Assembly (NCBI RefSeq): GCF_965641715.1
Contig: NZ_OZ282453.1
Length of the DNA stretch: 64,000 nucleotides
Source of the DNA: Escherichia coli
GTDB lineage: Bacteria > Pseudomonadota > Gammaproteobacteria > Enterobacterales > Enterobacteriaceae
Reading direction: 5' to 3' (one strand)
Shown: piece after piece, positions 1-64,000 of the stretch
Numbering within the stretch: the stretch's first letter is position 1
Layout of the letters: each line of letters begins with the position of its first letter
Made by a program: the position numbers and the translations under genes
The notes under the pieces: generated by a model
What the model was told of the DNA's origin: nothing
What the model saw: the letters and a program-made list of their open reading frames with translations, nothing else
Databases searched by the model: none

Positions 1-185
1 CAGATTAATGTTAAGCGTCTTGCAGGACGCGTAATGTTAACTGGGGCTTTTCTCTATCTGCCTTTGGTGTTCATGCCTGAGGCAGATAGCCTCAAGCACC
101 CGCAGCAATTCTACTTAAGTTAGATAAGCTTTTCTATGGTATTCTCTCAGCGTCCCGTAAATACAGTCTCGGCTCATCATTTTTA

Positions 186-443
186 TCACAGGTGCGAGGA
201 AAATATATAGCGCCCTCCATCAAGCATAACGAAATACATTTTCCATTCATCGCCATTCCTCAATTTAATACGAAGACTTTCCCCGCAAGTGTATTTATTA
301 AACAACTGTTCCGATGTGCTAGTAAGAGGTATTTTTACCGTTATTACAACTACTGCCCCACCATTTAACTCTCGAAGTTCAGCATCCGCATCCACAAAAG
401 ATGAATAAATGTTATGATCTGGGTAATCAACAATTAACTGCAT
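186..443 (-). CDS. Hypothetical phage protein (85 aa)
   Basis: ORF with AAGGAG-type RBS upstream of an internal ATG (MQLIVDYPDH...); AT-rich; no family recognised. Confidence 0.4.
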   Translation of the reverse strand: MQLIVDYPDHNIYSSFVDADAELRELNGGAVVVITVKIPLTSTSEQLFNKYTCGESLRIKLRNGDEWKMYFVMLDGGRYIFSSHL

Positions 444-582
444 ATTCACTCCTTAAATATAGCAACTAAAACAAACAACGATTTAACAGTAGGAATTGTT
501 TTTATAACATATGAACGGTGCAAGATCTATCCAGATGAAGCCTCCCCTCACCCCCCCCGTCTCATTACATGCATTTACTATC

Positions 583-1098
583 TCACCGTAAAACATCCTC
601 CACGCTTATCAGTCCGTTTCGCTTCAGGTAGTCCATCGCCTTCTCCGGTAATTTGCAGTCCGGCTTGGCTTTTTTCAGTTGGCTGACCAGTCGTTTAACC
701 CACATTGTTAATTCGCTAACCTGATTGCCGGAAGCTGGTGGGTTGTCGGCTTTACCCAGAATGACAGCACTGCAGGCCTCTTTGAGTACCCAATCAACAG
801 CATCTTTCCATGCTCCTGTTTCGACTGGTGGATTCTCACGCTTTACCTGTTCATAAAAGCGCACGGCTTTAACCAGTCCTTCTGATGTCAGTGGCACAGG
901 CGGGGCAGTGAATAACGCCTGAATTTCATAGCTCGGCCTGTCGTTGCAATCCTCTTTTGTCGGTACATATTTCCAGTCACCAACCCACGGCTCCCCCTGT
1001 GAGTCCGTAATGCCTTTTTTCACGTAGCGATATCGCCATGCAACTGGTTTTGCCTGCCCTGCCGTTTCATGTCCTTCCTGATAATTAATCTCGCTCAT
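583..1098 (-). CDS. Hypothetical phage protein (171 aa)
   Basis: Clean ORF, 4-nt overlap with the upstream gene in a leftward operon; no family recognised. Confidence 0.5.
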   Translation of the reverse strand: MSEINYQEGHETAGQAKPVAWRYRYVKKGITDSQGEPWVGDWKYVPTKEDCNDRPSYEIQALFTAPPVPLTSEGLVKAVRFYEQVKRENPPVETGAWKDAVDWVLKEACSAVILGKADNPPASGNQVSELTMWVKRLVSQLKKAKPDCKLPEKAMDYLKRNGLISVEDVLR

Positions 1099-1289
1099 TC
1101 ATCGCCCCACTCATCACAATATGCTTCGACCGGAGTTTTTCCTGCTTCGTAGTCATAACGCCATGCTTCAGCATCAGCGGCACTTCCACCGCGTAACTCT
1201 GCATAGTCCATTAACAGTTCATGCCATTCTTCAAAACTGACGTTGTATTTAGTTGAACCAAAATCAGCCATTTTGTTCTTCCTCCTCAT
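1095..1289 (-). CDS. Small phage protein (64 aa)
   Basis: ORF overlapping its neighbours in the same leftward gene string; acidic C-terminus. Confidence 0.4.
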   Translation of the reverse strand: MRRKNKMADFGSTKYNVSFEEWHELLMDYAELRGGSAADAEAWRYDYEAGKTPVEAYCDEWGDE

Positions 1290-1446
1290 CTTTTATTTCG
1301 TGATATGAGTAATTGCAGTAGTTAAAGAAAATTTCTTTTGCTTCGTCCTGTATTTCATCTGGTGTCGCACCATCATCCACTTCGAATACATCCTCAAAAT
1401 CTCCACCAGCTATTCCCGTTTCAATAATTATTCTGAACTTTCGCAT
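1264..1446 (-). CDS. Small acidic phage protein (60 aa)
   Basis: ORF overlapping the 3' neighbour; highly acidic C-terminus (DEEEEQNG). Confidence 0.35.
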   Translation of the reverse strand: MRKFRIIIETGIAGGDFEDVFEVDDGATPDEIQDEAKEIFFNYCNYSYHEIKDEEEEQNG

Positions 1447-1541
1447 TTCATTACCGCCCTTTCGGGCGGCCTCCTGATGTTCTGAGGGTGCAGAAATCCC
1501 TCCGGTTAAGGATTAAATTTTATTTACAACACTAAATTTAA

Positions 1542-1742
1542 TTATTCAGGCGCGCGAATCTGTTCCGCACAATGCAACAATGCTTCTGTCACTTCCTTAA
1601 GCGTTACGGTATCGGCATCATCCAGTCCTGCAACTTTTGCGTGCCTGGCAAACGCCGCGCAAAGGTCGTTAAACGCCACCGCCCGTACATCAGCCAGGAA
1701 AGCGTTAGCAGCAGCCAATTCCTGGTAGTCAATCCTGCTCAC
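1542..1742 (-). CDS. Small phage protein (66 aa)
   Basis: ORF whose start overlaps the stop of the upstream 141-aa gene (ATGA-type overlap). Confidence 0.4.
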   Translation of the reverse strand: MSRIDYQELAAANAFLADVRAVAFNDLCAAFARHAKVAGLDDADTVTLKEVTEALLHCAEQIRAPE

Positions 1743-2164
1743 TGCGCCGCCTCCTGAAAATTCCCCTGATAGAAAGCCAGTACACGCTGCATAACTTCAC
1801 TATTCCGGCACTCGCGACAGATTATGTTCAGACGCCTGTCATAGCGGCGTATTTCTCCGTCTGGTAACGACCAGATAAGGTCCGGATCAACCACAGATGT
1901 TTTTTTCTTCAGCTTTGCCCTTGAGAGTTTTTTGCGGGCATTTTGCCAGTCCTTACGAGCCTGTTCAGACGGGAATAACCCGTAACCAGAGTTGTATACA
2001 TCGCCACTGGCAACCAGCTCTCTGGCAAGAACGCTCATCAGATATCTTGTTGCCCCAGTTTTAGCTTCCAGTTGTCGTAACGTCTCGCGCCCACTCTGGC
2101 GTACGAGTTCAACAACCTGCCCTTTAATTTTTTCCCGCTCTTCTTGTGTAAAAACTTTTGCCAC
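1739..2164 (-). CDS. Phage early protein (141 aa), immediately downstream of the replication initiator
   Basis: ORF in the position where lambdoid phages carry the second replication gene; basic, contains a CxxC pair (ICRECRNS); function not recognised. Confidence 0.45.
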   Translation of the reverse strand: MAKVFTQEEREKIKGQVVELVRQSGRETLRQLEAKTGATRYLMSVLARELVASGDVYNSGYGLFPSEQARKDWQNARKKLSRAKLKKKTSVVDPDLIWSLPDGEIRRYDRRLNIICRECRNSEVMQRVLAFYQGNFQEAAQ

Positions 2165-2204
2165 AAGCCCTCCTGAAAATTACCTCATGACCAGAAATTA
2201 ACAC

Positions 2205-3281
2205 TTACCCCCTGAAGCCCGGCGGAATTTCGTTATCCGGTTCAGAAATATGATTCACACAACGCTGGTTGTTCGTGCCGCTTACCGGGAGCAACCAGGG
2301 GTTCTCAAAATTCCGGTCCGGTCCAAAAAACGTCGTCGCTCGCTGAACAAATTCCGTTCCCGTTTTCCCGGTAGCCGCCAAGTATCTTGCGTAACGCCTC
2401 ACGCCATCCAGCATGGCCTCTGGTGGCACCCCCTCGCGTAATCTGGCCTTCCAGGCACTGAAAGCGGATTTCTTCGGGTTTGCTCCGGCACGCAACGGGT
2501 ACTCCCGCCAGACCTGTTCGAACGCATCCGGATAATCCACTCGTCCCACAGACAGCCCGGTGTTTTCCGGGACTACCCGATCGGCTTTCCGCTGAATGGC
2601 GGAATCGGCTTCAGGCTGCTGCAGTTGGTGTGATTGCTCCGGCCTTGGGGTCATCACCTGCTGCACAGCGCCCGAATCGGCTTTCAGCGCATACGCTGAA
2701 TCGGCTTCCGGTGTCGTGCCTGCTGGCTGACCAGGATTGACGGTCTGAACATCCCCTGCCTGGTTCGTGGCGTTTTTTACGCCATGGACCATAGTGTTTT
2801 GATCTTCTTGATCTGTATCTTTATCTGTATCTTTATCTGTCGTGACTCGTCGTGACATGTGCGTGACATTTCGTGACGCGCCGTGACAATCGCCATTTTG
2901 TTCCCGCTTTCTTTCCCTCTCTCGCTGCGCCCTCTTGCGCTCTGCAGGAGATTTTGCGGTTTGCGAAATATTGCCGTTGTCCTCTTTAAGCACCTGGCGT
3001 TTTTCCCATCCAGTGATTAAATCACCATCAAGTACCCGCCCCTGCATCGTCTGCAAAATTGAATCAATTACCTCTTCTGTCACGTCGAGCGCACTTGCCA
3101 AATCTTCTGTCGTGACATCAATGTGACCTCGCGTGACATTTCGTGACGCGCTCACCAGGAGGTGGATATACACTGCCATCACTGTTGCAATTGGCTGCCC
3201 TGACACCCTGGCAATTGTTCGCCACTTAGGGTCATTTGGCATGTCATGCCATAATCTGAGCCAGGCGTTAGCCATACTCAC
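2205..3281 (-). CDS. Phage replication initiation protein (lambda O-like)
   Basis: 358-aa ORF directly downstream of the cro/cII-like genes on the same strand; internal clusters of phased CGTGAC repeats resemble ori-lambda iterons inside O; acidic/Q-rich central linker. Confidence 0.6.
   Translation of the reverse strand: MSMANAWLRLWHDMPNDPKWRTIARVSGQPIATVMAVYIHLLVSASRNVTRGHIDVTTEDLASALDVTEEVIDSILQTMQGRVLDGDLITGWEKRQVLKEDNGNISQTAKSPAERKRAQRERERKREQNGDCHGASRNVTHMSRRVTTDKDTDKDTDQEDQNTMVHGVKNATNQAGDVQTVNPGQPAGTTPEADSAYALKADSGAVQQVMTPRPEQSHQLQQPEADSAIQRKADRVVPENTGLSVGRVDYPDAFEQVWREYPLRAGANPKKSAFSAWKARLREGVPPEAMLDGVRRYARYLAATGKTGTEFVQRATTFFGPDRNFENPWLLPVSGTNNQRCVNHISEPDNEIPPGFRG
2811..2840. repeat. 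Tandem 12-bp repeat (atctgtatcttt x2.5) inside the replication gene, encoding (TDKD)n
   Basis: Read directly from the sequence. Confidence 0.8.
2841..2887. repeat. Iteron cluster A: five CGTGAC hexamers at 10-11 bp spacing (candidate phage replication origin)
   Basis: CGTGAC at 2841, 2851, 2862, 2872, 2882; the 20-bp unit gcgtgacatttcgtgacgcg is repeated exactly at 3131-3150. Confidence 0.6.
3079..3150. repeat. Iteron cluster B: CGTGAC/TGTGAC hexamers at ~10-bp phasing plus one inverted copy
   Basis: Hexamers at 3111, 3122, 3132, 3142 and inverted GTCACG at 3079; includes the second copy of the 20-bp unit. Confidence 0.55.
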
Positions 3282-3346
3282 CTCTTCTGATACCGAATCT
3301 TTTTACTCACGAGTTGCCGGAAGCGATTCGATATGGCTATTATCAC

Positions 3347-3772
3347 TCAATGCACTGCCACAGCATTTCCTGCCGGGCCACCACGGTTCATCTGATTGAA
3401 ACCGGCGATTGCCACTGCGACAAAATCATCGGCGTCTCTCACCAGTCGCTCCCGCGTCTCCACCAGCTCCCGAAAATAAGCTGAACTGTGGCTACGCATT
3501 CTGGCCACCAGCAAAGGTGGCATTGCCTTTTCGATCGCTGGTAACAACGCCTGAATTTTTTCAACTGCATCAGGGGTGTCTTTCTCTACCCAGCGGAAAA
3601 TTTTCTGGGTATTGCGAGCCAGGGCTTCCGGATGGCTGTCGTCGTACAGTTCAGGAAACGTCATACCCAACTCAAAATAAGCCTGGGTTATTCCAGCTGC
3701 CGGAACTTTTTCGCCATCAGGACGCGCCCAGGCATTCATCGCCATGCGGATGTGTTCATGCTTGATTTTCAT
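3347..3772 (-). CDS. YdaT-like (CII-position) early regulator
   Basis: Translation from MKIKHEHI... resembles Rac prophage YdaT as remembered; strong RBS (AAGGGGGG); lies downstream of the Cro-like gene. Confidence 0.55.
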   Translation of the reverse strand: MKIKHEHIRMAMNAWARPDGEKVPAAGITQAYFELGMTFPELYDDSHPEALARNTQKIFRWVEKDTPDAVEKIQALLPAIEKAMPPLLVARMRSHSSAYFRELVETRERLVRDADDFVAVAIAGFNQMNRGGPAGNAVAVH

Positions 3773-3998
3773 GAATCCCCCCTTGGTTAGAAGGCGGATT
3801 ATGATCAGAACCGGGAATGACAACCGTCGGTATGTGTAACTCATATTTGAGCGCCCCGGCAGTGACTGCCTGAATTAGCAACGCCCATTTCCACGGAACC
3901 TCTTCCCCCCACATGCTGACTGTGGTTTTTGACGTTCCTAGAGCTGCGGCTGTTTTAACAACTCCGCCAAAATAGCCTAATACTTCTGATTTTTTCAT
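3756..3998 (-). CDS. Cro-like HTH regulator (YdaS-like)
   Basis: 80-aa ORF from MKKSEVLGYFGG... with GGAG RBS; divergent from the CI-like repressor. Confidence 0.6.
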   Translation of the reverse strand: MKKSEVLGYFGGVVKTAAALGTSKTTVSMWGEEVPWKWALLIQAVTAGALKYELHIPTVVIPGSDHNPPSNQGGIHENQA

Positions 3999-4089
3999 GA
4001 GTCGCTCCATAAAACTGAACGCCAAAAGTTTAATAATCAAAACCAAAGAAAGTCAAGAAACAAAACCATCTGTGTTTTAAAATCAAAAC
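3999..4089. promoter_or_regulatory. Divergent immunity promoter/operator region (pR/pRM equivalent)
   Basis: 91-bp AT-rich spacer between divergent cro-like and cI-like starts; contains inverted repeats AAACT-N10-AGTTT and AAAAC-N7-GTTTT. Confidence 0.5.
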
Positions 4090-4728
4090 ATGAGCAAGCA
4101 AACAATATCTGAACGCATAACCCAACGTATGCATGCGCTAAACCTGAAAGGCAAAGACCTTGTCAATGCCACTGGCGCATCAAAAGGCTCCGTAAGTCAA
4201 TGGATGAACGGTGGAGGAGCGCCGTCCTCGCGTTACATAAGTTCACTGGCAAAAATATTGAAAGTAAACGAAAATTGGCTTCTTAATGGAGGAGAGTTAA
4301 ATACAGGTGATTCGCTTGATCTATCTTTACCGCCGATAAAAACGGTTCCGCTACTATCACTTCAGCAGGCAGCAAGCTGGAGTGATTATATGAAAAATTC
4401 CTCAATAACCTCTTGTGTGCAGCTTGTCGGAGAAATCCCGGCCAATACCTTTGCAGTTGTTCTAGAGAGTGACAGTATGTCAACATCTGGTGGGGGAGTT
4501 TCCATCCCAAATGGTTCAACAGTTTTTGTTGATCCCGATCGAACCGTACAACCAGGAAATATTGTCCTTGCCTTACCCAAAGGGACCACAACACCTGTCA
4601 TTCGTAAACTGGAGATAGAAGGGCCGGATATTCTTTTAGTCCCCACGAATCCTCGCTACCCTTCAATTATGCTGGATGATCTATCTTGCATATTGGGCGT
4701 ATGCTTTAAAATTCAACAAGATATTTAA
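4090..4728 (+). CDS. CI-like prophage repressor (N-terminal HTH, C-terminal S24 LexA-like peptidase domain)
   Basis: 212-aa ORF with an HTH-like N-terminus (GASKGSVSQWMNGGGAPS) and a C-terminal region with the look of a LexA/CI autocleavage domain; divergent from the cro-like gene. Confidence 0.8.
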   Translation: MSKQTISERITQRMHALNLKGKDLVNATGASKGSVSQWMNGGGAPSSRYISSLAKILKVNENWLLNGGELNTGDSLDLSLPPIKTVPLLSLQQAASWSDYMKNSSITSCVQLVGEIPANTFAVVLESDSMSTSGGGVSIPNGSTVFVDPDRTVQPGNIVLALPKGTTTPVIRKLEIEGPDILLVPTNPRYPSIMLDDLSCILGVCFKIQQDI

Positions 4729-5159
4729 CCGACCTCATCTATTTGATTAACTGTATGCCATCGTGGTGATGGCTTAACAGCTGCCTGCTTAAAATGTTTT
4801 GATAAAAAAACATTGACCTGAAAAGTTCATTTTTCTAAACTTCATTCATTCCCTCTCCCCACCCCACAGAATGCAGGGCAATACTTCGAGTTACCAGGCA
4901 GTGGTCAGGGGTTAAGTAGCCAGCCTGAGGCGTAAGAACATGACGGCAGGGTCCAACTTTAATAACTATGCAGCAGGTTTTTGTTCCGCTACCCCGGCGT
5001 TAAGGGGAAACAGAGGATTTCTCAGTGGGCGAAGTCAAACATCAGAATGGAAGGCATCACGGGATCGGCAAAGAAGCAGCAATGGCGCTTTATATTGACA
5101 TCAGCGCCATTGCCGGACAGGTAAGAGTTATCAGAGCGGTAACTAAGCGGTATGCGTCT

Positions 5160-5360
5160 TTATTTCAGAAAGTCTCTGGTGAGTGCACCGAAGATATTGT
5201 CAACGATTTCGTCATCGAACTGCGAGGACTCATCTTCAGTTACAAGGTGACCACAATTTTTGCAGATGGCTCCCGCGAAACTGTCAGAGCCCTGCGGCTT
5301 AAAGGATGTGTCAAAGACTTCGCCACCACATTCTGGGCAAGAAAACTTGATTGTATTCAT
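5160..5360 (-). CDS. Small zinc-ribbon protein (66 aa)
   Basis: CPECGG ... CKNCG motif pair; AGGAAA RBS 8 nt upstream of ATG; antisense to a 118-aa plus-strand ORF, so the coding strand is not settled. Confidence 0.45.
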   Translation of the reverse strand: MNTIKFSCPECGGEVFDTSFKPQGSDSFAGAICKNCGHLVTEDESSQFDDEIVDNIFGALTRDFLK

Positions 5361-5452
5361 AACCAATTTCCTCTCGAGTAACAGACCCCTCAGAGGATAC
5401 CACCTCGCCTGACGTGGTTAAAAGCAGGCAATGCGAACCACAAGGAGCTGAC

Positions 5453-5671
5453 ATGCAGAAACGAGAACCTGTCATCATCGCGCCAGACTATACCGATGAT
5501 GAACTTTATGAGTGGATGCGCCAGAAAATTAATGCAGCGCAGGATCTGAAATGGGCTAATGAAGCCAGGGCTAAGCAGGCTGAAAATCTGTTCTCTCTGG
5601 AGCAGGATATCACCAATCTGGAAAAAGCAGCGGCATTAAGCATTGCCAGAATGATTACATACCCACGTTAA
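5453..5671 (+). CDS. Small phage protein (72 aa)
   Basis: AAGGAG RBS 7 nt upstream of ATG (MQKREPVIIAPDY...). Confidence 0.4.
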   Translation: MQKREPVIIAPDYTDDELYEWMRQKINAAQDLKWANEARAKQAENLFSLEQDITNLEKAAALSIARMITYPR

Positions 5672-5693
5672 TAGCTAACCAACGAGGCTAATA

Positions 5694-6101
5694 ATGGAAT
5701 TTAAAGATTTACCAAAAGAAATCCAGACAATTGCTGCAACGACTCTCGGTGATAGTCTGGTGAAAATTGACCCGGCATACACCAAAAAAGAAACCATCGA
5801 TAATATGGTTCGTAATGTGCGCAATGCTTTTTCTGGGCTATATGGTTCTGATAATCAAAAGCAGGAAAGCGATGTTAATGAACGGGTAATTTCTGTTTGC
5901 GTGAATGGCCATGTTCTTTCATCAATCAAAACAGAAACAGCGACAGTCTTCGATTGCCTTTGCATTGTACAGAGCCTTGTTGATGCCCTGTTTCGTTCAG
6001 TGAATTTAGAAAATGATGCAAATCTGCGAGGGCGCACAATAGCACATCCATATGCACATACTTTAGGCTCTGTGGATATCAAAGATCCCACAAATCTTTA
6101 A
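5694..6101 (+). CDS. Hypothetical phage accessory protein (135 aa)
   Basis: GAGG RBS; 3' end overlaps the convergent 77-aa gene by 23 nt. Confidence 0.5.
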   Translation: MEFKDLPKEIQTIAATTLGDSLVKIDPAYTKKETIDNMVRNVRNAFSGLYGSDNQKQESDVNERVISVCVNGHVLSSIKTETATVFDCLCIVQSLVDALFRSVNLENDANLRGRTIAHPYAHTLGSVDIKDPTNL

Positions 6102-6312
6102 TGAAATAGTTAACGCGAATTGTACTTGCTCTTTCAGTTGCTTTCAGAATACGCGTTGAAACTGCTGGCGGTAATTTGGTATTCCATTTATTAAAATCAT
6201 GCCCGGGGAAGTACTCTTCGAAAATACTTTTAACTGCAGACTCGCCTATTGAAATGCTGCTTACCATGCGATTTTGATAAAGGCATTTAGCAATAAGAGT
6301 TGATTTTAACAT
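6079..6312 (-). CDS. Hypothetical small protein (77 aa), convergent with the early-left genes
   Basis: AGGAGG RBS immediately upstream of ATG. Confidence 0.4.
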   Translation of the reverse strand: MLKSTLIAKCLYQNRMVSSISIGESAVKSIFEEYFPGHDFNKWNTKLPPAVSTRILKATERASTIRVNYFIKDLWDL

Positions 6313-6803
6313 TCACCCTCCTGAGGGTTGGTAATTAAGGAGTTCTCCACGGGTGAGGTGGAGTGCGTGCGCCGGACACGGGTGAACATCCGGCACTGAC
6401 AGTTTACTGAAAGGATATTTCCCTGAAAAGTCAGACCATAACGCGAAAGCGCACGGCGAGGTAGCTGGTTCATAGATAGCCTGTCGTTAAATTTTCGTCG
6501 ACCGTGCGCTTCCGGTTGTGGCAACCCGCGAAATGGCGCGGCGGTAAGTATGGCGGGGTTATTCCTTCCCCGTTGAGGACACCGGGTTGTCAGGTTGACC
6601 ATACGCTTAAGTGACAACCCCGCTGCAACGCCCTCTGTTATCAATTTTCTGGTGACGTTTGGCGGTATCAGTTTTACTCCGTGACTGCTCTGCCGCCCTT
6701 TTTAAAGTGAATTTTGTGATGCGGTGAATGCGGCTAAGCGCACGCGGAACAGTTAAAACCAAAAACAGTGTTATGGGTGGATTCTCTGTATCCGGCGTTA
6801 ATT

Positions 6804-6817
6804 GTTAACTGGTTAAC
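6804..6817. promoter_or_regulatory. Palindromic GTTAAC-N2-GTTAAC site with a third GTTAA half-site adjacent (operator candidate)
   Basis: Read directly: cgTTAAttGTTAACtgGTTAACg, followed by a CCTGG-N5-CCAGG inverted repeat; ~60 bp upstream of the 62-aa gene start. Confidence 0.35.
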
Positions 6818-6872
6818 GTCACCTGGAGGCACCAGGCACTGCATCACAAAATTCATTGTTGAGGACGCGATA

Positions 6873-7061
6873 ATGAAAACGTTATTACCAAACGTTAATA
6901 CGTCTGAAGGTTGTTTTGAAATTGGTGTCACTATCAGTAACCCTGTATTTACTGAAGATGCCATTAACAAGAGAAAACAAGAACGGGAGCTATTAAATAA
7001 AATATGCATTGTTTCAATGCTGGCTCGTTTACGTCTGATGCCAAAAGGATGTGCACAATGA
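6873..7061 (+). CDS. Small protein (62 aa) with hydrophobic C-terminus
   Basis: GAGGA RBS; stop overlaps the next gene start (ATGA). Confidence 0.4.
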   Translation: MKTLLPNVNTSEGCFEIGVTISNPVFTEDAINKRKQERELLNKICIVSMLARLRLMPKGCAQ

Positions 7062-7249
7062 ATTCAGCATTTGCGCTTGTTCTGACAGTTTTTCTTGTTT
7101 CCGGAGAGCCAGTTGATATTGCAGTCAGTGTTCACAGGACAATGCAGGAGTGTATGACTGCAGCAACCGAACAGAAAATTCCCGGTAACTGTTACCCGGT
7201 CGATAAAGTTATTCACCAGGATAATATCGAAATCCCGGCAGGTCTTTAA
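7058..7249 (+). CDS. Small protein (63 aa) with N-terminal signal/TM segment
   Basis: AAGGA RBS; N-terminal hydrophobic stretch AFALVLTVFLVSG; translationally coupled to the preceding gene. Confidence 0.4.
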   Translation: MNSAFALVLTVFLVSGEPVDIAVSVHRTMQECMTAATEQKIPGNCYPVDKVIHQDNIEIPAGL

Positions 7250-7342
7250 AACAGTTCCGTAATAAATATCCGGTTTCATTCTTATATGCCAGCAATGGCA
7301 GGGATTTGTTCATCCTTAAATCTGTCATGAGGTTAAAACAAA

Positions 7343-19460: not shown

Positions 19461-20534
19461 ATGAAACAAAAAGAGCTATGGATTAACCAGATCAAAGGGT
19501 TATGTATTTGTCTGGTGGTGATTTATCACTCGGTCATTACCTTTTATCCGCATATGACCACTTTTCAGCATCCGTTATCGGAAGTCCTGAGCAAATGCTG
19601 GATCTATTTCAATCTTTACCTTTCACCCTTTCGTATGCCGGTTTTTTTCTTTATATCCGGCTATTTGATTCGCCGCTATATCGACAGCGTACCGTGGGGA
19701 AATTGTCTCGATAAACGGATCTGGAACATCTTCTGGGTGCTGGCGCTTTGGGGCGTGGTGCAGTGGCTGGCGTTAAGTGCGCTGAACCAGTGGCTGGCAC
19801 CTGAGCGCGATTTAAGCAATGCCTCCAATGCCGCTTATGCCGATTCCACCGGTGAGTTCCTGCACGGGATGATCACCGCCAGCACCAGCTTGTGGTATCT
19901 GTATGCGTTAATTGTCTATTTCGTGGTATGTAAAATTTTTAGCCGTCTGGCGCTGCCACTATTCGCCTTGTTTGTACTGCTGAGTGTGGCGGTTAATTTC
20001 GTTCCCACGCCGTGGTGGGGAATGAACAGTGTGATCCGCAATTTGCCTTATTACAGCCTTGGCGCATGGTTTGGCGCAACAATAATGACCTGTGTTAAAG
20101 AGGTGCCGTTGCGCCGCCATCTGCTGATGGCTTCTTTGCTTACCGTTCTGGCGGTCGGTGCCTGGTTGTTTACTATCTCGCTGCTGTTGTCGCTGGTATC
20201 GATTGTGGTGATCATGAAGCTGTTTTATCAATACGAGCAACGATTCGGTATGCGCTCCACCAGCCTGCTGAATGTGATTGGCTCCAACACCATTGCTATC
20301 TACACCACCCATCGCATTCTGGTTGAAATATTCAGCTTAACTCTACTTGCGCAAATGAACGCAGCACGCTGGTCGCCGCAAGTCGAACTGACACTCCTGC
20401 TGGTTTATCCCTTTGTCAGTTTGTTCATCTGTACTGTTGCGGGCTTGCTGGTAAGAAAACTTTCACAGCGTGCATTCAGCGATCTGTTGTTCTCCCCGCC
20501 TTCACTGCCCGCTGCCGTCAGTTACTCCCGCTAA
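19461..20534 (+). CDS. ycfT: Inner membrane protein YcfT (acyltransferase-3 family)
   Basis: 357-aa multi-TM ORF in the conserved position between lolC and mfd. Confidence 0.85.
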   Translation: MKQKELWINQIKGLCICLVVIYHSVITFYPHMTTFQHPLSEVLSKCWIYFNLYLSPFRMPVFFFISGYLIRRYIDSVPWGNCLDKRIWNIFWVLALWGVVQWLALSALNQWLAPERDLSNASNAAYADSTGEFLHGMITASTSLWYLYALIVYFVVCKIFSRLALPLFALFVLLSVAVNFVPTPWWGMNSVIRNLPYYSLGAWFGATIMTCVKEVPLRRHLLMASLLTVLAVGAWLFTISLLLSLVSIVVIMKLFYQYEQRFGMRSTSLLNVIGSNTIAIYTTHRILVEIFSLTLLAQMNAARWSPQVELTLLLVYPFVSLFICTVAGLLVRKLSQRAFSDLLFSPPSLPAAVSYSR

Positions 20535-20661
20535 GCCATCGCCCCAGCCGGGGCGATTCAATTTGCTAAACCATGTCGATTACGGATAATGAACAGCATT
20601 GCTTATCAGAGATATGCCCCCATATGTTGAGGCATATCCTAACGAGAATCTGACAACCGTT

Positions 20662-23600
20662 ATGCCTGAACAATATCGTTATACGCTGCCCGTCAAAGCG
20701 GGTGAGCAGCGTCTGCTGGGCGAGTTAACCGGCGCTGCCTGCGCGACGCTGGTGGCGGAAATTGCCGAACGTCACGCCGGTCCGGTGGTACTCATTGCAC
20801 CAGATATGCAAAATGCTCTGCGTTTGCATGATGAAATCAGCCAGTTCACCGATCAGATGGTGATGAATCTGGCGGACTGGGAAACCCTCCCTTACGACAG
20901 TTTTTCGCCTCATCAGGACATTATCTCCTCGCGCCTTTCCACCCTTTACCAGCTACCGACGATGCAGCGTGGCGTACTGATTGTTCCGGTGAATACGCTT
21001 ATGCAGCGCGTTTGCCCACACAGTTTTCTCCACGGTCATGCGCTGGTGATGAAAAAAGGTCAGCGCCTGTCACGAGATGCATTACGAACCCAACTGGACA
21101 GCGCCGGTTATCGCCATGTTGACCAGGTGATGGAGCACGGCGAATACGCCACGCGCGGCGCGTTGCTGGATCTCTTCCCGATGGGGAGTGAGCTGCCTTA
21201 TCGTCTTGATTTCTTTGATGATGAAATCGACAGCCTGCGGGTGTTTGACGTCGACAGCCAGCGCACTCTGGAGGAAGTAGAAGCGATCAATCTGCTGCCC
21301 GCGCACGAATTTCCGACCGATAAAGCGGCAATTGAACTGTTCCGCAGCCAGTGGCGCGATACCTTCGAAGTGAAGCGCGATCCGGAACATATTTACCAGC
21401 AAGTGAGTAAAGGTACATTGCCTGCCGGGATCGAGTACTGGCAGCCGCTATTCTTCAGCGAACCGCTGCCGCCACTGTTCAGTTATTTCCCTGCCAATAC
21501 CTTGCTGGTGAATACTGGCGATCTGGAAAACAGTGCCGAACGTTTCCAGGCTGATACACTGGCGCGTTTTGAGAATCGCGGCGTCGATCCGATGCGCCCA
21601 CTGTTGCCACCACAATCGCTCTGGCTGCGGGTGGACGAGCTCTTCTCAGAGCTGAAAAACTGGCCCCGAGTGCAGCTAAAAACTGAACATTTACCGACAA
21701 AAGCCGCGAATGCCAATTTAGGTTTCCAGAAACTGCCAGACCTGGCCGTTCAGGCACAACAAAAAGCGCCGCTGGATGCGCTGCGTAAGTTCCTCGAGAC
21801 TTTCGACGGTCCGGTGGTGTTCTCGGTAGAAAGTGAAGGTCGCCGTGAAGCGCTGGGTGAACTGCTCGCACGAATTAAAATTGCTCCGCAACGCATTATG
21901 CGTCTTGATGAAGCCAGCGACCGTGGGCGTTATCTGATGATTGGCGCTGCCGAACATGGTTTTGTCGATACGGTGCGTAACCTGGCGCTGATTTGCGAAA
22001 GCGATCTGCTCGGTGAACGTGTTGCCCGCCGTCGTCAGGATTCTCGCCGCACCATCAACCCCGATACACTGATCCGCAACCTCGCGGAGCTGCATATTGG
22101 CCAGCCGGTGGTCCATCTGGAGCACGGCGTCGGTCGCTATGCCGGAATGACCACGCTGGAAGCTGGCGGCATTACTGGCGAGTACCTGATGCTCACCTAT
22201 GCCAACGACGCCAAACTGTATGTTCCGGTGTCGTCACTGCATCTGATTAGCCGTTACGCAGGTGGCGCGGAAGAAAACGCCCCGCTGCATAAACTTGGCG
22301 GCGATGCGTGGTCACGCGCGCGGCAGAAAGCGGCGGAAAAAGTGCGTGATGTGGCGGCGGAATTGCTGGATATCTACGCGCAACGCGCCGCCAAAGAGGG
22401 CTTCGCGTTTAAACACGATCGTGAGCAGTATCAGTTGTTCTGCGACAGCTTCCCGTTTGAAACCACGCCGGATCAGGCGCAGGCCATTAATGCGGTACTT
22501 AGCGACATGTGTCAGCCGCTGGCAATGGATCGTCTGGTGTGCGGCGATGTTGGCTTTGGTAAAACAGAAGTGGCGATGCGCGCCGCTTTCCTGGCAGTAG
22601 ATAACCACAAGCAGGTGGCGGTGCTGGTGCCTACCACCCTTCTCGCGCAGCAGCATTACGACAACTTCCGCGACCGTTTCGCCAACTGGCCGGTACGTAT
22701 CGAAATGATCTCCCGTTTCCGCAGCGCTAAAGAGCAGACGCAAATCCTTGCGGAAGTGGCGGAAGGGAAAATCGATATTCTGATCGGTACGCACAAACTG
22801 CTGCAAAGTGACGTCAAGTTTAAAGATTTAGGCCTGCTGATTGTCGATGAAGAACACCGCTTCGGGGTGCGTCATAAAGAGCGCATTAAAGCGATGCGCG
22901 CGAACGTGGATATTCTGACGCTTACTGCAACGCCGATCCCACGTACGCTGAATATGGCAATGAGCGGAATGCGTGACCTGTCGATTATCGCCACGCCGCC
23001 CGCCCGTCGTCTGGCAGTTAAAACCTTTGTCCGTGAGTATGACAGCCTGGTGGTCCGGGAGGCGATCCTGCGTGAAATTTTGCGCGGAGGACAGGTTTAT
23101 TATCTCTACAATGATGTGGAAAACATTCAGAAAGCCGCCGAACGGCTGGCAGAACTGGTGCCAGAAGCGCGGATCGCCATCGGTCACGGGCAGATGCGCG
23201 AGCGCGAACTGGAACGGGTGATGAATGATTTCCATCATCAACGTTTCAACGTGCTGGTTTGTACAACCATTATCGAAACCGGGATCGACATCCCGACAGC
23301 CAACACCATTATCATTGAACGCGCGGATCACTTCGGTCTGGCGCAACTGCACCAGTTACGCGGTCGCGTCGGACGTTCGCATCATCAGGCATATGCATGG
23401 CTGCTGACGCCGCATCCAAAAGCGATGACTACCGATGCACAAAAACGTCTTGAAGCGATTGCCTCGCTGGAAGATCTCGGGGCAGGTTTTGCGCTGGCAA
23501 CGCACGATCTGGAGATTCGCGGCGCGGGTGAACTGCTTGGCGAAGAACAAAGCGGCTCAATGGAAACCATCGGTTTCTCGCTGTATATGGAGTTGCTGGA

Positions 23601-24108
23601 AAACGCCGTCGATGCACTGAAAGCCGGACGCGAGCCGTCGCTGGAAGATCTCACCAGCCAGCAAACAGAAGTCGAGCTACGGATGCCGTCGCTATTGCCA
23701 GATGATTTCATTCCTGACGTGAATACGCGTTTGTCGTTCTATAAACGTATTGCCAGCGCCAAAACGGAAAACGAACTGGAAGAGATCAAAGTCGAGCTTA
23801 TCGATCGCTTCGGCCTGCTGCCGGATCCGGCGCGTACCCTGCTGGATATTGCCCGTCTACGCCAGCAAGCGCAGAAACTGGGGATCAGGAAGCTGGAAGG
23901 TAATGAGAAAGGCGGCGTGATCGAATTTGCCGAGAAGAATCACGTTAATCCGGCCTGGTTGATTGGTTTGCTGCAAAAACAGCCGCAGCATTACCGCCTT
24001 GATGGTCCGACGCGCCTGAAATTTATTCAGGATTTGAGTGAGCGGAAAACGCGTATCGAATGGGTACGCCAGTTTATGCGTGAACTGGAAGAGAACGCGA
24101 TCGCTTAA
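20662..24108 (+). CDS. mfd: Transcription-repair coupling factor Mfd
   Basis: Start set at MPEQYRYTLPVKAG (1148 aa). Confidence 0.95.
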   Translation: MPEQYRYTLPVKAGEQRLLGELTGAACATLVAEIAERHAGPVVLIAPDMQNALRLHDEISQFTDQMVMNLADWETLPYDSFSPHQDIISSRLSTLYQLPTMQRGVLIVPVNTLMQRVCPHSFLHGHALVMKKGQRLSRDALRTQLDSAGYRHVDQVMEHGEYATRGALLDLFPMGSELPYRLDFFDDEIDSLRVFDVDSQRTLEEVEAINLLPAHEFPTDKAAIELFRSQWRDTFEVKRDPEHIYQQVSKGTLPAGIEYWQPLFFSEPLPPLFSYFPANTLLVNTGDLENSAERFQADTLARFENRGVDPMRPLLPPQSLWLRVDELFSELKNWPRVQLKTEHLPTKAANANLGFQKLPDLAVQAQQKAPLDALRKFLETFDGPVVFSVESEGRREALGELLARIKIAPQRIMRLDEASDRGRYLMIGAAEHGFVDTVRNLALICESDLLGERVARRRQDSRRTINPDTLIRNLAELHIGQPVVHLEHGVGRYAGMTTLEAGGITGEYLMLTYANDAKLYVPVSSLHLISRYAGGAEENAPLHKLGGDAWSRARQKAAEKVRDVAAELLDIYAQRAAKEGFAFKHDREQYQLFCDSFPFETTPDQAQAINAVLSDMCQPLAMDRLVCGDVGFGKTEVAMRAAFLAVDNHKQVAVLVPTTLLAQQHYDNFRDRFANWPVRIEMISRFRSAKEQTQILAEVAEGKIDILIGTHKLLQSDVKFKDLGLLIVDEEHRFGVRHKERIKAMRANVDILTLTATPIPRTLNMAMSGMRDLSIIATPPARRLAVKTFVREYDSLVVREAILREILRGGQVYYLYNDVENIQKAAERLAELVPEARIAIGHGQMRERELERVMNDFHHQRFNVLVCTTIIETGIDIPTANTIIIERADHFGLAQLHQLRGRVGRSHHQAYAWLLTPHPKAMTTDAQKRLEAIASLEDLGAGFALATHDLEIRGAGELLGEEQSGSMETIGFSLYMELLENAVDALKAGREPSLEDLTSQQTEVELRMPSLLPDDFIPDVNTRLSFYKRIASAKTENELEEIKVELIDRFGLLPDPARTLLDIARLRQQAQKLGIRKLEGNEKGGVIEFAEKNHVNPAWLIGLLQKQPQHYRLDGPTRLKFIQDLSERKTRIEWVRQFMRELEENAIA

Positions 24109-24254
24109 TGGTAAATCGGGGGCGTTTCTGCGCCCCCATCTGCAACATTTACAAATTCTTTGCACTTCCCTGCACTATCCGACACTGTCACCATCCATAA
24201 TTCAGGCTTATCTGTTTATTACAATAACCTTATATTTATTATGGATTTTTGGTG

Positions 24255-25214
24255 ATGATCAAAACGCGTTTTTCTCGCTGGCTAACGTTTTTTACGTTCG
24301 CCGCTGCCGTGGCGCTGGCGCTACCGGCAAAAGCCAACACCTGGCCGCTGCCGCCAGCGGGCAGTCGTCTGGTTGGCGAAAACAAATTTCATGTGGTGGA
24401 AAATGACGGTGGTTCTCTGGAAGCCATCGCCAAAAAATATAACGTCGGCTTTCTCGCTCTGTTACAGGCTAACCCCGGCGTTGATCCTTACGTACCGCGC
24501 GCGGGTAGCGTGTTAACGATCCCGTTGCAAACCCTACTTCCAGATGCGCCGCGCGAAGGCATTGTGATCAATATTGCGGAGCTGCGTCTCTATTACTACC
24601 CGCCGGGTAAAAATTCGGTAACCGTGTATCCCATCGGCATTGGTCAGTTGGGTGGTGACACGCTGACACCGACAATGGTGACCACCGTTTCTGACAAGCG
24701 TGCAAACCCAACCTGGACGCCAACGGCAAACATCCGCGCCCGTTATAAAGCACAGGGAATTGAGTTGCCTGCGGTAGTGCCGGCTGGACCGGATAACCCA
24801 ATGGGCCATCATGCGATTCGTCTGGCGGCCTATGGCGGCGTTTATTTGCTTCATGGTACGAACGCCGATTTCGGCATTGGCATGCGGGTAAGTTCTGGCT
24901 GTATTCGTCTGCGGGATGACGATATCAAAACACTCTTTAGCCAGGTCACCCCAGGCACCAAAGTGAATATCATCAACACTCCGATAAAAGTCTCTGCCGA
25001 ACCAAACGGTGCGCGTCTGGTTGAAGTACATCAGCCGCTGTCAGAGAAGATTGATGACGATCCGCAGCTGCTGCCAATTACGCTGAATAGCGCAATGCAA
25101 TCATTTAAAAATGCAGCACAAACTGACGCTGAAGTGATGCAACATGTGATGGATGTCCGTTCCGGGATGCCGGTGGATGTTCGCCGTCATCAAGTGAGCC
25201 CACAAACCCTGTAA
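24255..25214 (+). CDS. ldtC: L,D-transpeptidase LdtC (YcfS)
   Basis: ATG start at MIKTRF; signal peptide, LysM-like region and YkuD-type catalytic region (HGT...SSGCIRL). Confidence 0.9.
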   Translation: MIKTRFSRWLTFFTFAAAVALALPAKANTWPLPPAGSRLVGENKFHVVENDGGSLEAIAKKYNVGFLALLQANPGVDPYVPRAGSVLTIPLQTLLPDAPREGIVINIAELRLYYYPPGKNSVTVYPIGIGQLGGDTLTPTMVTTVSDKRANPTWTPTANIRARYKAQGIELPAVVPAGPDNPMGHHAIRLAAYGGVYLLHGTNADFGIGMRVSSGCIRLRDDDIKTLFSQVTPGTKVNIINTPIKVSAEPNGARLVEVHQPLSEKIDDDPQLLPITLNSAMQSFKNAAQTDAEVMQHVMDVRSGMPVDVRRHQVSPQTL

Positions 25215-25221
25215 AGCACGG

Positions 25222-25263
25222 ATAAAAAAAATCCCCGCGACACGGCATGTCGCGGGGAAAAAA
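25222..25263. terminator. Hairpin terminator shared by convergent ldtC and bhsA
   Basis: aaaaaaaatCCCCGCGAcacggcatgTCGCGGGGaaaaaa. Confidence 0.55.
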
Positions 25264-25296
25264 TCAGCAGTAGCAGGCATTAATGAGGGTTAATGC

Positions 25297-25554
25297 TTAT
25301 TTATAAATTACTGCTGTTCCATGGAGGGTATTCGGACCGGTTACAGAAGTAATACGGAAAGATTTTGCGCCCATCTCATCCGCTTTTTGCGCCAGCTGCT
25401 CTTCCAGCGATCCCAGATTTGTCCCCGCGTTAGCACTGATTGTACCGACTTTTTGTTGGCCTTCTGGCGTTGACTGAACTTCGACAGCCGCAAAGCTGGC
25501 AAATGACATGGAGCTTAAAATCGCCGCAGCGATGAGGGTTTTTACGTTTTTCAT
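25297..25554 (-). CDS. bhsA: Multiple stress resistance protein BhsA (YcfR)
   Basis: 85-aa secreted protein recognised. Confidence 0.9.
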   Translation of the reverse strand: MKNVKTLIAAAILSSMSFASFAAVEVQSTPEGQQKVGTISANAGTNLGSLEEQLAQKADEMGAKSFRITSVTGPNTLHGTAVIYK

Positions 25555-25794
25555 AATAGTGGCCTTATGCAGATGAATGACGTCGCAAGAAATTACTTAA
25601 CGATCGATAACTAAATGATAGATGTGATCTGGATCACATACAAGATATTTTTTATAACAATCATTAATTAATTTAAAAATCTTTAAATTTCAGTTAAATA
25701 GAAAGCAATTATTTTTATGGGATCTGGACTGGTGAACGGAGGTGATTATTTTTATAATAACCTTTCATTCACAGTCACCAGGTATAACGGCATC

Positions 25795-26427
25795 ATGGCA
25801 ACTGACTCAACACAATGTGTAAAAAAAAGCCGTGGCCGCCCAAAAGTGTTCGACAGGGATGCCGCGCTTGATAAGGCCATGAAATTGTTCTGGCAACACG
25901 GTTATGAAGCGACTTCTCTTGCGGACCTCGTCGAAGCGACCGGAGCCAAAGCGCCCACGCTATACGCGGAATTTACCAACAAAGAGGGGTTATTTCGTGC
26001 CGTTCTCGACCGCTATATCGATCGTTTTGCCGCTAAGCATGAAGCACAGCTGTTTTGTGAAGAGAAAAGCGTGGAGTCTGCGCTGGCTGACTATTTTGCT
26101 GCCATCGCCAACTGCTTTACCAGCAAAGACACCCCGGCAGGCTGCTTCATGATCAACAACTGCACCACCCTCTCCCCAGATTCTGGAGATATCGCCAATA
26201 CGTTGAAATCACGCCATGCGATGCAAGAGCGCACTTTGCAGCAGTTTTTATGTCAACGACAAGCGCGCGGGGAAATCCCGACCCACTGTGACGTGACACA
26301 TCTGGCAGAATTCCTTAATTGTATTATTCAGGGGATGTCGATCAGCGCACGCGAAGGTGCATCGCTGGAAAAACTGATGCAGATTGCCGGAACGACTTTG
26401 CGTTTATGGCCCGAACTGGTGAAATAA
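25795..26427 (+). CDS. comR: TetR-family repressor ComR (YcfQ)
   Basis: Start set at MATDSTQCVKKSRGRPK (210 aa); TetR-type N-terminal HTH. Confidence 0.85.
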   Translation: MATDSTQCVKKSRGRPKVFDRDAALDKAMKLFWQHGYEATSLADLVEATGAKAPTLYAEFTNKEGLFRAVLDRYIDRFAAKHEAQLFCEEKSVESALADYFAAIANCFTSKDTPAGCFMINNCTTLSPDSGDIANTLKSRHAMQERTLQQFLCQRQARGEIPTHCDVTHLAEFLNCIIQGMSISAREGASLEKLMQIAGTTLRLWPELVK

Positions 26428-26431
26428 GTCG

Positions 26432-26470
26432 CAAAAAAAGCCCCTCAGCCTGAGCGAATGAGGGGCCAAA
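26432..26470. terminator. Bidirectional hairpin between comR and ycfJ
   Basis: aaaaaaaGCCCCTCAgcctgagcgaaTGAGGGGCcaaa. Confidence 0.5.
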
Positions 26471-26488
26471 TTGCAGAGTACAGCCTTG

Positions 26489-27028
26489 TTATACTTTGTT
26501 ATTCAAAATCAGTTGCCCGTTACTATCTAGCGGGATCTGCGTACCCGGATCGCGGTCCATGCGGATTTTGCCCTGCTGATCGCCAATCTTATAGGTCACA
26601 TCATAACCGAGCATTTTTTCTGACTTGTCATACACCGTTTTACAACGCTGTTGCGTAGTCGTGTAAGTATCGCTTTCCTGGAGAGAGCCCTGGATCTGGT
26701 TACCGGCATATCCACCACCCAGCGCCCCCACAACAGTGGCGACATCTTTACCACGACCACCACCAAACTGATGCCCTATCACGCCGCCAGCAACAGCGCC
26801 GAGCACCGACCCGGTAATGCGATTTTCATCCTGCACCGGTCGACGATGGGTCACTGTGACGTTGCGACACTCCTGACGCGGTGTTTTAACCGTTTCCTTG
26901 ATTGGGATTGCAGAAACAACCTGAGCGTATTGCGGGCCACGTTCAAACACGTTCAGACTGGCCACTGCCGCTACGCCCAGCGCAGCTGCGACACCAATCC
27001 CGATACCCGCCAACATTGATTTATTCAC
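26489..27028 (-). CDS. ycfJ: Uncharacterised protein YcfJ (glycine-zipper surface-antigen-like)
   Basis: GTG start with AAGGAGG RBS giving 179 aa (MNKSMLAGIGIG...). Confidence 0.85.
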   Translation of the reverse strand: MNKSMLAGIGIGVAAALGVAAVASLNVFERGPQYAQVVSAIPIKETVKTPRQECRNVTVTHRRPVQDENRITGSVLGAVAGGVIGHQFGGGRGKDVATVVGALGGGYAGNQIQGSLQESDTYTTTQQRCKTVYDKSEKMLGYDVTYKIGDQQGKIRMDRDPGTQIPLDSNGQLILNNKV

Positions 27029-27149
27029 GGGAACACCTCCTTCTTTGCAGTTATGCCAATCATGCAAGCGAAGGAGAAAAGCAGCTATCAGACAGAAGAT
27101 GAAAAGCGCGGGAATGGCTGGAAATACTTAATGATTCGGAGGAGTCTGA

Positions 27150-27195
27150 AGGAATGCCTGATGCGACGCTTAACGCGTCTTATCAGGCCTACCGC
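27150..27195. repeat. REP element (ycfJ-ndh intergenic)
   Basis: gcctgatgcgacgcttaacgcgtcttatcaggcctac. Confidence 0.6.
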
Positions 27196-27254
27196 TCATA
27201 CCATTTGTCCAGGGCGGACATGGCGTTTATGCCACATCCGCCAGTGTACGTCGA

Positions 27255-28559
27255 TTAATGCAACTTCAAACGTGGACGGATAACGCGGTTAATACTCCCC
27301 ACCAGCATCATTAATCCGGTTTTAAAGTAACCATGCAGCGCAATCTGATGCATTCGGTATAGCGAGATATATACAAAGCGCGCAATTCGTCCTTCAATCA
27401 TCATTGAGCCGCGCGTCAGGTTACCCATCAGGCTACCAACGGTGGAGAAGTTCGACAGCGATACCAGCGAACCATGATCTTTATACTGATAATTTTTCAG
27501 CGGCTTACCGTTCATCTGCGCCAGAATGTTGTTCATTGCGCAAGTCGCCATCTGGTGTGCAGCCTGAGCACGCGGCGGAACAAAGCCCCCTTCCGGACGC
27601 GGGCATGACGCGCAGTCGCCAATAGCGTAAATGTCTGGATCGCGGGTGGTTTGCAGCGTCGGTTCCACCACCAGCTGGTTGATACGGTTAGTTTCAAGAC
27701 CACCGATATCTTTCAGGAAGTCTGGCGCTTTGATCCCAGCTGCCCATACCATCAGATCAGCCTCAATATATTCGCCATCTTTAGTGTGCAGGCCGCCTTC
27801 ATCAGCACTGGTGACCATGGTTTGCGTCAGCACGCGAACGCCAAGTTTCGTTAGCTCGTTGTGGGCCGCAGCAGAGATACGTGGCGGTAATGCAGGCAAA
27901 ATACGTTCTCCCGCTTCTACCAGCGTTACGTTCAGGGCTTCGTTGGTCAGGCCTTTGTAACCGTAGCTGTGCAGTTGCTTGACCGCGTTGTGCAATTCAG
28001 CGGAGAGTTCTACACCCGTCGCGCCGCCGCCGACAATCGCAATGTTCACTTTGCCATTCGCGCCCAGGTTGGCGGAGTATTTCAGGAACAGATTCAGCAT
28101 CTCCTGGTGGAAGCGACGCGCCTGGTGCGGGTTATCGAGGAAAATGCAGTTCTCTTTGACACCTGGCGTATTGAAATCGTTAGAGGTGCTACCCAGCGCC
28201 ATTACCAGGGTGTCATAGGCGATTTTACGTTCCGGAACCAGCAGTTCACCTTTCTCATCGCGCAGTTCTGCAATAGTGATTGTTTTCGCTTCACGATCAA
28301 TATCAATGACGGAACCCAGCTGGAACTGGAAACCATGATTGCGCGCATGGGCCAGATAGCTCAACGCATCGACGCCTTCATCAAGCGAGCCAGTCGCCAC
28401 TTCGTGCAGCAGCGGTTTCCACAGGTGGCTGTGGTTACGATCGACCAGCGTAATTTTGGCTTTTTTCTTGCGTCCCAGCTTATGCCCCAGCTGTGTTGCC
28501 ATTTCCAGCCCACCAGCACCGCCGCCGACAATCACAATTTTTTTCAATGGCGTAGTCAA
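27255..28559 (-). CDS. ndh: Type II NADH:quinone oxidoreductase Ndh
   Basis: Start set at (TTG)[16 protein letters not shown] with AAGGGGG RBS (434 aa); two Rossmann GxGxxG motifs. Confidence 0.9.
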
Positions 28560-28819
28560 CGTGACCCCCTTAAATTTATTAACCAATTGTTAATTAATGG
28601 TTATTAACATAGCTATTAATTAACAACAGGTTACAGCAATGAAAATGTTCTTCGCTATTGAGAATAACATGAATGGTGCATTGGTCATACCAAAATTGAT
28701 GTTAATCAAGTTTTGTTGCTGAAAAGATAGGCGACTTTACCGGGTGAGATCAAAAAACAGAGTTTATTGTTTATTATTTGAGCGTATTTGTGAGAGTGAT
28801 ATAGAGTGAGGGGCGTTCG

Positions 28820-28945
<126 letters not shown>

Positions 28946-28947
28946 AT

Positions 28948-29490
28948 TTACCCGAGGGTTTTGAACGCTTTAATGCGCTGCAAATGCGGGGAGATATTCT
29001 TGAATTTGTGCGTCTGCTCTTCGTCCCAGACAATCTCGTAATAATGATGCAACTCTTCAGATGTCCGCTGGCTGTTAAGCGCTTCATCATTACGCGACAA
29101 AATCACCAGGCAACGATCGCGATTCTTCTCGCGGAAGTTGGTCACACACTTAGTGGCAATATCGGCATACTCTTCCGGGCGATCAATCTTGCCTTCCATG
29201 TTCTCATAAGGGAACAAATTAGGGTTGAAGATCACCTGGCGGATATCGCAAAGAAAACCAATCCGTTCAGCCCAGTATCCGCCCAGGCCAACGCCGCAAA
29301 TTAGCGGACGCTCGTCAACGTTCAGTTGCAACATTTTGTCCACTTCTTTAAGCAGATGCTGCATATCATGTTTCGGATGCCGCGTACTGTAGCTTATCAA
29401 GCGTACATCCGGGTCAATAAACTGCAATTGTAAGACTTTCTCGTGGTTACCCGGACTGTTAGAGTCAAAACCGTGTAAATAGATAATCAT
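28948..29490 (-). CDS. ycfP: UPF0227 esterase-like protein YcfP
   Basis: Start set at [14 protein letters not shown] (180 aa). Confidence 0.85.
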
Positions 29491-29512
29491 CGCTTCCTCA
29501 CATAAGCCAGGG

Positions 29513-31353
<1,841 letters not shown>

Positions 31354-31373
<20 letters not shown>

Positions 31374-31995
31374 CTTTACCTGACCAGATAATTTCGCCCG
31401 TCTGCACCAGCATCAGCTGCATTTGTAGGGTCGGAGCGTTAACGTTGCCAGAGGCGCTGGAGTACAGCACGTAATGAGCGCCGACATTACGGGCAATGCC
31501 TATGGCTTTACTACGGGTACCTAAACTGTCCTGCGGCGACAAACCTAACTGTTGCTTAGCCATCGACAGCTGCTGGGCGGAAACCAGGGTAAATTTACCG
31601 TTATTAGCCAGCGCATTTCGCAGCGTTTCGGTCGCTTCTGCGGCATTCAGCGAACCGTTAGTACGGTTGTTAACGCTATCAACCAGCAGGACGCTACCCG
31701 CAGTCACACCGTCAGCCCCAAGCATCTTACTGACCATCGGCTGCATTGCGCCATTCCAGTCATAATGGCGAATATGCGGCGCAGGCGGTGCAGTTTGATC
31801 TTCGTGCTCAATTGGGCCTGGCTGCTGCGGGATCGTCGGCACCGAGGGCACTGTGGGGACAGGCTGTTGTGGCTCGGCTGGTTGTTCCGGCGCTGGTTTC
31901 ACTTCTTCTACCGGTGCAGGTTCACGTTGCCCCACACACCCGGCGAGAAACATCGCCAGCGCGGTAATCAAGGCGTAGCGACTCATTTTTGTCAT
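31354..31995 (-). CDS. lpoB: Penicillin-binding protein activator lipoprotein LpoB
   Basis: Lipobox ...LAGC; P/Q-rich linker; 20-nt overlap with thiK. Confidence 0.9.
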
Positions 31996-32008
31996 CAAGA
32001 TTCACCCC

Positions 32009-32386
32009 TTACAAATATAGATAAAGTCTGACTTTGTGCGCCCCCAGAAAATTGGCGCTGCCGTACAGCGTTACCGCCGAATGTGCGGGAATGGTAACGC
32101 TGCGTGGCCTTTCCAGAGGATGCATCTCCAGCCCTCTGGCGTCATACCAGTAAAAACGATAATGAACGGTAACGGGTTCTTGCCTTTCGTTATAAAGCGT
32201 TGAGGATGCTGAAGGTTGAATATCAGACGTCGAAAGGACGGGCTTTTCTGCACTGATGCCCGCAGCCAATAAAGATGACTCCATCACCAGCGATTGCTCA
32301 TCATTCACCGGAATTTCCGGATGTGAACGACAGCCCACCAGCACTAACAACGCCAGAGACACCACCCCAAAGCATCCTTTTCTCAT
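32009..32386 (-). CDS. ycfL: Lipoprotein YcfL
   Basis: 125-aa ORF with lipobox LVGC. Confidence 0.85.
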   Translation of the reverse strand: MRKGCFGVVSLALLVLVGCRSHPEIPVNDEQSLVMESSLLAAGISAEKPVLSTSDIQPSASSTLYNERQEPVTVHYRFYWYDARGLEMHPLERPRSVTIPAHSAVTLYGSANFLGAHKVRLYLYL

Positions 32387-32388
32387 CG

Positions 32389-32748
32389 TTACAGACCTTT
32401 ATGCGCCAGCATTGGTCCCAGCGGACGACCACCCAACAAGTGCATATGGATGTGGTAAACCTCTTGTCCGCCATGGCGGTTGGTGTTCATGATCAGACGA
32501 TAGCCATCTTCGGCAATACCTTCTTGCTCAGCAATTTTTGCCGCTACGGTGATCATGCGTCCCAGCGCCTGCTCATGCTCAGCTGAGACGTCGTTCACAG
32601 TCGGAATGAGGATATTCGGAATGATCAGAATATGCGTTGGCGCTTGCGGCGAAATATCGCGAAACGCCGTTACCAGATCATCCTGGTAGACGATATCGGA
32701 GGGGATCTCACGACGAATAATTTTGCTGAATATAGTTTCTTCTGCCAC
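32389..32748 (-). CDS. hinT: Purine nucleoside phosphoramidase HinT (HIT family)
   Basis: Histidine-triad motif [10 protein letters not shown] start giving 119 aa. Confidence 0.9.
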
Positions 32749-32964
32749 GACATTTTCCTTTTTCAAATAGCCATGCGTTGCGCCATGCTACGCCGCGCCA
32801 CACTGCGAGTATAGAGTATGGTCGAGTTAAACCTGCTCTTTCAACCTTAACTCACGATTTCTTAAGCAAAAAATCGTTTTGCTGCCGTATTTATCTCCAT
32901 TATTCCCATTTCTGCCTGCGAATGCGCTGAAAAGACATTCTCTGTTTGGTTTACACGACAAATA

Positions 32965-33010
32965 TGAATGCGTATATTTCTCATTTGCATTTACAAACAA
33001 AATTATTCGC
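32965..33010. promoter_or_regulatory. fhuE promoter region with candidate Fur box
   Basis: AT-rich aaatatgaatgcgtatatttctcatttgcat upstream of a Fur-regulated siderophore receptor gene; match to the Fur consensus is loose. Confidence 0.3.
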
Positions 33011-33081
33011 ACACTAAATATAACCGCTCATCACCCTCCTCCGGCATGAGCCTGACGACAACATAAACCAAGAGATTTCAA

Positions 33082-48037: not shown

Positions 48038-48622
48038 ATGCCTAAACTTATTTTAGCCTCCACCTCGCCCTGGCGTCGCGCTCTTCTGGAAAAACTGCAA
48101 ATCTCTTTTGAATGTGCAGCACCAGAGGTCGACGAAACCCCACGCAGCGACGAATCACCGCGACAGTTGGTGCTTCGACTGGCACAAGAAAAAGCGCAAT
48201 CTCTGGCGTCACGTTATCCGGATCATTTAATTATTGGTTCAGACCAGGTATGTGTTCTTGATGGCGAAATCACCGGTAAACCGTTAATGGAAGAAAATGC
48301 CCGTCTGCAATTACGCAAAGCCAGCGGCAATATCGTCACCTTCTATACTGGACTGGCGTTGTTTAATTCGGCGAATGGGCATCTACAAACAGAAGTGGAG
48401 CCTTTTGACGTCCATTTCCGTCACCTGAGCGAGGCGGAGATTGATAATTACGTGCGTAAAGAGCATCCCCTGCACTGCGCGGGTAGCTTTAAGAGTGAAG
48501 GATTTGGCATTACTCTGTTTGAGCGTTTAGAGGGGCGTGATCCTAACACGCTGGTTGGTTTACCGCTAATCGCGCTGTGTCAGATGTTACGTCGGGAAGG
48601 GAAAAACCCGCTGATGGGATAG
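48038..48622 (+). CDS. yceF: Maf-like nucleoside triphosphate pyrophosphatase YceF
   Basis: Start set at [14 protein letters not shown] (194 aa). Confidence 0.9.
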
Positions 48623-48629
48623 TTTTTTG

Positions 48630-48712
48630 CGCCGGATGTGGTTACTTCGCATCCGGCAATCGGTGCTGGCGGCCTGATGCGGCGTAAACGCCTTATCAGG
48701 CCAACCGCCCAT
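48630..48712. repeat. REP/BIME element (yceF-rluC intergenic)
   Basis: gccggatgtgg...catccggc and ggcctgatgcggcgtaaacgccttatcaggcc palindromic units. Confidence 0.6.
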
Positions 48713-48733
48713 TATCAGGTTTATATGCTTGTA

Positions 48734-49693
48734 TTAGCGCGCGTTACGCAGCTTTTGCAAACAACGCTTCAAACCATCATCCATCGGCGCTTCGATACGC
48801 ATCACCTCACCGGTCCCCGGATGGGTAAACTTCAACGCTGCGGCGTGCAGGAACAGACGATTTAATCCCGTGCCTGCTTCAGTGAGCTGTCTGTCAAATT
48901 CACGGTCACCGTAGCGATCGTCAAAGGCAATCGGATGACCCGCATACTGTGTATGCACACGGATCTGATGAGTACGTCCGGTTACCGGGCTACAGCGCAC
49001 CAGGGTGGCAAATGCATAGCGTTCTTCCACTTTAAAGCGTGTTTCCGACGGTTTGCCTTCCTGACTCACACGCACGATACGTTCGCCGCTTTGCAGAATA
49101 TTTTTCAGTAACGGCGCTTGAACGCTCTTCACATGCGACTGCCACTGACCGCGCACCAGCGCCAGGTAATCTTTTTGCATCCCTTTTTCACGTAATTGCT
49201 CATGCAGAGAACGCAACGCCGAGCGTTTTTTCGCTACCAGCAACACACCTGAAGTGTCCCGGTCGAGACGATGAACCAGTTCAAGGAACCGCGCTTCCGG
49301 GCGCAACGCCCGCAAACCTTCGATAACGCCGAAGCTTAAACCACTGCCGCCATGTACCGCCGTACCGGAAGGTTTATTCAGCACCAGAATATGATCATCT
49401 TCATATAAGATGACGTCCGCCAGCGCCGCCACCTTTTGCAGATGTGGCGAAACCGCCTCTTCTTCCCGCTCAGCAACGCGAACCGGTGGAATACGCACCT
49501 CATCACCCGCTTCGAGTTTATATTCAGGCTTAATACGTTTTTTGTTCACCCGCACTTCGCCTTTACGCAAAATACGGTAAATCATACTTTTTGGTACGCC
49601 TTTCAATTGGGTACGCAAAAAGTTATCGATACGTTGCCCCGCTTCGTCAGCGGTGATAGCAACAATTTTTACGGATGGAGTCTCTGTTTTCAT
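48734..49693 (-). CDS. rluC: 23S rRNA pseudouridine synthase RluC
   Basis: 319 aa with S4 domain and RluA-family catalytic motif HRLDRDTSGVLL. Confidence 0.95.
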   Translation of the reverse strand: MKTETPSVKIVAITADEAGQRIDNFLRTQLKGVPKSMIYRILRKGEVRVNKKRIKPEYKLEAGDEVRIPPVRVAEREEEAVSPHLQKVAALADVILYEDDHILVLNKPSGTAVHGGSGLSFGVIEGLRALRPEARFLELVHRLDRDTSGVLLVAKKRSALRSLHEQLREKGMQKDYLALVRGQWQSHVKSVQAPLLKNILQSGERIVRVSQEGKPSETRFKVEERYAFATLVRCSPVTGRTHQIRVHTQYAGHPIAFDDRYGDREFDRQLTEAGTGLNRLFLHAAALKFTHPGTGEVMRIEAPMDDGLKRCLQKLRNAR

Positions 49694-49899
49694 GGTTGGC
49701 GATTCTAATTAGCCAACAGGATTCGCGCCACTCATTTTTCTATGCTTATATTTACTTTTGCACCTTATTACTTCACTGCGTGATCACTTTATTGATGGTT
49801 ATTAAACCAATCACCAGCAAGAAGTGAAAAAACTGTGAGTAAGCGGGTGATAAATGGTAAAAGTCATCTTGCTATAACAAGGCTTGCAGTGGAATAATG

Positions 49900-50265
49900 A
49901 GGCCGTTTCCGTGTCCATCCTTGTTAAAACAAGAAATTTTACGGAATAACCCATTTTGCCCGACCGATCATCCACGCAGCAATGGCGTAAGACGTATTGA
50001 TCTTTCAGGCAGTTAGCGGGCTGCGGGTTGCAGTCCTTACCGGTAGATGGAAATATTTCTGGAGAGTAATACCCAGTCTGTTTCTTTGATAATTGCGCTG
50101 TTTTTCCGCATGAAAAACGGGCAACCGACACTCTGCGCCTCTTTGAGCTGACGATAACCGTGAGGTTGGCGACGCGACTAGACACGAGGCCATCGGTTCA
50201 CACCCGGAAAGGCGTTACTTTGCCCGCAGCTTAGTCGTCAATGTAAGAATAATGAGTAAGTTACG
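49900..50265 (+). promoter_or_regulatory. rne 5' leader (long structured autoregulatory UTR)
   Basis: ~570-bp ORF-free region upstream of rne; the long rne leader is established knowledge for K-12, not re-derived here. Confidence 0.55.
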
Positions 50266-53200
50266 ATGAAAAGAATGTTAATCAACGCAACTCAGCAGGA
50301 AGAGTTGCGCGTTGCCCTTGTAGATGGGCAGCGTCTGTATGACCTGGATATCGAAAGTCCAGGGCACGAGCAGAAAAAGGCAAACATCTACAAAGGTAAA
50401 ATCACCCGCATTGAACCGAGTCTGGAAGCTGCTTTTGTTGATTACGGCGCTGAACGTCACGGTTTCCTCCCACTAAAAGAAATTGCCCGCGAATATTTCC
50501 CTGCTAACTACAGTGCTCATGGTCGTCCCAACATTAAAGATGTGTTGCGTGAAGGTCAGGAAGTCATTGTTCAGATCGATAAAGAAGAGCGCGGCAACAA
50601 AGGCGCGGCATTAACCACCTTTATCAGTCTGGCGGGTAGCTATCTGGTTCTGATGCCGAACAACCCGCGCGCGGGTGGCATTTCTCGCCGTATCGAAGGC
50701 GACGACCGTACCGAATTAAAAGAAGCACTGGCAAGCCTTGAACTGCCGGAAGGCATGGGGCTTATCGTGCGCACCGCTGGCGTCGGCAAATCTGCTGAGG
50801 CGCTGCAATGGGATTTAAGCTTCCGTCTGAAACACTGGGAAGCCATCAAAAAAGCCGCTGAAAGCCGCCCGGCCCCGTTCCTGATTCATCAGGAGAGCAA
50901 CGTAATCGTTCGCGCATTCCGCGATTACTTACGTCAGGACATCGGCGAAATCCTTATCGATAACCCGAAAGTGCTCGAACTGGCACGTCAGCATATCGCT
51001 GCATTAGGTCGCCCGGATTTCAGCAGCAAAATCAAACTGTACACCGGCGAGATCCCGCTGTTCAGCCACTACCAGATCGAGTCGCAGATCGAGTCCGCCT
51101 TCCAGCGTGAAGTCCGTCTGCCATCCGGTGGTTCCATTGTTATCGACAGCACCGAAGCGTTAACGGCCATCGACATCAACTCCGCACGCGCGACCCGCGG
51201 CGGCGATATCGAAGAAACCGCGTTTAACACTAACCTCGAAGCTGCCGATGAGATTGCTCGTCAGCTGCGCCTGCGTGACCTCGGCGGCCTGATTGTTATC
51301 GACTTCATCGACATGACGCCTGTACGCCACCAGCGTGCGGTAGAAAACCGTCTGCGTGAAGCGGTGCGTCAGGACCGTGCGCGTATTCAAATCAGCCATA
51401 TTTCTCGCTTTGGCCTGCTGGAAATGTCCCGTCAGCGCCTGAGCCCATCACTGGGTGAATCCAGTCATCACGTTTGTCCGCGTTGTTCTGGTACTGGCAC
51501 CGTGCGTGACAACGAATCGCTGTCGCTCTCTATTCTGCGTCTGATCGAAGAAGAAGCGCTGAAAGAGAACACCCAGGAAGTTCACGCCATTGTTCCTGTG
51601 CCAATCGCTTCTTACCTGCTGAATGAAAAACGTTCTGCGGTAAATGCCATTGAAACTCGTCAGGACGGTGTGCGCTGTGTAATTGTGCCAAACGATCAGA
51701 TGGAAACCCCGCACTACCACGTGCTGCGCGTGCGTAAAGGGGAGGAAACCCCAACCTTAAGCTACATGCTGCCGAAGCTGCATGAAGAAGCGATGGCGCT
51801 GCCGTCTGAAGAAGAGTTCGCTGAACGTAAGCGTCCGGAACAACCTGCGCTGGCAACCTTTGCCATGCCGGATGTGCCGCCAGCGCCAACGCCAGCTGAA
51901 CCTGCCGCGCCTGTTGTAGCCCCAGCACCGAAAGCTGCACCGGCAACACCAGCAACTTCTGCACAACCTGGGCTGTTGAGCCGCTTCTTCGGCGCACTGA
52001 AAGCGCTGTTCAGCGGTGGTGAAGAAACCAAACCGACCGAGCAACCAGCACCGAAAGCAGAAGCGAAACCGGAACGTCAACAGGATCGTCGCAAGCCTCG
52101 TCAGAACAACCGCCGTGACCGTAATGAGCGCCGCGACACCCGTAGTGAACGTACTGAAGGCAGCGATAATCGCGAAGAAAACCGTCGTAATCGTCGCCAG
52201 GCACAGCAGCAGACTGCCGAGACGCGTGAGAGCCGTCAGCAGGCTGAGGTAACGGAAAAAGCGCGTACCGCCGACGAGCAGCAAGCGCCGCGTCGTGAAC
52301 GTAGCCGCCGCCGTAACGATGATAAACGTCAGGCGCAACAAGAAGCGAAGGCGCTGAATGTTGAAGAGCAATCTGTTCAGGAAACCGAACAGGAAGAACG
52401 TGTACGTCCGGTTCAGCCGCGTCGTAAACAGCGTCAGCTCAATCAGAAAGTGCGTTACGAGCAAAGCGTAGCCGAAGAAACGGTAGTCGCACCGGTGGCT
52501 GAAGAAACTGTCGCTGCCGAACCAATTGTTCAGGAAGCGCCAGCTCCACGCACAGAACTGGTGAAAGTCCCGCTGCCAGTCGTAGCGCAAACTGCACCAG
52601 AACAGCAAGAAGAGAACAATGCTGATAACCGTGACAACGGTGGCATGCCGCGTCGTTCTCGCCGCTCGCCTCGTCACCTGCGCGTGAGTGGTCAGCGTCG
52701 TCGTCGCTATCGTGACGAGCGTTATCCAACCCAATCGCCAATGCCGTTGACCGTAGCGTGCGCGTCTCCGGAACTGGCCTCTGGCAAAGTCTGGATCCGC
52801 TATCCAATTGTACGTCCGCAAGATGTACAAGTTGAAGAGCAGCGCGAACAGGAAGAAGTACAAGTGCAGCCGATGGTGACTGAGGTCCCTGTCGCCGCCG
52901 CTGTCGAACCTGTTGTTAGCGCGCCAGTTGTTGAAGAAGTGGCTGAAGTCGTAGAAGCCCCCGTTCAGATTGCCGAACCGCAACCGGAAGTGGTTGAAAC
53001 GACGCATCCTGAAGTAATTGCCGCCGCGGTAACTGAACAGCCGCAGGTGATTACCGAGTCTGATGTTGCCGTAGCCCAGGAAGTCGCAGAACACGCAGAA
53101 CCGGTGGTTGAACCGCAGGAAGAGACGGCAGATATTGAAGAAGTTGCCGAAACTGCTGAGGTTGTAGTTGCTGAACCTGAAGTTGTTGCTCAACCTGCCG

Positions 53201-53451
53201 CGCCAGTCGTCGCTGAAGTCGCAGCAGAAGTTGAAACGGTAGCTGCGGTCGAACCTGAGGTCACCGTTGAGCATAACCACGCTACCGCGCCAATGACGCG
53301 CGCTCCAGCACCGGAATATGTTCCGGAGGCACCGCGTCACAGTGACTGGCAGCGCCCTACTTTTGCCTTCGAAGGTAAAGGTGCCGCAGGTGGTCATACG
53401 GCAACACATCATGCCTCTGCCGCTCCTGCGCGTCCGCAACCTGTTGAGTAA
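50266..53451 (+). CDS. rne: Ribonuclease E
   Basis: 1061 aa; conserved catalytic N-terminal half and Arg/Pro/Glu-rich low-complexity C-terminal scaffold. Confidence 0.97.
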
Positions 53452-53469
53452 TAATTAGCTCAAGTAATC

Positions 53470-53500
53470 AAGCCCTGGTAACTGCCAGGGCTTTTTTATT
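53470..53500. terminator. rne intrinsic terminator
   Basis: aaGCCCTGGtaactgCCAGGGCttttttatttc. Confidence 0.7.
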
Positions 53501-53645
53501 TCATCTTTGAATCAACATATTAAAATTCATCGAATGGCATCCTTGCTAACCAACAATGCAAAATAGGCAAAAAAATGCCCGCCCCGGCGATCCCAGAGCA
53601 GGCAGACAAAACATACCCAGTTTCATGATATGTTTTAAAGCGAAA

Positions 53646-54599
53646 TTATTTGTTGAGCTGGAAGAGCGACAATCCCTGCATATCGGTAAATGCTTTATAC
53701 GATGCCTGCAATGCCGTTTGCTGCATGATGTAAGATGAAATAGTTGCATTCCAGTCCACATCAACCAGATCGCTCATCTGCTGCGTTTGCCCTAAAGCGC
53801 GATCGCTACCTAATGAATCCAGCGACTCCAGTTCGTTCAGCTGCGTGCCTAATTCCGCGCGAACGGTCAGGACATTGTTCAGCGAGTTTTTCAGTCCGCG
53901 GTTGGTTTTATCTAACGCCGCAGCAGCGATTTCTTTATCCGCTTCGCTATCCGCGACCGGCGTTTTCAGGGCTGCGATGGCGCTATCCAGCATGGCAAAA
54001 AGATTGGTTTCAGAAGCGCTACCGTCTGGTTCCGCTACCGCGTTACTGGTAATACTGTCGAAAATTTTGTCGCCCGTATGTCCTATCACCATCGAACGCG
54101 AAGCATCGACCTGTTGCTTAATACTTTCTGTTCCGCCGACATAATCACCGTTAGCCTCGCTAAACGGCGCAGTCTCTGTTTTATAACCGGCAAAAATGTA
54201 GCGCCCGTTACCGTCAGTGGTGTTCGCCAGATTCAGCAACTGGTCACGAAGCCCCTGAATATCCGTAGCCAGCGAGGCCCGGTCATCGTCACTCAAGGTG
54301 CCATTGCTGGCGTAGACAATTTTTTCCTGAGCATTCTGGATAGCGGTGGTGACCTGGCTAAGTACACTCTCTTCCAGTGACACTTTTTGAGTGGCGAAAG
54401 TACGCGCCAGCGTGTACTGGCTGTTTTGCGCCTGTGCCTGGGAGAGAACAACAGCTTGTGATGCAGCAATGGGATCATCTGAAGGGTTAACGACTCGCTT
54501 ACCCGTCGACATCTGTTCACCGAACTTCATCCATTCTGCCTGAGAATTGGTGATGCCGCGCATGTTTTGCTGGTACATCATCTGGGTACTGAAACGCAT
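53646..54599 (-). CDS. flgL: Flagellar hook-filament junction protein FlgL
   Basis: 317-aa translation recognised. Confidence 0.95.
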   Translation of the reverse strand: MRFSTQMMYQQNMRGITNSQAEWMKFGEQMSTGKRVVNPSDDPIAASQAVVLSQAQAQNSQYTLARTFATQKVSLEESVLSQVTTAIQNAQEKIVYASNGTLSDDDRASLATDIQGLRDQLLNLANTTDGNGRYIFAGYKTETAPFSEANGDYVGGTESIKQQVDASRSMVIGHTGDKIFDSITSNAVAEPDGSASETNLFAMLDSAIAALKTPVADSEADKEIAAAALDKTNRGLKNSLNNVLTVRAELGTQLNELESLDSLGSDRALGQTQQMSDLVDVDWNATISSYIMQQTALQASYKAFTDMQGLSLFQLNK

Positions 54600-54610
54600 T
54601 TTATCTCCCC

Positions 54611-56254
54611 TTAGCGAATGTTAATCAGCGCATCAAAAATCGCGTTTGCCGTCTGCAGAACCTGCGCATTCGCGAGGTAATACTGCTGAAAACGTTGCAG
54701 ATTTCCGTACTCCTCATCGAGATTGACACCGGAAATCGACTGCTGCTGATTGGAAAGCTGCGTCACCACATTACCTTGCGTGGCGCTACTGGTTTTCAAC
54801 GTCGCGGTTTTATTACCGATATCACTCACTAACGAGGCATAAGCGTCGTTAAAGGATTTCGCACCGCCCACCGTTTTACTGTTGCTTTGCAGATCCAGCA
54901 GGGCCTGACCGTTGCGGTTGTCGCTATCACCCGCATCTTCTGCGCTCGCCATGGCGATTTTCGCTTCGTCAGTGATTAATACATCCATGTTGACGATGGC
55001 GTCACTTACCGGTTTCAACGTGAAGCTGTCGTTAACGGCAGGCGTTCCTGTAAACGTCAACTCCAGACCATCAAATGCCACTTTACCGTTGGCATCCGGC
55101 GTCACCGTAAAAGTGGTATTGCTGGCAAGGCGGGTGACCTGCCACTGATTATTATCGAACGAGATTTTGTAATCTGTCGCCAGTACCGCGGAGGCATCAG
55201 TTACCGTTGCACCGATCGCAACGTCACCTTTGTTTTTCGTGTTTTGCAGAACCGCGGGCTTACCGATAGCAAAGAAATCTTCACCGGCATCGCCGTTAGC
55301 ATCAAATCCGGCTTTGTGTTGGGTGTTGAAAGCCTCGGCAAATGCCAGCGCCAGTTGTCCAAGCGTATTACGCGTCTGGTCCAGATCCTGAGAACGGAAT
55401 GTCAGAATGCCGCCCAGCGACCCGGTATTCAGCAATTTCTCCGGGATCTCAATATTGCCTGCCGTACCATCAACGTAAGCGACAGTCGTACGAGAAGGGT
55501 CAGCGCTGGAAGGAACTGCCGCCAGCTGCCGCGCCGTACTTCCCTGAACCAGTGAGTAGCCATTGGCCATCGTGATGTTATAAGTGCCACCATCCTGAAC
55601 GCTAACTTCTACGCCAACAATCTGGTTTAATTCACTCACCAGTTGATCGCGTTGATCCAGCAGATTGTTAGGTGACGCCCCTGCCCCCACGCCTGTCAGA
55701 CGCGAGATTTGATCGTTCAGGCTGGCGATTTGTTTAGCGTAATTGTTGATCTGATCAACGCTGGCACCTATCGCGATATTGACCTGTTTGTCCTGGTCGC
55801 GCAGATATTGATCGGTGGTTTTAAACTGATTCACCAACCCTTCTGATTTCCCAATCAGCGCCTGGCGCGCTGCCGGGTCTTCCGCGTTACTCACCAGCGT
55901 TTGCAGGCTGGTGAAGAAATCCTGCATCTGTGTTGCCAGCGAAGAGGTACTGGTGGAGAGCATATTGTCGATTTTCGACATCTGCTCATAGCGGGCAGTC
56001 AGGCCGCTACTTTGCGTCTGCGCAGCACGTAACTGGTTGGTAATAAACGCATCATACTCACGCTGCACACCAGAAACGTAGACGCCATTGCCAACCCAGC
56101 CGCCAGCGCCCAACGTGCTATTGGCCTGCGCCATAATAGTGGTTTGGCGGGTATATCCGGCAACGTTATAGCTGGAGATATTATTACTTGCCGTATTTAA
56201 CGCCGCCTGGGCCGCGTTCAGTCCGCTCATGGCGTTATTGATCAAGCTGGACAT
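54611..56254 (-). CDS. flgK: Flagellar hook-associated protein FlgK
   Basis: 547-aa translation recognised. Confidence 0.95.
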   Translation of the reverse strand: MSSLINNAMSGLNAAQAALNTASNNISSYNVAGYTRQTTIMAQANSTLGAGGWVGNGVYVSGVQREYDAFITNQLRAAQTQSSGLTARYEQMSKIDNMLSTSTSSLATQMQDFFTSLQTLVSNAEDPAARQALIGKSEGLVNQFKTTDQYLRDQDKQVNIAIGASVDQINNYAKQIASLNDQISRLTGVGAGASPNNLLDQRDQLVSELNQIVGVEVSVQDGGTYNITMANGYSLVQGSTARQLAAVPSSADPSRTTVAYVDGTAGNIEIPEKLLNTGSLGGILTFRSQDLDQTRNTLGQLALAFAEAFNTQHKAGFDANGDAGEDFFAIGKPAVLQNTKNKGDVAIGATVTDASAVLATDYKISFDNNQWQVTRLASNTTFTVTPDANGKVAFDGLELTFTGTPAVNDSFTLKPVSDAIVNMDVLITDEAKIAMASAEDAGDSDNRNGQALLDLQSNSKTVGGAKSFNDAYASLVSDIGNKTATLKTSSATQGNVVTQLSNQQQSISGVNLDEEYGNLQRFQQYYLANAQVLQTANAIFDALINIR

Positions 56255-56319
56255 GGAGGTTCCTTATAAGCCTTCAATTACAGAGTATTATCGGCAGCGA
56301 CCCGCCGGACTTGAGTTAT

Positions 56320-57261
56320 TCAGAACAGATTATCAATGTTCATGCTGTAGGTTTTGCTCACCTTGTCGCTTATCGATTTCATCTGCTGAATCATGCTGGT
56401 GAGTTTGCGGGCATAGTGAGGATCGGTGGCATAGCCCGCGTCCTGTAGGGCCTGCGCCCCCTGCTCCGCACTCGCGGCGGTCGTCACGGCGGCGTAGCGC
56501 GGGTTACGCGTTAACAGCCCAACGTAATCCGACAATGCTTCCAGATACGAGCTGTAGACCCGAAACTTCGCTTTTACTTTCTTCGCTTCGCCATTTTCAT
56601 ATTCAGTCGTGGTGATTTCAGTGACTGGCCCTTTCCAGTTGCCAGAGGCTTTGACGCCAAACAGGTTATAGCTCGGCTCGCCGTTTTCACGGCGGATTTG
56701 CCGTTGTCCCCAGCCAGATTCCAGCGCCGCCTGAGCGAGGATCAAATGATGTGGCACACCGCTTTGCTGGCTTGCCAGTTGGGCGGGCAACGAGAGTTGC
56801 GCGAGGAATGCTTTACTGTCACCCGGCAGCGAATCATCGTAGTTACGTGGTACGGCCTTTTGCACCAGCTGCGAAAGCGTCTGATTTTGATAACGCACCA
56901 CGGTTTCGAGCGGGAATTTCATCGGTGCTGCTGGCGTGGACTCCTCTGGCAATGGTTGTTCTGGCGTCATCTGTTTAACCATCATCTCTGCCAGCCCCAG
57001 ACCTTTGCCCGCCGTCATCTGTTGGGCAATCTGCTGGTCATACATACTGGTATACAGGCGAGTGTGCTCGCTGCTGAACAGGCCATCTTTTGGTAAAGCG
57101 TCGCGCATGCTTTTCAACATCATCTGCACGAACATCCCTTCCACCTGGCGGGCCACCGGACGGATATTTGCCGCCGGATCTTCGCCCGCTTTCGCCTTAA
57201 GTTCGTTGAGCGATTGTGCATCCCAGGCCGCACTTGCCAGTAGTTTGCTGTCGCTGATCAT
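56320..57261 (-). CDS. flgJ: Flagellar rod assembly protein / peptidoglycan hydrolase FlgJ
   Basis: Start set at [14 protein letters not shown] (313 aa); ATGA overlap with the flgI stop. Confidence 0.9.
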   Translation of the reverse strand: MISDSKLLASAAWDAQSLNELKAKAGEDPAANIRPVARQVEGMFVQMMLKSMRDALPKDGLFSSEHTRLYTSMYDQQIAQQMTAGKGLGLAEMMVKQMTPEQPLPEESTPAAPMKFPLETVVRYQNQTLSQLVQKAVPRNYDDSLPGDSKAFLAQLSLPAQLASQQSGVPHHLILAQAALESGWGQRQIRRENGEPSYNLFGVKASGNWKGPVTEITTTEYENGEAKKVKAKFRVYSSYLEALSDYVGLLTRNPRYAAVTTAASAEQGAQALQDAGYATDPHYARKLTSMIQQMKSISDKVSKTYSMNIDNLF

Positions 57262-58358
57262 CAGATGATTTCCAGTTTTGCCCGCAGACATCCCGCACTT
57301 TGCATCGATTGCAAAATAGACATCAGATCCATCGGCGTAGCGCCCAGCGCATTGAGCGCGCGCACCACGTTATTGAGGCTGGCGCTGGAACGTACGCTTT
57401 GCAGCGAGCCGCCGCTCTGGCGTAAATCGATCTGCGTTTGTGGCGTTACCACAGTCTGCCCGCCACCAAACGGTGTATCTGGCTGGCTGACATTGGCCTG
57501 CCGATTTACCGTAACCGAGAGATTCCCCTGCGCTACCGCGCAGCTGTCGAGGGTCACTTCGCGATTCATCACCACCGAACCGGTGCGCGAGTTAATCACT
57601 ACTTTAGCGTCCTGCGAGGTGACATTAACCTGCATATTCTGGATATCGGCAAGGAAACGGACCTGGGAACTGTTGCCACTTGGTACGCGCACCTGAATAG
57701 TCCTCGCATCTAACGCGGTGGCGCTGCCATATCCACGCACGCGGTTGATGGTGTCAGCGATTTGCTGCGCCATGCTGAAATCTTCGTCGTTAAGTTGCAA
57801 ATTAAGGGTATTCCCGACGCCAAACTGGCTGGGCAATTCACGTTCAATAACCGCACCATTGGTGATCCGTCCACCGTTCAGTTGGTTCACCTGAACACTG
57901 CTACCGCCAGCGGAGGCTCCTGCGCCGCCAACCAGAATATTGCCCTGCGCCAGCGCATACACCTGACTGTCAACGCCCTTAAGCGGTGTCATCAATAACG
58001 TACCGCCACGCAGACTTTTGGCATTTCCCATGGAAGAAACCACCACATCAATGGTTTGCCCCTGACGTCCAAACGGTGGAAGTGACGCCGTCACCATTAC
58101 CGCAGCGACGTTTTTTAGCTGCATATTGGTGCCCGTCGGAACGGTAATTCCCAGCTGTGAGAGCATGTTATTAAGCGTTTGTGTGGTAAACGGCGTCTGA
58201 GTTGTCTGGTCACCGGTGCCATCCAGCCCCACCACCAGGCCATAGCCAATCAGTGAGTTTTGCCTTACCCCCTGAACACTGGTGAGATCGCGAATACGCT
58301 CAGCCTGAACCGCCGTCGTAACCAGCAGAAGAATTAATGCAGAGAGAAATTTAATCAC
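57261..58358 (-). CDS. flgI: Flagellar P-ring protein FlgI
   Basis: 365 aa with signal peptide; start placed at the second of two tandem GTG codons. Confidence 0.9.
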
Positions 58359-58369
58359 CACAGCCTCAC

Positions 58370-59068
58370 TTACATTGGCGACAGGTTAAGGAAGAAACGT
58401 TGCAACCAGCCCATATTTTGCGCTTCGTTAATGTAGCCATTGCCTACGTATTCAATGCGCGCATCCGCCACCTGAGTAGACGGTACGGTATTGCTGCCGC
58501 TGATGGTGCGTGGATTAACCACGCCAGAGAAGCGAATAAATTCGGTACCCTGATTAATGGCAATCTGTTTTTCACCCACCACATGTAGGTTGCCGTTAAC
58601 CAGTACCTGGTCAACCGTCACCGTCAACGTGCCGCTAAAGGTATTGCTGGCATTGGCCCCGCCCTTTCCGTTGAACGTGTTACCACCGGAGGCCTCGACA
58701 TCGGCACGAGCGTTACCAAACAGCCCCTGCAAATAGCGCGGCACAGTATCAAAGCCAAAATTAGTTTTACCGTCACGGCTGGCATTCGCAGAGGAGCTTT
58801 TGCTGGCGCTGACGTTCTCCTGCAACACGATGGTCAGCGTATCGCCAATATTGCGTGGTCGACGATCTTCAAACAGCGGTTGATAGCCATAGTTAATCGG
58901 CTGAGCAGACTGGAAAATAGACCCGTTGGCGACGGGCGTCGGACCGGGAACCGGCTGTGCACTGGTCGCCCCCTGTACCAGCGGCGTGGAGGGTATCCAG
59001 GCGCAGCCGGTTAGTGAAAGCACCAACAAGCTGGAAATGGCATAAGTATGCGCAGCGTTTTTTTGCAT
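58370..59068 (-). CDS. flgH: Flagellar L-ring lipoprotein FlgH
   Basis: Start set at [22 protein letters not shown] (232 aa); lipobox. Confidence 0.9.
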
Positions 59069-59120
59069 GGCTATCATCTTCAAAAATCAGTAAACCGGTG
59101 AATCTGCCACCGGTTATGCC

Positions 59121-59921
<801 letters not shown>

Positions 59922-60039
59922 TTAGTGACAAGCAGAGCAGAAGCACGCGACGGTGCGAATTTCCCCTCACCCTAACCTCTCCCAAAATGGGCGAGAGAAT
60001 AGTCCGCGCGCTTTTATTGCAATGTCATCAATCGTTTAA

Positions 60040-60795
60040 TTAACTCATCGACAGCAGTTGGTTGGCACGGCCTGCGTTATCATCGACGCTGCTGATCACC
60101 TTCATCTGCATTTCAAAACGCCGCGCGCTGGCAATCATGTCGCTCATTGCCGCAACGGCATTGACGTTACTGCCTTCCAGAACTCCCGACATCACACGCA
60201 AGGTTGGATCTGCCTGCAGTACCGGCCCACGCGTGGCCTGGCTTTCCGCGCTTAAACGAAAAATGCCGTCGTCACCGCGCTGCACTTCGCTGCCCGTGGC
60301 TTTCACCAGTTTCAGACGCCCCACTGGCGCAACCGTATTTGCCGGATCGCCCGGATTCAGCGCCGAGATAGTGCCATCGGCAGCAATAGTGATTTCCGCC
60401 CCTTCCGGCACAGCAATTGGCCCCGCCTCGCCTATCACCGGATGTCCCTGAATTGTCAGTTGCCCGGTGGGATCAACCTGAATGCTGCCATTACGCGTAT
60501 ACCCTTCGCTGCTGTCAGCGGTCTGCACGGCCAGCCAGCCATCCTGCTGCAACGCAACGTCCAGCGGGCGCGAGGTGTAATCCATCTTGCCGGGCGTCAT
60601 GTCTGCCCCCGGCGTTGACGCCGTTACCAGCGTGCGCGTGGGCAGTGAAAGCCCTTCCACCGGCACTGCGCGCAAGGCGTTTAACTGCGCGCGAAAACCG
60701 GGCGTAGAGGCATTGGCCAGATTACTGGCGGTTACCGCCTGTTGATTCAGCGTCTGGCTGGCTGCTCCCATCGCGGTATAAATTGCGTGATCCAT
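60040..60795 (-). CDS. flgF: Flagellar proximal rod protein FlgF
   Basis: 251-aa translation recognised. Confidence 0.95.
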   Translation of the reverse strand: MDHAIYTAMGAASQTLNQQAVTASNLANASTPGFRAQLNALRAVPVEGLSLPTRTLVTASTPGADMTPGKMDYTSRPLDVALQQDGWLAVQTADSSEGYTRNGSIQVDPTGQLTIQGHPVIGEAGPIAVPEGAEITIAADGTISALNPGDPANTVAPVGRLKLVKATGSEVQRGDDGIFRLSAESQATRGPVLQADPTLRVMSGVLEGSNVNAVAAMSDMIASARRFEMQMKVISSVDDNAGRANQLLSMS

Positions 60796-60814
60796 TGAGC
60801 TATCCCGTCAGCGA

Positions 60815-64000: not shown

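Follow-up and report, generated by a model that had tools for sequence, protein, structure and literature searches.

In phage lambda, the interval between the replication genes and the late-gene activator Q (the P–Q interval) is filled by ren and the nin genes, a run of small genes that partly overlap, look dispensable, and are read from pR. Terminators in the interval (tR2 and those after it) make late expression dependent on N. The ren gene, whose product protects the phage against Rex-type exclusion, overlaps the end of P, and Ead/Ea22-type modules lie elsewhere, in the early-left region between exo and xis, as they do in Stx phages. RusA is a functional counterpart of NinG/Rap. A second group of comparable loci comprises the Rac and Qin prophages of K-12 and their intact relatives (ydaS/T/U, lygF, hokD-rem-ydfU-Q), and a third the hok/sok locus of plasmid R1 and chromosomal hokD. 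A moron, in the sense of Juhala and Hendrix, is an inserted gene of atypical composition that has a promoter and a terminator of its own.

The DNA analyzed here is a window of 64,000 nucleotides from Escherichia coli (51% GC). Six small leftward genes of 141, 66, 60, 64, 171, and 85 aa had been predicted between 186 and 2164, chained by short overlaps in a nin-like region and ending in a separately acquired, AT-rich moron. Six minus-strand ORFs, referred to as g1 to g6 from right to left, are indeed present there. They are taken to be genes rather than chance ORFs because five match families significantly and g6 shows a dN/dS of 0.27 together with an in-frame indel. With good confidence, positions 1-4728 can be read as the early-right operon of a Rac/Qin-type lambdoid prophage in which the six ORFs form a mosaic of exchangeable cassettes and are not nin genes. 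The block itself is an ordinary, highly shuffled set of accessory genes, flanked in a prophage of this type by the replication gene and the late-gene activator. Its features are as follows:

2205-3281, minus strand: O-like replisome organizer gene directly upstream of the block (phrog_3729, E 4.2e-255; RefSeq ‘phage replisome organizer’)
2169-2184: 16-nt repeat, copy 2, carrying the Shine–Dalgarno sequence (SD) of g1
1739-2164, minus strand: g1, basic 141-aa DUF977/LygF protein, Ren-like
1750-1765: 16-nt repeat, copy 1 (minus-strand GGGAATTTTCAGGAGG), carrying the SD of g2
1542-1742, minus strand: g2, 66 aa, with a GTG start overlapping the g1 stop
1447-1549, minus strand: g3 leader, with predicted hairpin 1 (1502-1484), SD AGGAGG (1475-1470), and predicted hairpin 2 (1470-1453)
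1264-1446, minus strand: g3, acidic 60-aa DUF7167 protein (PF23768, E 9.1e-13; phrog_1997, E 7.9e-29)
1095-1271, minus strand: g4, acidic 58-aa protein (longest alternative ORF to 1289, 64 aa)
1739-1742, 1264-1271, and 1095-1098: junction overlaps GTGA, ATGGCTGA, and ATGA, respectively
583-1098, minus strand: g5, modular 171-aa protein (phrog_660, E 1.9e-74, with partial matches to other PHROGs)
119-582, minus strand: g6 cassette, an exchangeable unit of 464 bp and 38.4% GC comprising spacer, g6, and 3′ tail
501-509, minus strand: extended -10 promoter candidate TGTTATAAA, lying 58 nt before the start codon of g6
186-443, minus strand: g6, 85-aa orphan (ATG at 443, SD AAGGAG at 454-449)
108-136, minus strand: candidate hok promoter TAGAAA-17-TAGAAT from a consensus scan (-35 at 136-131, -10 at 113-108)
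54-89: inverted repeat, which the Rfam consensus alignment pairs as a stem of the hok leader
1-101, minus strand: 5′ part of the hok leader (Rfam RF01794 ‘sok’, E 5.7e-13, 63.6 bits where the gathering threshold is 59)

The block is bounded by the replisome organizer gene and by a hokD/sok locus that is truncated at the window edge. Near-identical relatives show it flanked by the replication gene on one side and by rem, DUF968, rusA, and Q on the other, the last about 3 kb past the window edge (L003, L091); the positions of Q, rusA, and hokD, all three outside the window, are taken from such relatives. The operon would read leftward from a promoter-like site near 4056-4027 through a Cro-like gene, a YdaT/CII-like gene, the replisome organizer, and the six ORFs, and past the window edge through hokD/sok, rem, DUF968, rusA, and Q, such that the six ORFs would take the interval that the nin genes fill in lambda. 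Because no intrinsic terminator separates the genes (a consensus scan of the minus strand from 1 to 3400 found no terminator-like site), the six ORFs are probably delayed-early genes transcribed from pR.

The predicted chain of overlaps holds at three of the five junctions, but g2 and g3 are separated by 95 bp and g5 and g6 by 139 bp. The latter gap, at 38.1% GC, is the AT-rich spacer of about 140 bp that had been described before the last gene. The overlap ATGGCTGA would couple g4 to g3, and ATGA would couple it to g5; translation may accordingly pass from g1 to g2 and from g3 through g4 to g5 via the overlapping stop and start codons, with g3 and g6 re-initiating from their own SDs. The two copies of the 16-nt repeat are 94% identical and agree exactly over 13 nt (2181-2169 and 1762-1750). 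The pR transcript, the translational coupling, and all of the protein functions proposed below are what we infer from the sequence.

Like lambda ren-nin, the block lies between replication genes and Q, opens with a gene in the PHROG of Ren, and consists of small, partly overlapping, dispensable-looking genes presumably read from pR. In contrast to lambda, g1 lies 41 nt past the replisome organizer stop, a hok/sok locus is embedded here, and the block itself holds Ead/Ea22-type modules. Positions 1077-1705 match about 6-7 kb into Stx2/ArgO145 phage records. The agreement with Rac and Qin of K-12 and their intact relatives extends to the same families in the same order, and a record for ‘phage Rac’ (MN652886) carries lygF, HP1-HP5, and hok/mok in the order seen here, HP5 being g6 at 93% identity. 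The locus nevertheless differs from Rac/Qin in that the DnaC-like YdaV and the DUF1627 protein YdaW are absent, the replisome organizer is a different one, and the slot contents (g2) are not those of the Rac record. In K-12 Qin, the position of g6 is presumably occupied by relBE.

The first gene downstream of the replication gene, g1, encodes a protein with a pI of 9.8 that matches PF06163 in Pfam (E 8.5e-30) and phrog_142 (E 2.7e-48). The latter is also matched by lambda Ren (E 1.6e-41), and the search for Ren-like families that had been suggested thus returned a positive result. Lambda Ren has no Pfam family, whereas g1 falls into DUF977; because Pfam does not join the two proteins, their link rests on PHROG 142 and on a local alignment with 33% identity over 57 C-terminal residues (E 2e-6). 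Comparison with the PDB yielded only an insignificant, GntR-like similarity. The product of g1 may be a Ren-like protein with a DNA-binding N-terminus.

By its sequence, g2 is an Ead/Ea22-like remnant in which the N-terminal MSxIDYQ motif is joined to the C-terminal 62 aa and the coiled coil is missing. When compared with a 166-aa Ead_Ea22 protein, it shows 8 of 12 identities to residues 1-12 and 77% identity to residues 105-166. Since it keeps only these two segments, g2 is classified as a derivative rather than a member of the family. It matches phrog_27745 (E 1.3e-43), while the Pfam family PF13935 (Ead_Ea22) matches neither g2 nor g5, and a comparison of both with solved structures, including the C-terminal domain of lambda Ea22, identified no relative. 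Other genes take the place of the g2 cassette (1550-1737) in L007 and L008.

A comparable modularity is seen in g5 (50% GC), the C-terminal ~50 aa of which (583-742) form a separately shared module. This module is missing from homologs of 119, 148, and 170 aa, some homologs are fused to Ead_Ea22 or DUF551, and homology with L004 starts at about 742, within the gene. The AF2 model of g5 is unusable (pLDDT 51.6).

The stable part of the block is the acidic pair g3 (DUF7167) and g4 together with the conserved leader. The two genes occur together in 80 of 80 IMG/VR loci, and their products are of similar character, with a pI of 4.05 and a net charge of -13 for g3 and a pI of 4.08 and a net charge of -11 for g4 (phrog_519, E 8.6e-23). 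They may be acidic proteins of the host-takeover or anti-restriction type. The start of g4 is more likely ATG 1271 (58 aa) than the upstream codon at 1289 (64 aa) because AGGAGG lies 9 nt upstream and RefSeq relatives use the same start.

The g3 leader travels with its gene, as the homology block ends at 1549 in L007, L008, and L002, and it is conserved in 78 loci with 31 distinct sequences. Hairpin 2, GCCGCCC-GAAA-GGGCGG(T), lies between the SD and the AUG (1446) and is present in both the MFE and the centroid folds. The T4 genes 38 and 25 have a split SD–AUG arrangement in which the two elements are 22 and 27 nt apart with a stable hairpin between them (PMC3014915). By analogy, the SD of g3 is too far from the AUG at 23 nt, and the 18-nt hairpin would bring it to about 6 nt. 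Unlike in the T4 cases, the g3 hairpin is a predicted fold: in the alignment of the two leader hairpins, 95% of cells are paired, yet no covariation measure rises above shuffle controls, and hairpin 2 is weakened in several leader variants. Its 3′ arm could equally serve as a translational brake.

The cassettes appear to be independently exchangeable, with boundaries at gene edges. Alignment with relatives (blastn) places breakpoints at 118/119, 582/583, 1549/1550, 1703, and 1737/1738, and the relatives display many differing architectures of the block. Slots can instead hold a set of DUF4406, Ea22, and a Zn-ribbon protein, a methyltransferase, or a full-length Ead/Ea22 protein. Of 5426 complete E. 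coli genomes, only 25 carry the entire 2300 bp. Conservation of all six as core nin genes in a fixed order, which would have spoken against a separately acquired last gene, is therefore not what the relatives show.

The variation is sharpest at g6. In strain E9, which is 99.8% identical over 583-2300, 104 unrelated bp replace 119-582; apart from this segment, which it does not carry, L009 is 99.8% identical. The breakpoints 118/119 and 582/583 are defined by comparison with L009 and L002. Three allele classes occupy the position, one of 104 bp (39 loci), one of 463-464 bp (5 loci), and one of 356 bp (2 loci); the 104-bp allele contains a hydrophobic ORF of 27 codons and supplies a -35 of its own to the hok promoter. 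A check for presence or absence of the 186-443 gene among relatives thus confirmed a polymorphism, with g6 in 41 of 5426 complete E. coli genomes and in 5 of 80 IMG/VR loci, as opposed to 4291 genomes that contain the 5′ end of hok. The exact protein is nonetheless found on at least 999 contigs. The longest ORF of g6 reaches a GTG at 449, inside the SD.

Judged from codon substitutions, g6 is under purifying selection, with a dS of 0.53 and a 6-nt indel in frame relative to an 80%-identical copy. Its only distant homolog is 42% identical, AT-rich, and also 85 aa in length, and sits between a phage-type methyltransferase and theta genes rather than beside hok; a Klebsiella phage context of this homolog is not collinear and is uninformative. 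No significant Pfam or PHROG family was found for g6, and searches against PDB sequences and profiles and low-threshold Pfam returned only insignificant matches (Gp48, E 0.21; DUF5348, E 0.12; PilZNR, E 0.05, the last in one member of the g6 family only). Foldseek against viral structures yielded nothing at E ≤ 0.001, and a tblastn search of plasmids gave no match. Two long matches from an exhaustive HMMER search with g6, P0017 and P0018, were discarded as artefacts caused by tandem repeats in eukaryotic proteins that contain cadherin or other domains.

Whether g6 is a true moron, that is, an autonomous gene with its own promoter that is expressed from the repressed prophage and benefits the lysogen (e.g., by phage exclusion), is doubtful, although this alternative survives better than the others. 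Like a moron, the g6 cassette is AT-rich, lies between genes that are adjacent in relatives, has exact boundaries at gene edges, and is polymorphic in presence. In composition, g6 is not unique, g3 being equally AT-rich: the last gene, at 38.4% GC, is poorer in GC than g1, g2, g4, and g5 (45-53%), as had been proposed, but not than g3 (37.2%). The gene has been found in prophages and not in virion-derived phage genome records, its sole phage-collection match being a Rac prophage fragment. The candidate TGTTATAAA retains its TGTTATA core in three known versions of the spacer, which is only 57% identical to that of L004, and g6 may use this extended -10 promoter in addition to pR. However, the candidate has no -35 element, the standard scan detected no sigma-70 site at g6, and motifs of this pattern are no commoner than chance, with 2 found in the window against 3.1 expected. 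No terminator was identified on either side of the gene, and folding of 95-215 and 430-600 gave structures no more stable than those of shuffled sequences (z -0.24 and -0.37). Read-through from pR and into hok is therefore expected. The cassette, moreover, strictly replaces the 104-bp allele. Thus, of the predicted moron, separate acquisition as an exchangeable unit of atypical GC content is supported by the E9 comparison, but a terminator is lacking and the promoter is a candidate only.

It is improbable that g6 is a decaying, functionless ORF, or junk in an AT-rich insertion. Frameshifted or truncated variants exist (P0010, P0011, P0015), the distribution is very narrow, and the protein has neither a family nor a strongly supported known fold. 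These observations are outweighed by the low dN/dS and in-frame indel, by an SD and start codon that are kept in the otherwise diverged spacer, by the number of contigs with an identical protein, and by a homolog of the same length in another phage-like context.

At the other extreme is the proposal, a long shot, that g6 founds a new family of 85-aa split β-barrel proteins (YebV/PilZ-like) engaged in inter-phage conflict and that its cassette rewires the hok -35. The main reading shares part of this: prediction shakily suggests a small split β-barrel, and the protein may be a binder of this type that acts in phage–phage or phage–host competition. Assignment to PilZ itself, the c-di-GMP receptor domain, was rejected on its binding motifs, as (D/N)xSxxG is absent and the sole RxxxR (58-62) lies in the C-terminal half, not at the N-terminus, and is missing from P0016.

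The proximity of g6 to hok/sok raises the question of whether the two are related. A 9-bp inverted repeat, CTATCTGCC (54-62) and GGCAGATAG (81-89) separated by 18 nt, had been noted just downstream of the last gene; it is present and extends to imperfect 21-nt arms (43-63/80-100). Rather than belonging to the 85-aa gene, the repeat forms the stem of the hok/sok leader. The match to RF01794 covers model positions 1-84 of 157, the rest lying past the window edge, and near-identical relatives have an annotated hokD on the strand of g6, 254 bp past that gene, with hokD or hok-mok at the expected distance in L001, L003, L004, and L091. As at hok/sok of plasmid R1 and at chromosomal hokD, both the stem and the sequence of the leader match Rfam above threshold, and the candidate -10 is correctly placed for the modeled 5′ end, since the beginning of the model at 101 agrees with transcription starting 7 nt past it; in contrast to those loci, only the first 101 nt fall within the window. 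The candidate -10 lies in the conserved hok block and the -35 inside the g6 cassette. The mosaic junction is thus located within the promoter spacer, making the -35 region allele-specific.

It is very improbable that the repeat is the terminator of g6 or that g6 works with hok/sok. The two are physically adjacent, two diverged g6 alleles both lie beside hok, and the cassette supplies the -35 of the candidate promoter; however, the repeat is base-paired as the leader stem in the hok RNA model, its promoter is downstream of g6, no T-run follows the repeat, the 5′ block of hok is far more widespread than g6, and the distant g6 homolog does not adjoin hok. The least credible alternative is a canonical nin region with conserved core nin genes in the fixed order of lambda, with which the location before Q, the Ren-like g1, and a rusA further downstream in relatives agree, but NinB, C, D, E, F, G, H, and I are unmatched in the six proteins (at E ≤ 0.01, Pfam returned only DUF977 and DUF7167, PHROGs contained no Nin family, and NCBIfam and PADLOC scans gave no matches), close relatives differ in block architecture, and the consensus scan found no tR2-like intrinsic terminator. 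The nin-like character of the original prediction therefore applies to position between the replication gene and Q but not to gene content, and the suggested NinB and NinG searches were negative. A literature search on LygF/DUF977, the RefSeq proteins, DUF7167, and irsA/Rac yielded nothing relevant.

For the Rac/Qin-type prophages, the value of this mosaic reading is mostly housekeeping: the locus is their standard hypervariable accessory slot, and three details have been corrected, namely where gene 4 starts, which junctions overlap, and what the inverted repeat represents. One modest lead is that proteins of the Ead/Ea22 type evolve inside the slot through internal deletions and the exchange of modules, and the SD–AUG hairpin of g3 may be a lambdoid example of a split ribosome-binding site of the T4 gene 38/25 type. 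If the split β-barrel proposal were true, AT-rich cassettes in the early regions of temperate phages of enterobacteria would carry a family of such proteins, which might, for example, sequester a nucleotide second messenger or block a host or phage factor, and the -35 rewiring would couple the accessory functions of g6 and hok. The pair of alleles with and without the g6 cassette, in prophages that are otherwise 99.8% identical, would make both the function of g6 and the effect on the hok promoter directly testable.

The g1–g6 region is an ordinary mosaic accessory block that is already annotated ("hypothetical protein"), and its novelty is limited to an uncharacterised orphan cassette harboring g6 (119–582, 464 bp) and a possible structured ribosome-binding site. 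The original observation holds for the most part. All six minus-strand ORFs are present at the predicted coordinates:

1739–2164, minus strand: g1, ORF of 141 aa
1739–1742, minus strand: g1/g2 overlap, GTGA
1542–1742, minus strand: g2, ORF of 66 aa
1264–1446, minus strand: g3, ORF of 60 aa
1264–1271, minus strand: g3/g4 overlap, ATGGCTGA
1095–1289, minus strand: g4 as the longest ORF, 64 aa
1095–1098, minus strand: g4/g5 overlap, ATGA
583–1098, minus strand: g5, ORF of 171 aa
186–443, minus strand: g6, ORF of 85 aa

The proposed chaining by short overlaps holds at three of the five junctions but fails at g2–g3 and g5–g6, which are separated by gaps of 95 and 139 bp, respectively. The start of g4 is more probably the ATG at 1271, giving 58 aa; this codon has an AGGAGG 9 nt upstream and is the start used by the RefSeq annotation in relatives.

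On the basis of the gene order in the window, in relatives, and in MN652886 (a GenBank fragment named "Escherichia phage Rac"), the block is the interval between the replication genes and Q in a lambdoid prophage of the Rac/Qin type, the positional equivalent of the lambda ren–nin region. Upstream on the minus strand are, in order, a promoter-like site (4056–4027), a P22-Cro-like gene, a YdaT/CII-like gene, and the replisome organizer (phrog_3729, E = 4e-255), with a LexA-like S24 repressor encoded divergently at 4090–4728. In near-identical E. coli chromosomes (99.2–99.9% identity over 1–2300), the leftward continuation consists of hokD, a small gene in the rem position, DUF968/YdfU, RusA, Q, tRNAs, lysis genes, and terminase; in UMNK88, the prophage adjoins potC. 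MN652886 has the matching order lygF, HP1–HP5, mok/hok, in which HP5 is g6. The resemblance to a nin region is thus one of position and evolutionary behaviour but not of gene content, as none of the six proteins matches a Nin family, an NCBIfam model, or a PADLOC defence model.

The immunity module (3750–4730) varies among prophages that are near-identical in the block: the window encodes the LexA-like S24 repressor, strain rl0044 (L003 10171–11034) another repressor together with relBE, and UMNK88 (L091 12756–13557) yet another. The listed Cro-like ORF (3756–4046, minus strand) has a TTG start overlapping the promoter-like site; because Pfam aligns it from residue 18 onward, translation probably starts at an internal ATG instead (MERLMKK or MKK).

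Comparison with relatives by blastn reveals sharp breakpoints at 118/119, 582/583, 1549/1550, 1703, and 1737/1738. The slot at 1550–1737, which holds g2, has other contents elsewhere: a DUF4406 gene with Ead/Ea22 and a Zn-ribbon protein, a SAM methyltransferase, or an Ead/Ea22-like gene of full length. Among 80 IMG/VR contigs that carry a g3 homolog at least 93% identical, g4 is present in all 80 and the g3 leader in 78, g5 and the hok 5′ end are found in most, and g2 and g6 occur in about 14 and only 5, respectively. The refuting condition given with the original prediction, conservation of all six as core genes in one order, does not hold: slot contents vary, and of 5426 complete E. coli genomes, 25 carry the entire 2300 bp and 4466 some part of it. 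In STEC379 and STEC384, the block is interrupted by IS1.

The first gene, g1, matches DUF977 (E = 8.5e-30). It also matches phrog_142, "Ren-like exclusion protein" (E = 2.7e-48), as does lambda Ren (E = 1.6e-41). Lambda Ren aligns to the C-terminal 57 residues of g1 with 33% identity, and each is the first gene after the replication genes. The g1 protein is basic (pI 9.8), and its PHROG neighbours suggest that the N-terminus may be a winged helix that binds DNA: g1 matches phrog_2391 ("DNA binding protein"), and lambda Ren matches phrog_1687 ("MarR"). Similarity of g1 to PDB entries is insignificant. The DUF977 gene is frameshifted in rl0044 (L003 7740–8166) and missing from a further related locus, L010. 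Upstream of g1 and g2 alike lies a copy of a 16-nt direct repeat (1750–1765 and 2169–2184; 15/16 identical, with 13 nt exact, minus-strand AATTTTCAGGAGG), which supplies the Shine–Dalgarno sequence (SD) of each gene (minus strand: GGGAATTTTCAGGAGG). The repeat may act as a linker in cassette exchange or recombination, or in deletion of g1. g2 is an internal-deletion derivative of an Ead/Ea22-like protein: of the 166-aa protein that fills its slot in strain ETEC4067, it retains 12 residues at the start (MSRIDYQEL...) and 62 at the end (77% identity), without the intervening PF13935 coiled-coil part.

g3 is a DUF7167 protein (E = 9e-13), and g4 matches the C-terminal part of phrog_519; both are strongly acidic, with net charges of −13 and −11. 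g5 (phrog_660, E = 1.9e-74) is modular. Its homologs of 119, 148, and 170 aa are without its last ~50 residues, Ead_Ea22 or DUF551 domains are present in some homologs, and an otherwise unrelated 133-aa protein in L004, a related locus, has just the C-terminal module in common with g5. The AF2 model of g5 (pLDDT 51.6) is too low in confidence to use, and no relative was found among solved structures.

The g2–g3 "gap" and the last codons of the upstream gene (1447–1549) always accompany g3. This leader contains the following elements:

1475–1470, minus strand: SD, AGGAGG
1470–1453, minus strand: 18-nt hairpin between SD and AUG, GCCGCCC-GAAA-GGGCGG(U)
1452–1447, minus strand: AAUGAA
1446, minus strand: g3 AUG

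Folding of the hairpin would shorten the SD–AUG distance from 23 nt to ~6 nt. The geometry resembles that of T4 genes 38 and 25, whose split initiation regions have a hairpin between SD and AUG that reduces the spacing from 22 to 5 nt and from 27 to 11 nt, respectively (PMC3014915). The g3 leader may by this analogy be a structured, split ribosome-binding site, a lead rather than a result. The element is near-invariant across 31 distinct sequences, and its loop is GAAA or GGCA, both of the GNRA type. Variants include one G-C to A-U double change and several others that weaken the hairpin; in these 31 sequences, no covariation measure exceeded shuffles.

To judge by its sequence, g6 is a real gene. 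Relative to the 80%-identical copy in L004, which also adjoins hok, dN/dS is 0.27 (dS 0.53), a 6-nt indel is in-frame, and the SD AAGGAG and start codon are kept, with the remaining spacer 57% identical. Identical copies of the protein are encoded on at least 999 contigs. Frameshifted variants also exist, several alleles (P0010, P0011, P0015) being shifted into an alternative frame (ORF 134–256). Pseudogenisation is frequent in the block, affecting g6 alleles and the DUF977 gene.

Relatives of g6 are few. When 1.84 billion representatives were searched exhaustively with HMMER, the only relatives were E. coli-type copies and one 85-aa protein (P0016, 42% identity); two further hits were discarded as repeat artefacts. 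The P0016 gene is AT-rich (37% vs 44% for its own contig) and lies between the 3′ end of a methyltransferase gene and a gene for pol III theta (Hot-like); flanking genes of this kind are seen in Klebsiella and Escherichia temperate phages. With tblastn, the sole g6 match in 50,697 phage records was the Rac prophage fragment, and plasmids gave none. AF2 predicts a split beta-barrel, at a pLDDT of 84.9 for one model but 46–59 for the other four; PilZ binding motifs are absent, and the model has no match among viral structures.

The original prediction described g6 as distinctly more AT-rich, suggesting a separately acquired moron. g6 and its spacer are indeed low in GC (38.4 and 38.1%), but not uniquely so (g3, 37.2%). 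Composition and cassette behaviour fit a moron; no flanking terminator and no standard promoter on the right strand were found. Thus, "separately acquired" is supported, and g6 is a candidate moron. An extended −10 candidate, TGTTATAAA (509–501), has its core kept in three diverged spacers, and the motif is not enriched. In VG12A2 and 1303, the IS110-family element ISEc20 sits in a C8/G8 run of the g5–g6 spacer (window 549–551; L008 2049/3499).

On its right, the cassette ends precisely at the g5 stop codon. In strain E9, identity is 99.8% over 583–2300 and 96.6% over 1–118, with 104 unrelated bp replacing 119–582. In IMG/VR loci where hok follows the g5 C-terminal module, alleles measure 103–110 bp (n = 39), 463–464 bp (g6, n = 5), or 356 bp (n = 2); the hok 5′ block is present in 4291 complete E. 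coli genomes and at least 80% of 1–600 in only 41. The 104-bp allele (1620–1723 in E9 locus L009; L019, L070, and 36 other IMG/VR loci) has a GTG overlapping the g5 stop (GTGA) that opens a 27-codon hydrophobic ORF, MTRPEAFTTVGIAMAVALVVYSICRWG, which may encode an unannotated small membrane protein directly upstream of hok. At one locus, a 6-nt insertion leaves the frame of this ORF intact, and in P0068 a frameshift fuses the ORF as a tail to a g5 homolog. The 356-bp allele of L047, between a g5-type gene and hok, retains the ORF and adds ~250 bp with another short hydrophobic ORF, VLVLKCALAIVAVMAIYCLVIVLMNHLSD.

The inverted repeat noted downstream of g6, CTATCTGCC-N18-GGCAGATAG (54–62/81–89), is the core of longer imperfect arms (43–63/80–100). 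It falls within a match to Rfam RF01794, the hok/sok locus RNA (101..1, minus strand; 63.6 bits vs gathering 59; E = 5.7e-13), truncated at the window edge, in whose consensus both arms are paired. As the match lies on the strand of the hokD CDS in relatives, it is the 5′ leader of hok mRNA. A terminator or g6 feature is therefore ruled out for the repeat, which also has no T-run after it. A promoter-like TAGAAA-17-TAGAAT at 136–108 has its predicted start at ~101, the first position of the RF01794 model. The mosaic junction 118/119 lies inside its spacer, so every allele carries its own −35 (TAGAAA in the g6 cassette vs TTGCGG in the 104-bp allele) next to the conserved −10 TAGAAT at 113–108, and hok expression may be altered accordingly.

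We infer that the block would be transcribed from pR within the delayed-early operon, with overlapping stop and start codons coupling g1–g2 and g3–g4–g5, g3 and g6 re-initiating on their own SDs, and hok/sok forming a separate unit from ~101. The products would be small accessory proteins modulating host takeover, the lysis–lysogeny decision, or, by analogy with Ren, phage–phage exclusion. Lambda Ea22 acts in the lysis–lysogeny decision (PMC7093339, PMC10834534).

The g2–g3–g4 segment (1077–1705) is 92% identical to DNA of Stx2a phages and of phage ArgO145 at record positions ~6.0–7.2 kb, where the matches name an ead/Ea22-like gene. Given how Stx-converting phages are usually laid out, ~6–7 kb of such records is presumably the early-left region. 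If so, the same cassettes would move between the two early operons.

What the first reader, a model, noticed from the sequence alone, without database searches (positions are those of the whole stretch)
2805..3150. Phased CGTGAC iterons inside the replication-initiator gene: candidate phage origin
Five CGTGAC hexamers occur at 10-11 bp spacing (2841-2887) and four more at 3111-3147, with an inverted copy at 3079. The 20-bp unit gcgtgacatttcgtgacgcg is repeated exactly ~270 bp apart. Helical-turn phasing inside the initiator gene is the architecture of ori-lambda within O. At protein level the repeats encode a reiterated SRNVT motif, and a tandem 12-bp repeat abuts cluster A.
Basis: seen in the sequence. 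Interest (0 to 1): 0.55.

Follow-up and report, generated by a model that had tools for sequence, protein, structure and literature searches.

The report
Replication origin inside prophage initiator gene
The phased CGTGAC repeats are real and are very probably the replication origin of an E. coli prophage, sitting inside the gene of the protein that should bind them; this is a classic phage layout, found here in a very common module whose origin I found no description of.

Summary
There are five CGTGAC at 10-11 bp spacing (2841-2887), three exact copies plus one TGTGAC variant (3111-3147), an inverted copy (3079), an exact 20-mer at 2861 and 3131, and a 12-bp tandem repeat. This is the only phased hexamer chain in the 64-kb window.

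The gene (2205-3275, minus strand) is not a lambda O homologue. It is a distant relative of the 'phage replisome organizer' family (SPP1 G38P type), with a winged-helix N-terminal domain.

In 54 diverse homologues, 35 carry both arrays and all share one core within a genome. The core differs between lineages: GTCACG, CGAACGC or GCAACG. Four-fold synonymous sites inside the cores are frozen (0.13 versus 1.50 bits). The downstream array is followed by an A/T- and purine-rich tract, the least stable DNA in the gene, with GC3 of 0.20 against 0.61 gene-wide.

Gram-positive family members show GTAACG arrays plus the same tract. SPP1, TP901-1 and Tuc2009 organizers are reported to bind repeats inside their own genes that act as origins.

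Verdict: a genuine origin candidate and a new member of a known kind. The evidence is comparative only. The module occurs in 2077 of 5426 complete E. coli genomes. The second array, inside the DNA-binding-domain coding region, is the unusual part.

The parts
2205..3275 (-). Initiator gene of 356 aa. The likely start is the ATG at 3275, preceded by AGAGGTGA. The mechanical ORF starts at the GTG at 3281. The protein has an N-terminal winged-helix domain, a basic helix, a charged linker, a C-terminal helical domain and a DnaT-like tail.
   Evidence: ORF list. phrog_3729 'replication initiation protein', E 4e-255, full length. NCBI sources name it 'phage replisome organizer'. Homologues start MANAW/MSNSW.
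2841..2887 (-). Cluster A: five head-to-tail iterons. The core reads GTCACG on the gene strand, with spacing 10/10/11/10. It lies in the inter-domain linker, directly upstream (in gene direction) of the AT-rich tract.
   Evidence: An array of 3-6 copies sits at the same place in 45 of 54 homologues.
2797..2840 (.). Candidate DNA-unwinding element. It has 30% GC, is purine-rich on the gene strand (AGATAAAGATACAGATAAAGA), contains the 12-bp tandem repeat (2806-2840) and two GATC sites (2801, 2810), and encodes TDKDTDKDTDQED.
   Evidence: It is the least stable 40-bp window in the gene: dG -43.4 against a mean of -57.4 (sd 3.7), in the top 0.35% of the 64-kb window. GC profile. In 41 genes the tract has GC 0.34 against 0.57 and GC3 0.20 against 0.61, p 4e-8, with purine fraction 0.76.
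3111..3147 (-). Cluster B: four phased cores (three GTCACG plus one GTCACA on the gene strand). It lies inside the coding sequence for the end of helix H1 and the H1-H2 loop of the winged-helix domain (residues 43-55).
   Evidence: Four-fold synonymous sites inside the cores are frozen across 19 diverged genes. The core is the same as in cluster A in all 35 genomes that have both arrays.
3079..3084 (+). Single inverted copy of the core, about 25 nt downstream of cluster B in gene direction. It encodes V65-T66 at the H2-H3 turn.
   Evidence: GTGAC is present here in almost all GTCACG-class genes. In the other classes the inverted copy changes with the class, to CGTTC or GTTGC. The Val codon here is GTG in 17 of 17 genes.
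2861..2880 (-). Exact 20-mer shared with cluster B (two cores plus the AAAT spacer). It encodes ASRNVT.
3131..3150 (-). Second copy of the exact 20-mer, 270 bp away in the same reading frame. It also encodes ASRNVT.
2892..3275 (-). Coding region of the N-terminal domain (aa 1-128). It forms a winged helix-turn-helix (H29-45, H56-63, H67-77, hairpin 78-88) followed by a basic helix (110-127). This is the presumed iteron reader.
   Evidence: AlphaFold2 model with pLDDT 85.6. hhalign against the phiEf11 organizer gives probability 91.7%, E 8e-7. TIGR01714 matches full length but at 18 bits against a cut-off of 49.8.
2208..2279 (-). C-terminal tail GTNNQRCVNHISEPDNEIPPGFRG. It is nearly identical to the C-terminus of the host primosomal protein DnaT and is a presumed link to the host helicase-loading machinery.
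   Evidence: phmmer against PDB chains 6aep, 2ru8 and 9zbt. NCBIfam DnaT model positions 156-179.

Best explanation
The segment 2797-3147 is the replication origin of this lambdoid prophage, written inside the gene of its own initiator.

Shown by computation:
- The gene encodes a two-domain 'replisome organizer'-like protein.
- Two arrays of a 6-bp core (GTCACG on the gene strand) are phased at one helical turn.
- The cores are under selection at the DNA level, independent of the protein code.
- Both arrays, and a single inverted copy, switch core sequence together between phage lineages.
- The downstream array is followed within 2-3 bp by an A/T- and purine-rich tract that is the least stable DNA in the gene.

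Inferred:
- Monomers of the N-terminal winged-helix domain bind head-to-tail to the cores on one face of the helix, five at cluster A and four plus one inverted at cluster B.
- The protein oligomerises. The two arrays, about 260 bp apart, are drawn into one nucleoprotein complex comparable to the lambda O-some or the SPP1 G38P-oriL complex.
- The strain opens the adjacent tract at 2797-2840.
- The C-terminal domain (DnaD-like by PHROG, with a DnaT-like tail) then engages single-stranded DNA or the host DnaB-DnaC/primosome. No phage helicase or loader gene is visible in the 2.2 kb of the window downstream of the gene.
- The gene lies in the early rightward operon (cro, cII-like, initiator), so transcription through the origin may help firing, as in lambda.
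- The initiator's DNA-binding half and its sites overlap physically, so they recombine as one unit. The C-terminal half is exchangeable.
For: Statistics of the arrays.

Family: phrog_3729 'replication initiation protein' at E 4e-255. hhalign to the phiEf11 organizer gives 91.7% probability, E 8e-7. TIGR01714 matches across its full length but sub-threshold. NCBI sources use the name 'phage replisome organizer'.

Conservation across hosts: Pseudomonas and Aeromonas phages at about 70% DNA identity keep both arrays and the tract.

Co-variation: of 54 genes from gamma-, beta- and alpha-proteobacteria and phages, 35 have three or more phased copies in both regions. The script scores 34 of 35 as sharing a core, and the one exception is a scoring artefact (CGAAC against AACGC of the same CGAACGC). 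There are three core classes.

DNA-level selection: four-fold sites inside the cores have 0.13 bit of entropy against 1.50 outside (19 genes, p 3e-4). This was replicated in the CGAACGC class, where the spacer glycine codon varies but motif positions do not (p 0.01). The cores fall in all three reading frames.

Copy number: it changes by in-frame 21-bp insertions of two units (E. albertii, Morganella, O157:H7). Stx-phage lambda-type origins do the same, where two extra iterons add 13 residues to O (PMC7466680).

Unwinding tract.

Same layout in bona fide family members: phiEf11, phi11, SM1 and A500 have GTAACG arrays plus a polypurine tract.

Experimental precedent: gp38 binds the direct repeats of oriL inside gene 38, next to an AT-rich unwinding element, and the reaction has been reconstituted in vitro (PMC6316719). 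TP901-1 ORF13 and Tuc2009 Rep2009 bind repeats inside their own genes that serve as ori (PMC8965321).
Against: There is no experimental evidence for binding, unwinding or autonomous replication in this proteobacterial family.

Membership of PF09681/TIGR01714 fails the curated thresholds.

Among 28 near-identical haplotypes from IMG/VR, substitutions are not depleted in the cores: 5 of 32 variable sites against 3.8 expected, all singletons. The test has low power.

In high-GC hosts the tract is purine-rich rather than strongly AT-rich (for example L131, L136, L137). It also encodes an acidic or charged linker that could itself be selected.

Eight of 54 homologues show no array at all, and 10 lack the upstream one.

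Confidence: 0.8

Rival explanations
1. The repeats are real protein-binding sites, but they serve control of gene expression or replication rather than initiation. Examples are autoregulation or a roadblock within the early operon, or titration or handcuffing sites. The true origin would lie elsewhere.
For: Cluster B sits 130-170 nt into the coding sequence, far from any AT-rich DNA, and carries an inverted copy, which is more typical of an operator. Ten of 54 homologues do without cluster B, so it may be accessory.
Against: Cluster A is fixed within 2-3 bp of the least stable tract of the gene in 41 genes. That is the initiator-site/unwinding-element pairing seen in lambda and SPP1. No other phased array exists in the 64-kb window. 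This rival may well be true for cluster B alone without changing the verdict for cluster A.
Confidence: 0.1
2. The repeats only reflect a repeated peptide (SRNVT / NVT / DKDKD) that is needed in the protein. The DNA has no function of its own.
For: ASRNVT and RG are conserved at the protein level in many homologues. The charged DKDKD linker resembles acidic linkers in other replication proteins.
Against: Four-fold synonymous positions inside the cores are invariant while neighbouring ones are nearly random. The cores occupy all three reading frames and are translated into unrelated peptides, such as SRNVT, HMSRRVTT and TCHGVSL. The peptide changes wholesale when the core changes class. The tract keeps AGATAAAGA while its translation shifts between DKDKD, LDKIREE and RLDKRR, and it uses A/T-ending codons against host bias in Pseudomonas and Bordetella.
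Confidence: 0.02
3. The arrays are a packaging (pac), partition or site-specific recombination site, comparable to the hexamer clusters of P1 pac or the centromere repeats of plasmid prophages.
For: Two clusters of a short hexamer separated by a few hundred bp resemble P1 pac in outline (my own recollection, not tested). A mosaic junction lies right after the tract.
Against: The site is in the early replication gene, not in or near a terminase or partition gene. The linkage to this gene family holds across phages with unrelated morphogenesis modules and hosts. The mosaic junction is expected for a domain boundary.
Confidence: 0.03

Closest known systems
SPP1 oriL / G38P and the TIGR01714 (PF09681) 'phage replisome organizer' family of Gram-positive phages (phi11, phiEf11, A500, SM1)
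   Same: The initiator gene contains its own binding repeats in the low-complexity linker after an N-terminal winged-helix-type domain, and an AT-rich or purine-rich tract follows. In phiEf11, phi11, SM1 and A500 I see GTAACG cores at 10-12 bp spacing, then AGATAAAGA- or AGAAGAAGA-type tracts. This is the same layout as here, with a one-base different core. gp38 binds the oriL repeats inside gene 38, and an AT-rich unwinding element is adjacent (PMC6316719). The N-terminal domains align at 91.7% hhalign probability.
   Different: The window protein scores 18 bits against a cut-off of 49.8 for TIGR01714 and E 0.016-0.25 for PF09681, so it is a distant branch. The proteobacterial branch has a second array plus an inverted copy inside the domain-coding region, which I did not find in the four Gram-positive genes. 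SPP1 has a second origin 13 kb away instead. The C-terminal domain here carries a DnaT-like tail, and no helicase-loader or helicase genes are visible in the 2.2 kb of the window downstream.
ori-lambda within gene O (and the Stx-phage variants with six iterons)
   Same: The origin lies in the middle of the initiator gene, between an N-terminal site-binding half and a C-terminal recruitment half. The order in the direction of transcription is iterons then AT-rich tract. The position in the cro-cII-initiator operon is the same. Extra iterons add residues to the protein (PMC7466680).
   Different: There is no homology to O (no PF04492 match). The cores are 6 bp in head-to-tail arrays at one helical turn, whereas lambda has four O-binding iterons, which I recall as 19-bp and dyad-symmetric (my own knowledge). 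There are two arrays 260 bp apart. No P gene is present in this prophage; a Ren-like gene follows directly.
Lactococcal P335-type phages TP901-1 (ORF13) and Tuc2009 (Rep2009)
   Same: The replication protein binds direct repeats located inside its own gene, and these serve as ori. The cloned ori confers phage resistance by titration (PMC8965321). In TP901-1 I see the repeats (TTTCCAGATGTGG) in the linker at nt 300-345, followed by AT-rich DNA.
   Different: The TP901-1 N-terminal domain is not detectably related to the one here (hhalign probability 0.1%). Its repeats are longer and fewer.
Iteron plasmids (pSC101, R6K, P1 RepA type) and SaPI/PICI origins
   Same: Multiple directly repeated initiator sites lie next to an AT-rich region. 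Short hexamer-type iterons are known from SaPI origins (my own knowledge, not tested here).
   Different: No Rep_3-type or helicase-type initiator is present. There is no DnaA box within the origin; the nearest perfect match is about 650 bp away. The sites lie inside the coding sequence.

Membership tests
Lambda-type origin (ori within gene O) | The initiator is a lambda O homologue (Pfam PF04492 N-terminal domain). | tested here: not met
   The Pfam scan of the full protein and of 50 N-terminal domains gives no PF04492 match. PHROG hits are to other initiator and organizer families.
Lambda-type origin (ori within gene O) | Four (to six) O-binding iterons of about 19 bp, each with internal dyad symmetry (length and symmetry from my own knowledge). 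| tested here: not met
   The units are 6-bp cores with 4-5 nt variable spacers, head-to-tail, with no dyad within a unit.
Lambda-type origin (ori within gene O) | An AT-rich unwinding tract immediately downstream of the iterons, all inside the initiator gene. | tested here: met
   Region 2797-2840 has 30% GC and is the least stable 40-mer of the gene, 0-3 bp from the last iteron.
Lambda-type origin (ori within gene O) | A P-type helicase loader gene follows the initiator gene. | tested here: not met
   The next gene is Ren-like (phrog_142, E 3e-48). The further small ORFs have no loader or helicase match. A variant in O157:H7 with a different C-terminal half does have a gene annotated 'replication protein P'.
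Phage replisome organizer origins (TIGR01714 / PF09681; SPP1 G38P type) | The N-terminal domain matches the family model above the curated threshold. | tested here: not met
   TIGR01714 gives 18.1 bits against a cut-off of 49.8, although the match spans model positions 1-119 of 119. PF09681 gives E 0.016-0.25, and 0 of 50 members reach E 0.001.
Phage replisome organizer origins (TIGR01714 / PF09681; SPP1 G38P type) | Remote homology of the N-terminal domain to bona fide members. | tested here: met
   hhalign of the 50-sequence profile against phiEf11 (95 bits to TIGR01714) gives probability 91.7%, E 8e-7, over 92 columns covering the whole domain. phrog_4880 and phrog_5968 'replisome organizer' match at E 6e-6 and 2e-4.
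Phage replisome organizer origins (TIGR01714 / PF09681; SPP1 G38P type) | Direct DNA repeats inside the organizer gene, in the low-complexity linker, with an adjacent AT-rich tract. | tested here: met
   Cluster A plus the tract. The same arrangement is seen in phiEf11, phi11, SM1 and A500.
Phage replisome organizer origins (TIGR01714 / PF09681; SPP1 G38P type) | The organizer protein binds the repeats, and the segment supports replication or titrates the phage (PER phenotype). | not testable with these tools
   This needs EMSA or footprinting and an origin-plasmid assay. It is reported for SPP1, TP901-1 and Tuc2009 only.
Iteron-plasmid origins (Rep_3 type) | A Rep_3-family initiator, 17-22 bp iterons and DnaA boxes next to the AT-rich region. 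| tested here: not met
   There is no Rep_3 match. The cores are 6 bp. No DnaA-box match lies within 2780-3160, apart from one-mismatch hits at 3000 and 3050 that fit chance.

The most novel reading that the evidence does not exclude
The upstream array may not be a passenger in the coding sequence. On this reading, the peptide it encodes (residues 44-56, the H1-H2 loop and strand of the winged helix) is part of the surface that reads the cores. Binding site and reading head would then be written in the same nucleotides, and a change of core would change site and specificity in one step.

This would explain why both arrays and the inverted copy switch class in lockstep while the recognition helix (AMQGRVL) stays the same between the GTCACG and CGAACGC classes. 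The evidence does not exclude it. Residues that discriminate the two classes are 45, 47 and 48 in that loop, plus an indel at 101-109 and residues 115 and 117 in the basic helix. The latter group is an equally good or better candidate.
Probability: 0.08. Interest if true: 0.75.

Novelty: new member of a known kind. Interest (0 to 1): 0.4.

Why it matters
The module (N-terminal half plus both arrays) is present at 80% identity or more in 2077 of 5426 complete E. coli genomes, sometimes in up to five places per genome, including O157:H7. Reviews of non-lambda replication regions of Stx phages state that nothing is known about how such modules replicate (PMC8951638).

The result gives a precise and testable origin map:
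- the cores;
- the unwinding tract;
- three natural specificity classes for swap experiments;
- natural copy-number variants.

It predicts that co-resident prophages sharing a core class will cross-fire each other's origins on induction. It predicts that the cloned origin will titrate the initiator.

It is also a clean case of overlapping codes, where a protein-binding array dictates the amino-acid sequence of a structured loop in the protein that presumably binds it.

Tried and rejected
- Pfam scans of the whole protein, the N-terminal alignment and the C-terminal half gave nothing significant.
- The first IMG/VR scan returned 80 loci, all 99% identical. They were useless for divergence tests. 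Their microdiversity showed no depletion of substitutions in the cores: 5 of 32 sites against 3.8 expected, all singletons.
- Foldseek of the N-terminal model against the PDB gave only generic winged-helix regulators at E > 0.1.
- The TP901-1 ORF13 N-terminal domain is unrelated, so that phage is an analogue and not a relative.
- The original TP901-1 and r1t papers (PMC92647, PMC136552) are not held.
- A literature search for the core sequence returned nothing relevant. I found no paper describing this origin in proteobacterial phages. Absence in this library is not proof.
- DnaA boxes are absent from the origin.
- A 31-bp imperfect palindrome at 2761-2791, beside the tract, recalls the palindrome next to ori-lambda's AT-rich region. 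The sequence after the tract differs in the O157:H7, Pseudomonas and Aeromonas relatives, so I do not count it as part of the origin.
- The downstream Ren-like gene is not a diverged P.
Full report
**1. The observation**

- CGTGAC starts on the + strand at 2841, 2851, 2862, 2872 and 2882.
- It starts again at 3111, 3132 and 3142, with a TGTGAC variant at 3122. The second cluster therefore has three exact copies plus one variant, not four exact copies.
- One copy in the opposite orientation lies at 3079-3084.
- The 20-mer GCGTGACATTTCGTGACGCG occurs exactly twice, at 2861 and 3131.
- TCTTTATCTGTA is repeated 2.9 times at 2806-2840, touching cluster A.

These features are far beyond chance. Nine of the window's 47 CGTGAC copies lie within 310 bp. 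The five-copy chain is the only chain of three or more copies of any hexamer at 10-11 bp spacing in the 64 kb. In 200 shuffles the longest chain never exceeded three.

**2. The gene and its setting**

The repeats lie in a minus-strand ORF at 2205-3281. Homologues and a Shine-Dalgarno sequence point to the ATG at 3275 as the start, giving 356 aa.

The neighbourhood is a lambdoid early region:
- a cI/LexA-like repressor at 4090-4728 on the + strand;
- then on the minus strand a Cro-like gene, a CII-like gene and this gene;
- then a Ren-like gene.

The protein matches phrog_3729 'replication initiation protein' end to end, at E 4e-255. It has no significant Pfam match, and in particular none to lambda O. 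NCBI sources call it 'phage replisome organizer'.

An AlphaFold2 model of residues 1-128 (pLDDT 85.6) is a winged helix-turn-helix, with H29-45, H56-63, H67-77 and a hairpin at 78-88, followed by a basic helix at 110-127. Foldseek finds only generic winged-helix regulators, so no structure of this family has been solved.

A profile of 50 N-terminal domains aligns with the Enterococcus phage phiEf11 organizer at 91.7% probability, E 8e-7. phiEf11 is a bona fide TIGR01714 member at 95 bits. The window protein itself reaches only 18 bits against a cut-off of 49.8, although the match spans the full model. It is therefore a distant branch of the replisome-organizer family and not a member by the curated test.

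**3. Relatives from other hosts**

Close relatives in E. coli phages (Evi, Tritos and others) are 98-99% identical and uninformative.

At about 70% DNA identity, Pseudomonas and Aeromonas phages keep both arrays and the AT-rich tract.

A scan of one genome per bacterial species gave 51 further loci from gamma-, beta- and alpha-proteobacteria. The following layout recurs, read in gene orientation:
- an upstream array of 3-6 phased cores at about nt 120-170;
- one inverted copy about 25 nt further on;
- a downstream array of 3-6 cores at about nt 350-450;
- immediately after that, a tract of the type AGATAAAGATA or AGAGAAGAG.

The core differs between lineages:
- GTCACG in Escherichia, Serratia, Pseudomonas, Bordetella, Chromobacterium and others;
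- CGAACGC in Janthinobacterium, Variovorax, Methylibium, Sphingobium and several uncultured phages;
- GCAACG in Ralstonia, Cupriavidus and Burkholderia.

Of 54 genes analysed, 35 have three or more phased copies in both regions. In all 35 the two arrays use the same core. The script scores 34 of 35, and the one 'DIFF' is the same CGAACGC read in two registers. The inverted copy changes with the class as well, to GTGAC, CGTTC or GTTGC. Ten genes have only the downstream array and eight have none.

**4. The selection acts on DNA, not on the peptide**

Synonymous sites. In 19 diverged GTCACG-class genes, four-fold degenerate third positions inside the cores have a mean entropy of 0.13 bit, against 1.50 bit elsewhere in the domain (p 3e-4). 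The two Thr codons that supply the final G of the hexamer are ACG in 19/19 and 18/19 genes. The CGAACGC class replicates this result: six consecutive four-fold sites of the motif are invariant, while the spacer glycine codon is free.

Reading frames. The cores fall in all three frames and are translated into unrelated peptides. When the core changes class, the peptide changes wholesale, for example ASRNVTRGH, ASNATERGR and ASTATQGNADATRGN.

Copy number. It changes by in-frame insertions of 21 bp, which is two units. These add seven residues to the H1-H2 loop in E. albertii, Morganella and an O157:H7 prophage. The same phenomenon is described for Stx-phage lambda-type origins (PMC7466680).

One test gave no signal. 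Among 28 near-identical haplotypes, substitutions are not depleted in the cores, with 5 of 32 variable sites against 3.8 expected, all singletons. The power of this test is low.

**5. The adjacent tract**

Region 2797-2840 has 30% GC and is the least stable 40-mer of the gene. Its dG is -43.4 against a mean of -57.4 (sd 3.7), which places it in the top 0.35% of the whole window. It carries two GATC sites.

Across 41 genes, the 36 nt after the last iteron have these properties:
- GC of 0.34 against 0.57 for the gene;
- GC3 of 0.20 against 0.61 (p 4e-8);
- 76% purines on the coding strand.

This holds in Pseudomonas and Bordetella, where such codons run against host usage. The DNA motif also persists while its translation shifts between DKDKD, LDKIREE and RLDKRR. 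That points to selection for easily melted, strand-asymmetric DNA.

In the highest-GC hosts the tract is purine-rich rather than AT-rich. A role for the charged linker it encodes cannot be separated out.

No DnaA box lies within the origin.

**6. Comparison with known systems**

Bona fide TIGR01714 members from Gram-positive hosts (phiEf11, phi11, SM1, A500) show GTAACG cores at 10-12 bp spacing. These are followed by AGATAAAGA or polypurine tracts at the same place in the gene. They have only the downstream array.

For SPP1, gp38 binds direct repeats of oriL inside gene 38, next to an AT-rich unwinding element, and replication has been reconstituted from oriL (PMC6316719).

For TP901-1 and Tuc2009, the organizer binds repeats inside its own gene that act as ori and that titrate the phage when cloned (PMC8965321). 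TP901-1 has the same layout but an unrelated N-terminal domain.

Lambda shares the layout, with the origin in the middle of the initiator gene and the iterons then AT-rich tract in order. It shares neither the protein family nor the iteron type.

This is therefore an origin of a known kind in a branch where I found no description. The extra array inside the domain-coding sequence is the feature without a counterpart.

**7. Mechanism**

The arrays, their DNA-level selection, their co-variation, the tract and the domain structure are shown. The following steps are inferred.
- Winged-helix monomers bind head-to-tail along one face of the helix.
- The protein oligomerises and joins the two arrays, which lie about 260 bp apart.
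- The adjacent tract opens.
- The C-terminal half recruits the host helicase machinery.

No loader or helicase gene is found in the 2.2 kb of the window downstream of the gene. A variant in O157:H7 carries the same N-terminal half and arrays. Its C-terminal half differs (annotated DnaT-like), and it is followed by a gene annotated 'replication protein P'. The exchange point lies right after the tract. The DNA-binding half and its sites thus travel as one module, and the recruitment half is swapped.

What sets the core specificity is open. The recognition helix is the same in the GTCACG and CGAACGC classes. All cores end in ACG. The class-discriminating residues are in the iteron-encoded loop (45, 47, 48) and in the region 101-117.

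**8. Verdict**

The correction is that the relatives are replisome organizers and not lambda O.

My confidence that this is the origin bound by its own gene product is about 0.8. The evidence is comparative only.

The module is very common, occurring in 2077 of 5426 complete E. coli genomes. That makes a bench test worthwhile. As biology it is an expected arrangement, so interest is moderate.

Noticed in passing
window 2208-2279 (minus strand): The last 24 residues of the initiator (GTNNQRCVNHISEPDNEIPPGFRG) are nearly identical to the C-terminus of the host replication-restart protein DnaT (PDB 6aep, 2ru8, 9zbt). This looks like a borrowed or mimicked tail. It may connect the phage initiator to the host PriB/DnaB-DnaC machinery.
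   Followed up: partly
window 2580-2711: A 96-bp internal duplication lies in the linker (ATCGGCTTTC...GAATCGGCTTC, 78% identical). It gives four copies of AATCGGCTT and a repeated peptide PEADSA...KAD. It is absent from the shorter Pseudomonas and Aeromonas proteins.
   Followed up: no
window 2761-2791 (+ strand): A 31-bp imperfect palindrome (13 pairs, terminator-like, then T-rich) lies directly beside the AT-rich tract on the side away from the iterons. It recalls the palindrome next to ori-lambda's AT-rich region. The sequence after the tract differs in the O157:H7, Pseudomonas and Aeromonas relatives, so it is probably incidental.
   Followed up: partly
E. coli complete genomes; L146 (O157:H7 NE92): The N-terminal half plus origin occurs in 2077 of 5426 complete E. 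coli genomes, with up to 5 places per genome, and is joined to at least two different C-terminal halves. The exchange point is right after the AT-rich tract. Many database proteins of this family are 'partial' at contig ends. One possible reason, which I did not test, is that short-read assemblies break inside this shared module.
   Followed up: partly
L092 (E. albertii), L110 (Morganella), L121 (Pseudomonas cerasi), L133 (Lysobacteraceae), L146: The H1-H2 loop of the winged helix tolerates insertions made purely of extra iterons: 7 residues for two units in L092, L110 and L146, and about 20 residues in L121. In L133 the upstream array sits at a different place in the gene (nt 84-104).
   Followed up: partly
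window 6647-6698, 1-101, 47876-48044, 49905-50241: Rfam finds DicF RNA (prophage-borne cell-division inhibitor sRNA) 3.4 kb from the origin and a sok antitoxin RNA cut by the left edge of the window. It also finds SraB and the rne 5' UTR. The window therefore spans a prophage end and ordinary E. coli chromosome.
   Followed up: no
window 2145-2153 (minus strand): One perfect DnaA-box consensus (TTTTACACA) lies at the start of the Ren-like gene, about 650 bp from the AT-rich tract. It may be chance.
   Followed up: no
L003, L142, L143, L144 (Gram-positive phages): The peptide motif NVT that recurs in replisome-organizer linkers (RNVTVTLRN, GNVTCNVTVT, CNVTSSVTVT) is the translation of GTAACG/GTCACG-type iterons. 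'Low-complexity' protein segments in this family are thus footprints of DNA sites.
   Followed up: partly

What the first reader, a model, noticed from the sequence alone, without database searches (positions are those of the whole stretch)
4729..7342. Accessory gene block between the CI-like repressor and the RecE-like exonuclease (rexAB / early-left moron position)
This 2.6-kb stretch sits where lambda carries rexAB-N and the ral/sieB/kil/cIII genes, a classic slot for exclusion, defence and anti-defence cargo. It holds at least six small ORFs on both strands: a zinc-ribbon gene (-), 72-aa and 135-aa genes (+), a convergent 77-aa gene (-), and a translationally coupled 62-aa/63-aa pair (+), none of which I can assign to a family. 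There is no Arg-rich N-like antiterminator. The mixed strand arrangement (convergent pairs with overlapping 3' ends) is unusual for a simple early operon and suggests independently expressed cargo.
Basis: partly seen in the sequence, partly recalled or inferred. Interest (0 to 1): 0.7.

Follow-up and report, generated by a model that had tools for sequence, protein, structure and literature searches.

The report
Prophage dicBF early-left operon, mosaic
This stretch is the well-known early-left "dicBF" operon of a Qin/Rac-type lambdoid prophage of E. coli (DicF small RNA, the division inhibitor DicB, the lysis protein YdfD, and YdfC), so it is mostly ordinary; it also carries two small uncharacterised genes on the opposite strand, one of them in a conserved overlapping gene pair.

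Summary
The 72-aa gene is YdfC (70/72 identical to K-12). The 62/63-aa coupled pair is DicB (62/62) and YdfD (62/63). The zinc-ribbon gene is an ECs_2282-family protein.

The block lies downstream of a repressor-controlled PL-like promoter (4813-4841), so it is the early-left operon, not a rex-type slot. The dicF-dicB-ydfD module occurs in 4749 of 5426 complete E. coli genomes, often in several copies.

A discrete 634-bp cassette (5692-6325: 135-aa gene on +, 77-aa gene on -) is absent from K-12 and present in 676 genomes. The zinc-ribbon segment is in 818.

No PADLOC defence model matches. The only documented exclusion activity is DicB's block of ManYZ-dependent phages.

The 77-aa protein and the C-terminal domain of the 135-aa protein form a convergent pair with a 23-nt 3' overlap. 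This arrangement recurs in Serratia and Dickeya prophages, and its function is unknown.

Verdict: largely already known, low to moderate interest.

The parts
4795..4812 (.). Operator-like palindrome TGTTTT-N6-AAAACA abutting the -35 of the early-left promoter. Its twin lies at 4073-4090 in the cro/cI intergenic region.
   Evidence: There are exactly two perfect copies in 64 kb, plus one 1-mismatch match elsewhere. Expected by chance 0.3; none of 100 shuffles reached 3 matches.
4813..4841 (+). PL-like sigma-70 promoter (TTGACC-17-TAAACT), equivalent to dicBp of Qin.
   Evidence: consensus scan only. It is adjacent to the operator. The mosaic boundary with the immunity module lies just downstream.
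4857..5010 (+). Highly conserved non-coding 5' leader of the early-left transcript. Its 5' end is C-rich; its 3' end carries a CCCC/GGGG hairpin over a Shine-Dalgarno-like AAGGGG.
   Evidence: about 4000 genomes. (nearly invariant in 120 IMG/VR loci while the flanks differ). (present in Rac). (no stable fold). (no Rfam hit).
5160..5360 (-). ECs_2282-family putative zinc-binding protein (66 aa, CPEC...CKNC). It is antisense to the early-left operon and its function is unknown.
   Evidence: NF047912, 57.2 bits against cutoff 37. (PGAP annotation). (substitutions fall on its third codon positions). (60-70% identical homologues in Citrobacter, Klebsiella and Enterobacter; in the Citrobacter freundii-type loci fetched the gene has the same antisense placement next to an S24 repressor).
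5025..5381 (+). 118-aa shadow ORF antisense to the zinc-ribbon gene. It is called as a gene in some records (phrog_21318) but is probably not a selected protein.
5453..5671 (+). ydfC (72 aa), the first clearly translated gene of the operon here.
   Evidence: PGAP annotation. (phrog_1744). (70/72 identical to K-12 YdfC)..
5692..6325 (.). 634-bp two-gene cassette, absent from K-12 Qin. It comprises exactly the 135-aa ORF, the 77-aa ORF and the latter's Shine-Dalgarno sequence.
   Evidence: K-12 is contiguous across the junction. (676 of 5426 genomes).
5694..6101 (+). 135-aa protein of unknown function (phrog_1363). The N-terminal ~58 aa is a shared module fused to many different C-termini. The C-terminal ~75 aa (phrog_23433) is the conserved partner of the 77-aa protein.
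   Evidence: No Pfam hit. AF2 model is poor (pLDDT 49).
6079..6312 (-). 77-aa protein of unknown function (phrog_10348). It is convergent with the 135-aa gene, with a 23-nt 3' overlap. The predicted five-helix bundle has no solved relative.
   Evidence: (pLDDT 96.7). (fold searches). (157 clusters). (3 variable sites in 211 nt, all third codon positions).
6326..6646 (+). Untranslated DicF precursor leader. A predicted 23-bp imperfect duplex (6436-6461 with 6496-6521) spans the expected RNase III cut that gives the 190-nt DicF species (5' end about 6510).
   Evidence: 99.1% identical to K-12. (fold, z = -2.56). PMC10448788 for RNase III and RNase E processing.
6647..6699 (+). DicF small RNA with its own terminator hairpin and U-run.
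   Evidence: RF00039, 76.7 bits against gathering score 48. (identical to K-12 dicF)..
6873..7061 (+). dicB (62 aa): MinC-dependent cell-division inhibitor and inhibitor of ManYZ.
   Evidence: NF049927, 132.8 bits against cutoff 100. (62/62 identical to K-12). PMC6832061.
7058..7249 (+). ydfD (63 aa, DUF1482): lysis protein, translationally coupled to dicB by an ATGA overlap.
   Evidence: (phrog_1092). (62/63 identical to K-12). PMC8835842 (title and abstract).
7343..9814 (+). Context: the 823-aa exonuclease that ends the block. It has a RecE-like middle region but a DEDD 3'-5' exonuclease C-terminal domain. The K-12 ydfE pseudogene corresponds to its N-terminus.

Best explanation
The block is the early-left (PL) operon of a Qin/Rac-type lambdoid prophage, that is, a full-length version of the dicBF operon studied in E. 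coli K-12.

Inferred from anatomy: the LexA/S24-type repressor (4090-4728) binds a TGTTTT-N6-AAAACA operator that abuts the promoter at 4813-4841. When repression is lifted, transcription runs rightward. It passes through a conserved untranslated leader, the antisense of the zinc-ribbon gene, ydfC, the 135-aa gene, and a 320-nt structured leader.

Shown for the near-identical K-12 sequence, not for this copy: RNase III and RNase E cut DicF out of the polycistronic RNA.
- DicF, with Hfq, represses ftsZ, manX, xylR and pykA mRNAs.
- DicB binds MinC, blocks Z-ring formation, and inhibits ManYZ. This also excludes lambda-like phages that need ManYZ for DNA entry.
- YdfD causes lysis and inhibits IspG.

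Read-through continues into the exonuclease, xis and int genes.

Around this conserved core the operon is a recombination mosaic. Two small genes, the ECs_2282 zinc-ribbon protein and the 77-aa protein, lie on the opposite strand. They are therefore probably transcribed on their own while PL is repressed, like sieB in Rac. Their functions are unknown.
For: Identity of the parts:
- DicF scores 76.7 bits (gathering score 48) and is identical to K-12.
- DicB scores 132.8 bits (cutoff 100) and is 62/62 identical. YdfD is 62/63 and YdfC 70/72.
- Window 6326-7500 is 99.1% identical to K-12 Qin.
- PGAP annotates close relatives as ydfC, dicB, ydfD and ECs_2282.

Regulation:
- The operator palindrome occurs only at the cro/cI region and at the promoter.
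- The predicted duplex lies at the position of the published RNase III cut (PMC10448788).

Functions: PMC10448788, PMC6832061, PMC8835842.

Ubiquity and mosaicism.

Antisense genes are real:
- Codon-position pattern of substitutions.
- Cross-genus homologues with the same orientation.
- Rac sieB is likewise antisense to kilR and recE.
Against: - Nothing was measured for this copy. The promoter, operator, processing and read-through are inferred from sequence and from K-12 work.
- The repressor differs from DicA (S24 type), and ydfA-ydfB are replaced, so induction signals may differ.
- No promoter could be found for either minus-strand gene by consensus scan.
- How transcription survives about 600 nt of untranslated leader and the DicF terminator to reach xis and int, without an N or put system, is unexplained.
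Confidence: 0.88

Rival explanations
1. The block is an anti-phage defence or anti-defence island. On this view the small ORFs are independent exclusion or defence cargo.
For: - The content varies between related prophages.
- The rex position of relatives L011 and L012 holds a RelBE toxin-antitoxin pair.
- DicB protects about 100-fold against lambda-like phages (PMC6832061).
- Two genes lie antisense to the operon.
Against: - No PADLOC model matches any ORF or the variant partners.
- The best-conserved parts are host-takeover and division-control genes expressed from PL.
- DicB's exclusion is a side effect of its MinC/ManYZ activity and needs operon induction.
- Three ORFs have no functional data at all.
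Confidence: 0.15
2. The 77-aa gene and the C-terminal domain of the 135-aa protein form a two-component effector/antagonist module. The 77-aa protein would be made in the lysogen from the strand opposite PL. On induction, PL transcription would produce both the partner protein and a fully complementary antisense RNA, which together neutralise it. This would work like the P22 sieB/esc/sas arrangement (recalled from the literature, not tested here), but with unrelated proteins.
For: - The convergent arrangement with the same 23-nt overlap recurs in Serratia and Dickeya prophages.
- A 40%-identical 77-aa relative pairs with a 104-aa partner that carries the same EANASGRTI motif.
- The cassette moves as a unit.
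- The 77-aa protein is almost frozen while its partner varies.
- Rac sieB has the same antisense placement.
Against: - No promoter was found for the 77-aa gene.
- Distant family members sit in plasmid-like gene arrays without the partner, and one prophage lacks it.
- A 201-aa variant keeps the partner domain but continues past the overlap point into a different C-terminal extension. The 77-aa gene is therefore presumably absent there; no such locus was inspected.
- The 77-aa model is a soluble helical bundle, unlike membrane-bound SieB.
- No interaction or toxicity data exist.
Confidence: 0.25
3. The minus-strand ORFs (zinc ribbon and 77 aa) are chance or decaying ORFs with no function.
For: No known domains beyond a generic zinc ribbon. 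No promoters were detected.
Against: - Substitutions are concentrated at their third codon positions.
- Homologues at 55-72% identity keep constant length across Enterobacterales.
- The AF2 model of the 77-aa protein is very confident.
- 157 clusters were found at 50% identity.
Confidence: 0.04

Closest known systems
dicBF operon of cryptic prophage Qin, E. coli K-12 (dicA | ydfA-ydfB-ydfC-dicF-dicB-ydfD-ydfE)
   Same: ydfC, the 320-nt leader, dicF, dicB, ydfD and the start of the exonuclease gene are 96.7-99.1% identical and in the same order. The position is the same, downstream of the repressor gene with a PL-like promoter.
   Different: - The repressor is a LexA/S24-type protein, not DicA.
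- ydfA-ydfB are replaced by an antisense ECs_2282 zinc-ribbon gene.
- A 634-bp cassette (135-aa and 77-aa genes) is inserted between ydfC and the dicF leader.
- The exonuclease, xis and int genes are intact rather than pseudogenes. K-12 ydfE and intQ are disrupted, with IS2.
Early-left region of Rac prophage (racR | ydaF - sieB(-) - kilR - ydaE - racC - recE)
   Same: Both have the same conserved 150-nt leader after the promoter. Both have the same logic of a division inhibitor upstream of an exonuclease gene. Both carry a gene (sieB) antisense to the operon.
   Different: Rac uses KilR instead of DicF/DicB. It has no ydfC, no 135/77-aa cassette and no zinc-ribbon gene. Its RecE is a true exonuclease VIII.
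Lambda PL operon (N-ral-sieB-kil-cIII-gam-bet-exo-xis-int)
   Same: The position is the same, between the repressor and the recombination and integration genes. Both hold small host-takeover genes, including an FtsZ-directed division inhibitor (own knowledge for Kil).
   Different: There is no N protein or recognisable nut site and no cIII. No rexAB equivalent exists between the repressor gene and the promoter. Division control is by an sRNA plus a MinC-binding protein.
P22/lambda sieB-esc with the sas antisense RNA (own knowledge: Ranade and Poteete 1993)
   Same: A gene lies antisense inside the early-left operon, so PL transcription produces RNA complementary to it. This resembles the 77-aa and zinc-ribbon genes.
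   Different: The proteins are unrelated. The 77-aa protein is a soluble helical bundle, not a membrane protein. No antisense RNA processing has been shown here.

Membership tests
DicF RNA (Rfam RF00039) | Covariance-model score at or above the gathering threshold | tested here: met
   76.7 bits against 48, full length 1-52.
DicF RNA (Rfam RF00039) | Located in a long untranslated region between ydfC and dicB, with a terminator hairpin | tested here: met
   The sequence is identical to K-12 dicF.
DicF RNA (Rfam RF00039) | [quoted passage not shown] | not testable with these tools
   Published for K-12 (PMC10448788). Here there is only the predicted duplex at the expected cut site.
DicB (NCBIfam NF049927) | HMM score above the curated cutoff, full length | tested here: met
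   132.8 bits against 100, residues 1-62 of 62. 62/62 identical to K-12 DicB.
DicB (NCBIfam NF049927) | MinC-dependent division block and ManYZ inhibition | not testable with these tools
   Inferred from sequence identity to the tested K-12 protein (PMC6832061).
YdfD / DUF1482 lysis protein | Sequence identity to K-12 YdfD and coupling to dicB | tested here: met
   62/63 identical. ATGA overlap with dicB. phrog_1092.
YdfC | Sequence identity to K-12 YdfC | tested here: met
   70/72 identical. PGAP name in relatives.
ECs_2282 putative zinc-binding protein (NF047912) | HMM score above the cutoff and two CxxC pairs | tested here: met
   57.2 bits against 37. CPEC and CKNC motifs are present.
Lambda-type N/nut antitermination | Small Arg-rich N protein as the first gene after PL | tested here: not met
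   The ORFs between 4848 and 5452 on the plus strand (52, 47 and 118 aa) have no N-like arginine-rich N-terminus by inspection. Only the 118-aa ORF was scanned against PHROGs, NCBIfam and PADLOC, with no N-family hit.
HK022 put antiterminator RNA | Conserved put core sequence and two stable stem-loops just downstream of PL | tested here: not met
   Degenerate putL/putR core patterns give 0 matches with up to 3 mismatches in 64 kb. The leader folds no better than shuffles, z = +0.98.
Known anti-phage defence systems (PADLOC-DB v2) | Any component HMM match | tested here: not met
   No significant match for any ORF of the block or for variant partners. There are only weak zinc-ribbon noise hits at E about 0.002.
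Type II toxin-antitoxin pair (considered for the 135/77-aa cassette) | Co-directional two-gene operon with a recognisable toxin or antitoxin fold | tested here: not met
RecE / exonuclease VIII (neighbouring 823-aa gene) | Equivalog HMM above the cutoff, including the C-terminal nuclease | tested here: not met
   275 bits against a cutoff of 1269, and only residues 237-625 align. The C-terminus is a DEDD Rv2179c-like 3'-5' exonuclease, PF16473, E 3e-67.

The most novel reading that the evidence does not exclude
The 634-bp cassette encodes a previously undescribed two-protein module: the 77-aa five-helix protein (phrog_10348) and an 'EANASGRTI' partner domain (phrog_23433). They are kept as convergent genes with overlapping 3' ends in lambdoid prophages of several Enterobacterales genera. 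It would act as a lysogen-expressed effector with a lytic-phase antagonist, for example in exclusion or host control. In addition, the nearly invariant 150-nt PL leader could be a new cis-acting element that controls Rho termination or processivity in N-less lambdoid phages.
Probability: 0.2. Interest if true: 0.6.

Novelty: already known. Interest (0 to 1): 0.27.

Why it matters
The main value of this result is corrective. The 'unassignable accessory block' is the dicBF operon, one of the best-studied cryptic-prophage loci. It holds a classic sRNA and a division inhibitor that also excludes lambda-like phages.

It matters modestly in three ways:
1. This copy sits in what looks like a complete early-left arm, with an SOS-type repressor and intact exonuclease, xis and int genes. 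It shows the ancestral context of the K-12 remnant.
2. The comparison defines precise mosaic joints and shows which parts are core (dicF-dicB-ydfD, about 88% of E. coli genomes) and which are cargo (12-15%).
3. It singles out three small, conserved, completely uncharacterised elements that could be tested cheaply: the 77-aa/partner pair, the antisense ECs_2282 protein and the invariant leader.

Tried and rejected
- **HK022-type put RNA** as the reason for the missing N protein. I read putL and putR from NC_002166 and PMC9378689. Degenerate core patterns gave no match, and the leader is not stably folded. Rejected.
- **Rho terminator trac of Rac** as the identity of the conserved leader. The published terminator lies inside racR, transcribed from PRM (PMC4150792), not in this leader. 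The rut-like idea therefore remains only a hypothesis.
- **The (+) 118-aa ORF 5025-5381 (phrog_21318) as a real gene.** Rejected in favour of the minus-strand zinc-ribbon gene on codon-position evidence.
- **Structure of the 135-aa protein.** The model was too poor (pLDDT 49) to search with.
- **Promoters for the minus-strand genes.** Consensus scans in E. coli, Serratia and Dickeya found nothing convincing.
- **Covariation analysis of the leader.** Not attempted, because the copies are almost invariant.
- **STnc100.** The weak match at 6696-6905 (34.8 bits, below the gathering score of 47) is treated as a distant resemblance of the dicB 5' UTR, not as a hit.
- **Literature search** for ECs_2282 or the WP accessions found nothing.
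Full report
**Context.** The first 11.3 kb of the window are the right arm of a lambdoid prophage. From left to right it carries:
- a replisome-organizer gene, a ydaT-like gene and a cro-like gene on the minus strand;
- a 212-aa HTH plus S24-peptidase repressor (4090-4728, +);
- the block in question (4729-7342);
- an 823-aa exonuclease gene (7343-9814);
- xis and int (to 11232).

E. coli chromosomal genes follow: potC and potD from 12292, SraB at 47876, and the rne leader at 49905.

**Checking the observation.**
- The 135-aa (+) and 77-aa (-) genes converge and share 23 nt (6079-6101).
- The 62-aa and 63-aa genes overlap by ATGA.
- The statement that none can be assigned to a family does not hold.

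NCBIfam places the zinc-ribbon protein in the ECs_2282 family (57.2 bits, cutoff 37). It places the 62-aa protein in the DicB family (132.8 bits, cutoff 100). Against the annotated K-12 Qin locus:
- DicB is 62/62 identical, YdfD 62/63 and YdfC 70/72.
- The 53-nt dicF gene is identical.

An Rfam scan finds DicF at 6647-6698 with 76.7 bits against a gathering score of 48. Together they account for the 560 nt without a credible ORF between the 77-aa gene and dicB.

**What the block is.** Window 5453-5691 matches K-12 ydfC at 96.7%. Window 6326-7500 matches the K-12 leader, dicF, dicB, ydfD and the start of ydfE at 99.1%. The block is therefore a copy of the dicBF operon.

A sigma-70-like promoter (TTGACC-17-TAAACT, 4813-4841) is immediately preceded by the palindrome TGTTTTGATAAAAAAACA (4795-4812).
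- The only other perfect TGTTTT-N6-AAAACA in 64 kb lies in the cro/cI intergenic region (4073-4090).
- Chance expectation is 0.3.

I read these as OL and OR operators of the S24 repressor, and the promoter as PL, the equivalent of dicBp. The repressor gene ends at 4728, so the lambda rexAB slot is only 66 bp here and is empty.

In K-12, the operon transcript starts upstream of ydfA, and RNase III and RNase E cut it into 190-nt and 53-nt DicF species (PMC10448788). Folding window 6326-6712 gives:
- an energy below shuffles (z = -2.56);
- a 23-bp imperfect duplex, 6436-6461 with 6496-6521, that spans the expected 5' end of the 190-nt species (about 6510);
- a second long pairing between 6530-6559 and the DicF 3' hairpin.

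Published functions:
- DicF represses ftsZ, manX, xylR and pykA.
- DicB recruits MinC to block division. It also inhibits ManYZ, which makes cells about 100-fold more resistant to lambda-like phages (PMC10448788; PMC6832061).
- YdfD is a lysis protein that inhibits IspG (PMC8835842).

These functions are shown for K-12 and inferred here from near-identity.

**How common and how variable.** Counts are from 5426 complete E. coli genomes.

| Segment | Genomes with a match | Genomes with a place covering at least 80% | Source |
|---|---|---|---|
| dicF-dicB-ydfD (6326-7342) | 4749 | 3815 | |
| Cassette 5692-6325 | 676 | 645 | |
| Zinc-ribbon segment 4729-5452 | 4058 | 818 | |
| Whole 2.6-kb arrangement | 4762 | 361 | |

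- The dicF-dicB-ydfD segment has a median of 2 copies and up to 10 per genome.
- For the zinc-ribbon segment, a 154-bp non-coding sub-block is what occurs in about 4000 genomes.

Annotated relatives show the mosaic directly:
- The repressor may be S24-type or DicA-like.
- A RelB/RelE pair can sit in the rex position.
- The first genes after the leader may be ydfA-ydfB or the antisense zinc-ribbon gene.
- The 135/77-aa cassette may be present or absent.

I classified 120 IMG/VR loci that share the leader core.
- About 35 were Rac-like (ydaF-sieB(-)-kilR-ydaE-racC).
- About 20 were Qin-like (ydfA-B-C-dicF-dicB-ydfD).
- About 25 carried the N-terminal module of the 135-aa protein fused to other C-termini.
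- Three carried the zinc-ribbon gene, and one carried the complete cassette.

Phage Evi combines the zinc-ribbon region, ydfC and the cassette with Kil instead of DicF/DicB. What varies is a few small modules around a very conserved core.

**The zinc-ribbon gene.**
- A 118-aa ORF on the plus strand overlaps it and is called as a gene in some records (phrog_21318; O157:H7).
- Among seven loci, 7 of the 8 variable sites in the overlap fall on third codon positions of the minus-strand ORF and first positions of the plus ORF. The zinc-ribbon frame is the selected one.
- Homologues at 60-70% identity occur in Citrobacter, Klebsiella and Enterobacter.
- In the Citrobacter freundii-type loci that I fetched, the homologue is again antisense to the early-left direction, next to an S24 repressor.
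- Pfam gives only generic zinc-ribbon similarities. Function is unknown.

**The 634-bp cassette.** K-12 is contiguous across the joint (...GCTAA|GGTTAGTAATTAAGGAG...). The extra DNA in the window is exactly the 135-aa ORF, the 77-aa ORF and the latter's Shine-Dalgarno sequence.

*The 77-aa protein:*
- It has homologues of constant length (55-72% identity) in Klebsiella, Serratia, Dickeya, Xenorhabdus, Yersinia, Morganella and Salmonella.
- A profile search of 1.84 billion representatives finds 157 clusters, almost all 74-80 aa.
- AlphaFold gives a very confident five-helix bundle (pLDDT 96.7).

*The 135-aa protein:*
- It is modular. Residues 1-58 recur as the N-terminus of proteins with several unrelated C-termini.
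- Residues about 62-135 are homologous to stand-alone 77-79-aa proteins of Serratia and Dickeya prophages.

*Conservation of the pairing:*
- In those Serratia and Dickeya prophages, the small protein and the 77-aa homologue are again convergent with the same 23-nt overlap. They sit directly after the repressor gene.
- A much more distant 77-aa relative is paired, again convergently, with a 104-aa protein carrying the same ...LE.EANASGRTI...FETFGS motif.

*Selection within E. coli:*
- The 77-aa coding region has 3 variable sites in 211 nt, all at third positions. The protein is identical in eight loci.
- The 135-aa region has 44 variable sites in 385 nt.

*Limits on the association:*
- It is not obligatory. 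Distant members lie in plasmid-like arrays without the partner.
- One prophage lacks it.
- A 201-aa variant keeps the partner domain but extends past the overlap point. The 77-aa gene is therefore presumably absent there, though I did not inspect such a locus.

*Annotation and expression:*
- Neither protein matches Pfam, NCBIfam or PADLOC. The PHROG families are of unknown function.
- I could not find a promoter for the 77-aa gene.

*Working hypothesis (about 25% confidence).* The 77-aa protein is made in the lysogen from the strand opposite PL, as sieB is in Rac. PL transcription on induction then supplies both a complementary RNA and an antagonist protein.

**Defence.** No ORF of the block, and none of the variant partner proteins, matches a PADLOC model. 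The only supported exclusion function is the published one of DicB.

**Antitermination.**
- There is no N-like protein.
- I tested whether an HK022-type put RNA replaces it. The conserved put core is absent from the whole window.
- The leader after the promoter folds no better than shuffled sequence.
- That leader (about 4857-5010) is nevertheless striking. It is nearly invariant across prophages whose promoter and operator just upstream, and whose genes downstream, differ. It is also present in Rac.
- Its first 22 nt are C-rich and G-poor, which suggests a Rho loading site.
- The published Rac terminator trac lies elsewhere, inside racR (PMC4150792), so this remains an untested idea.

**Neighbouring 'RecE-like' gene.**
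- Only residues 237-625 resemble RecE's non-catalytic part (275 bits against a cutoff of 1269).
- The C-terminal domain is a DEDD 3'-5' exonuclease of the Rv2179c type (PF16473, E 3e-67).
- The K-12 ydfE pseudogene corresponds to its N-terminus.

**Verdict.**
- The block is essentially the already known dicBF early-left operon.
- The residual novelty lies in three small conserved elements without any functional data: the 77-aa/partner pair, the antisense ECs_2282 protein and the invariant leader.
- Interest is low to moderate.

Noticed in passing
window 4857-5010 (+): A non-coding leader of about 150 nt sits right after the PL-like promoter. It is nearly invariant in 120 IMG/VR prophage loci and about 4000 E. 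coli genomes, although the promoter and operator upstream and the genes downstream differ. It is also present in Rac between racR and ydaF. Its 5' end is C-rich, it has no stable fold, and it has no Rfam or put match. It could be a Rho loading site or another cis element.
   Followed up: partly
window 1-101 (-): A sok antitoxin RNA (RF01794, 63.6 bits, cut by the window edge) indicates a hok/sok-type type I toxin-antitoxin locus in the prophage.
   Followed up: no
window 7343-9814 (+): The 'RecE-like' protein has a DEDD 3'-5' exonuclease (Rv2179c-like, PF16473) C-terminal domain instead of RecE's nuclease. Only its middle part resembles RecE. The K-12 ydfE pseudogene corresponds to its N-terminus.
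   Followed up: partly
window 4073-4090 and 4795-4812: The perfect palindrome TGTTTT-N6-AAAACA occurs only at these two places in 64 kb: in the cro/cI intergenic region and abutting the PL-like promoter. These are likely operators of the S24-type repressor.
   Followed up: partly
L011 911-1384 and L012 910-1389 (related E. coli prophages): In relatives with a DicA-like repressor, the true rex position (between the repressor gene and the early-left promoter) holds a RelB/RelE toxin-antitoxin pair. In the window this slot is 66 bp and empty.
   Followed up: no
window 5694-5870 (N-terminal ~58 aa of the 135-aa protein): The MEFKDLPKEIQ...DNMVRNVRNAFSGLY module is fused to at least five unrelated C-terminal domains in other prophages (phrog_1363, 2151, 6937, 9419, 33007). 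It marks a recombination joint or a common adaptor domain.
   Followed up: partly
window 6696-6905 (+): The dicB 5' UTR gives a sub-threshold match to the Salmonella sRNA family STnc100 (34.8 bits against gathering score 47). This hints that STnc100 is the homologous region of Salmonella prophages.
   Followed up: no
window 47876-48044 (-) and 49905-50241 (+): SraB sRNA and the rne 5' UTR element, together with potC and potD at 12292-14129, identify the host as E. coli or a close relative and place the prophage next to the pot operon. No tRNA gene is present in the window.
   Followed up: no
L146 (Escherichia phage Evi, LR597642.1) 3714-5788: A sequenced phage record (Escherichia phage Evi) carries the zinc-ribbon region, ydfC and the 135/77-aa cassette followed by Kil rather than DicF/DicB. 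The cassette therefore recombines independently of the division-inhibitor module.
   Followed up: partly

What the first reader, a model, noticed from the sequence alone, without database searches (positions are those of the whole stretch)
5025..5381. Overlapping antisense ORFs: zinc-ribbon gene (-) versus 118-aa ORF (+)
The 66-aa minus-strand ORF has a canonical RBS/ATG and a paired CxxC zinc-ribbon signature. The fully overlapping 118-aa plus-strand ORF has a GTG start, a possible GAGG RBS, and several rare AGA/AGG arginine codons. Only one is likely to be real, but the plus-strand ORF is co-oriented with the early-left operon, so the call is not certain.
Basis: seen in the sequence. Interest (0 to 1): 0.35.

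Follow-up and report, generated by a model that had tools for sequence, protein, structure and literature searches.

The report
Two real genes on opposite strands
The same 200 bases of this E. coli prophage appear to encode two different proteins, one on each DNA strand, and both have been kept together across distantly related enterobacterial prophages; this is a rare, well-supported and easily tested case of antisense dual coding.

Summary
They are in exact reverse-complement codon register, the classic "shadow ORF" frame. The expected result, one real gene and one shadow, is not what related sequences show.

About 12 diverged lineages were found in E. coli, Citrobacter, Klebsiella and Enterobacter genomes and in metagenome or virome contigs. 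The long protein falls to 35% identity, and one remote relative to about 22%. Both ORFs stay intact in every lineage.

- **Plus ORF:** codon periodicity and dN/dS 0.33 in its N-terminal 25 codons, which lie outside the zinc ORF. A Shine-Dalgarno and start codon in every lineage, and a confident AlphaFold model (pLDDT 87.7).
- **Minus ORF:** an NCBIfam member with invariant Cys, His and Phe residues. Synonymous divergence of the plus ORF drops about threefold inside the overlap.
- **Simulations:** selection on one frame alone leaves the other frame broken in most sequences.

Best reading, about 0.75: a genuine antisense dual-coding cassette beside the immunity region, with the zinc gene always antisense to the early operon. 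Function is unknown. I infer mutually exclusive expression: zinc protein in the lysogen, long protein after induction. Databases annotate one strand or the other, never both.

The parts
5025..5381 (+). Long ORF. It is 118 aa from the GTG at 5025 (SD AGAGGA at 5012-5017). The conserved core starts at the ATG at 5082 (99 aa, full-length match to PHROG 21318). The product is basic (pI 8.9). Predicted fold: helix, helix, beta-hairpin, helix.
   Evidence: (PHROG 21318, E 1.4e-65); coding signature in the 25 codons outside the overlap; pLDDT 87.7. SD plus start codon in every lineage. GenBank phage records annotate this strand.
5160..5360 (-). Zinc-ribbon ORF of 66 aa (stop at 5160-5162), nested entirely inside the long ORF in reverse-complement codon register. 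The product is acidic (pI 4.2). It has CPxC and CxxCGH knuckles 21 residues apart and an acidic C-terminal tail.
   Evidence: NF047912, 57.3 bits, above the cut-off of 37; intact in all diverged lineages; invariant Cys, His and Phe with synonymous toggling. RefSeq/PGAP annotates this strand.
5361..5431 (-). Conserved element of about 71 nt directly upstream of the zinc ORF. It contains the SD (AGGA at 5369-5372), a hairpin whose 3' arm abuts the SD, inverted repeats (GCCTG..CAGGC and ACCAC..GTGGT), and a possible extended -10 (TGGTATCCT) with a weak -35 (TTAACC). This is the candidate promoter and 5' UTR of the zinc gene.
   Evidence: conserved in 13 of 15 representative sequences, although the genes beyond it differ. 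The SD-adjacent hairpin has both-sides changes (window CCTCT..AGAGG, other lineages CTTGG..CCAAG). Promoter function is inferred only; the consensus scan does not flag it.
5012..5017 (+). Shine-Dalgarno-like AGAGGA, 7 nt upstream of the GTG start of the long ORF.
   Evidence: An equivalent GGAG or GAGG motif precedes the start codon in 13 of the 15 sequences shown; the two of the L007/L089 lineage start further upstream, outside the stretch shown.
4813..4841 (+). pL-like promoter (TTGACC, 17 nt, TAAACT) just downstream of the CI-like repressor gene (4090-4728). It would drive the early-left operon through the long ORF, convergent with the zinc gene.
   Evidence: One search is a consensus match only. 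One search supports the repressor assignment (Peptidase_S24 plus HTH).

Best explanation
Window 5025-5381 is a genuine antisense dual-coding cassette. The plus strand encodes a basic alpha/beta protein of about 100-118 aa, the first gene of the prophage early-left (pL-type) operon. The minus strand, codon for codon in reverse complement, encodes a 66-aa acidic zinc-ribbon protein with its own Shine-Dalgarno and a conserved upstream element. Both proteins are under purifying selection, and the pair moves between lambdoid prophages as one unit.

Shown:
- Both frames are conserved, open and constrained across about 12 diverged lineages.
- The zinc gene is always antisense to the operon it sits in.

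Inferred:
- The zinc gene is transcribed from its own promoter toward pL, so the two products are expressed in alternative states. The zinc protein is made in the lysogen while pL (or pR) is repressed. The long protein is made after induction, when strong early transcription reads through and silences the convergent zinc transcript by collision or antisense pairing.
- The overlap keeps two functionally coupled partners from being separated by recombination in mosaic phage genomes.

The biochemical function of each protein is not known.
For: **1. Co-occurrence.** Homologs were ascertained from the zinc side and from the long-ORF side. Every lineage keeps both ORFs, with the same zinc-ORF start and stop. 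The remotest, AT-rich relative also keeps a CPQC...CSNCG zinc ORF, 63 aa long.

**2. The long ORF is coding where nothing overlaps it.** In the 25 codons outside the zinc ORF, pairwise differences by codon position are 762/663/1163. dN/dS is 0.33 and there are no stops. The other forward frames give about 1.0 and contain stops. An SD plus start codon precedes it in every lineage. The AlphaFold model has pLDDT 87.7 and pTM 0.72.

**3. Codon-level signs of long-frame selection inside the overlap.**
- Arg72 is invariant but encoded by CGG, CGA, AGA, AGG or CGT, while the zinc residue opposite varies (P/S/T).
- Pro9 of the zinc protein is always CCA, opposite Trp TGG.
- Val40 is GTA in 13 of 15 sequences, opposite Tyr.
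- Zinc-frame E>K changes are Phe-synonymous in the long frame.

**4. Signs of zinc-frame selection.**
- The four Cys, His38 and Phe6/16/28 are invariant, while the long-frame residues opposite toggle A/T and K/E.
- Four-fold synonymous divergence of the long frame is 0.449 (0.28-0.60) outside the overlap and 0.157 (0.08-0.24) inside it.
- The protein passes the NCBIfam model.

**5. Simulations on the observed tree.** With selection on one frame only, the other frame carries stops in about 12 of 15 sequences, and 0 of 400 runs keep all 15 open. The observed amino-acid identity of the 'other' frame exceeds every run. A codon-usage-aware version, run at the neutral rate measured outside the overlap, gives 0 of 300 for each null.

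**6. Context.** The long ORF always runs with the early operon, pL-side in most loci and pR-side after cro in L002/L003.
Against: - No expression data were available, so translation of either ORF is untested.
- The zinc-protein model is of low confidence (pLDDT 56.6).
- With the most lenient neutral rates, ORF openness alone is only weakly significant. The zinc-only null gives all-open runs in about 1-6% of cases, and the long-only null is not rejected by openness alone.
- My OLGenie-type ratio dNN/dNS (0.44) is reproduced by a zinc-only null, so it carries no weight.
- Within E. coli the long frame shows little constraint in the overlap: 16 zinc-synonymous/long-nonsynonymous variants against 6 of the reverse kind.
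- Zinc-ORF nonsense alleles exist. E14* is in 15 of 75 IMG/VR loci, although it also changes the invariant Phe80 of the long protein. E44* is in one locus.
- The sequences are few and related, and the family is small (8 clusters at 50% identity).
- The promoter of the zinc gene and the expression switch are inference only.
Confidence: 0.75

Rival explanations
1. Only the zinc-ribbon gene is real. The plus ORF is a shadow ORF, kept open because the zinc gene happens to avoid TTA, CTA and TCA codons.
For: - The register is the shadow frame.
- The zinc protein is the more conserved of the two: mean identity 0.61 against 0.53.
- It belongs to a curated family.
- E. coli polymorphism favours the zinc frame, 16 variants against 6.
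- The plus ORF uses rare AGA codons.
- Lenient simulations leave a 1-6% chance that the plus frame stays open.
Against: - The plus frame shows codon periodicity and dN/dS 0.33 in 25 codons outside the zinc ORF, and an SD plus start codon in every lineage.
- It stays open over about 95-125 codons in about 12 lineages, including an AT-rich one whose other frames are full of stops.
- Its model has pLDDT 87.7 across both the non-overlap and the overlap parts.
- Arg72 is encoded by five different Arg codons while the zinc residue opposite varies; CCA and GTA are frozen opposite Trp and Tyr.
- TCA and CTA do occur in the zinc ORF, but only at codon 2, where the long ORF ends anyway.
Confidence: 0.12
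2. Only the long plus-strand gene is real. The zinc ORF is a by-product of its sequence. This is the annotation in GenBank phage records and in PHROGs, and it is what most metagenome gene callers chose.
For: - The long ORF runs with the operon and has a confident predicted fold, whereas the zinc model is poor.
- Natural nonsense alleles of the zinc ORF exist with the long ORF still open.
- Openness of the zinc frame alone is not significant under a very low neutral rate.
Against: - The four Cys, His38 and three Phe are invariant, while the long-frame residues opposite toggle Ala/Thr and Lys/Glu; the third positions of those long-frame codons are frozen.
- Synonymous divergence of the long frame falls from 0.449 outside the overlap to 0.157 inside it.
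- The start, the stop and a strong SD are conserved, including in L002/L003 where the upstream DNA is unrelated.
- Canonical CPxCG and CxxCGH knuckles persist in the remotest homolog.
- The protein exceeds the NCBIfam cut-off.
- Simulated long-only evolution gives zinc-frame identity of 0.46 against 0.61 observed, with 0 of 400 runs reaching it.
Confidence: 0.1
3. The extra constraint acts on nucleic acid rather than on a second protein. For example, the minus-strand transcript might act only as an antisense RNA against early-operon mRNA, or a structured RNA or DNA site might lie inside one real gene.
For: - Nucleotide conservation is very high in the middle of the overlap; TGT GGT CAC .. GTA ACT is nearly invariant.
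- A conserved, structured element lies next to it.
- The convergent arrangement would produce antisense RNA in any case.
Against: - The patterns are codon-level in both frames: switching within the Arg codon family, TGY toggling at Cys, and TTY toggling at Phe.
- Both ORFs keep their start, stop and SD.
- No Rfam family matches the region.
- An antisense-RNA role is compatible with dual coding and does not replace it.
Confidence: 0.03

Closest known systems
Shadow ORFs (long antisense ORFs in the reverse-complement codon frame of real genes)
   Same: Same register: stops in the antisense frame arise only from TTA, CTA or TCA codons, so long open antisense frames are common by chance (established knowledge; the register is shown).
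   Different: A shadow ORF does not extend as conserved coding sequence beyond the real gene. It has no SD or start of its own and decays in diverged homologs. Here none of these holds, for either ORF.
Antisense overlapping genes reported in enterohaemorrhagic E. coli (for example oloz0137/yadF, oloz4542/yhbY and oloz5029 overlapping ehaG in PMC9927249; ano/ECs2385 in PMC5960689)
   Same: A protein-coding ORF embedded antisense in another protein-coding gene in E. coli. The same proof strategy applies: stop codons that are synonymous in the partner frame.
   Different: Those genes are young and taxonomically restricted. The paper states that the mother genes were always found more widely, without the overlapping gene, and that none of them lies in a phage-derived region (PMC9927249). 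Here the two partners co-occur in every homolog down to about 22-35% identity, inside prophages, and neither can be called the 'mother' gene.
Lambda Rz/Rz1 and phiX174-type phage gene-in-gene overlaps (own knowledge)
   Same: A phage encodes two functionally linked proteins in the same DNA, so the pair is inherited as one unit.
   Different: Those overlaps are on the same strand in a shifted frame and are co-transcribed. This pair is on opposite strands, which implies separate promoters and probably opposite regulation.
Lysogen-expressed genes set against the pL operon, such as sieB
   Same: A small gene next to the immunity region, oriented against the early-left operon. In L007 a SieB-family gene lies next to the zinc gene and shares its orientation.
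   Different: Those genes are not reported to share their DNA with another protein-coding gene (own knowledge, not examined here). There is no sequence similarity to SieB, and expression of the zinc gene in lysogens was not tested.
Small zinc-ribbon proteins (TFIIB/TFIIE-type ribbons, Lar-family restriction alleviation proteins, archaeal HVO_2753-like proteins)
   Same: Two CxxC knuckles about 20 residues apart. There are weak profile matches, and the genome-wide pattern scan recovered archaeal TFIIB ribbons.
   Different: All these matches are below the family cut-offs (Lar 15.7 against 39.6 bits; PF08271 21.8 against 29). The resemblance is generic to the fold and says nothing about function.

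Membership tests
NCBIfam NF047912 (ECs_2282 family putative zinc-binding protein) | Whole-protein HMM score at or above the curated cut-off of 37 bits | tested here: met
   57.3 bits, E 1e-15, residues 4-59 on profile positions 1-56 of 60. RefSeq gives near-identical copies this name.
Zinc ribbon (four-Cys, two-knuckle fold) | Two CxxC knuckles, conserved across the family | tested here: met
   C8, C11, C33 and C36 are invariant in 14 aligned proteins and 15 codon-aligned sequences. They are also present in the remotest homolog.
Zinc ribbon (four-Cys, two-knuckle fold) | Folds as a ribbon and binds zinc | tested here: inconclusive
   The AlphaFold model has mean pLDDT 56.6 and pTM 0.39 from a 14-sequence alignment. 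Metal binding cannot be tested with these tools.
PHROG 21318 (phage protein family of unknown function) | Full-length profile match | tested here: met
   Residues 20-118 match profile positions 1-99 of 99, E 1.4e-65.
Antisense overlapping protein-coding gene pair | Both ORFs intact in diverged homologs | tested here: met
   About 12 lineages, ascertained from both sides, all keep both ORFs. The only exceptions are E. coli alleles with a point nonsense mutation or a frameshift.
Antisense overlapping protein-coding gene pair | Purifying selection on each frame that selection on the other frame cannot explain | tested here: met
   Coding signature of the long frame outside the overlap. A threefold drop in long-frame synonymous divergence inside the overlap, and reciprocal codon-level patterns. 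Single-frame simulations are rejected at the neutral rate measured outside the overlap. Under lenient rates the openness test is weaker, and the OLGenie-type ratio is uninformative.
Antisense overlapping protein-coding gene pair | Each ORF has its own translation signals | tested here: met
   A Shine-Dalgarno motif 5-10 nt before the start codon of each ORF in every lineage examined.
Antisense overlapping protein-coding gene pair | Both products are actually made | not testable with these tools
   No Ribo-seq, proteomic or tagging data were available. Literature searches found nothing on this locus.
Shadow-ORF artefact | The antisense ORF has no conservation of its own and decays in diverged homologs | tested here: not met
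Lar family restriction alleviation protein (TIGR03655) | HMM score at or above 39.6 bits | tested here: not met
   15.7 bits, E 0.014. The PHROG Lar-like family matches at E 0.0098 only.
Known anti-phage defence or toxin-antitoxin proteins (PADLOC-DB) | Significant match to a defence-system model | tested here: not met
   Zinc protein: best E 0.0019 to candidate model PDC-M14A. Long protein: no match.

The most novel reading that the evidence does not exclude
A mobile two-protein cassette is written on both strands of the same 200 bases, locked in reverse-complement codon register. Its two products are functionally coupled and are expressed in opposite life-cycle states: the acidic zinc ribbon in the lysogen, the basic alpha/beta protein after induction, switched by convergent transcription. 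The overlap itself is selected because it makes the pair inseparable by recombination. This would be an ancient, co-evolving antisense gene pair, not a young gene born inside an older one.
Probability: 0.3. Interest if true: 0.85.

Novelty: new member of a known kind. Interest (0 to 1): 0.62.

Why it matters
**An open question.** Whether functional antisense overlapping protein-coding genes exist in bacteria and their phages is still disputed. The published cases are young, narrowly distributed and weakly conserved. This pair is conserved together over deep divergence, with reciprocal codon-level footprints of selection. That makes it one of the cleaner natural test cases.

**Directly testable.** Single-base changes stop one frame and are silent in the other, and one such allele already occurs in nature.

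**An annotation blind spot.** RefSeq/PGAP annotates only the zinc ORF. GenBank phage records and PHROGs carry only the long ORF. Each resource therefore drops one probable gene, and about 816 of 5,426 complete E. coli genomes carry the region.

**Phage biology.** The cassette sits at the most regulated spot of a temperate phage, next to the immunity region. A strand-encoded expression switch there would be a new regulatory layout.

Tried and rejected
- **OLGenie-type dN/dS.** I computed dNN/dNS (0.44) and dNN/dSN (0.25) for the overlap. A null with selection on the zinc frame only gives the same dNN/dNS (0.442 ± 0.069), so I dropped this ratio as evidence.
- **ORF openness.** Under equal-base simulations it looked decisive. 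A codon-usage-aware model weakens it at lenient neutral rates, and I report both.
- **Species-representative genomes.** A scan with the zinc profile found only archaeal TFIIB zinc ribbons and one Akkermansiaceae hit, and no family members.
- **Defence systems.** PADLOC gave nothing meaningful.
- **RNA families.** Rfam finds nothing in the cassette, only DicF downstream.
- **Literature.** No paper mentions ECs2282. The EHEC overlapping-gene papers concern other, non-phage loci.
- **Antiterminator idea.** I considered the long ORF as an N-like antiterminator because of its position. I rejected this because it has no Arg-rich N-terminus and in L002/L003 the cassette sits after cro in the pR operon.
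- **Promoter scan.** The consensus scan does not flag a promoter for the zinc gene. The extended -10 I describe matches 8 of 12 positions and is unverified.

Full report
**Setting**

The window is a Qin/lambdoid-type E. coli prophage.
- A CI-like repressor (HTH plus Peptidase_S24) lies at 4090-4728 (+), and a P22-Cro-like gene at 3756-4046 (-).
- A pL-like promoter match lies at 4813-4841 (+).
- The early-left operon runs rightward through ydfC (5453-5671), DicF RNA (6647-6698, 76.7 bits), an exonuclease gene, xis and int.
- The finding is the first coding stretch of that operon.
- In K-12-like Qin prophages, ydfA and ydfB lie between the two flanks that match the window, that is, in the cassette's position (hits H8-H16).

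**The observation**

Both ORFs exist as described.
- The + ORF is at 5025-5381: 118 aa from GTG, with AGAGGA 7 nt upstream. An internal ATG at 5082 gives 99 aa.
- The - ORF is at 5160-5360: 66 aa from ATG, with AGGA 8 nt upstream, and CPEC and CKNC knuckles.
- The two are in exact reverse-complement codon register. This is the frame in which shadow ORFs are common, so a single sequence cannot decide the matter.

**Databases disagree**

The zinc ORF passes the curated NCBIfam model ECs_2282_CxxC (57.3 bits, cut-off 37), and RefSeq annotates that strand. The long ORF matches PHROG 21318 end to end (E 1.4e-65), and GenBank phage records annotate that strand as a 357-nt CDS. No record I examined annotates both.

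**Related sequences**

I searched from the zinc protein and, separately, from a profile of the long protein.
- Homologs were found in named Citrobacter, Klebsiella and Enterobacter genomes, in one Serratia protein record, and in unnamed metagenome or virome contigs.
- The zinc protein falls to about 45% identity and the long protein to 35%. One AT-rich remote relative is at about 22% (P0057).
- In every lineage for which I could read DNA (about 12), both ORFs are intact. In all but the remotest relative the zinc ORF is 66 codons with the same Met and the same stop; in that relative (L101) it is 63 aa.
- The long ORF spans the zinc ORF completely and extends about 27 or more codons beyond it.
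- TCA and CTA codons, which would stop the long frame, do occur in the zinc ORF. They occur only at codon 2, where the long ORF ends anyway.

**The long ORF is coding where it does not overlap**

In the 25 codons upstream of the zinc stop, pairwise differences by codon position are 762/663/1163. dN/dS is 0.33 and there are no stops. The other two forward frames give 0.98 and 1.00 and contain 16-18 stops. A GGAG or GAGG motif precedes a start codon in every lineage, although the exact start moves. AlphaFold2, given 24 sequences, produces a confident model (pLDDT 87.7, pTM 0.72; helix 8-28, helix 33-48, hairpin 51-73, helix 77-95). Confidence is high in both the non-overlap and the overlap parts.

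**Inside the overlap each frame leaves its own footprint**

For the zinc frame:
- Cys8, Cys11, Cys33, Cys36 and His38 are invariant. Three of the Cys codons toggle TGC/TGT, and the long-frame residue opposite toggles Ala/Thr with a frozen third position.
- Phe6, Phe16 and Phe28 are invariant (TTT/TTC), while the long frame toggles Lys/Glu.

For the long frame:
- Arg72 is invariant but written as CGG, CGA, AGA, AGG or CGT, while the zinc residue opposite varies Pro/Ser/Thr.
- Two more Arg positions persist through TCT to CCT to CCG changes in the zinc frame.
- Pro9 is always CCA, opposite Trp. Val40 is GTA in 13 of 15 sequences, opposite Tyr.
- Zinc-frame Glu to Lys changes are Phe-synonymous in the long frame.

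Four-fold synonymous divergence of the long frame is 0.449 (bootstrap 0.28-0.60) outside the overlap and 0.157 (0.08-0.24) inside it. The zinc frame gives 0.303.

**Simulations**

I evolved sequences on the observed tree, allowing in one frame only the amino acids seen at each site.
- Matched to the observed nucleotide divergence, a zinc-only model leaves stops in the long frame of 12.4 of 15 sequences (0 of 400 runs all open). It gives long-frame identity of 0.42 against 0.535 observed.
- A long-only model leaves stops in the zinc frame of 11.7 of 15 sequences (0 of 400). It gives zinc-frame identity of 0.46 against 0.61 observed.
- A codon-usage-aware version, run at the neutral rate measured outside the overlap, gives 0 of 300 for each model.
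- At the most lenient rates the zinc-only model keeps all 15 sequences open in about 1-6% of runs, and the long-only model is not rejected by openness alone.
- My OLGenie-type ratio dNN/dNS (0.44) is reproduced by the zinc-only null, so I give it no weight.

**Recent evolution in E. coli**

Among 30 distinct E. coli-type sequences (75 loci), the overlap has 16 variants that are zinc-synonymous and long-nonsynonymous. It has 6 of the reverse kind, 8 that change both proteins and 1 silent in both, with similar numbers of sites available. The zinc frame is therefore the more constrained at shallow depth.

Two nonsense alleles hit the zinc ORF. E14* is in 15 loci and also changes the otherwise invariant Phe80 of the long protein. 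E44* is in one locus and is silent in the long frame. Two frameshift alleles destroy both ORFs. These may reflect decay in defective prophages. They also show that the frame-specific mutants needed for a test are viable.

**Context and inferred mechanism**

The long ORF always runs with the adjacent early operon and the zinc ORF against it. In most loci the cassette is the first or second gene after the repressor on the pL side. In L002/L003 it follows cro on the pR side. It therefore moves as a cassette.

A conserved element of about 71 nt directly precedes the zinc ORF in 13 of 15 representative sequences, whatever lies beyond it. It contains the SD, a hairpin abutting the SD that shows both-sides changes, two inverted repeats and a possible extended -10.

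From this I infer, but have not shown, that the zinc gene has its own promoter firing toward pL. The acidic zinc protein (pI 4.2) would then be made while the early operon is repressed. The basic long protein (pI 8.9) would be made when the operon is on, with convergent transcription enforcing the exclusion. I put this at about 0.3-0.4.

The biochemical roles remain open. The long protein has no sequence or fold relatives. The zinc protein has only generic zinc-ribbon resemblance to TFIIB, TFIIE and Lar types, all below the family cut-offs. Neither matches a known defence protein.

**Comparison with what is known**

This is not a shadow-ORF artefact, because the defining features of one were tested and not met. 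It belongs to the recognised but disputed class of antisense overlapping protein-coding genes. It differs from the published E. coli cases, whose mother genes occur widely without the embedded gene and which are not in phage DNA (PMC9927249). Here the two partners co-occur everywhere and neither is obviously older. No paper in the searchable library mentions this locus.

**Verdict**

Both ORFs are probably real (about 0.75). Zinc-only (0.12), long-only (0.10) and nucleic-acid-only constraint (0.03) are the rivals. The decisive experiments are simple and are listed separately.

Noticed in passing
window 4857-5010: A stretch of about 154 nt in the leader between the pL-like promoter and the cassette matches in thousands of E. 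coli genomes (4,364 records hold some part of the query). These include prophages that carry ydfA-ydfB instead of this cassette and records with no annotated feature at that position. It contains no convincing ORF and has no Rfam match. It may be a conserved early-leader element, such as a nut- or put-like antitermination or processing site.
   Followed up: no
window 5394-5430: A 37-nt piece of the conserved element upstream of the zinc ORF (ACCACCTCGCCTGACGTGGTTAAAAGCAGGC...) also occurs alone, at 97-100% identity, in E. coli genomes that lack the rest of the query (hits H28-H30). GCCTG..CAGGC and CCAC..GTGG are interleaved, so the element could form alternative hairpins, a pseudoknot, or a protein operator. 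One lineage (L095) changes both sides of the first stem.
   Followed up: partly
window 6647-6905: DicF RNA at 6647-6698 (76.7 bits) is followed directly by a below-threshold match to sRNA family STnc100 at 6696-6905 (34.8 bits, gathering score 47).
   Followed up: no
L007, L008, L010, L089, L090 (long ORF N-terminal extension); proteins P0020, P0030, P0034: In one Enterobacter-type lineage the long ORF carries a 30-aa N-terminal extension with its own CxxCG motif (NKCKSCGY or SECPHCGF), giving a 126-aa protein. In L004/L005 gene callers report a 174-aa version. The N-terminus of the long protein is clearly variable.
   Followed up: no
L032, L033, L038, L047 groups (15 IMG/VR loci); L013: Two natural frame-specific alleles. 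GAA to TAA at zinc codon 14 stops the zinc ORF and changes the invariant Phe80 of the long protein to Leu. GAG to TAG at zinc codon 44 stops the zinc ORF and is silent in the long frame.
   Followed up: partly
L002 and L003, about 4001-4285: In a Citrobacter and a Klebsiella prophage the whole cassette sits in the pR-side operon directly after the cro-like gene, the cII position, instead of after the repressor on the pL side. It has a different upstream element but still a strong SD before the zinc ORF.
   Followed up: partly
window 6079-6312 (-): A second minus-strand ORF (77 aa) lies inside the plus-strand early-left operon. RefSeq annotates its counterpart as a hypothetical protein (L001, 6348-6581). 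It slightly overlaps the end of the 135-aa + ORF at 5694-6101.
   Followed up: no

What the first reader, a model, noticed from the sequence alone, without database searches (positions are those of the whole stretch)
6313..6872. GC-rich, hairpin-dense segment with doubtful coding potential inside the AT-rich accessory block
The segment is markedly more GC-rich than its neighbours and contains multiple perfect stems: GCCGGA-N12-TCCGGC, GCGC-gaaa-GCGC (GNRA-type loop), CGGGG-N9-CCCCG, and a 9-bp stem GGGTTGTCA-N19-TGACAACCC. The only ORF (6306-6644, minus strand, 112 aa, Arg-rich) has a TTG start and no convincing RBS, although its stop overlaps the start of the 77-aa gene. This could be a structured non-coding RNA, a decayed gene, or an unusual small basic protein. 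The upstream part (6645-6872) also carries the GTTAAC palindromes and a CCTGG/CCAGG inverted repeat.
Basis: seen in the sequence. Interest (0 to 1): 0.6.

Follow-up and report, generated by a model that had tools for sequence, protein, structure and literature searches.

The report
Conserved pseudoknotted leader RNA preceding DicF
The GC-rich segment is not a gene but the long untranslated leader of a prophage cell-division-inhibitor operon: it holds the known small RNA DicF and, just upstream, a strongly conserved folded RNA domain that I could not find described, is always paired with a transcription terminator, and probably controls whether RNA polymerase reads on into the toxic downstream genes.

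Summary
The sequence features are real. The segment is the untranslated ydfC–dicF–dicB leader of a Qin-type prophage, 98.8% identical to E. coli K-12.

- **DicF:** 6647-6698(+) is the known sRNA DicF (Rfam, 76.7 bits).
- **The ORF:** the 112-aa minus-strand ORF is not a gene. It is broken in 26 of 43 homologs, substitutions are flat across codon positions, and it has no PHROG family.
- **The new part:** 6505-6638(+) is a ~115-nt RNA domain with four helices (P0-P3) and a pseudoknot. On 96 distinct sequences, 95% of cells pair and 13 pairs show compensatory changes (0/500 shuffles reach this). Two unpaired blocks are nearly invariant.
- **Distribution:** prophages of Escherichia, Citrobacter, Trabulsiella and Izhakiella, and phages P1/P7, where it starts about 15-35 nt after the Pban promoter.
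- **Terminator coupling:** at least 97% of variants have an intrinsic terminator 43-77 nt downstream. DicF is only one of at least six terminator types.
- **Known families:** no Rfam family matches the domain, and it is not related to HK022 put RNAs.

My best guess (~0.4) is a cis-acting leader RNA, nut/put-like in role, that governs read-through of the adjacent terminator. The main rival is an sRNA-biogenesis scaffold. Function is untested.

The parts
6326..6504 (+). Upstream part of the untranslated leader (Qin type). Contains hairpins 6371-6394 and about 6397-6435, and the 5' half of a long hairpin.
   Evidence: Homology to the E. coli K-12 (JM83) ydfC-dicF spacer starts at 6326, at 98.8% identity. 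No gene is annotated here by PGAP. This part is replaced by unrelated sequence in the cdtI, P1 and pPE4 types.
6437..6520 (+). Long imperfect hairpin of 21 predicted pairs, with a conserved base and a hypervariable apex. Its 3' strand overlaps the boxA-like string and the 5' strand of P0.
   Evidence: RNAalifold on 21 sequences gives -27.8 kcal/mol. Changes are one-sided only (U·G<->C-G) and none is compensatory. It is also in the single-sequence MFE. Plausible, but not proven by covariation.
6505..6513 (+). boxA-like string UGCGCUUCC, immediately 5' of P0.
   Evidence: UGCKCUYUY is conserved across four unrelated upstream contexts. Identity to E. coli rrn boxA UGCUCUUUA is 6/9 here, 7/9 in the cdtI type and 8/9 in the Trabulsiella type; the string is absent in P1 and pPE4. 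The boxA definition is from PMC3177189. This is a lead only.
6505..6638 (+). Conserved structured RNA core, the new element. P0 is 6515-6522/6622-6629. P1 is 6526-6530/6537-6541. The pseudoknot is 6548-6553/6599-6604. P2 is 6554-6558/6568-6572. P3 is 6584-6592/6612-6620.
   Evidence: The covariance model R1 scores 157.8 bits here, and it is the only strong copy in the window. On 31 sequences 92.7% of cells pair and 12 pairs change on both sides, against 5.3±1.5 in shuffles. On 96 distinct sequences 95.1% pair and 13 pairs change on both sides, against 4.5±1.5 (0/500), with slid controls at 38-62%. With the pseudoknot positions left free, the scan found 163 UAU/AUA, 5 CAU/AUG, 3 UAU/AUG and none broken. 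No Rfam family matches at E<=1.
6647..6698 (+). DicF sRNA (known). Its intrinsic terminator hairpin is 6661-6697, followed by a U-run at 6699-6703.
   Evidence: Rfam RF00039 scores 76.7 bits (gathering 48), E=2.8e-16, full length. All 135 canonical DicF copies sampled have the core upstream.
6708..6855 (+). Long-range duplex, 6708-6726 with 6837-6855 (19 nt, 1 mismatch), enclosing the dicF-dicB spacer. Probable RNase III site.
   Evidence: Found as a BLAST self-match. The DicF 5' end at 6647 plus 72 nt gives 6718, inside the 5' arm. This matches the literature's RNase III-generated 72-nt DicF (PMC5069750; PMC9438474). The assignment is an inference.
6696..6905 (+). dicB 5'UTR with an STnc100-like fold. 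It contains the GTTAAC hairpin and the CCUGG/CCAGG hairpin.
   Evidence: Rfam RF02076 scores 34.8 bits, below its gathering score of 47 (E=5.5e-5). The two palindromes align to helices of the model. The same weak match lies upstream of kil in pPE4 and of tciA in P1.
6873..7061 (+). dicB (cell-division inhibitor), the first gene downstream of the terminator.
   Evidence: PGAP annotates it in the identical genome. It matches phrog_1251 at 134 bits.
6306..6644 (-). 112-aa ORF; not a gene.
   Evidence: It is intact in 17 of 43 distinct homologs, and codon-position substitutions are 141:119:142. It has no PHROG family and is not annotated by PGAP.

Best explanation
**Identity (confidence about 0.9).** The segment is the non-coding leader of the early-left, dicBF-type operon of a Qin-like lambdoid prophage, transcribed on the + strand. 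It contains, in order:
1. a variable upstream hairpin region;
2. a ~115-nt conserved RNA domain (6515-6629) of four helices plus a pseudoknot, with two nearly invariant unpaired blocks, GGCGCGGCGGUAAGUAUGGC and CAGGUUGACCAUACGC;
3. 17 nt further on, the sRNA DicF with its intrinsic terminator;
4. an RNase III-type stem enclosing the dicB 5'UTR.

**Mechanism (inferred, confidence about 0.4).** The conserved domain acts in cis on the polymerase that has just transcribed it. The nascent RNA folds, and by binding RNA polymerase and/or host elongation factors (possibly NusB/S10 through the boxA-like 5' edge) it lets part of the polymerases read through the terminator 43-77 nt downstream. Transcription then continues into dicB/kil, the exonuclease, xis and int. 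The polymerases that do terminate yield DicF-type sRNAs.

In role it would be an N-independent analogue of lambda nut or HK022 put, but it is not a member of either family.
For: - **Structure is real and strand-specific.** 95.1% of cells pair, 13 pairs change on both sides, and 0/500 shuffles reach this. Frequent G·U pairs would be A·C on the other strand. The pseudoknot is kept through U-A->C-G in P1.
- **Unpaired blocks are invariant even when not used as the search anchor**. That pattern suggests contact with a partner rather than a plain hairpin.
- **Position is always in the leader of a repressor-controlled early operon.**
  - In P1 the model match starts about 15 nt after the predicted Pban start, and helix P1 about 35 nt after it.
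  - In cdtI it lies about 265 nt after a strong PL-like promoter with an operator palindrome, itself preceded by the repressor gene's terminator.
  - In pPE4 it lies just after dicA.
  - Here and in K-12 it follows ydfABC.
- **A terminator follows in at least 97% of 106 distinct variants.** At least six unrelated terminator or sRNA bodies occur, and the linkers vary. P1, cdtI and pPE4 terminators are not DicF by Rfam. So what is conserved is 'core plus any terminator', with no conserved alternative pairing. That fits an effect independent of terminator sequence.
- **No N-like antiterminator was found in the operon**.
- **The literature shows both outcomes.** Transcripts terminated at DicF and full-length dicBF transcripts both exist (PMC5069750; PMC9438474).
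Against: - There is no experimental evidence for any effect on termination.
- The domain is not similar to HK022 putL/putR by BLAST or by covariance model.
- There is only one copy per prophage and no PR-side partner, unlike putL/putR.
- The boxA resemblance is weak in the commonest (window) type (6/9) and absent in P1 and pPE4.
- Complete linkage with DicF (135/135) fits a biogenesis role equally well.
- The terminator may simply be leaky without any help.
- All homologs are fairly close relatives within Enterobacterales, so few independent substitutions underlie some helices. P1 has no compensatory pair, and the pseudoknot has one covarying position.
Confidence: 0.4

Rival explanations
1. 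sRNA biogenesis or stability scaffold. The folded domain is a 5' module of the DicF-family precursor. It would position RNase E cleavage in the A/U-rich linker, or protect the precursor, so that a defined sRNA is released. It would have no effect on RNA polymerase.
For: - DicF's 5' end is made by RNase E from the polycistronic transcript, and the cut lies 17 nt after P0 (PMC5069750).
- Every canonical DicF sampled has the core upstream (135/135).
- The module is flanked by RNase III-type long duplexes.
Against: - In the cdtI and P1 types the terminator follows with almost no single-stranded 'seed' and is not DicF-like.
- The core is far more conserved than the sRNA bodies it precedes.
- Known stem-loop guides for RNase E do not need a pseudoknot or 20-nt invariant unpaired blocks (general knowledge).
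Confidence: 0.25
2. Sensor-type attenuator (riboswitch-like or protein-binding leader). The domain binds a metabolite or a host or phage protein and switches the adjacent terminator on or off.
For: - The architecture resembles an aptamer: a multi-helix junction closed by P0, a pseudoknot, and invariant unpaired nucleotides directly upstream of an intrinsic terminator.
- The GUUGUGG strand can pair either upstream (long hairpin) or downstream (P0), giving two possible conformations.
Against: - No Rfam riboswitch family matches.
- No alternative pairing between the domain and the terminator is conserved across the six terminator types, and linker length varies from 1 to 39 nt.
- The upstream alternative helix lacks covariation and is absent in the P1, pPE4 and cdtI types.
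Confidence: 0.13
3. Independent trans-acting or catalytic RNA, for example a decoy or sponge for a host factor or a new self-cleaving ribozyme, that merely shares a transcript with DicF.
For: - The strong conservation of loop sequences could reflect base-pairing or binding to a host partner.
- Prophage leaders are known sources of regulatory RNAs (PMC7547250).
Against: - The conserved loop hexamer is used intramolecularly in the pseudoknot.
- No discrete transcript is documented.
- The constant coupling to a terminator and to promoter-proximal positions points to a cis role.
Confidence: 0.08
4. The 112-aa Arg-rich minus-strand ORF (6306-6644) encodes a small basic protein.
For: The open frame exists in the window, and its stop overlaps the start of the 77-aa gene.
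Against: - It is frameshifted or interrupted in 26 of 43 distinct homologs, including ones >98% identical.
- Substitutions are even over codon positions.
- It has no PHROG family.
- It has a TTG start with no RBS.
- PGAP does not call it.
Confidence: 0.01

Closest known systems
HK022 put RNAs (putL/putR), factor-independent processive antiterminator RNAs
   Same: - Both are structured nascent RNAs in the leader of a repressor-controlled early operon of a temperate enterobacterial phage that lacks an N gene.
- Both are promoter-proximal or lie a few hundred nt downstream.
- Both have conserved non-helical nucleotides and tertiary pairing; the put cryo-EM structure shows a triplex and non-canonical pairs (PMC9378689).
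- In HK022 a hairpin plus U-run lies just downstream of putL (read).
   Different: - There is no sequence or covariance-model similarity.
- This domain is about 115 nt with four helices and a pseudoknot, against about 70 nt with two stems.
- There is a single copy per phage and no PR-side copy.
- RNAP beta' zinc-binding-domain dependence is untested.
Lambda nut sites and the rrn leader (boxA/boxB, NusB-S10 dependent antitermination)
   Same: - A boxA-like string, UGCKCUYUY, sits at the 5' edge. It is followed 12-14 nt later by a 5-bp GC hairpin with a purine-rich 5-6-nt loop, which is boxB-like in shape.
- It sits in the same place in the PL-type operon as nutL.
   Different: - boxA identity is only 6/9 in the window's type, and the string is absent in P1 and pPE4.
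- No N-like protein gene was found.
- Most of the conserved domain (pseudoknot, P2, P3) has no counterpart in nut.
DicF (RF00039) and 3'UTR or intra-operonic sRNA precursors
   Same: - DicF itself lies in the segment.
- The new domain is part of the same 'long untranslated region' (PMC5069750).
- It is invariably linked to DicF.
   Different: - The domain lies outside the DicF model.
- It is more widely distributed than DicF (P1, cdtI and pPE4 types, where Rfam finds no DicF).
- It is more conserved than DicF.
Riboswitch or terminator attenuators
   Same: A closed multi-helix junction with a pseudoknot lies immediately upstream of an intrinsic terminator.
   Different: No known class matches (Rfam 15), and no conserved antiterminator/terminator alternative pairing exists across variants.
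STnc100 (RF02076)
   Same: The dicF-dicB spacer (6696-6905) aligns over the full STnc100 model, including the GTTAAC and CCUGG/CCAGG hairpins.
   Different: The score is 34.8 bits, below the gathering score of 47. It concerns the part downstream of DicF, not the GC-rich core.

Membership tests
DicF sRNA (Rfam RF00039) | Match to the family covariance model above the gathering score | tested here: met
   76.7 bits against a gathering score of 48, model positions 1-52 of 52, at 6647-6698(+).
DicF sRNA (Rfam RF00039) | Rho-independent terminator at the 3' end, located upstream of dicB in a dicBF-type operon | tested here: met
   Hairpin at 6661-6697 plus U-run at 6699-6703. dicB lies at 6873-7061.
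HK022 put RNA | Sequence and structure similarity to putL/putR | tested here: not met
   No BLAST hit (word size 7, E<=10) to the HK022 immunity region. Model R1 gives no hit at putL (L007 about 8245-8318, minus strand) or putR (about 9455-9530); the best HK022 hit is 8 bits, elsewhere.
HK022 put RNA | Two copies, one downstream of PL and one downstream of PR | tested here: not met
   A single copy in 64 kb of prophage.
HK022 put RNA | Acts in cis on RNAP through the beta' zinc-binding domain, without protein factors | not testable with these tools
   Needs rpoC ZBD mutants or in-vitro transcription.
Lambda-type nut site | boxA (NusB/S10 site; 8 nt, GCUCUUUA-like) | tested here: inconclusive
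   UGCGCUUCC in the window is 6/9 identical to E. coli rrn boxA. The figure is 7/9 in the cdtI type and 8/9 in the Trabulsiella type, and the string is absent in P1 and pPE4.
Lambda-type nut site | boxB hairpin bound by a phage N protein encoded downstream | tested here: not met
   Helix P1 is a 5-bp stem with a 5-6-nt loop. No N or antiterminator PHROG appears among the operon's proteins or in the cdtI, pPE4 or Evi annotations.
Any Rfam 15 family (riboswitches, ribozymes, sRNAs) | cmscan match over 6313-6646 | tested here: not met
   No match at E<=1 in the window, nor at E<=0.1 over the homologous cores of P1, cdtI and pPE4.
STnc100 (RF02076) | Match above the gathering score | tested here: not met
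   34.8 bits against a gathering score of 47 at 6696-6905.
Protein-coding gene (112-aa ORF) | Frame conserved among homologs with an excess of third-position substitutions | tested here: not met
   17 of 43 homologs intact; substitutions 141:119:142.
tRNA/tmRNA | ARAGORN detection | tested here: not met
   No genes found in 5500-7500.

The most novel reading that the evidence does not exclude
The domain is a second, structurally unrelated class of factor-independent (or Nus-factor-only) antiterminator RNA, after HK022 put. It would modify RNA polymerase in N-less lambdoid prophages and in the phage P1 ban operon, and so decide between making a DicF-type sRNA and expressing the division inhibitors and recombination and excision genes. 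Alternatively, it is a new riboswitch or ribozyme class sitting in E. coli K-12 itself.
Probability: 0.3. Interest if true: 0.85.

Novelty: new variant of a known kind. Interest (0 to 1): 0.62.

Why it matters
DicF and the dicBF operon have been studied since the 1980s, and phage P1 for longer. Yet the most conserved RNA feature of these leaders has no Rfam family, and I found no description of it in the searchable literature.

- **Prevalence.** The 851-nt region 6050-6900 has at least a partial match in 4,740 of 5,426 complete E. coli genomes, usually at more than one place. Many matches start near the K-12 homology boundary at 6326. That count is for the region, not the core alone.
- **Position.** It sits exactly where the cell chooses between a harmless terminated sRNA and expression of lethal division inhibitors (DicB, Kil) and excision functions.
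- **If it controls read-through,** it would explain how N-less Qin-type prophages and the P1 ban operon pass their promoter-proximal terminators. It would also add a new class to a very short list of RNAs that reprogram RNA polymerase.
- **If it is instead a biogenesis module,** it would explain how a family of interchangeable prophage sRNAs is produced.

Either way it is directly testable in K-12.

Tried and rejected
- **Protein-coding reading of the 112-aa ORF.** Rejected.
- **Homology to HK022 put.** I located putL and putR by reconstructing the numbering from the cryo-EM paper. BLAST and the covariance model find nothing. Only a shared 9-mer, GCGCGGCGG, remains, which I treat as chance.
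- **A second, PR-side copy in the window.** None found. The weak model hit at 32804-32922(-), 15 bits, shows no resemblance on inspection.
- **tRNA or tmRNA.** None.
- **Thermodynamic significance of the core alone.** z=0.07, so it is not informative.
- **Covariation for the long upstream hairpin.** None found.
- **A conserved antiterminator pairing between the core and the terminator.** I inspected six terminator types and found none shared. My first terminator finder was faulty and I redid it.
- **Literature.**
  - No hit for the core sequence.
  - Nothing on the upstream region in the DicF papers I could read.
  - Faubladier & Bouché 1994, the Łobocka 2004 P1 genome paper and Murashko 2017 are not held.
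  - From memory, the 1994 paper reported conserved prophage sequences around dicF, so the sequence conservation itself may have been noted before.
- **DicF without the core.** Never seen in 135 copies, so this test did not separate the two leading hypotheses.

Full report
**Observation.** The segment is GC-rich: 0.50-0.57 in 6300-6700, against 0.375-0.42 on both sides. 'GCGC-gaaa-GCGC' is really CGC-GAAA-GCG at 6442-6451. The 112-aa TTG-start ORF at 6306-6644(-) exists and overlaps the 77-aa gene's start.

Folding energy alone is weak evidence. The 393-nt stretch folds better than shuffles on both strands (z=-2.55 and -2.69). The 134-nt core alone does not (z=0.07). The case for a real structure therefore rests on comparison with homologs.

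**What the locus is.** An Rfam scan finds the sRNA DicF at 6647-6698(+), at 76.7 bits over the full model. The ORF at 6873-7061 is dicB, followed by ydfD and an exonuclease gene. Upstream lie a LexA/cI-type repressor, ydfC and two hypothetical genes.

From 6326 onward the sequence is 98.8% identical to the ydfC-dicF-dicB region of the Qin prophage in an E. coli K-12 derivative. The 851-nt region 6050-6900 has at least a partial match in 4,740 of 5,426 complete E. coli genomes, with a median of two places per genome. The finding is therefore the 'long untranslated region containing dicF' of the dicBF operon (PMC5069750).

The literature I could read says the following about this region:
- DicF's 5' end is made by RNase E.
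- Its 53-nt form ends at the terminator.
- A 72-nt form ends at an RNase III cut.
- Nothing is said about the GC-rich block upstream.

**Not coding.** Among 43 distinct near-full-length homologs, the minus-strand frame is intact in only 17. A 1-nt indel in the P2 hairpin breaks it even at >98% identity. Substitutions are spread 141:119:142 over codon positions. The ORF has no PHROG family, while all nine neighbouring proteins do. PGAP annotates nothing there.

**The conserved core.** A sub-segment, roughly 6515-6637, is conserved well beyond Qin-type prophages.

Three collection scans with different anchors gave about 180 loci and 93-106 distinct variants. Two 'unpaired' blocks, GGCGCGGCGGUAAGUAUGGC and CAGGUUGACCAUACGC, are almost invariant even when they were not the search anchor. 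The hairpin between them changes freely but always pairs: CGGGG/CCCCG, CUGGG/CCCAG, CCCGGG/CCCGGG, CCAGGG/CCCUG, CGAGG/CCUCG.

I propose the following structure:

| Element | 5' strand | 3' strand |
|---|---|---|
| P0 | 6515-6522 | 6622-6629 |
| P1 | 6526-6530 | 6537-6541 |
| Pseudoknot | 6548-6553 | 6599-6604 (in the P3 loop) |
| P2 | 6554-6558 | 6568-6572 |
| P3 | 6584-6592 | 6612-6620 |

The covariation tests gave:

| Alignment | Cells paired | Pairs changed on both sides | Shuffles reaching this | Slid controls |
|---|---|---|---|---|
| 31 diverse sequences | 92.7% | 12 (shuffles 5.3±1.5) | 0/500 | 33-55% paired |
| 96 distinct sequences, model-based | 95.1% | 13 (shuffles 4.5±1.5) | 0/500 | 38-62% paired |

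- With the pseudoknot triplets left free in the search pattern, I found 163 UAU/AUA, 5 CAU/AUG (compensatory, P1 type) and 3 UAU/AUG (G·U), and none that break pairing.
- Abundant G·U and U·G pairs in P0 are valid only for a + strand RNA.
- P1 shows no compensatory change, and the pseudoknot has only one covarying position. Those two elements are less secure than P0, P2 and P3.
- The model-fitted alignment leans towards the model's own structure, and all sequences are fairly close relatives.

**Range.** A scan of species-representative genomes, checked with the model, finds true members in Escherichia coli, E. albertii, another Escherichia species, two Citrobacter, Trabulsiella and Izhakiella. 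Salmonella phages also appear among the BLAST hits. Hits in Firmicutes or Actinobacteria MAG bins are near-identical to E. coli copies and look mis-binned.

**Context.**
- In P1 the model match starts about 15 nt after the predicted start of the C1-controlled Pban transcript, and helix P1 about 35 nt after it. A terminator follows (GCCCAUCUUCGGGUGGGC plus U6-8), then three tRNA genes and ban.
- In cdtI the order is repressor gene, terminator, a strong promoter (TTGACA-16-CATAAT) overlapped by an operator-like palindrome shared with the cI-cro region, about 265 nt of leader, the core, a terminator, a perfect long-range duplex, then the first gene.
- In pPE4 the core follows dicA and precedes kil.
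- In the window and K-12 it follows ydfABC.

Among 106 distinct downstream sequences, 91 have a hairpin of at most -10 kcal/mol plus a U-run. Eight more have a -9.6 kcal/mol GGCGG...CCGCC hairpin, and five have a longer hairpin beyond my length limit. Only two or three lack a terminator. The U-run lies 43-77 nt (median 64) after P3. At least six unrelated terminator or sRNA bodies occur, and those of P1, cdtI and pPE4 are not DicF by Rfam. Conversely, all 135 canonical DicF copies sampled have the core upstream. The constant unit is thus 'core plus a terminator', and DicF is one version of the terminator part.

**Comparison with known systems.**
- No Rfam 15 family matches the core, here or in P1, cdtI or pPE4.
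- HK022 putL and putR, which I located from the cryo-EM paper's description, share no detectable similarity, and the window has no second copy. The element is therefore not a put RNA, although it occupies the equivalent place in N-less phages.
- Immediately 5' of P0, four unrelated upstream contexts share UGCKCUYUY. This resembles boxA (E. coli rrn UGCUCUUUA; PMC3177189) at 8/9, 7/9 or 6/9 positions depending on type. It is weakest in the window's type and absent in P1 and pPE4. P1 is a 5-bp GC stem with a purine-rich 5-6-nt loop, which is boxB-like in shape.
- No N-like protein was detected. This is a lead, not a membership.

**Mechanism (inference).** I see four points for a cis effect on elongation, that is, read-through of the adjacent terminator and possibly later ones, exerted by the folded nascent RNA on RNA polymerase with or without host Nus factors:
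1. The location is promoter-proximal in repressor-controlled operons.
2. The element is obligatorily coupled to a strong terminator of any sequence.
3. No conserved alternative pairing links it to that terminator.
4. The unpaired nucleotides are invariant.

This would account for the coexistence of terminated (DicF) and full-length transcripts. From memory, DicB is expressed when DicA is inactivated in the defective Qin prophage, and ban is expressed in constitutive P1 mutants. Both imply passage of these terminators without induced phage proteins. I put this explanation at about 0.4.

The main rival, at about 0.25, is a processing or stability scaffold for DicF-family sRNAs. A ligand- or protein-sensing attenuator (about 0.13) and a trans-acting or catalytic RNA (about 0.08) remain possible. 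None of these can be separated computationally here.

**Other parts of the finding.**
- *Upstream long hairpin.* The Qin-type leader has a long hairpin at 6437-6520 with a conserved base and a hypervariable apex. It is energetically strong (-27.8 kcal/mol consensus) but has no compensatory changes. Its 3' strand overlaps the boxA-like string and the 5' strand of P0, so it would compete with P0. Deletion variants that lack it keep the core.
- *Downstream duplex.* A 19-nt duplex, 6708-6726 with 6837-6855, encloses the dicB 5'UTR. The reported 72-nt DicF would end at about 6718, inside its 5' arm, so this is most likely the RNase III site.
- *Enclosed spacer.* The enclosed spacer, with the GTTAAC and CCUGG/CCAGG hairpins, aligns to STnc100 below threshold (34.8 against 47 bits).

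**Verdict.** The 'structured non-coding RNA' reading is right and the protein reading is wrong. Part of the segment (DicF, and the RNase III and RNase E processing) is textbook. The pseudoknotted core is a well-supported RNA family that I could not find described, of known general kind (a phage leader RNA coupled to a terminator) but unrelated to nut, put or any Rfam family. Its function is unproven. Older papers that I could not read may already have noted the sequence conservation.

Noticed in passing
window 6708-6726 and 6837-6855: A 19-nt inverted repeat (1 mismatch) encloses the dicF-dicB spacer. The 72-nt DicF form reported in the literature would end inside its 5' arm, so this is the probable RNase III site. 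cdtI-type leaders have an analogous perfect duplex (CAAAACAGAGAAGA / UCUUCUCUGUUUUG) right after their terminator (L004 about 2177-2262).
   Followed up: partly
window 6696-6905; L005 2258-2442; L003 3842-3961: Sub-threshold STnc100 (RF02076) matches of 34.8, 39.1 and 33.4 bits (gathering score 47). They lie in the 5'UTRs of dicB (window), kil (pPE4) and tciA (P1). P1 also shares a 28-nt identical stretch with window 6720-6747.
   Followed up: partly
window 5694-6312: A 135-aa gene (+, phrog_1363) and a 77-aa gene (-, phrog_10348, strong AGGAGG RBS at 6320-6325) are inserted between ydfC and the leader, relative to K-12 Qin. The 77-aa gene is antisense to the operon and abuts the leader, so its promoter would have to lie inside the leader's opposite strand.
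   Followed up: no
window 5025-5381(+) and 5160-5366(-): Two completely overlapping ORFs on opposite strands both hit PHROG families: phrog_21318 at 218 bits for the + ORF, and phrog_4852 at 40 bits for a CxxC...CxxC 68-aa minus ORF. One of the two families is probably built from mis-called ORFs.
   Followed up: no
L005 2086-2262 (phage pPE4): The linker and sRNA-like terminator module that follows the core is tandemly duplicated.
   Followed up: no
L228, L229, L117, L174, L029, L036 (Trabulsiella and Izhakiella type): The terminator hairpin after the core has a long loop carrying AGGAGG plus AUG and a short ORF (for example MFCRSPSFLRNRKEH...). The ORF runs through the 3' strand of the terminator, so translation could interfere with termination.
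   Followed up: no
L143, L065: Rare variants in which the core is followed directly by an RBS and an ORF (MIVQCTDGNNKLLW...), with no terminator.
   Followed up: no
L011, L019: Deletion variants. Recombination between two AACGCGAAA repeats removes the long hairpin, the boxA-like string and the 5' strand of P0, while the rest of the core and DicF are kept.
   Followed up: no
L225, L227, L231, L232 (genome contigs): MAG contigs labelled Bacillota, Collinsella and Lachnospiraceae carry cores nearly identical to E. coli or P1 copies (94-153 bits). This is probably mis-binned enterobacterial prophage DNA.
   Followed up: partly
L011/L012, L143/L144, L009/L197, L247/L248: Some single viral contigs (about 44-98 kb) gave two separate loci. 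L011 and L012 each carry a model-confirmed core. L197 has the 5' conserved block followed by unrelated sequence and only a weak 51-bit model match. L144, L247 and L248 were not checked with the model. These may be adjacent prophages or mosaic recombination products.
   Followed up: no

What the first reader, a model, noticed from the sequence alone, without database searches (positions are those of the whole stretch)
6873..7249. Translationally coupled small-protein pair immediately upstream of the exonuclease (kil/cIII position)
A 62-aa protein with a hydrophobic C-terminus and a 63-aa protein with an N-terminal TM/signal segment overlap by ATGA. They sit where lambda encodes Kil (a division inhibitor) and cIII. 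Small membrane-active proteins at this position are often host-toxic or modulate host proteases, and a coupled pair could also be a toxin-antitoxin-like module.
Basis: inference. Interest (0 to 1): 0.4.

Follow-up and report, generated by a model that had tools for sequence, protein, structure and literature searches.

The report
dicB–ydfD: known prophage division-inhibitor/lysis gene pair
The two overlapping small genes are dicB (a cell-division inhibitor) and ydfD (a lysis protein), a studied gene pair from Qin-type prophages that most E. coli genomes carry, so the finding is real but ordinary.

Summary
A 62-aa ORF (6873-7061) and a 63-aa ORF (7058-7249) overlap by ATGA at 7058-7061.

Both genes are already characterised. 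ORF1 is DicB, 100% identical to E. coli K-12 Qin DicB. ORF2 is YdfD (DUF1482), which differs from K-12 YdfD at one residue (A6 for V6). The DicF sRNA lies 175 nt upstream (6647-6698). The order ydfC–dicF–dicB–ydfD–exonuclease–xis–int matches the Qin dicBF operon, here in an undecayed prophage arm next to potC.

The locus occurs in 4749 of 5426 complete E. coli genomes and in 20 phage records. The pair and its 4-nt start/stop overlap persist in alleles with dS up to about 1.6 (dN/dS 0.15-0.69).

Published work shows that DicB binds MinC and targets it through ZipA to break up FtsZ rings, and that it blocks ManYZ-dependent phage entry. YdfD lyses dividing cells and is reported to inhibit IspG. 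DicB co-expression prevents that lysis.

The "membrane-active" and "toxin–antitoxin" ideas are mostly unsupported.

Verdict: already known, low interest.

The parts
6873..7061 (+). dicB: 62-aa cell-division inhibitor, 100% identical to E. coli K-12 Qin DicB
   Evidence: Pfam PF05358 E=1.9e-40, positions 1-62 of 62. NCBIfam NF049927 scores 132.8 bits against a cutoff of 100. Translation is identical to K-12 DicB. RefSeq annotates it as dicB.
7058..7249 (+). ydfD: 63-aa lysis protein (DUF1482/YebW family), 62 of 63 residues identical to K-12 YdfD (A6 for V6)
   Evidence: Pfam PF07358 E=2.1e-26; phrog_1092 E=1.1e-36; comparison with K-12. A6 is the majority residue in the family, 72 of 84 sequences. 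RefSeq names it 'lysis protein YdfD'.
7058..7061 (+). ATGA start/stop overlap between dicB and ydfD, a possible site of translational coupling
   Evidence: Read directly from the sequence. Diverged alleles L003, L004, L006 and L007 keep it as ATGA or GTGA. An AAGGA Shine-Dalgarno sequence lies 8 nt upstream inside dicB.
6647..6698 (+). DicF sRNA, an antisense inhibitor of ftsZ and manX translation, processed from the same polycistronic transcript
   Evidence: Rfam RF00039 scores 76.7 bits (gathering 48), E=5.1e-16, model positions 1-52 of 52. No differences from K-12 fall within 6647-6698. Processing is described in PMC10448788.
6699..6872 (+). dicF-dicB spacer holding the dicB Shine-Dalgarno sequence (GAGGA 6861-6865); the last 18 nt before the ATG are identical in all alleles examined
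   Evidence: A sub-threshold STnc100 hit covers 6696-6905.
5453..5671 (+). ydfC, an upstream gene of the dicBF operon
   Evidence: phrog_1744 E=3e-38. Annotated as ydfC in near-identical loci.
4090..4728 (+). CI/LexA-type repressor (HTH plus S24 peptidase) occupying the position of DicA; presumed repressor of the operon
   Evidence: Pfam Peptidase_S24 E=2e-13 and HTH_3. Annotated 'LexA family protein' in related loci. A role in repression is inferred from position only.
7343..9814 (+). 823-aa exonuclease gene immediately downstream, the intact form of the K-12 ydfE remnant
   Evidence: phrog_2082, positions 1-823 of 823. Pfam Rv2179c-like 3'-5' exonuclease domain at 642-813, E=1.5e-67. In K-12 the gene is truncated next to an IS2 fragment.

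Best explanation
The interval holds dicB and ydfD, the fifth and sixth cistrons of the dicBF (pL-type, early-left) operon of a Qin-family lambdoid prophage. The prophage arm here is intact: CI/LexA-type repressor, ydfC, two extra small genes, dicF, dicB, ydfD, a full-length exonuclease, xis and int, followed by potC.

Inferred regulation: the operon is silent while the prophage repressor is bound. On derepression one long transcript is made.

Published for K-12 sequences identical or nearly identical to these:
1. RNase III and RNase E cut DicF out of the transcript, and DicF blocks ftsZ and manX translation.
2. DicB binds MinC. The DicB-MinC complex is recruited by ZipA to the septal ring and disassembles FtsZ rings, so cells filament.
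3. The same DicB-MinC interaction inhibits ManYZ, which excludes lambda-like phages that inject DNA through ManYZ.
4. Over-produced YdfD lyses cells only if they are dividing. It is reported to bind IspG and block the MEP isoprenoid pathway, depleting the lipid carrier needed for the envelope.
5. DicB or SulA co-expression prevents that lysis.

Inferred from sequence: the conserved 4-nt overlap plus an internal Shine-Dalgarno sequence means ydfD is translated from ribosomes that have just finished dicB, or that start beside its stop codon. YdfD would then never be made without its functional brake, DicB.
For: Identity of the genes:
- Pfam and NCBIfam matches are above curated cutoffs.
- DicB is 100% identical and YdfD 62/63 identical to the K-12 proteins. 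Only 9 substitutions and one 1-base indel separate the roughly 1 kb aligned with K-12 (window 6326-7350).
- DicF is present at 76.7 bits.
- Gene order matches K-12 Qin and many RefSeq prophages.

Distribution:
- The locus is in 4749 of 5426 complete E. coli genomes.
- All 20 phage records with DicB also carry an adjacent YdfD.

Selection and starts:
- Both ORFs are under purifying selection, and the overlap is kept in alleles 47-67% identical in protein.
- The short start codons are the only conserved ones.

Mechanism from the literature:
- DicB-MinC-ZipA and ManYZ: PMC6832061.
- Operon transcription and processing, including a ydfABC-dicFB-ydfD transcript: PMC10448788.
- YdfD lysis, IspG binding, rescue by ispG, and suppression by DicB or SulA: PMC8835842, citing Masuda et al. 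2016, FEMS Microbiol Lett 363:fnw039.
Against: - Nothing here contradicts the gene identification.
- No experiment exists for this particular prophage. Its repressor differs from DicA: it is a 212-aa S24-peptidase type, probably RecA-cleavable, so induction signals may differ from K-12.
- Translational coupling is inferred from the overlap only. ydfD has its own Shine-Dalgarno sequence, and the junction has no unusual RNA structure (z-score 0.03), so independent initiation is equally possible.
- The IspG mechanism rests on a single study that used pull-downs with the hydrophobic N-terminal part of YdfD, and no enzyme kinetics could be done (PMC8835842).
- As I recall the earlier Masuda paper, it proposed membrane association. 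That paper is not held in the library.
Confidence: 0.95

Rival explanations
1. The pair is a toxin-antitoxin-like module. YdfD is the toxin and DicB a dedicated antitoxin that neutralises it directly, and the overlap fixes their ratio.
For: The 4-nt overlap is conserved. All 20 phage records with DicB have YdfD adjacent. DicB co-expression abolishes YdfD lysis (PMC8835842, citing Masuda 2016).
Against: DicB is itself growth-inhibitory, and the unrelated division inhibitor SulA protects equally, so protection is indirect (PMC8835842). YdfD homologues in Salmonella, Citrobacter and Klebsiella phages follow other tiny ORFs, not DicB. Phage Evi swaps both genes for kilR alone. There are no TA or defence-system profile matches. 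The genes sit inside a long repressor-controlled operon, not behind an autoregulated promoter of their own (PMC10448788).
Confidence: 0.04
2. YdfD is a membrane or periplasmic effector. Its N-terminus would be a signal peptide or anchor (a possible signal-peptidase site VSG|EP), and the two invariant cysteines would form a periplasmic disulfide. Lysis would then come from an envelope target rather than from cytoplasmic IspG.
For: Residues 4-15 are hydrophobic, with a 19-aa Kyte-Doolittle maximum of 1.87. C32 and C45 are invariant or nearly so, and a small-residue motif (V/I)(S/T)G-E follows the hydrophobic run. As I recall, Masuda 2016 proposed membrane association. The IspG evidence comes from one laboratory.
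Against: AlphaFold2 puts residues 5-12 and 18-26 in a beta-hairpin packed against a helix, with pLDDT 84-93. The N-terminus has no basic n-region. Hydropathy falls to 1.29 and 0.77 in the Klebsiella and Salmonella homologues. Lu et al. purified soluble YdfD and reported in-vivo FRET with IspG and rescue by ispG over-expression (PMC8835842). That paper also cites earlier work in which the C-terminal domain alone retained reduced killing activity.
Confidence: 0.1
3. The ORFs are decaying, non-functional remnants of a cryptic prophage, kept only by hitch-hiking.
For: K-12 Qin is defective, with IS2-truncated exonuclease and integrase genes. dN/dS values reach 0.67-0.69 for some DicB allele pairs.
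Against: dN/dS is below 1 for every pair, at dS up to about 1.6. Length, start, Shine-Dalgarno sequence and overlap are all conserved. The pair is present in sequenced phage genomes such as Tritos, HannyBb and mEp460. The proteins are demonstrably active (PMC6832061, PMC8835842).
Confidence: 0.01

Closest known systems
dicB of the E. coli K-12 Qin (Kim) cryptic prophage: DicB, a MinC-dependent division inhibitor
   Same: The 62-aa protein sequence is identical. It sits in the same position downstream of dicF with the same Shine-Dalgarno sequence. The nucleotide sequence is about 99% identical.
   Different: The operon is controlled here by a 212-aa CI/LexA-type repressor with an S24 peptidase domain rather than the 135-aa DicA. 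An ECs_2282-family zinc-ribbon gene on the opposite strand replaces ydfA/ydfB. Two extra genes lie between ydfC and dicF.
ydfD of Qin: YdfD lysis protein (DUF1482/YebW family), reported IspG inhibitor
   Same: 62 of 63 residues are identical. It has the same 4-nt overlap with dicB and the same downstream spacer to the exonuclease gene.
   Different: Residue 6 is A where K-12 has V. A6 is the family consensus. The effect on lysis is untested.
KilR of the Rac prophage and Kil of lambda (FtsZ-directed division inhibitors in the early-left operon)
   Same: They share a functional class with DicB (prophage division inhibitors) and a genomic slot. Phage Evi carries a kilR homologue (83% nt identity to Rac kilR) exactly where this window has dicB-ydfD, with near-identical flanks.
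   Different: There is no detectable sequence similarity. DicB acts through MinC and ZipA rather than, to my knowledge, directly on FtsZ. The slot here holds two genes rather than one.
Lambda cIII (FtsH/HflB inhibitor)
   Same: It is also a small protein encoded in the early-left operon.
   Different: A Pfam scan at E<=0.1 gave no cIII match for either ORF. The known functions of DicB and YdfD do not involve host proteases.
Single-gene phage lysis proteins ('protein antibiotics': phiX174 E vs MraY, Qbeta A2 vs MurA, M Lys vs MurJ)
   Same: YdfD is a small phage protein said to lyse growing, dividing cells by blocking one step of envelope-precursor supply (PMC8835842).
   Different: YdfD sits in the early operon of a tailed temperate phage that has its own holin and endolysin genes elsewhere. 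Its reported target, IspG, lies upstream in isoprenoid synthesis. No sequence or fold relation was found.

Membership tests
DicB (Pfam PF05358 / NCBIfam NF049927) | Full-length profile match above the curated cutoff | tested here: met
   PF05358 scores 136.8 bits (cutoff 27) over positions 1-62 of 62. NF049927 scores 132.8 bits (cutoff 100).
DicB (Pfam PF05358 / NCBIfam NF049927) | Sequence identity to the experimentally characterised K-12 DicB | tested here: met
   62 of 62 residues identical.
DicB (Pfam PF05358 / NCBIfam NF049927) | Located downstream of dicF in a repressor-controlled early-left prophage operon | tested here: met
   DicF is at 6647-6698. Gene order matches Qin.
DicB (Pfam PF05358 / NCBIfam NF049927) | MinC-dependent, ZipA-targeted inhibition of Z-ring formation | not testable with these tools
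   Published for the identical protein (PMC6832061 and the Johnson et al. 2002 and 2004 papers cited there).
YdfD / DUF1482 (Pfam PF07358; also 'YebW family') | Full-length profile match above the curated cutoff | tested here: met
   PF07358 scores 92 bits (cutoff 25) over profile positions 1-57 of 57. phrog_1092 matches positions 1-63 of 63.
YdfD / DUF1482 (Pfam PF07358; also 'YebW family') | Conserved family residues: C32, C45, the EQKIPG-x-CYP motif, G16 | tested here: met
   All are present in the window protein. C32 is invariant and C45 at least 90% conserved in the 33-sequence alignment; each is C in 82 of 84 sequences in the larger set.
YdfD / DUF1482 (Pfam PF07358; also 'YebW family') | Division-dependent lysis on over-expression; binding to IspG | not testable with these tools
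   Published for K-12 YdfD, which differs at residue 6 only (PMC8835842).
Rac KilR / lambda Kil | Sequence homology to Kil or KilR | tested here: not met
   BLASTP of DicB against the Evi KilR homologue gives no alignment at E<=100. No Kil-type Pfam match.
Rac KilR / lambda Kil | Occupies the division-inhibitor slot upstream of the recombination/exonuclease genes in the early-left operon | tested here: met
   In phage Evi a kilR homologue replaces exactly window ~6860-7273.
Lambda cIII | Sequence match to the cIII family | tested here: not met
   The Pfam scan at E<=0.1 lists only DicB (plus a chance microprotein hit at E=0.098) for ORF1 and DUF1482 for ORF2.
Type II toxin-antitoxin module | Recognisable toxin or antitoxin domains, or a defence-system profile | tested here: not met
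   No TA domains in Pfam. No PADLOC match.
Type II toxin-antitoxin module | Obligate two-gene unit: the toxin is always accompanied by its cognate antitoxin | tested here: not met
   DUF1482 homologues in Salmonella SW-37 and Klebsiella phages follow unrelated tiny ORFs, and neither they nor Citrobacter Omnitron matched DicB by tblastn.
Type II toxin-antitoxin module | Direct binding of toxin by a labile antitoxin; autoregulated promoter | not testable with these tools
   The literature indicates indirect protection, since SulA also protects, and transcription from dicBp far upstream (PMC8835842, PMC10448788).

The most novel reading that the evidence does not exclude
The least ordinary reading still open concerns intact, inducible phages of this family. 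In them, the conserved dicB-ydfD overlap might form a division-gated lysis or abortive switch: YdfD kills only cells that escape the DicB/DicF division block. A linked possibility is that YdfD's real target is not IspG. AlphaFold2 predicts a compact beta-beta-alpha-beta domain with two invariant cysteines, no solved structural relative, and a hydrophobic first strand, and that strand could have produced artefactual pull-downs. The role of either protein in a productive phage cycle has never been tested.
Probability: 0.12. Interest if true: 0.35.

Novelty: already known. Interest (0 to 1): 0.08.

Why it matters
It matters little as a discovery. dicB has been studied since 1988 and ydfD since 2016, and RefSeq already labels both genes.

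The case has some use as calibration. A reader with no tools correctly predicted a Kil-like, host-toxic function from position and size alone. The clean swap between dicB-ydfD and kilR in sibling phages shows this slot to be an exchangeable cassette for division inhibitors.

Three small questions remain open:
- What YdfD does during a real phage cycle.
- Whether the conserved overlap enforces co-translation with DicB.
- Whether IspG is the true target.

Tried and rejected
- **Solved structures.** Sequence searches for DicB and YdfD found none.
- **YdfD fold.** A Foldseek search of the AlphaFold2 model against the PDB gave nothing significant; the best E-value was 1.2.
- **Defence systems.** PADLOC gave no match for either protein.
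- **Junction RNA structure.** Folding the dicB/ydfD junction showed no structure beyond chance, z-score 0.03, so there is no evidence for a coupling hairpin.
- **Promoters and terminators.** The scan of 4600-7500 found nothing convincing inside the pair. It found only a weak terminator-like hairpin at 7287-7300 after ydfD and a pL-like candidate at 4813-4841. Total counts were close to the shuffled expectation.
- **Evi Kil protein.** The Pfam search found no family. I identified the protein by DNA similarity to Rac kilR instead.
- **Masuda et al. 2016** (PMC5975272) is not in the library. Its results are cited through PMC8835842 or marked as my recollection.
- **Longer ORFs.** I rejected the longer ORF versions (97 aa from GTG 6768; 81 aa from ATG 7004) because their starts are absent in diverged alleles.
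- **One failed call.** A Pfam call failed on a wrong frame.

Full report
**1. Observation**

The sequence shows an ATG at 6873 opening a 62-codon frame that ends with TGA at 7059-7061. An ATG at 7058 opens a 63-codon frame that ends with TAA at 7247-7249. The two share the four bases ATGA at 7058-7061.

The mechanical ORF list gives longer versions: 97 aa from GTG 6768 and 81 aa from ATG 7004. In diverged alleles of the same locus, no start codon exists upstream of the short starts in several cases. This holds for ydfD in L003, L004, L006 and L007, and for dicB in L004 and L007. The short starts keep their Shine-Dalgarno sequences: GAGGA 7 nt before the dicB ATG, and AAGGA or GGAG 8 nt before the ydfD start.

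**2. What the genes are**

ORF1 matches Pfam DicB end to end (E=1.9e-40) and the NCBIfam "cell division inhibition protein DicB" model above its cutoff. ORF2 matches Pfam DUF1482 end to end (E=2.1e-26) and phrog_1092.

A megablast of 6300-7350 against 5426 complete E. coli genomes found the locus in 4749 of them, often in several copies. RefSeq annotates it as "dicB: cell division inhibition protein DicB" and "ydfD: lysis protein YdfD" or "DUF1482 family protein".

Against the K-12 (BW25113) Qin prophage, window 6326-7350 differs by 9 substitutions and one 1-base indel. DicB is identical, and YdfD differs only at residue 6, which is A here and V in K-12. Alanine is the majority residue at that position in the family, in 72 of 84 sequences.

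**3. Surroundings**

Rfam places the DicF sRNA at 6647-6698 on the same strand: 76.7 bits against a gathering score of 48, covering the full model.

The gene order in the window is:

| Coordinates | Strand | Feature |
|---|---|---|
| 3347-3844 | − | YdaT-family gene |
| 3756-4046 | − | Cro-like gene |
| 4090-4728 | + | CI/LexA-type repressor with S24 peptidase domain |
| 5160-5366 | − | ECs_2282-family zinc-ribbon gene |
| 5453-5671 | + | ydfC |
| 5694-6101 | + | 135-aa gene |
| 6079-6312 | − | convergent 77-aa gene |
| 6647-6698 | + | dicF |
| 6873-7061 | + | dicB |
| 7058-7249 | + | ydfD |
| 7343-9814 | + | 823-aa exonuclease |
| 9867-10145 | + | xis |
| 10114-11232 | + | int |
| from 11336 | | a DUF2335-domain gene of uncertain origin (11336-11803, −), then host potC and potD |

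This is the dicBF operon of Qin-type lambdoid prophages in an undecayed form. In K-12 the exonuclease gene is cut short next to an IS2 fragment, the integrase is partial, and the repressor is the short DicA.

**4. Conservation**

I took alleles from other E. coli prophages and from a Stx2a/PPompW phage. They are 47-67% identical in YdfD and, by direct count of the aligned sequences, 56-61% identical in DicB (61% by tblastn for the PPompW allele). All keep both genes at 62 and 62-63 codons, and all keep a 4-nt start/stop overlap, either ATGA or GTGA.

Nei-Gojobori dN/dS is 0.15-0.69 for dicB and 0.33-0.50 for ydfD, at dS up to about 1.6.

In the phage collection, tblastn found DicB in 20 records, and every one has YdfD abutting it. 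These include the phage genome records Tritos, HannyBb and mEp460.

YdfD homologues also occur without DicB:
- Salmonella phage SW-37, where a 66-aa unrelated ORF sits upstream with a 1-nt overlap.
- Citrobacter phage Omnitron.
- Six Klebsiella phages; in the one examined, a 37-aa ORF sits upstream with a 4-nt overlap.

 DUF1482 is therefore the more widespread gene, and it does not depend on DicB.

**5. The "kil position"**

Phage Evi is nearly identical to the window on both sides of the pair. It carries a 73-aa gene in place of window ~6860-7273, the segment that runs from just before the dicB Shine-Dalgarno sequence to about 24 nt after the ydfD stop.

That gene is 83% identical in DNA to Rac kilR and is annotated kil or kilR in E. 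coli genomes. It has no protein similarity to DicB.

The slot is thus an exchangeable cassette for division inhibitors.

**6. Mechanism (from the literature, for identical or near-identical sequences)**

- **Transcription and DicF.** Transcription starts at dicBp, which is repressed by the prophage repressor. [quoted passage not shown] A ydfABC-dicFB-ydfD species was detected, but none extending into ydfE (PMC10448788).
- **DicB.** DicB binds MinC. The complex is taken to the septal ring through ZipA and depolymerises FtsZ rings. Through the same MinC interaction, DicB inhibits ManYZ and protects against lambda-type phages that need ManYZ for DNA entry (PMC6832061).
- **YdfD.** Over-expressed YdfD lyses cells. 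DicB or SulA co-expression prevents this, so lysis needs active division. YdfD was reported to bind IspG, and lysis was relieved by ispG over-expression (PMC8835842, citing Masuda et al. 2016).
- **CRISPR-Cas.** ydfD mRNA rises when E. coli CRISPR-Cas is inactivated (PMC9782134).

My own inference is that the conserved overlap and internal Shine-Dalgarno sequence ensure YdfD is made together with DicB. The junction shows no special RNA structure, so coupling is unproven.

**7. The membrane claims**

The DicB C-terminal third is amphipathic. Its best 19-aa hydropathy is 0.95, and the stretch includes three basic residues. Its known partners are cytoplasmic or septal.

YdfD residues 4-15 are hydrophobic, but:
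- A conserved G-E-P motif follows the run.
- No basic residue precedes it.
- Hydropathy is 1.87 here, falling to 1.29 in Klebsiella and 0.77 in Salmonella homologues.

An AlphaFold2 model built from 33 family members has mean pLDDT 81.7. It places residues 5-12 and 18-26 in a beta-hairpin, followed by a helix at 29-38 and a strand at 44-47. The model has no significant match in the PDB.

C32 and C45 are each conserved in 82 of the 84 family sequences compared. I therefore rate the TM/signal-peptide reading as possible but less likely than a small soluble domain. This question, and the solidity of the IspG target, are the only open points.

**8. Toxin-antitoxin idea**

This idea is not supported, for five reasons:
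- DicB is itself toxic.
- Its protection against YdfD is mimicked by SulA.
- YdfD homologues occur with other partners.
- Both genes are replaced together by kilR in phage Evi.
- No TA or defence-system profile matches either protein.

**9. Verdict**

The feature is real and correctly located. It consists of the already named and studied genes dicB and ydfD, in a very common E. coli prophage module. Novelty is "already known" and interest is low.

Noticed in passing
window 6647-6698 (+): DicF sRNA, a full-length Rfam match (76.7 bits). It lies 175 nt upstream of dicB and was not mentioned in the finding. Together with dicB it gives this prophage two independent division inhibitors.
   Followed up: yes
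window 6696-6905 (+): A sub-threshold Rfam hit to the Salmonella sRNA STnc100 (34.8 bits against a gathering score of 47) covers the dicF-dicB spacer. This spacer is nearly invariant between the window, K-12 and phage Evi, and its last 18 nt are identical even next to strongly diverged dicB alleles.
   Followed up: partly
window 5694-6312: Two genes lie between ydfC and dicF and are absent from K-12 Qin: a 135-aa gene (+, phrog_1363) and a convergent 77-aa gene (−, phrog_10348) that overlaps it by 23 nt. Neither has a known function, and neither matches Pfam or NCBIfam.
   Followed up: partly
window 5160-5366 (-): A 68-aa zinc-ribbon protein, annotated 'ECs_2282 family putative zinc-binding protein' in related genomes, is encoded antisense to the early-left operon where K-12 has ydfA/ydfB. 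It gives a weak PHROG hit to a Lar-like restriction-alleviation family (E=0.0078).
   Followed up: no
window 7343-9814 (+): The 823-aa 'exonuclease' is often annotated as exonuclease VIII (RecE). Its C-terminal catalytic domain is an Rv2179c-like DEDDh 3'-5' exonuclease (E=1.5e-67), and it scores far below the NCBIfam ExoVIII cutoff (275 against 1269 bits). K-12 ydfE is its truncated remnant, cut next to an IS2 fragment.
   Followed up: partly
window 4090-4728 (+): The repressor of this prophage is a 212-aa HTH plus S24-peptidase (LexA/CI-like) protein, unlike the short DicA of K-12, which lacks the cleavage site. The dicBF operon here may therefore be SOS-inducible.
   Followed up: no
window 10114-13086: The prophage arm ends with int (10114-11232). 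A DUF2335 gene (11336-11803, −) and about 500 bp of unassigned sequence follow before potC (12292-13086) and potD. The prophage appears to be inserted in the potABCD operon just upstream of potC, and potB is not visible on this side.
   Followed up: no
L005 (Escherichia phage Evi) 2779-3000: A kilR homologue occupies exactly the dicB-ydfD slot in an otherwise near-identical early-left region. This is a clean cassette swap of unrelated division inhibitors.
   Followed up: yes
MT713136.1 (Aeromonas phage AP1) 249906-250152, matching window 6636-6882: The record of a 254-kb Aeromonas jumbo phage contains 247 bp that are 99.6% identical to the E. coli dicF region, near the end of the record and unannotated. 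This looks like assembly contamination or a chimera.
   Followed up: no
L010 2254-2692 and L011 2301-2698: In Klebsiella and Salmonella phages, the DUF1482 (YdfD-like) gene follows other very small ORFs (46 and 37 aa, or 66 aa) through 4-nt or 1-nt overlaps, not DicB. Chains of tiny overlapping genes seem typical of this slot.
   Followed up: partly
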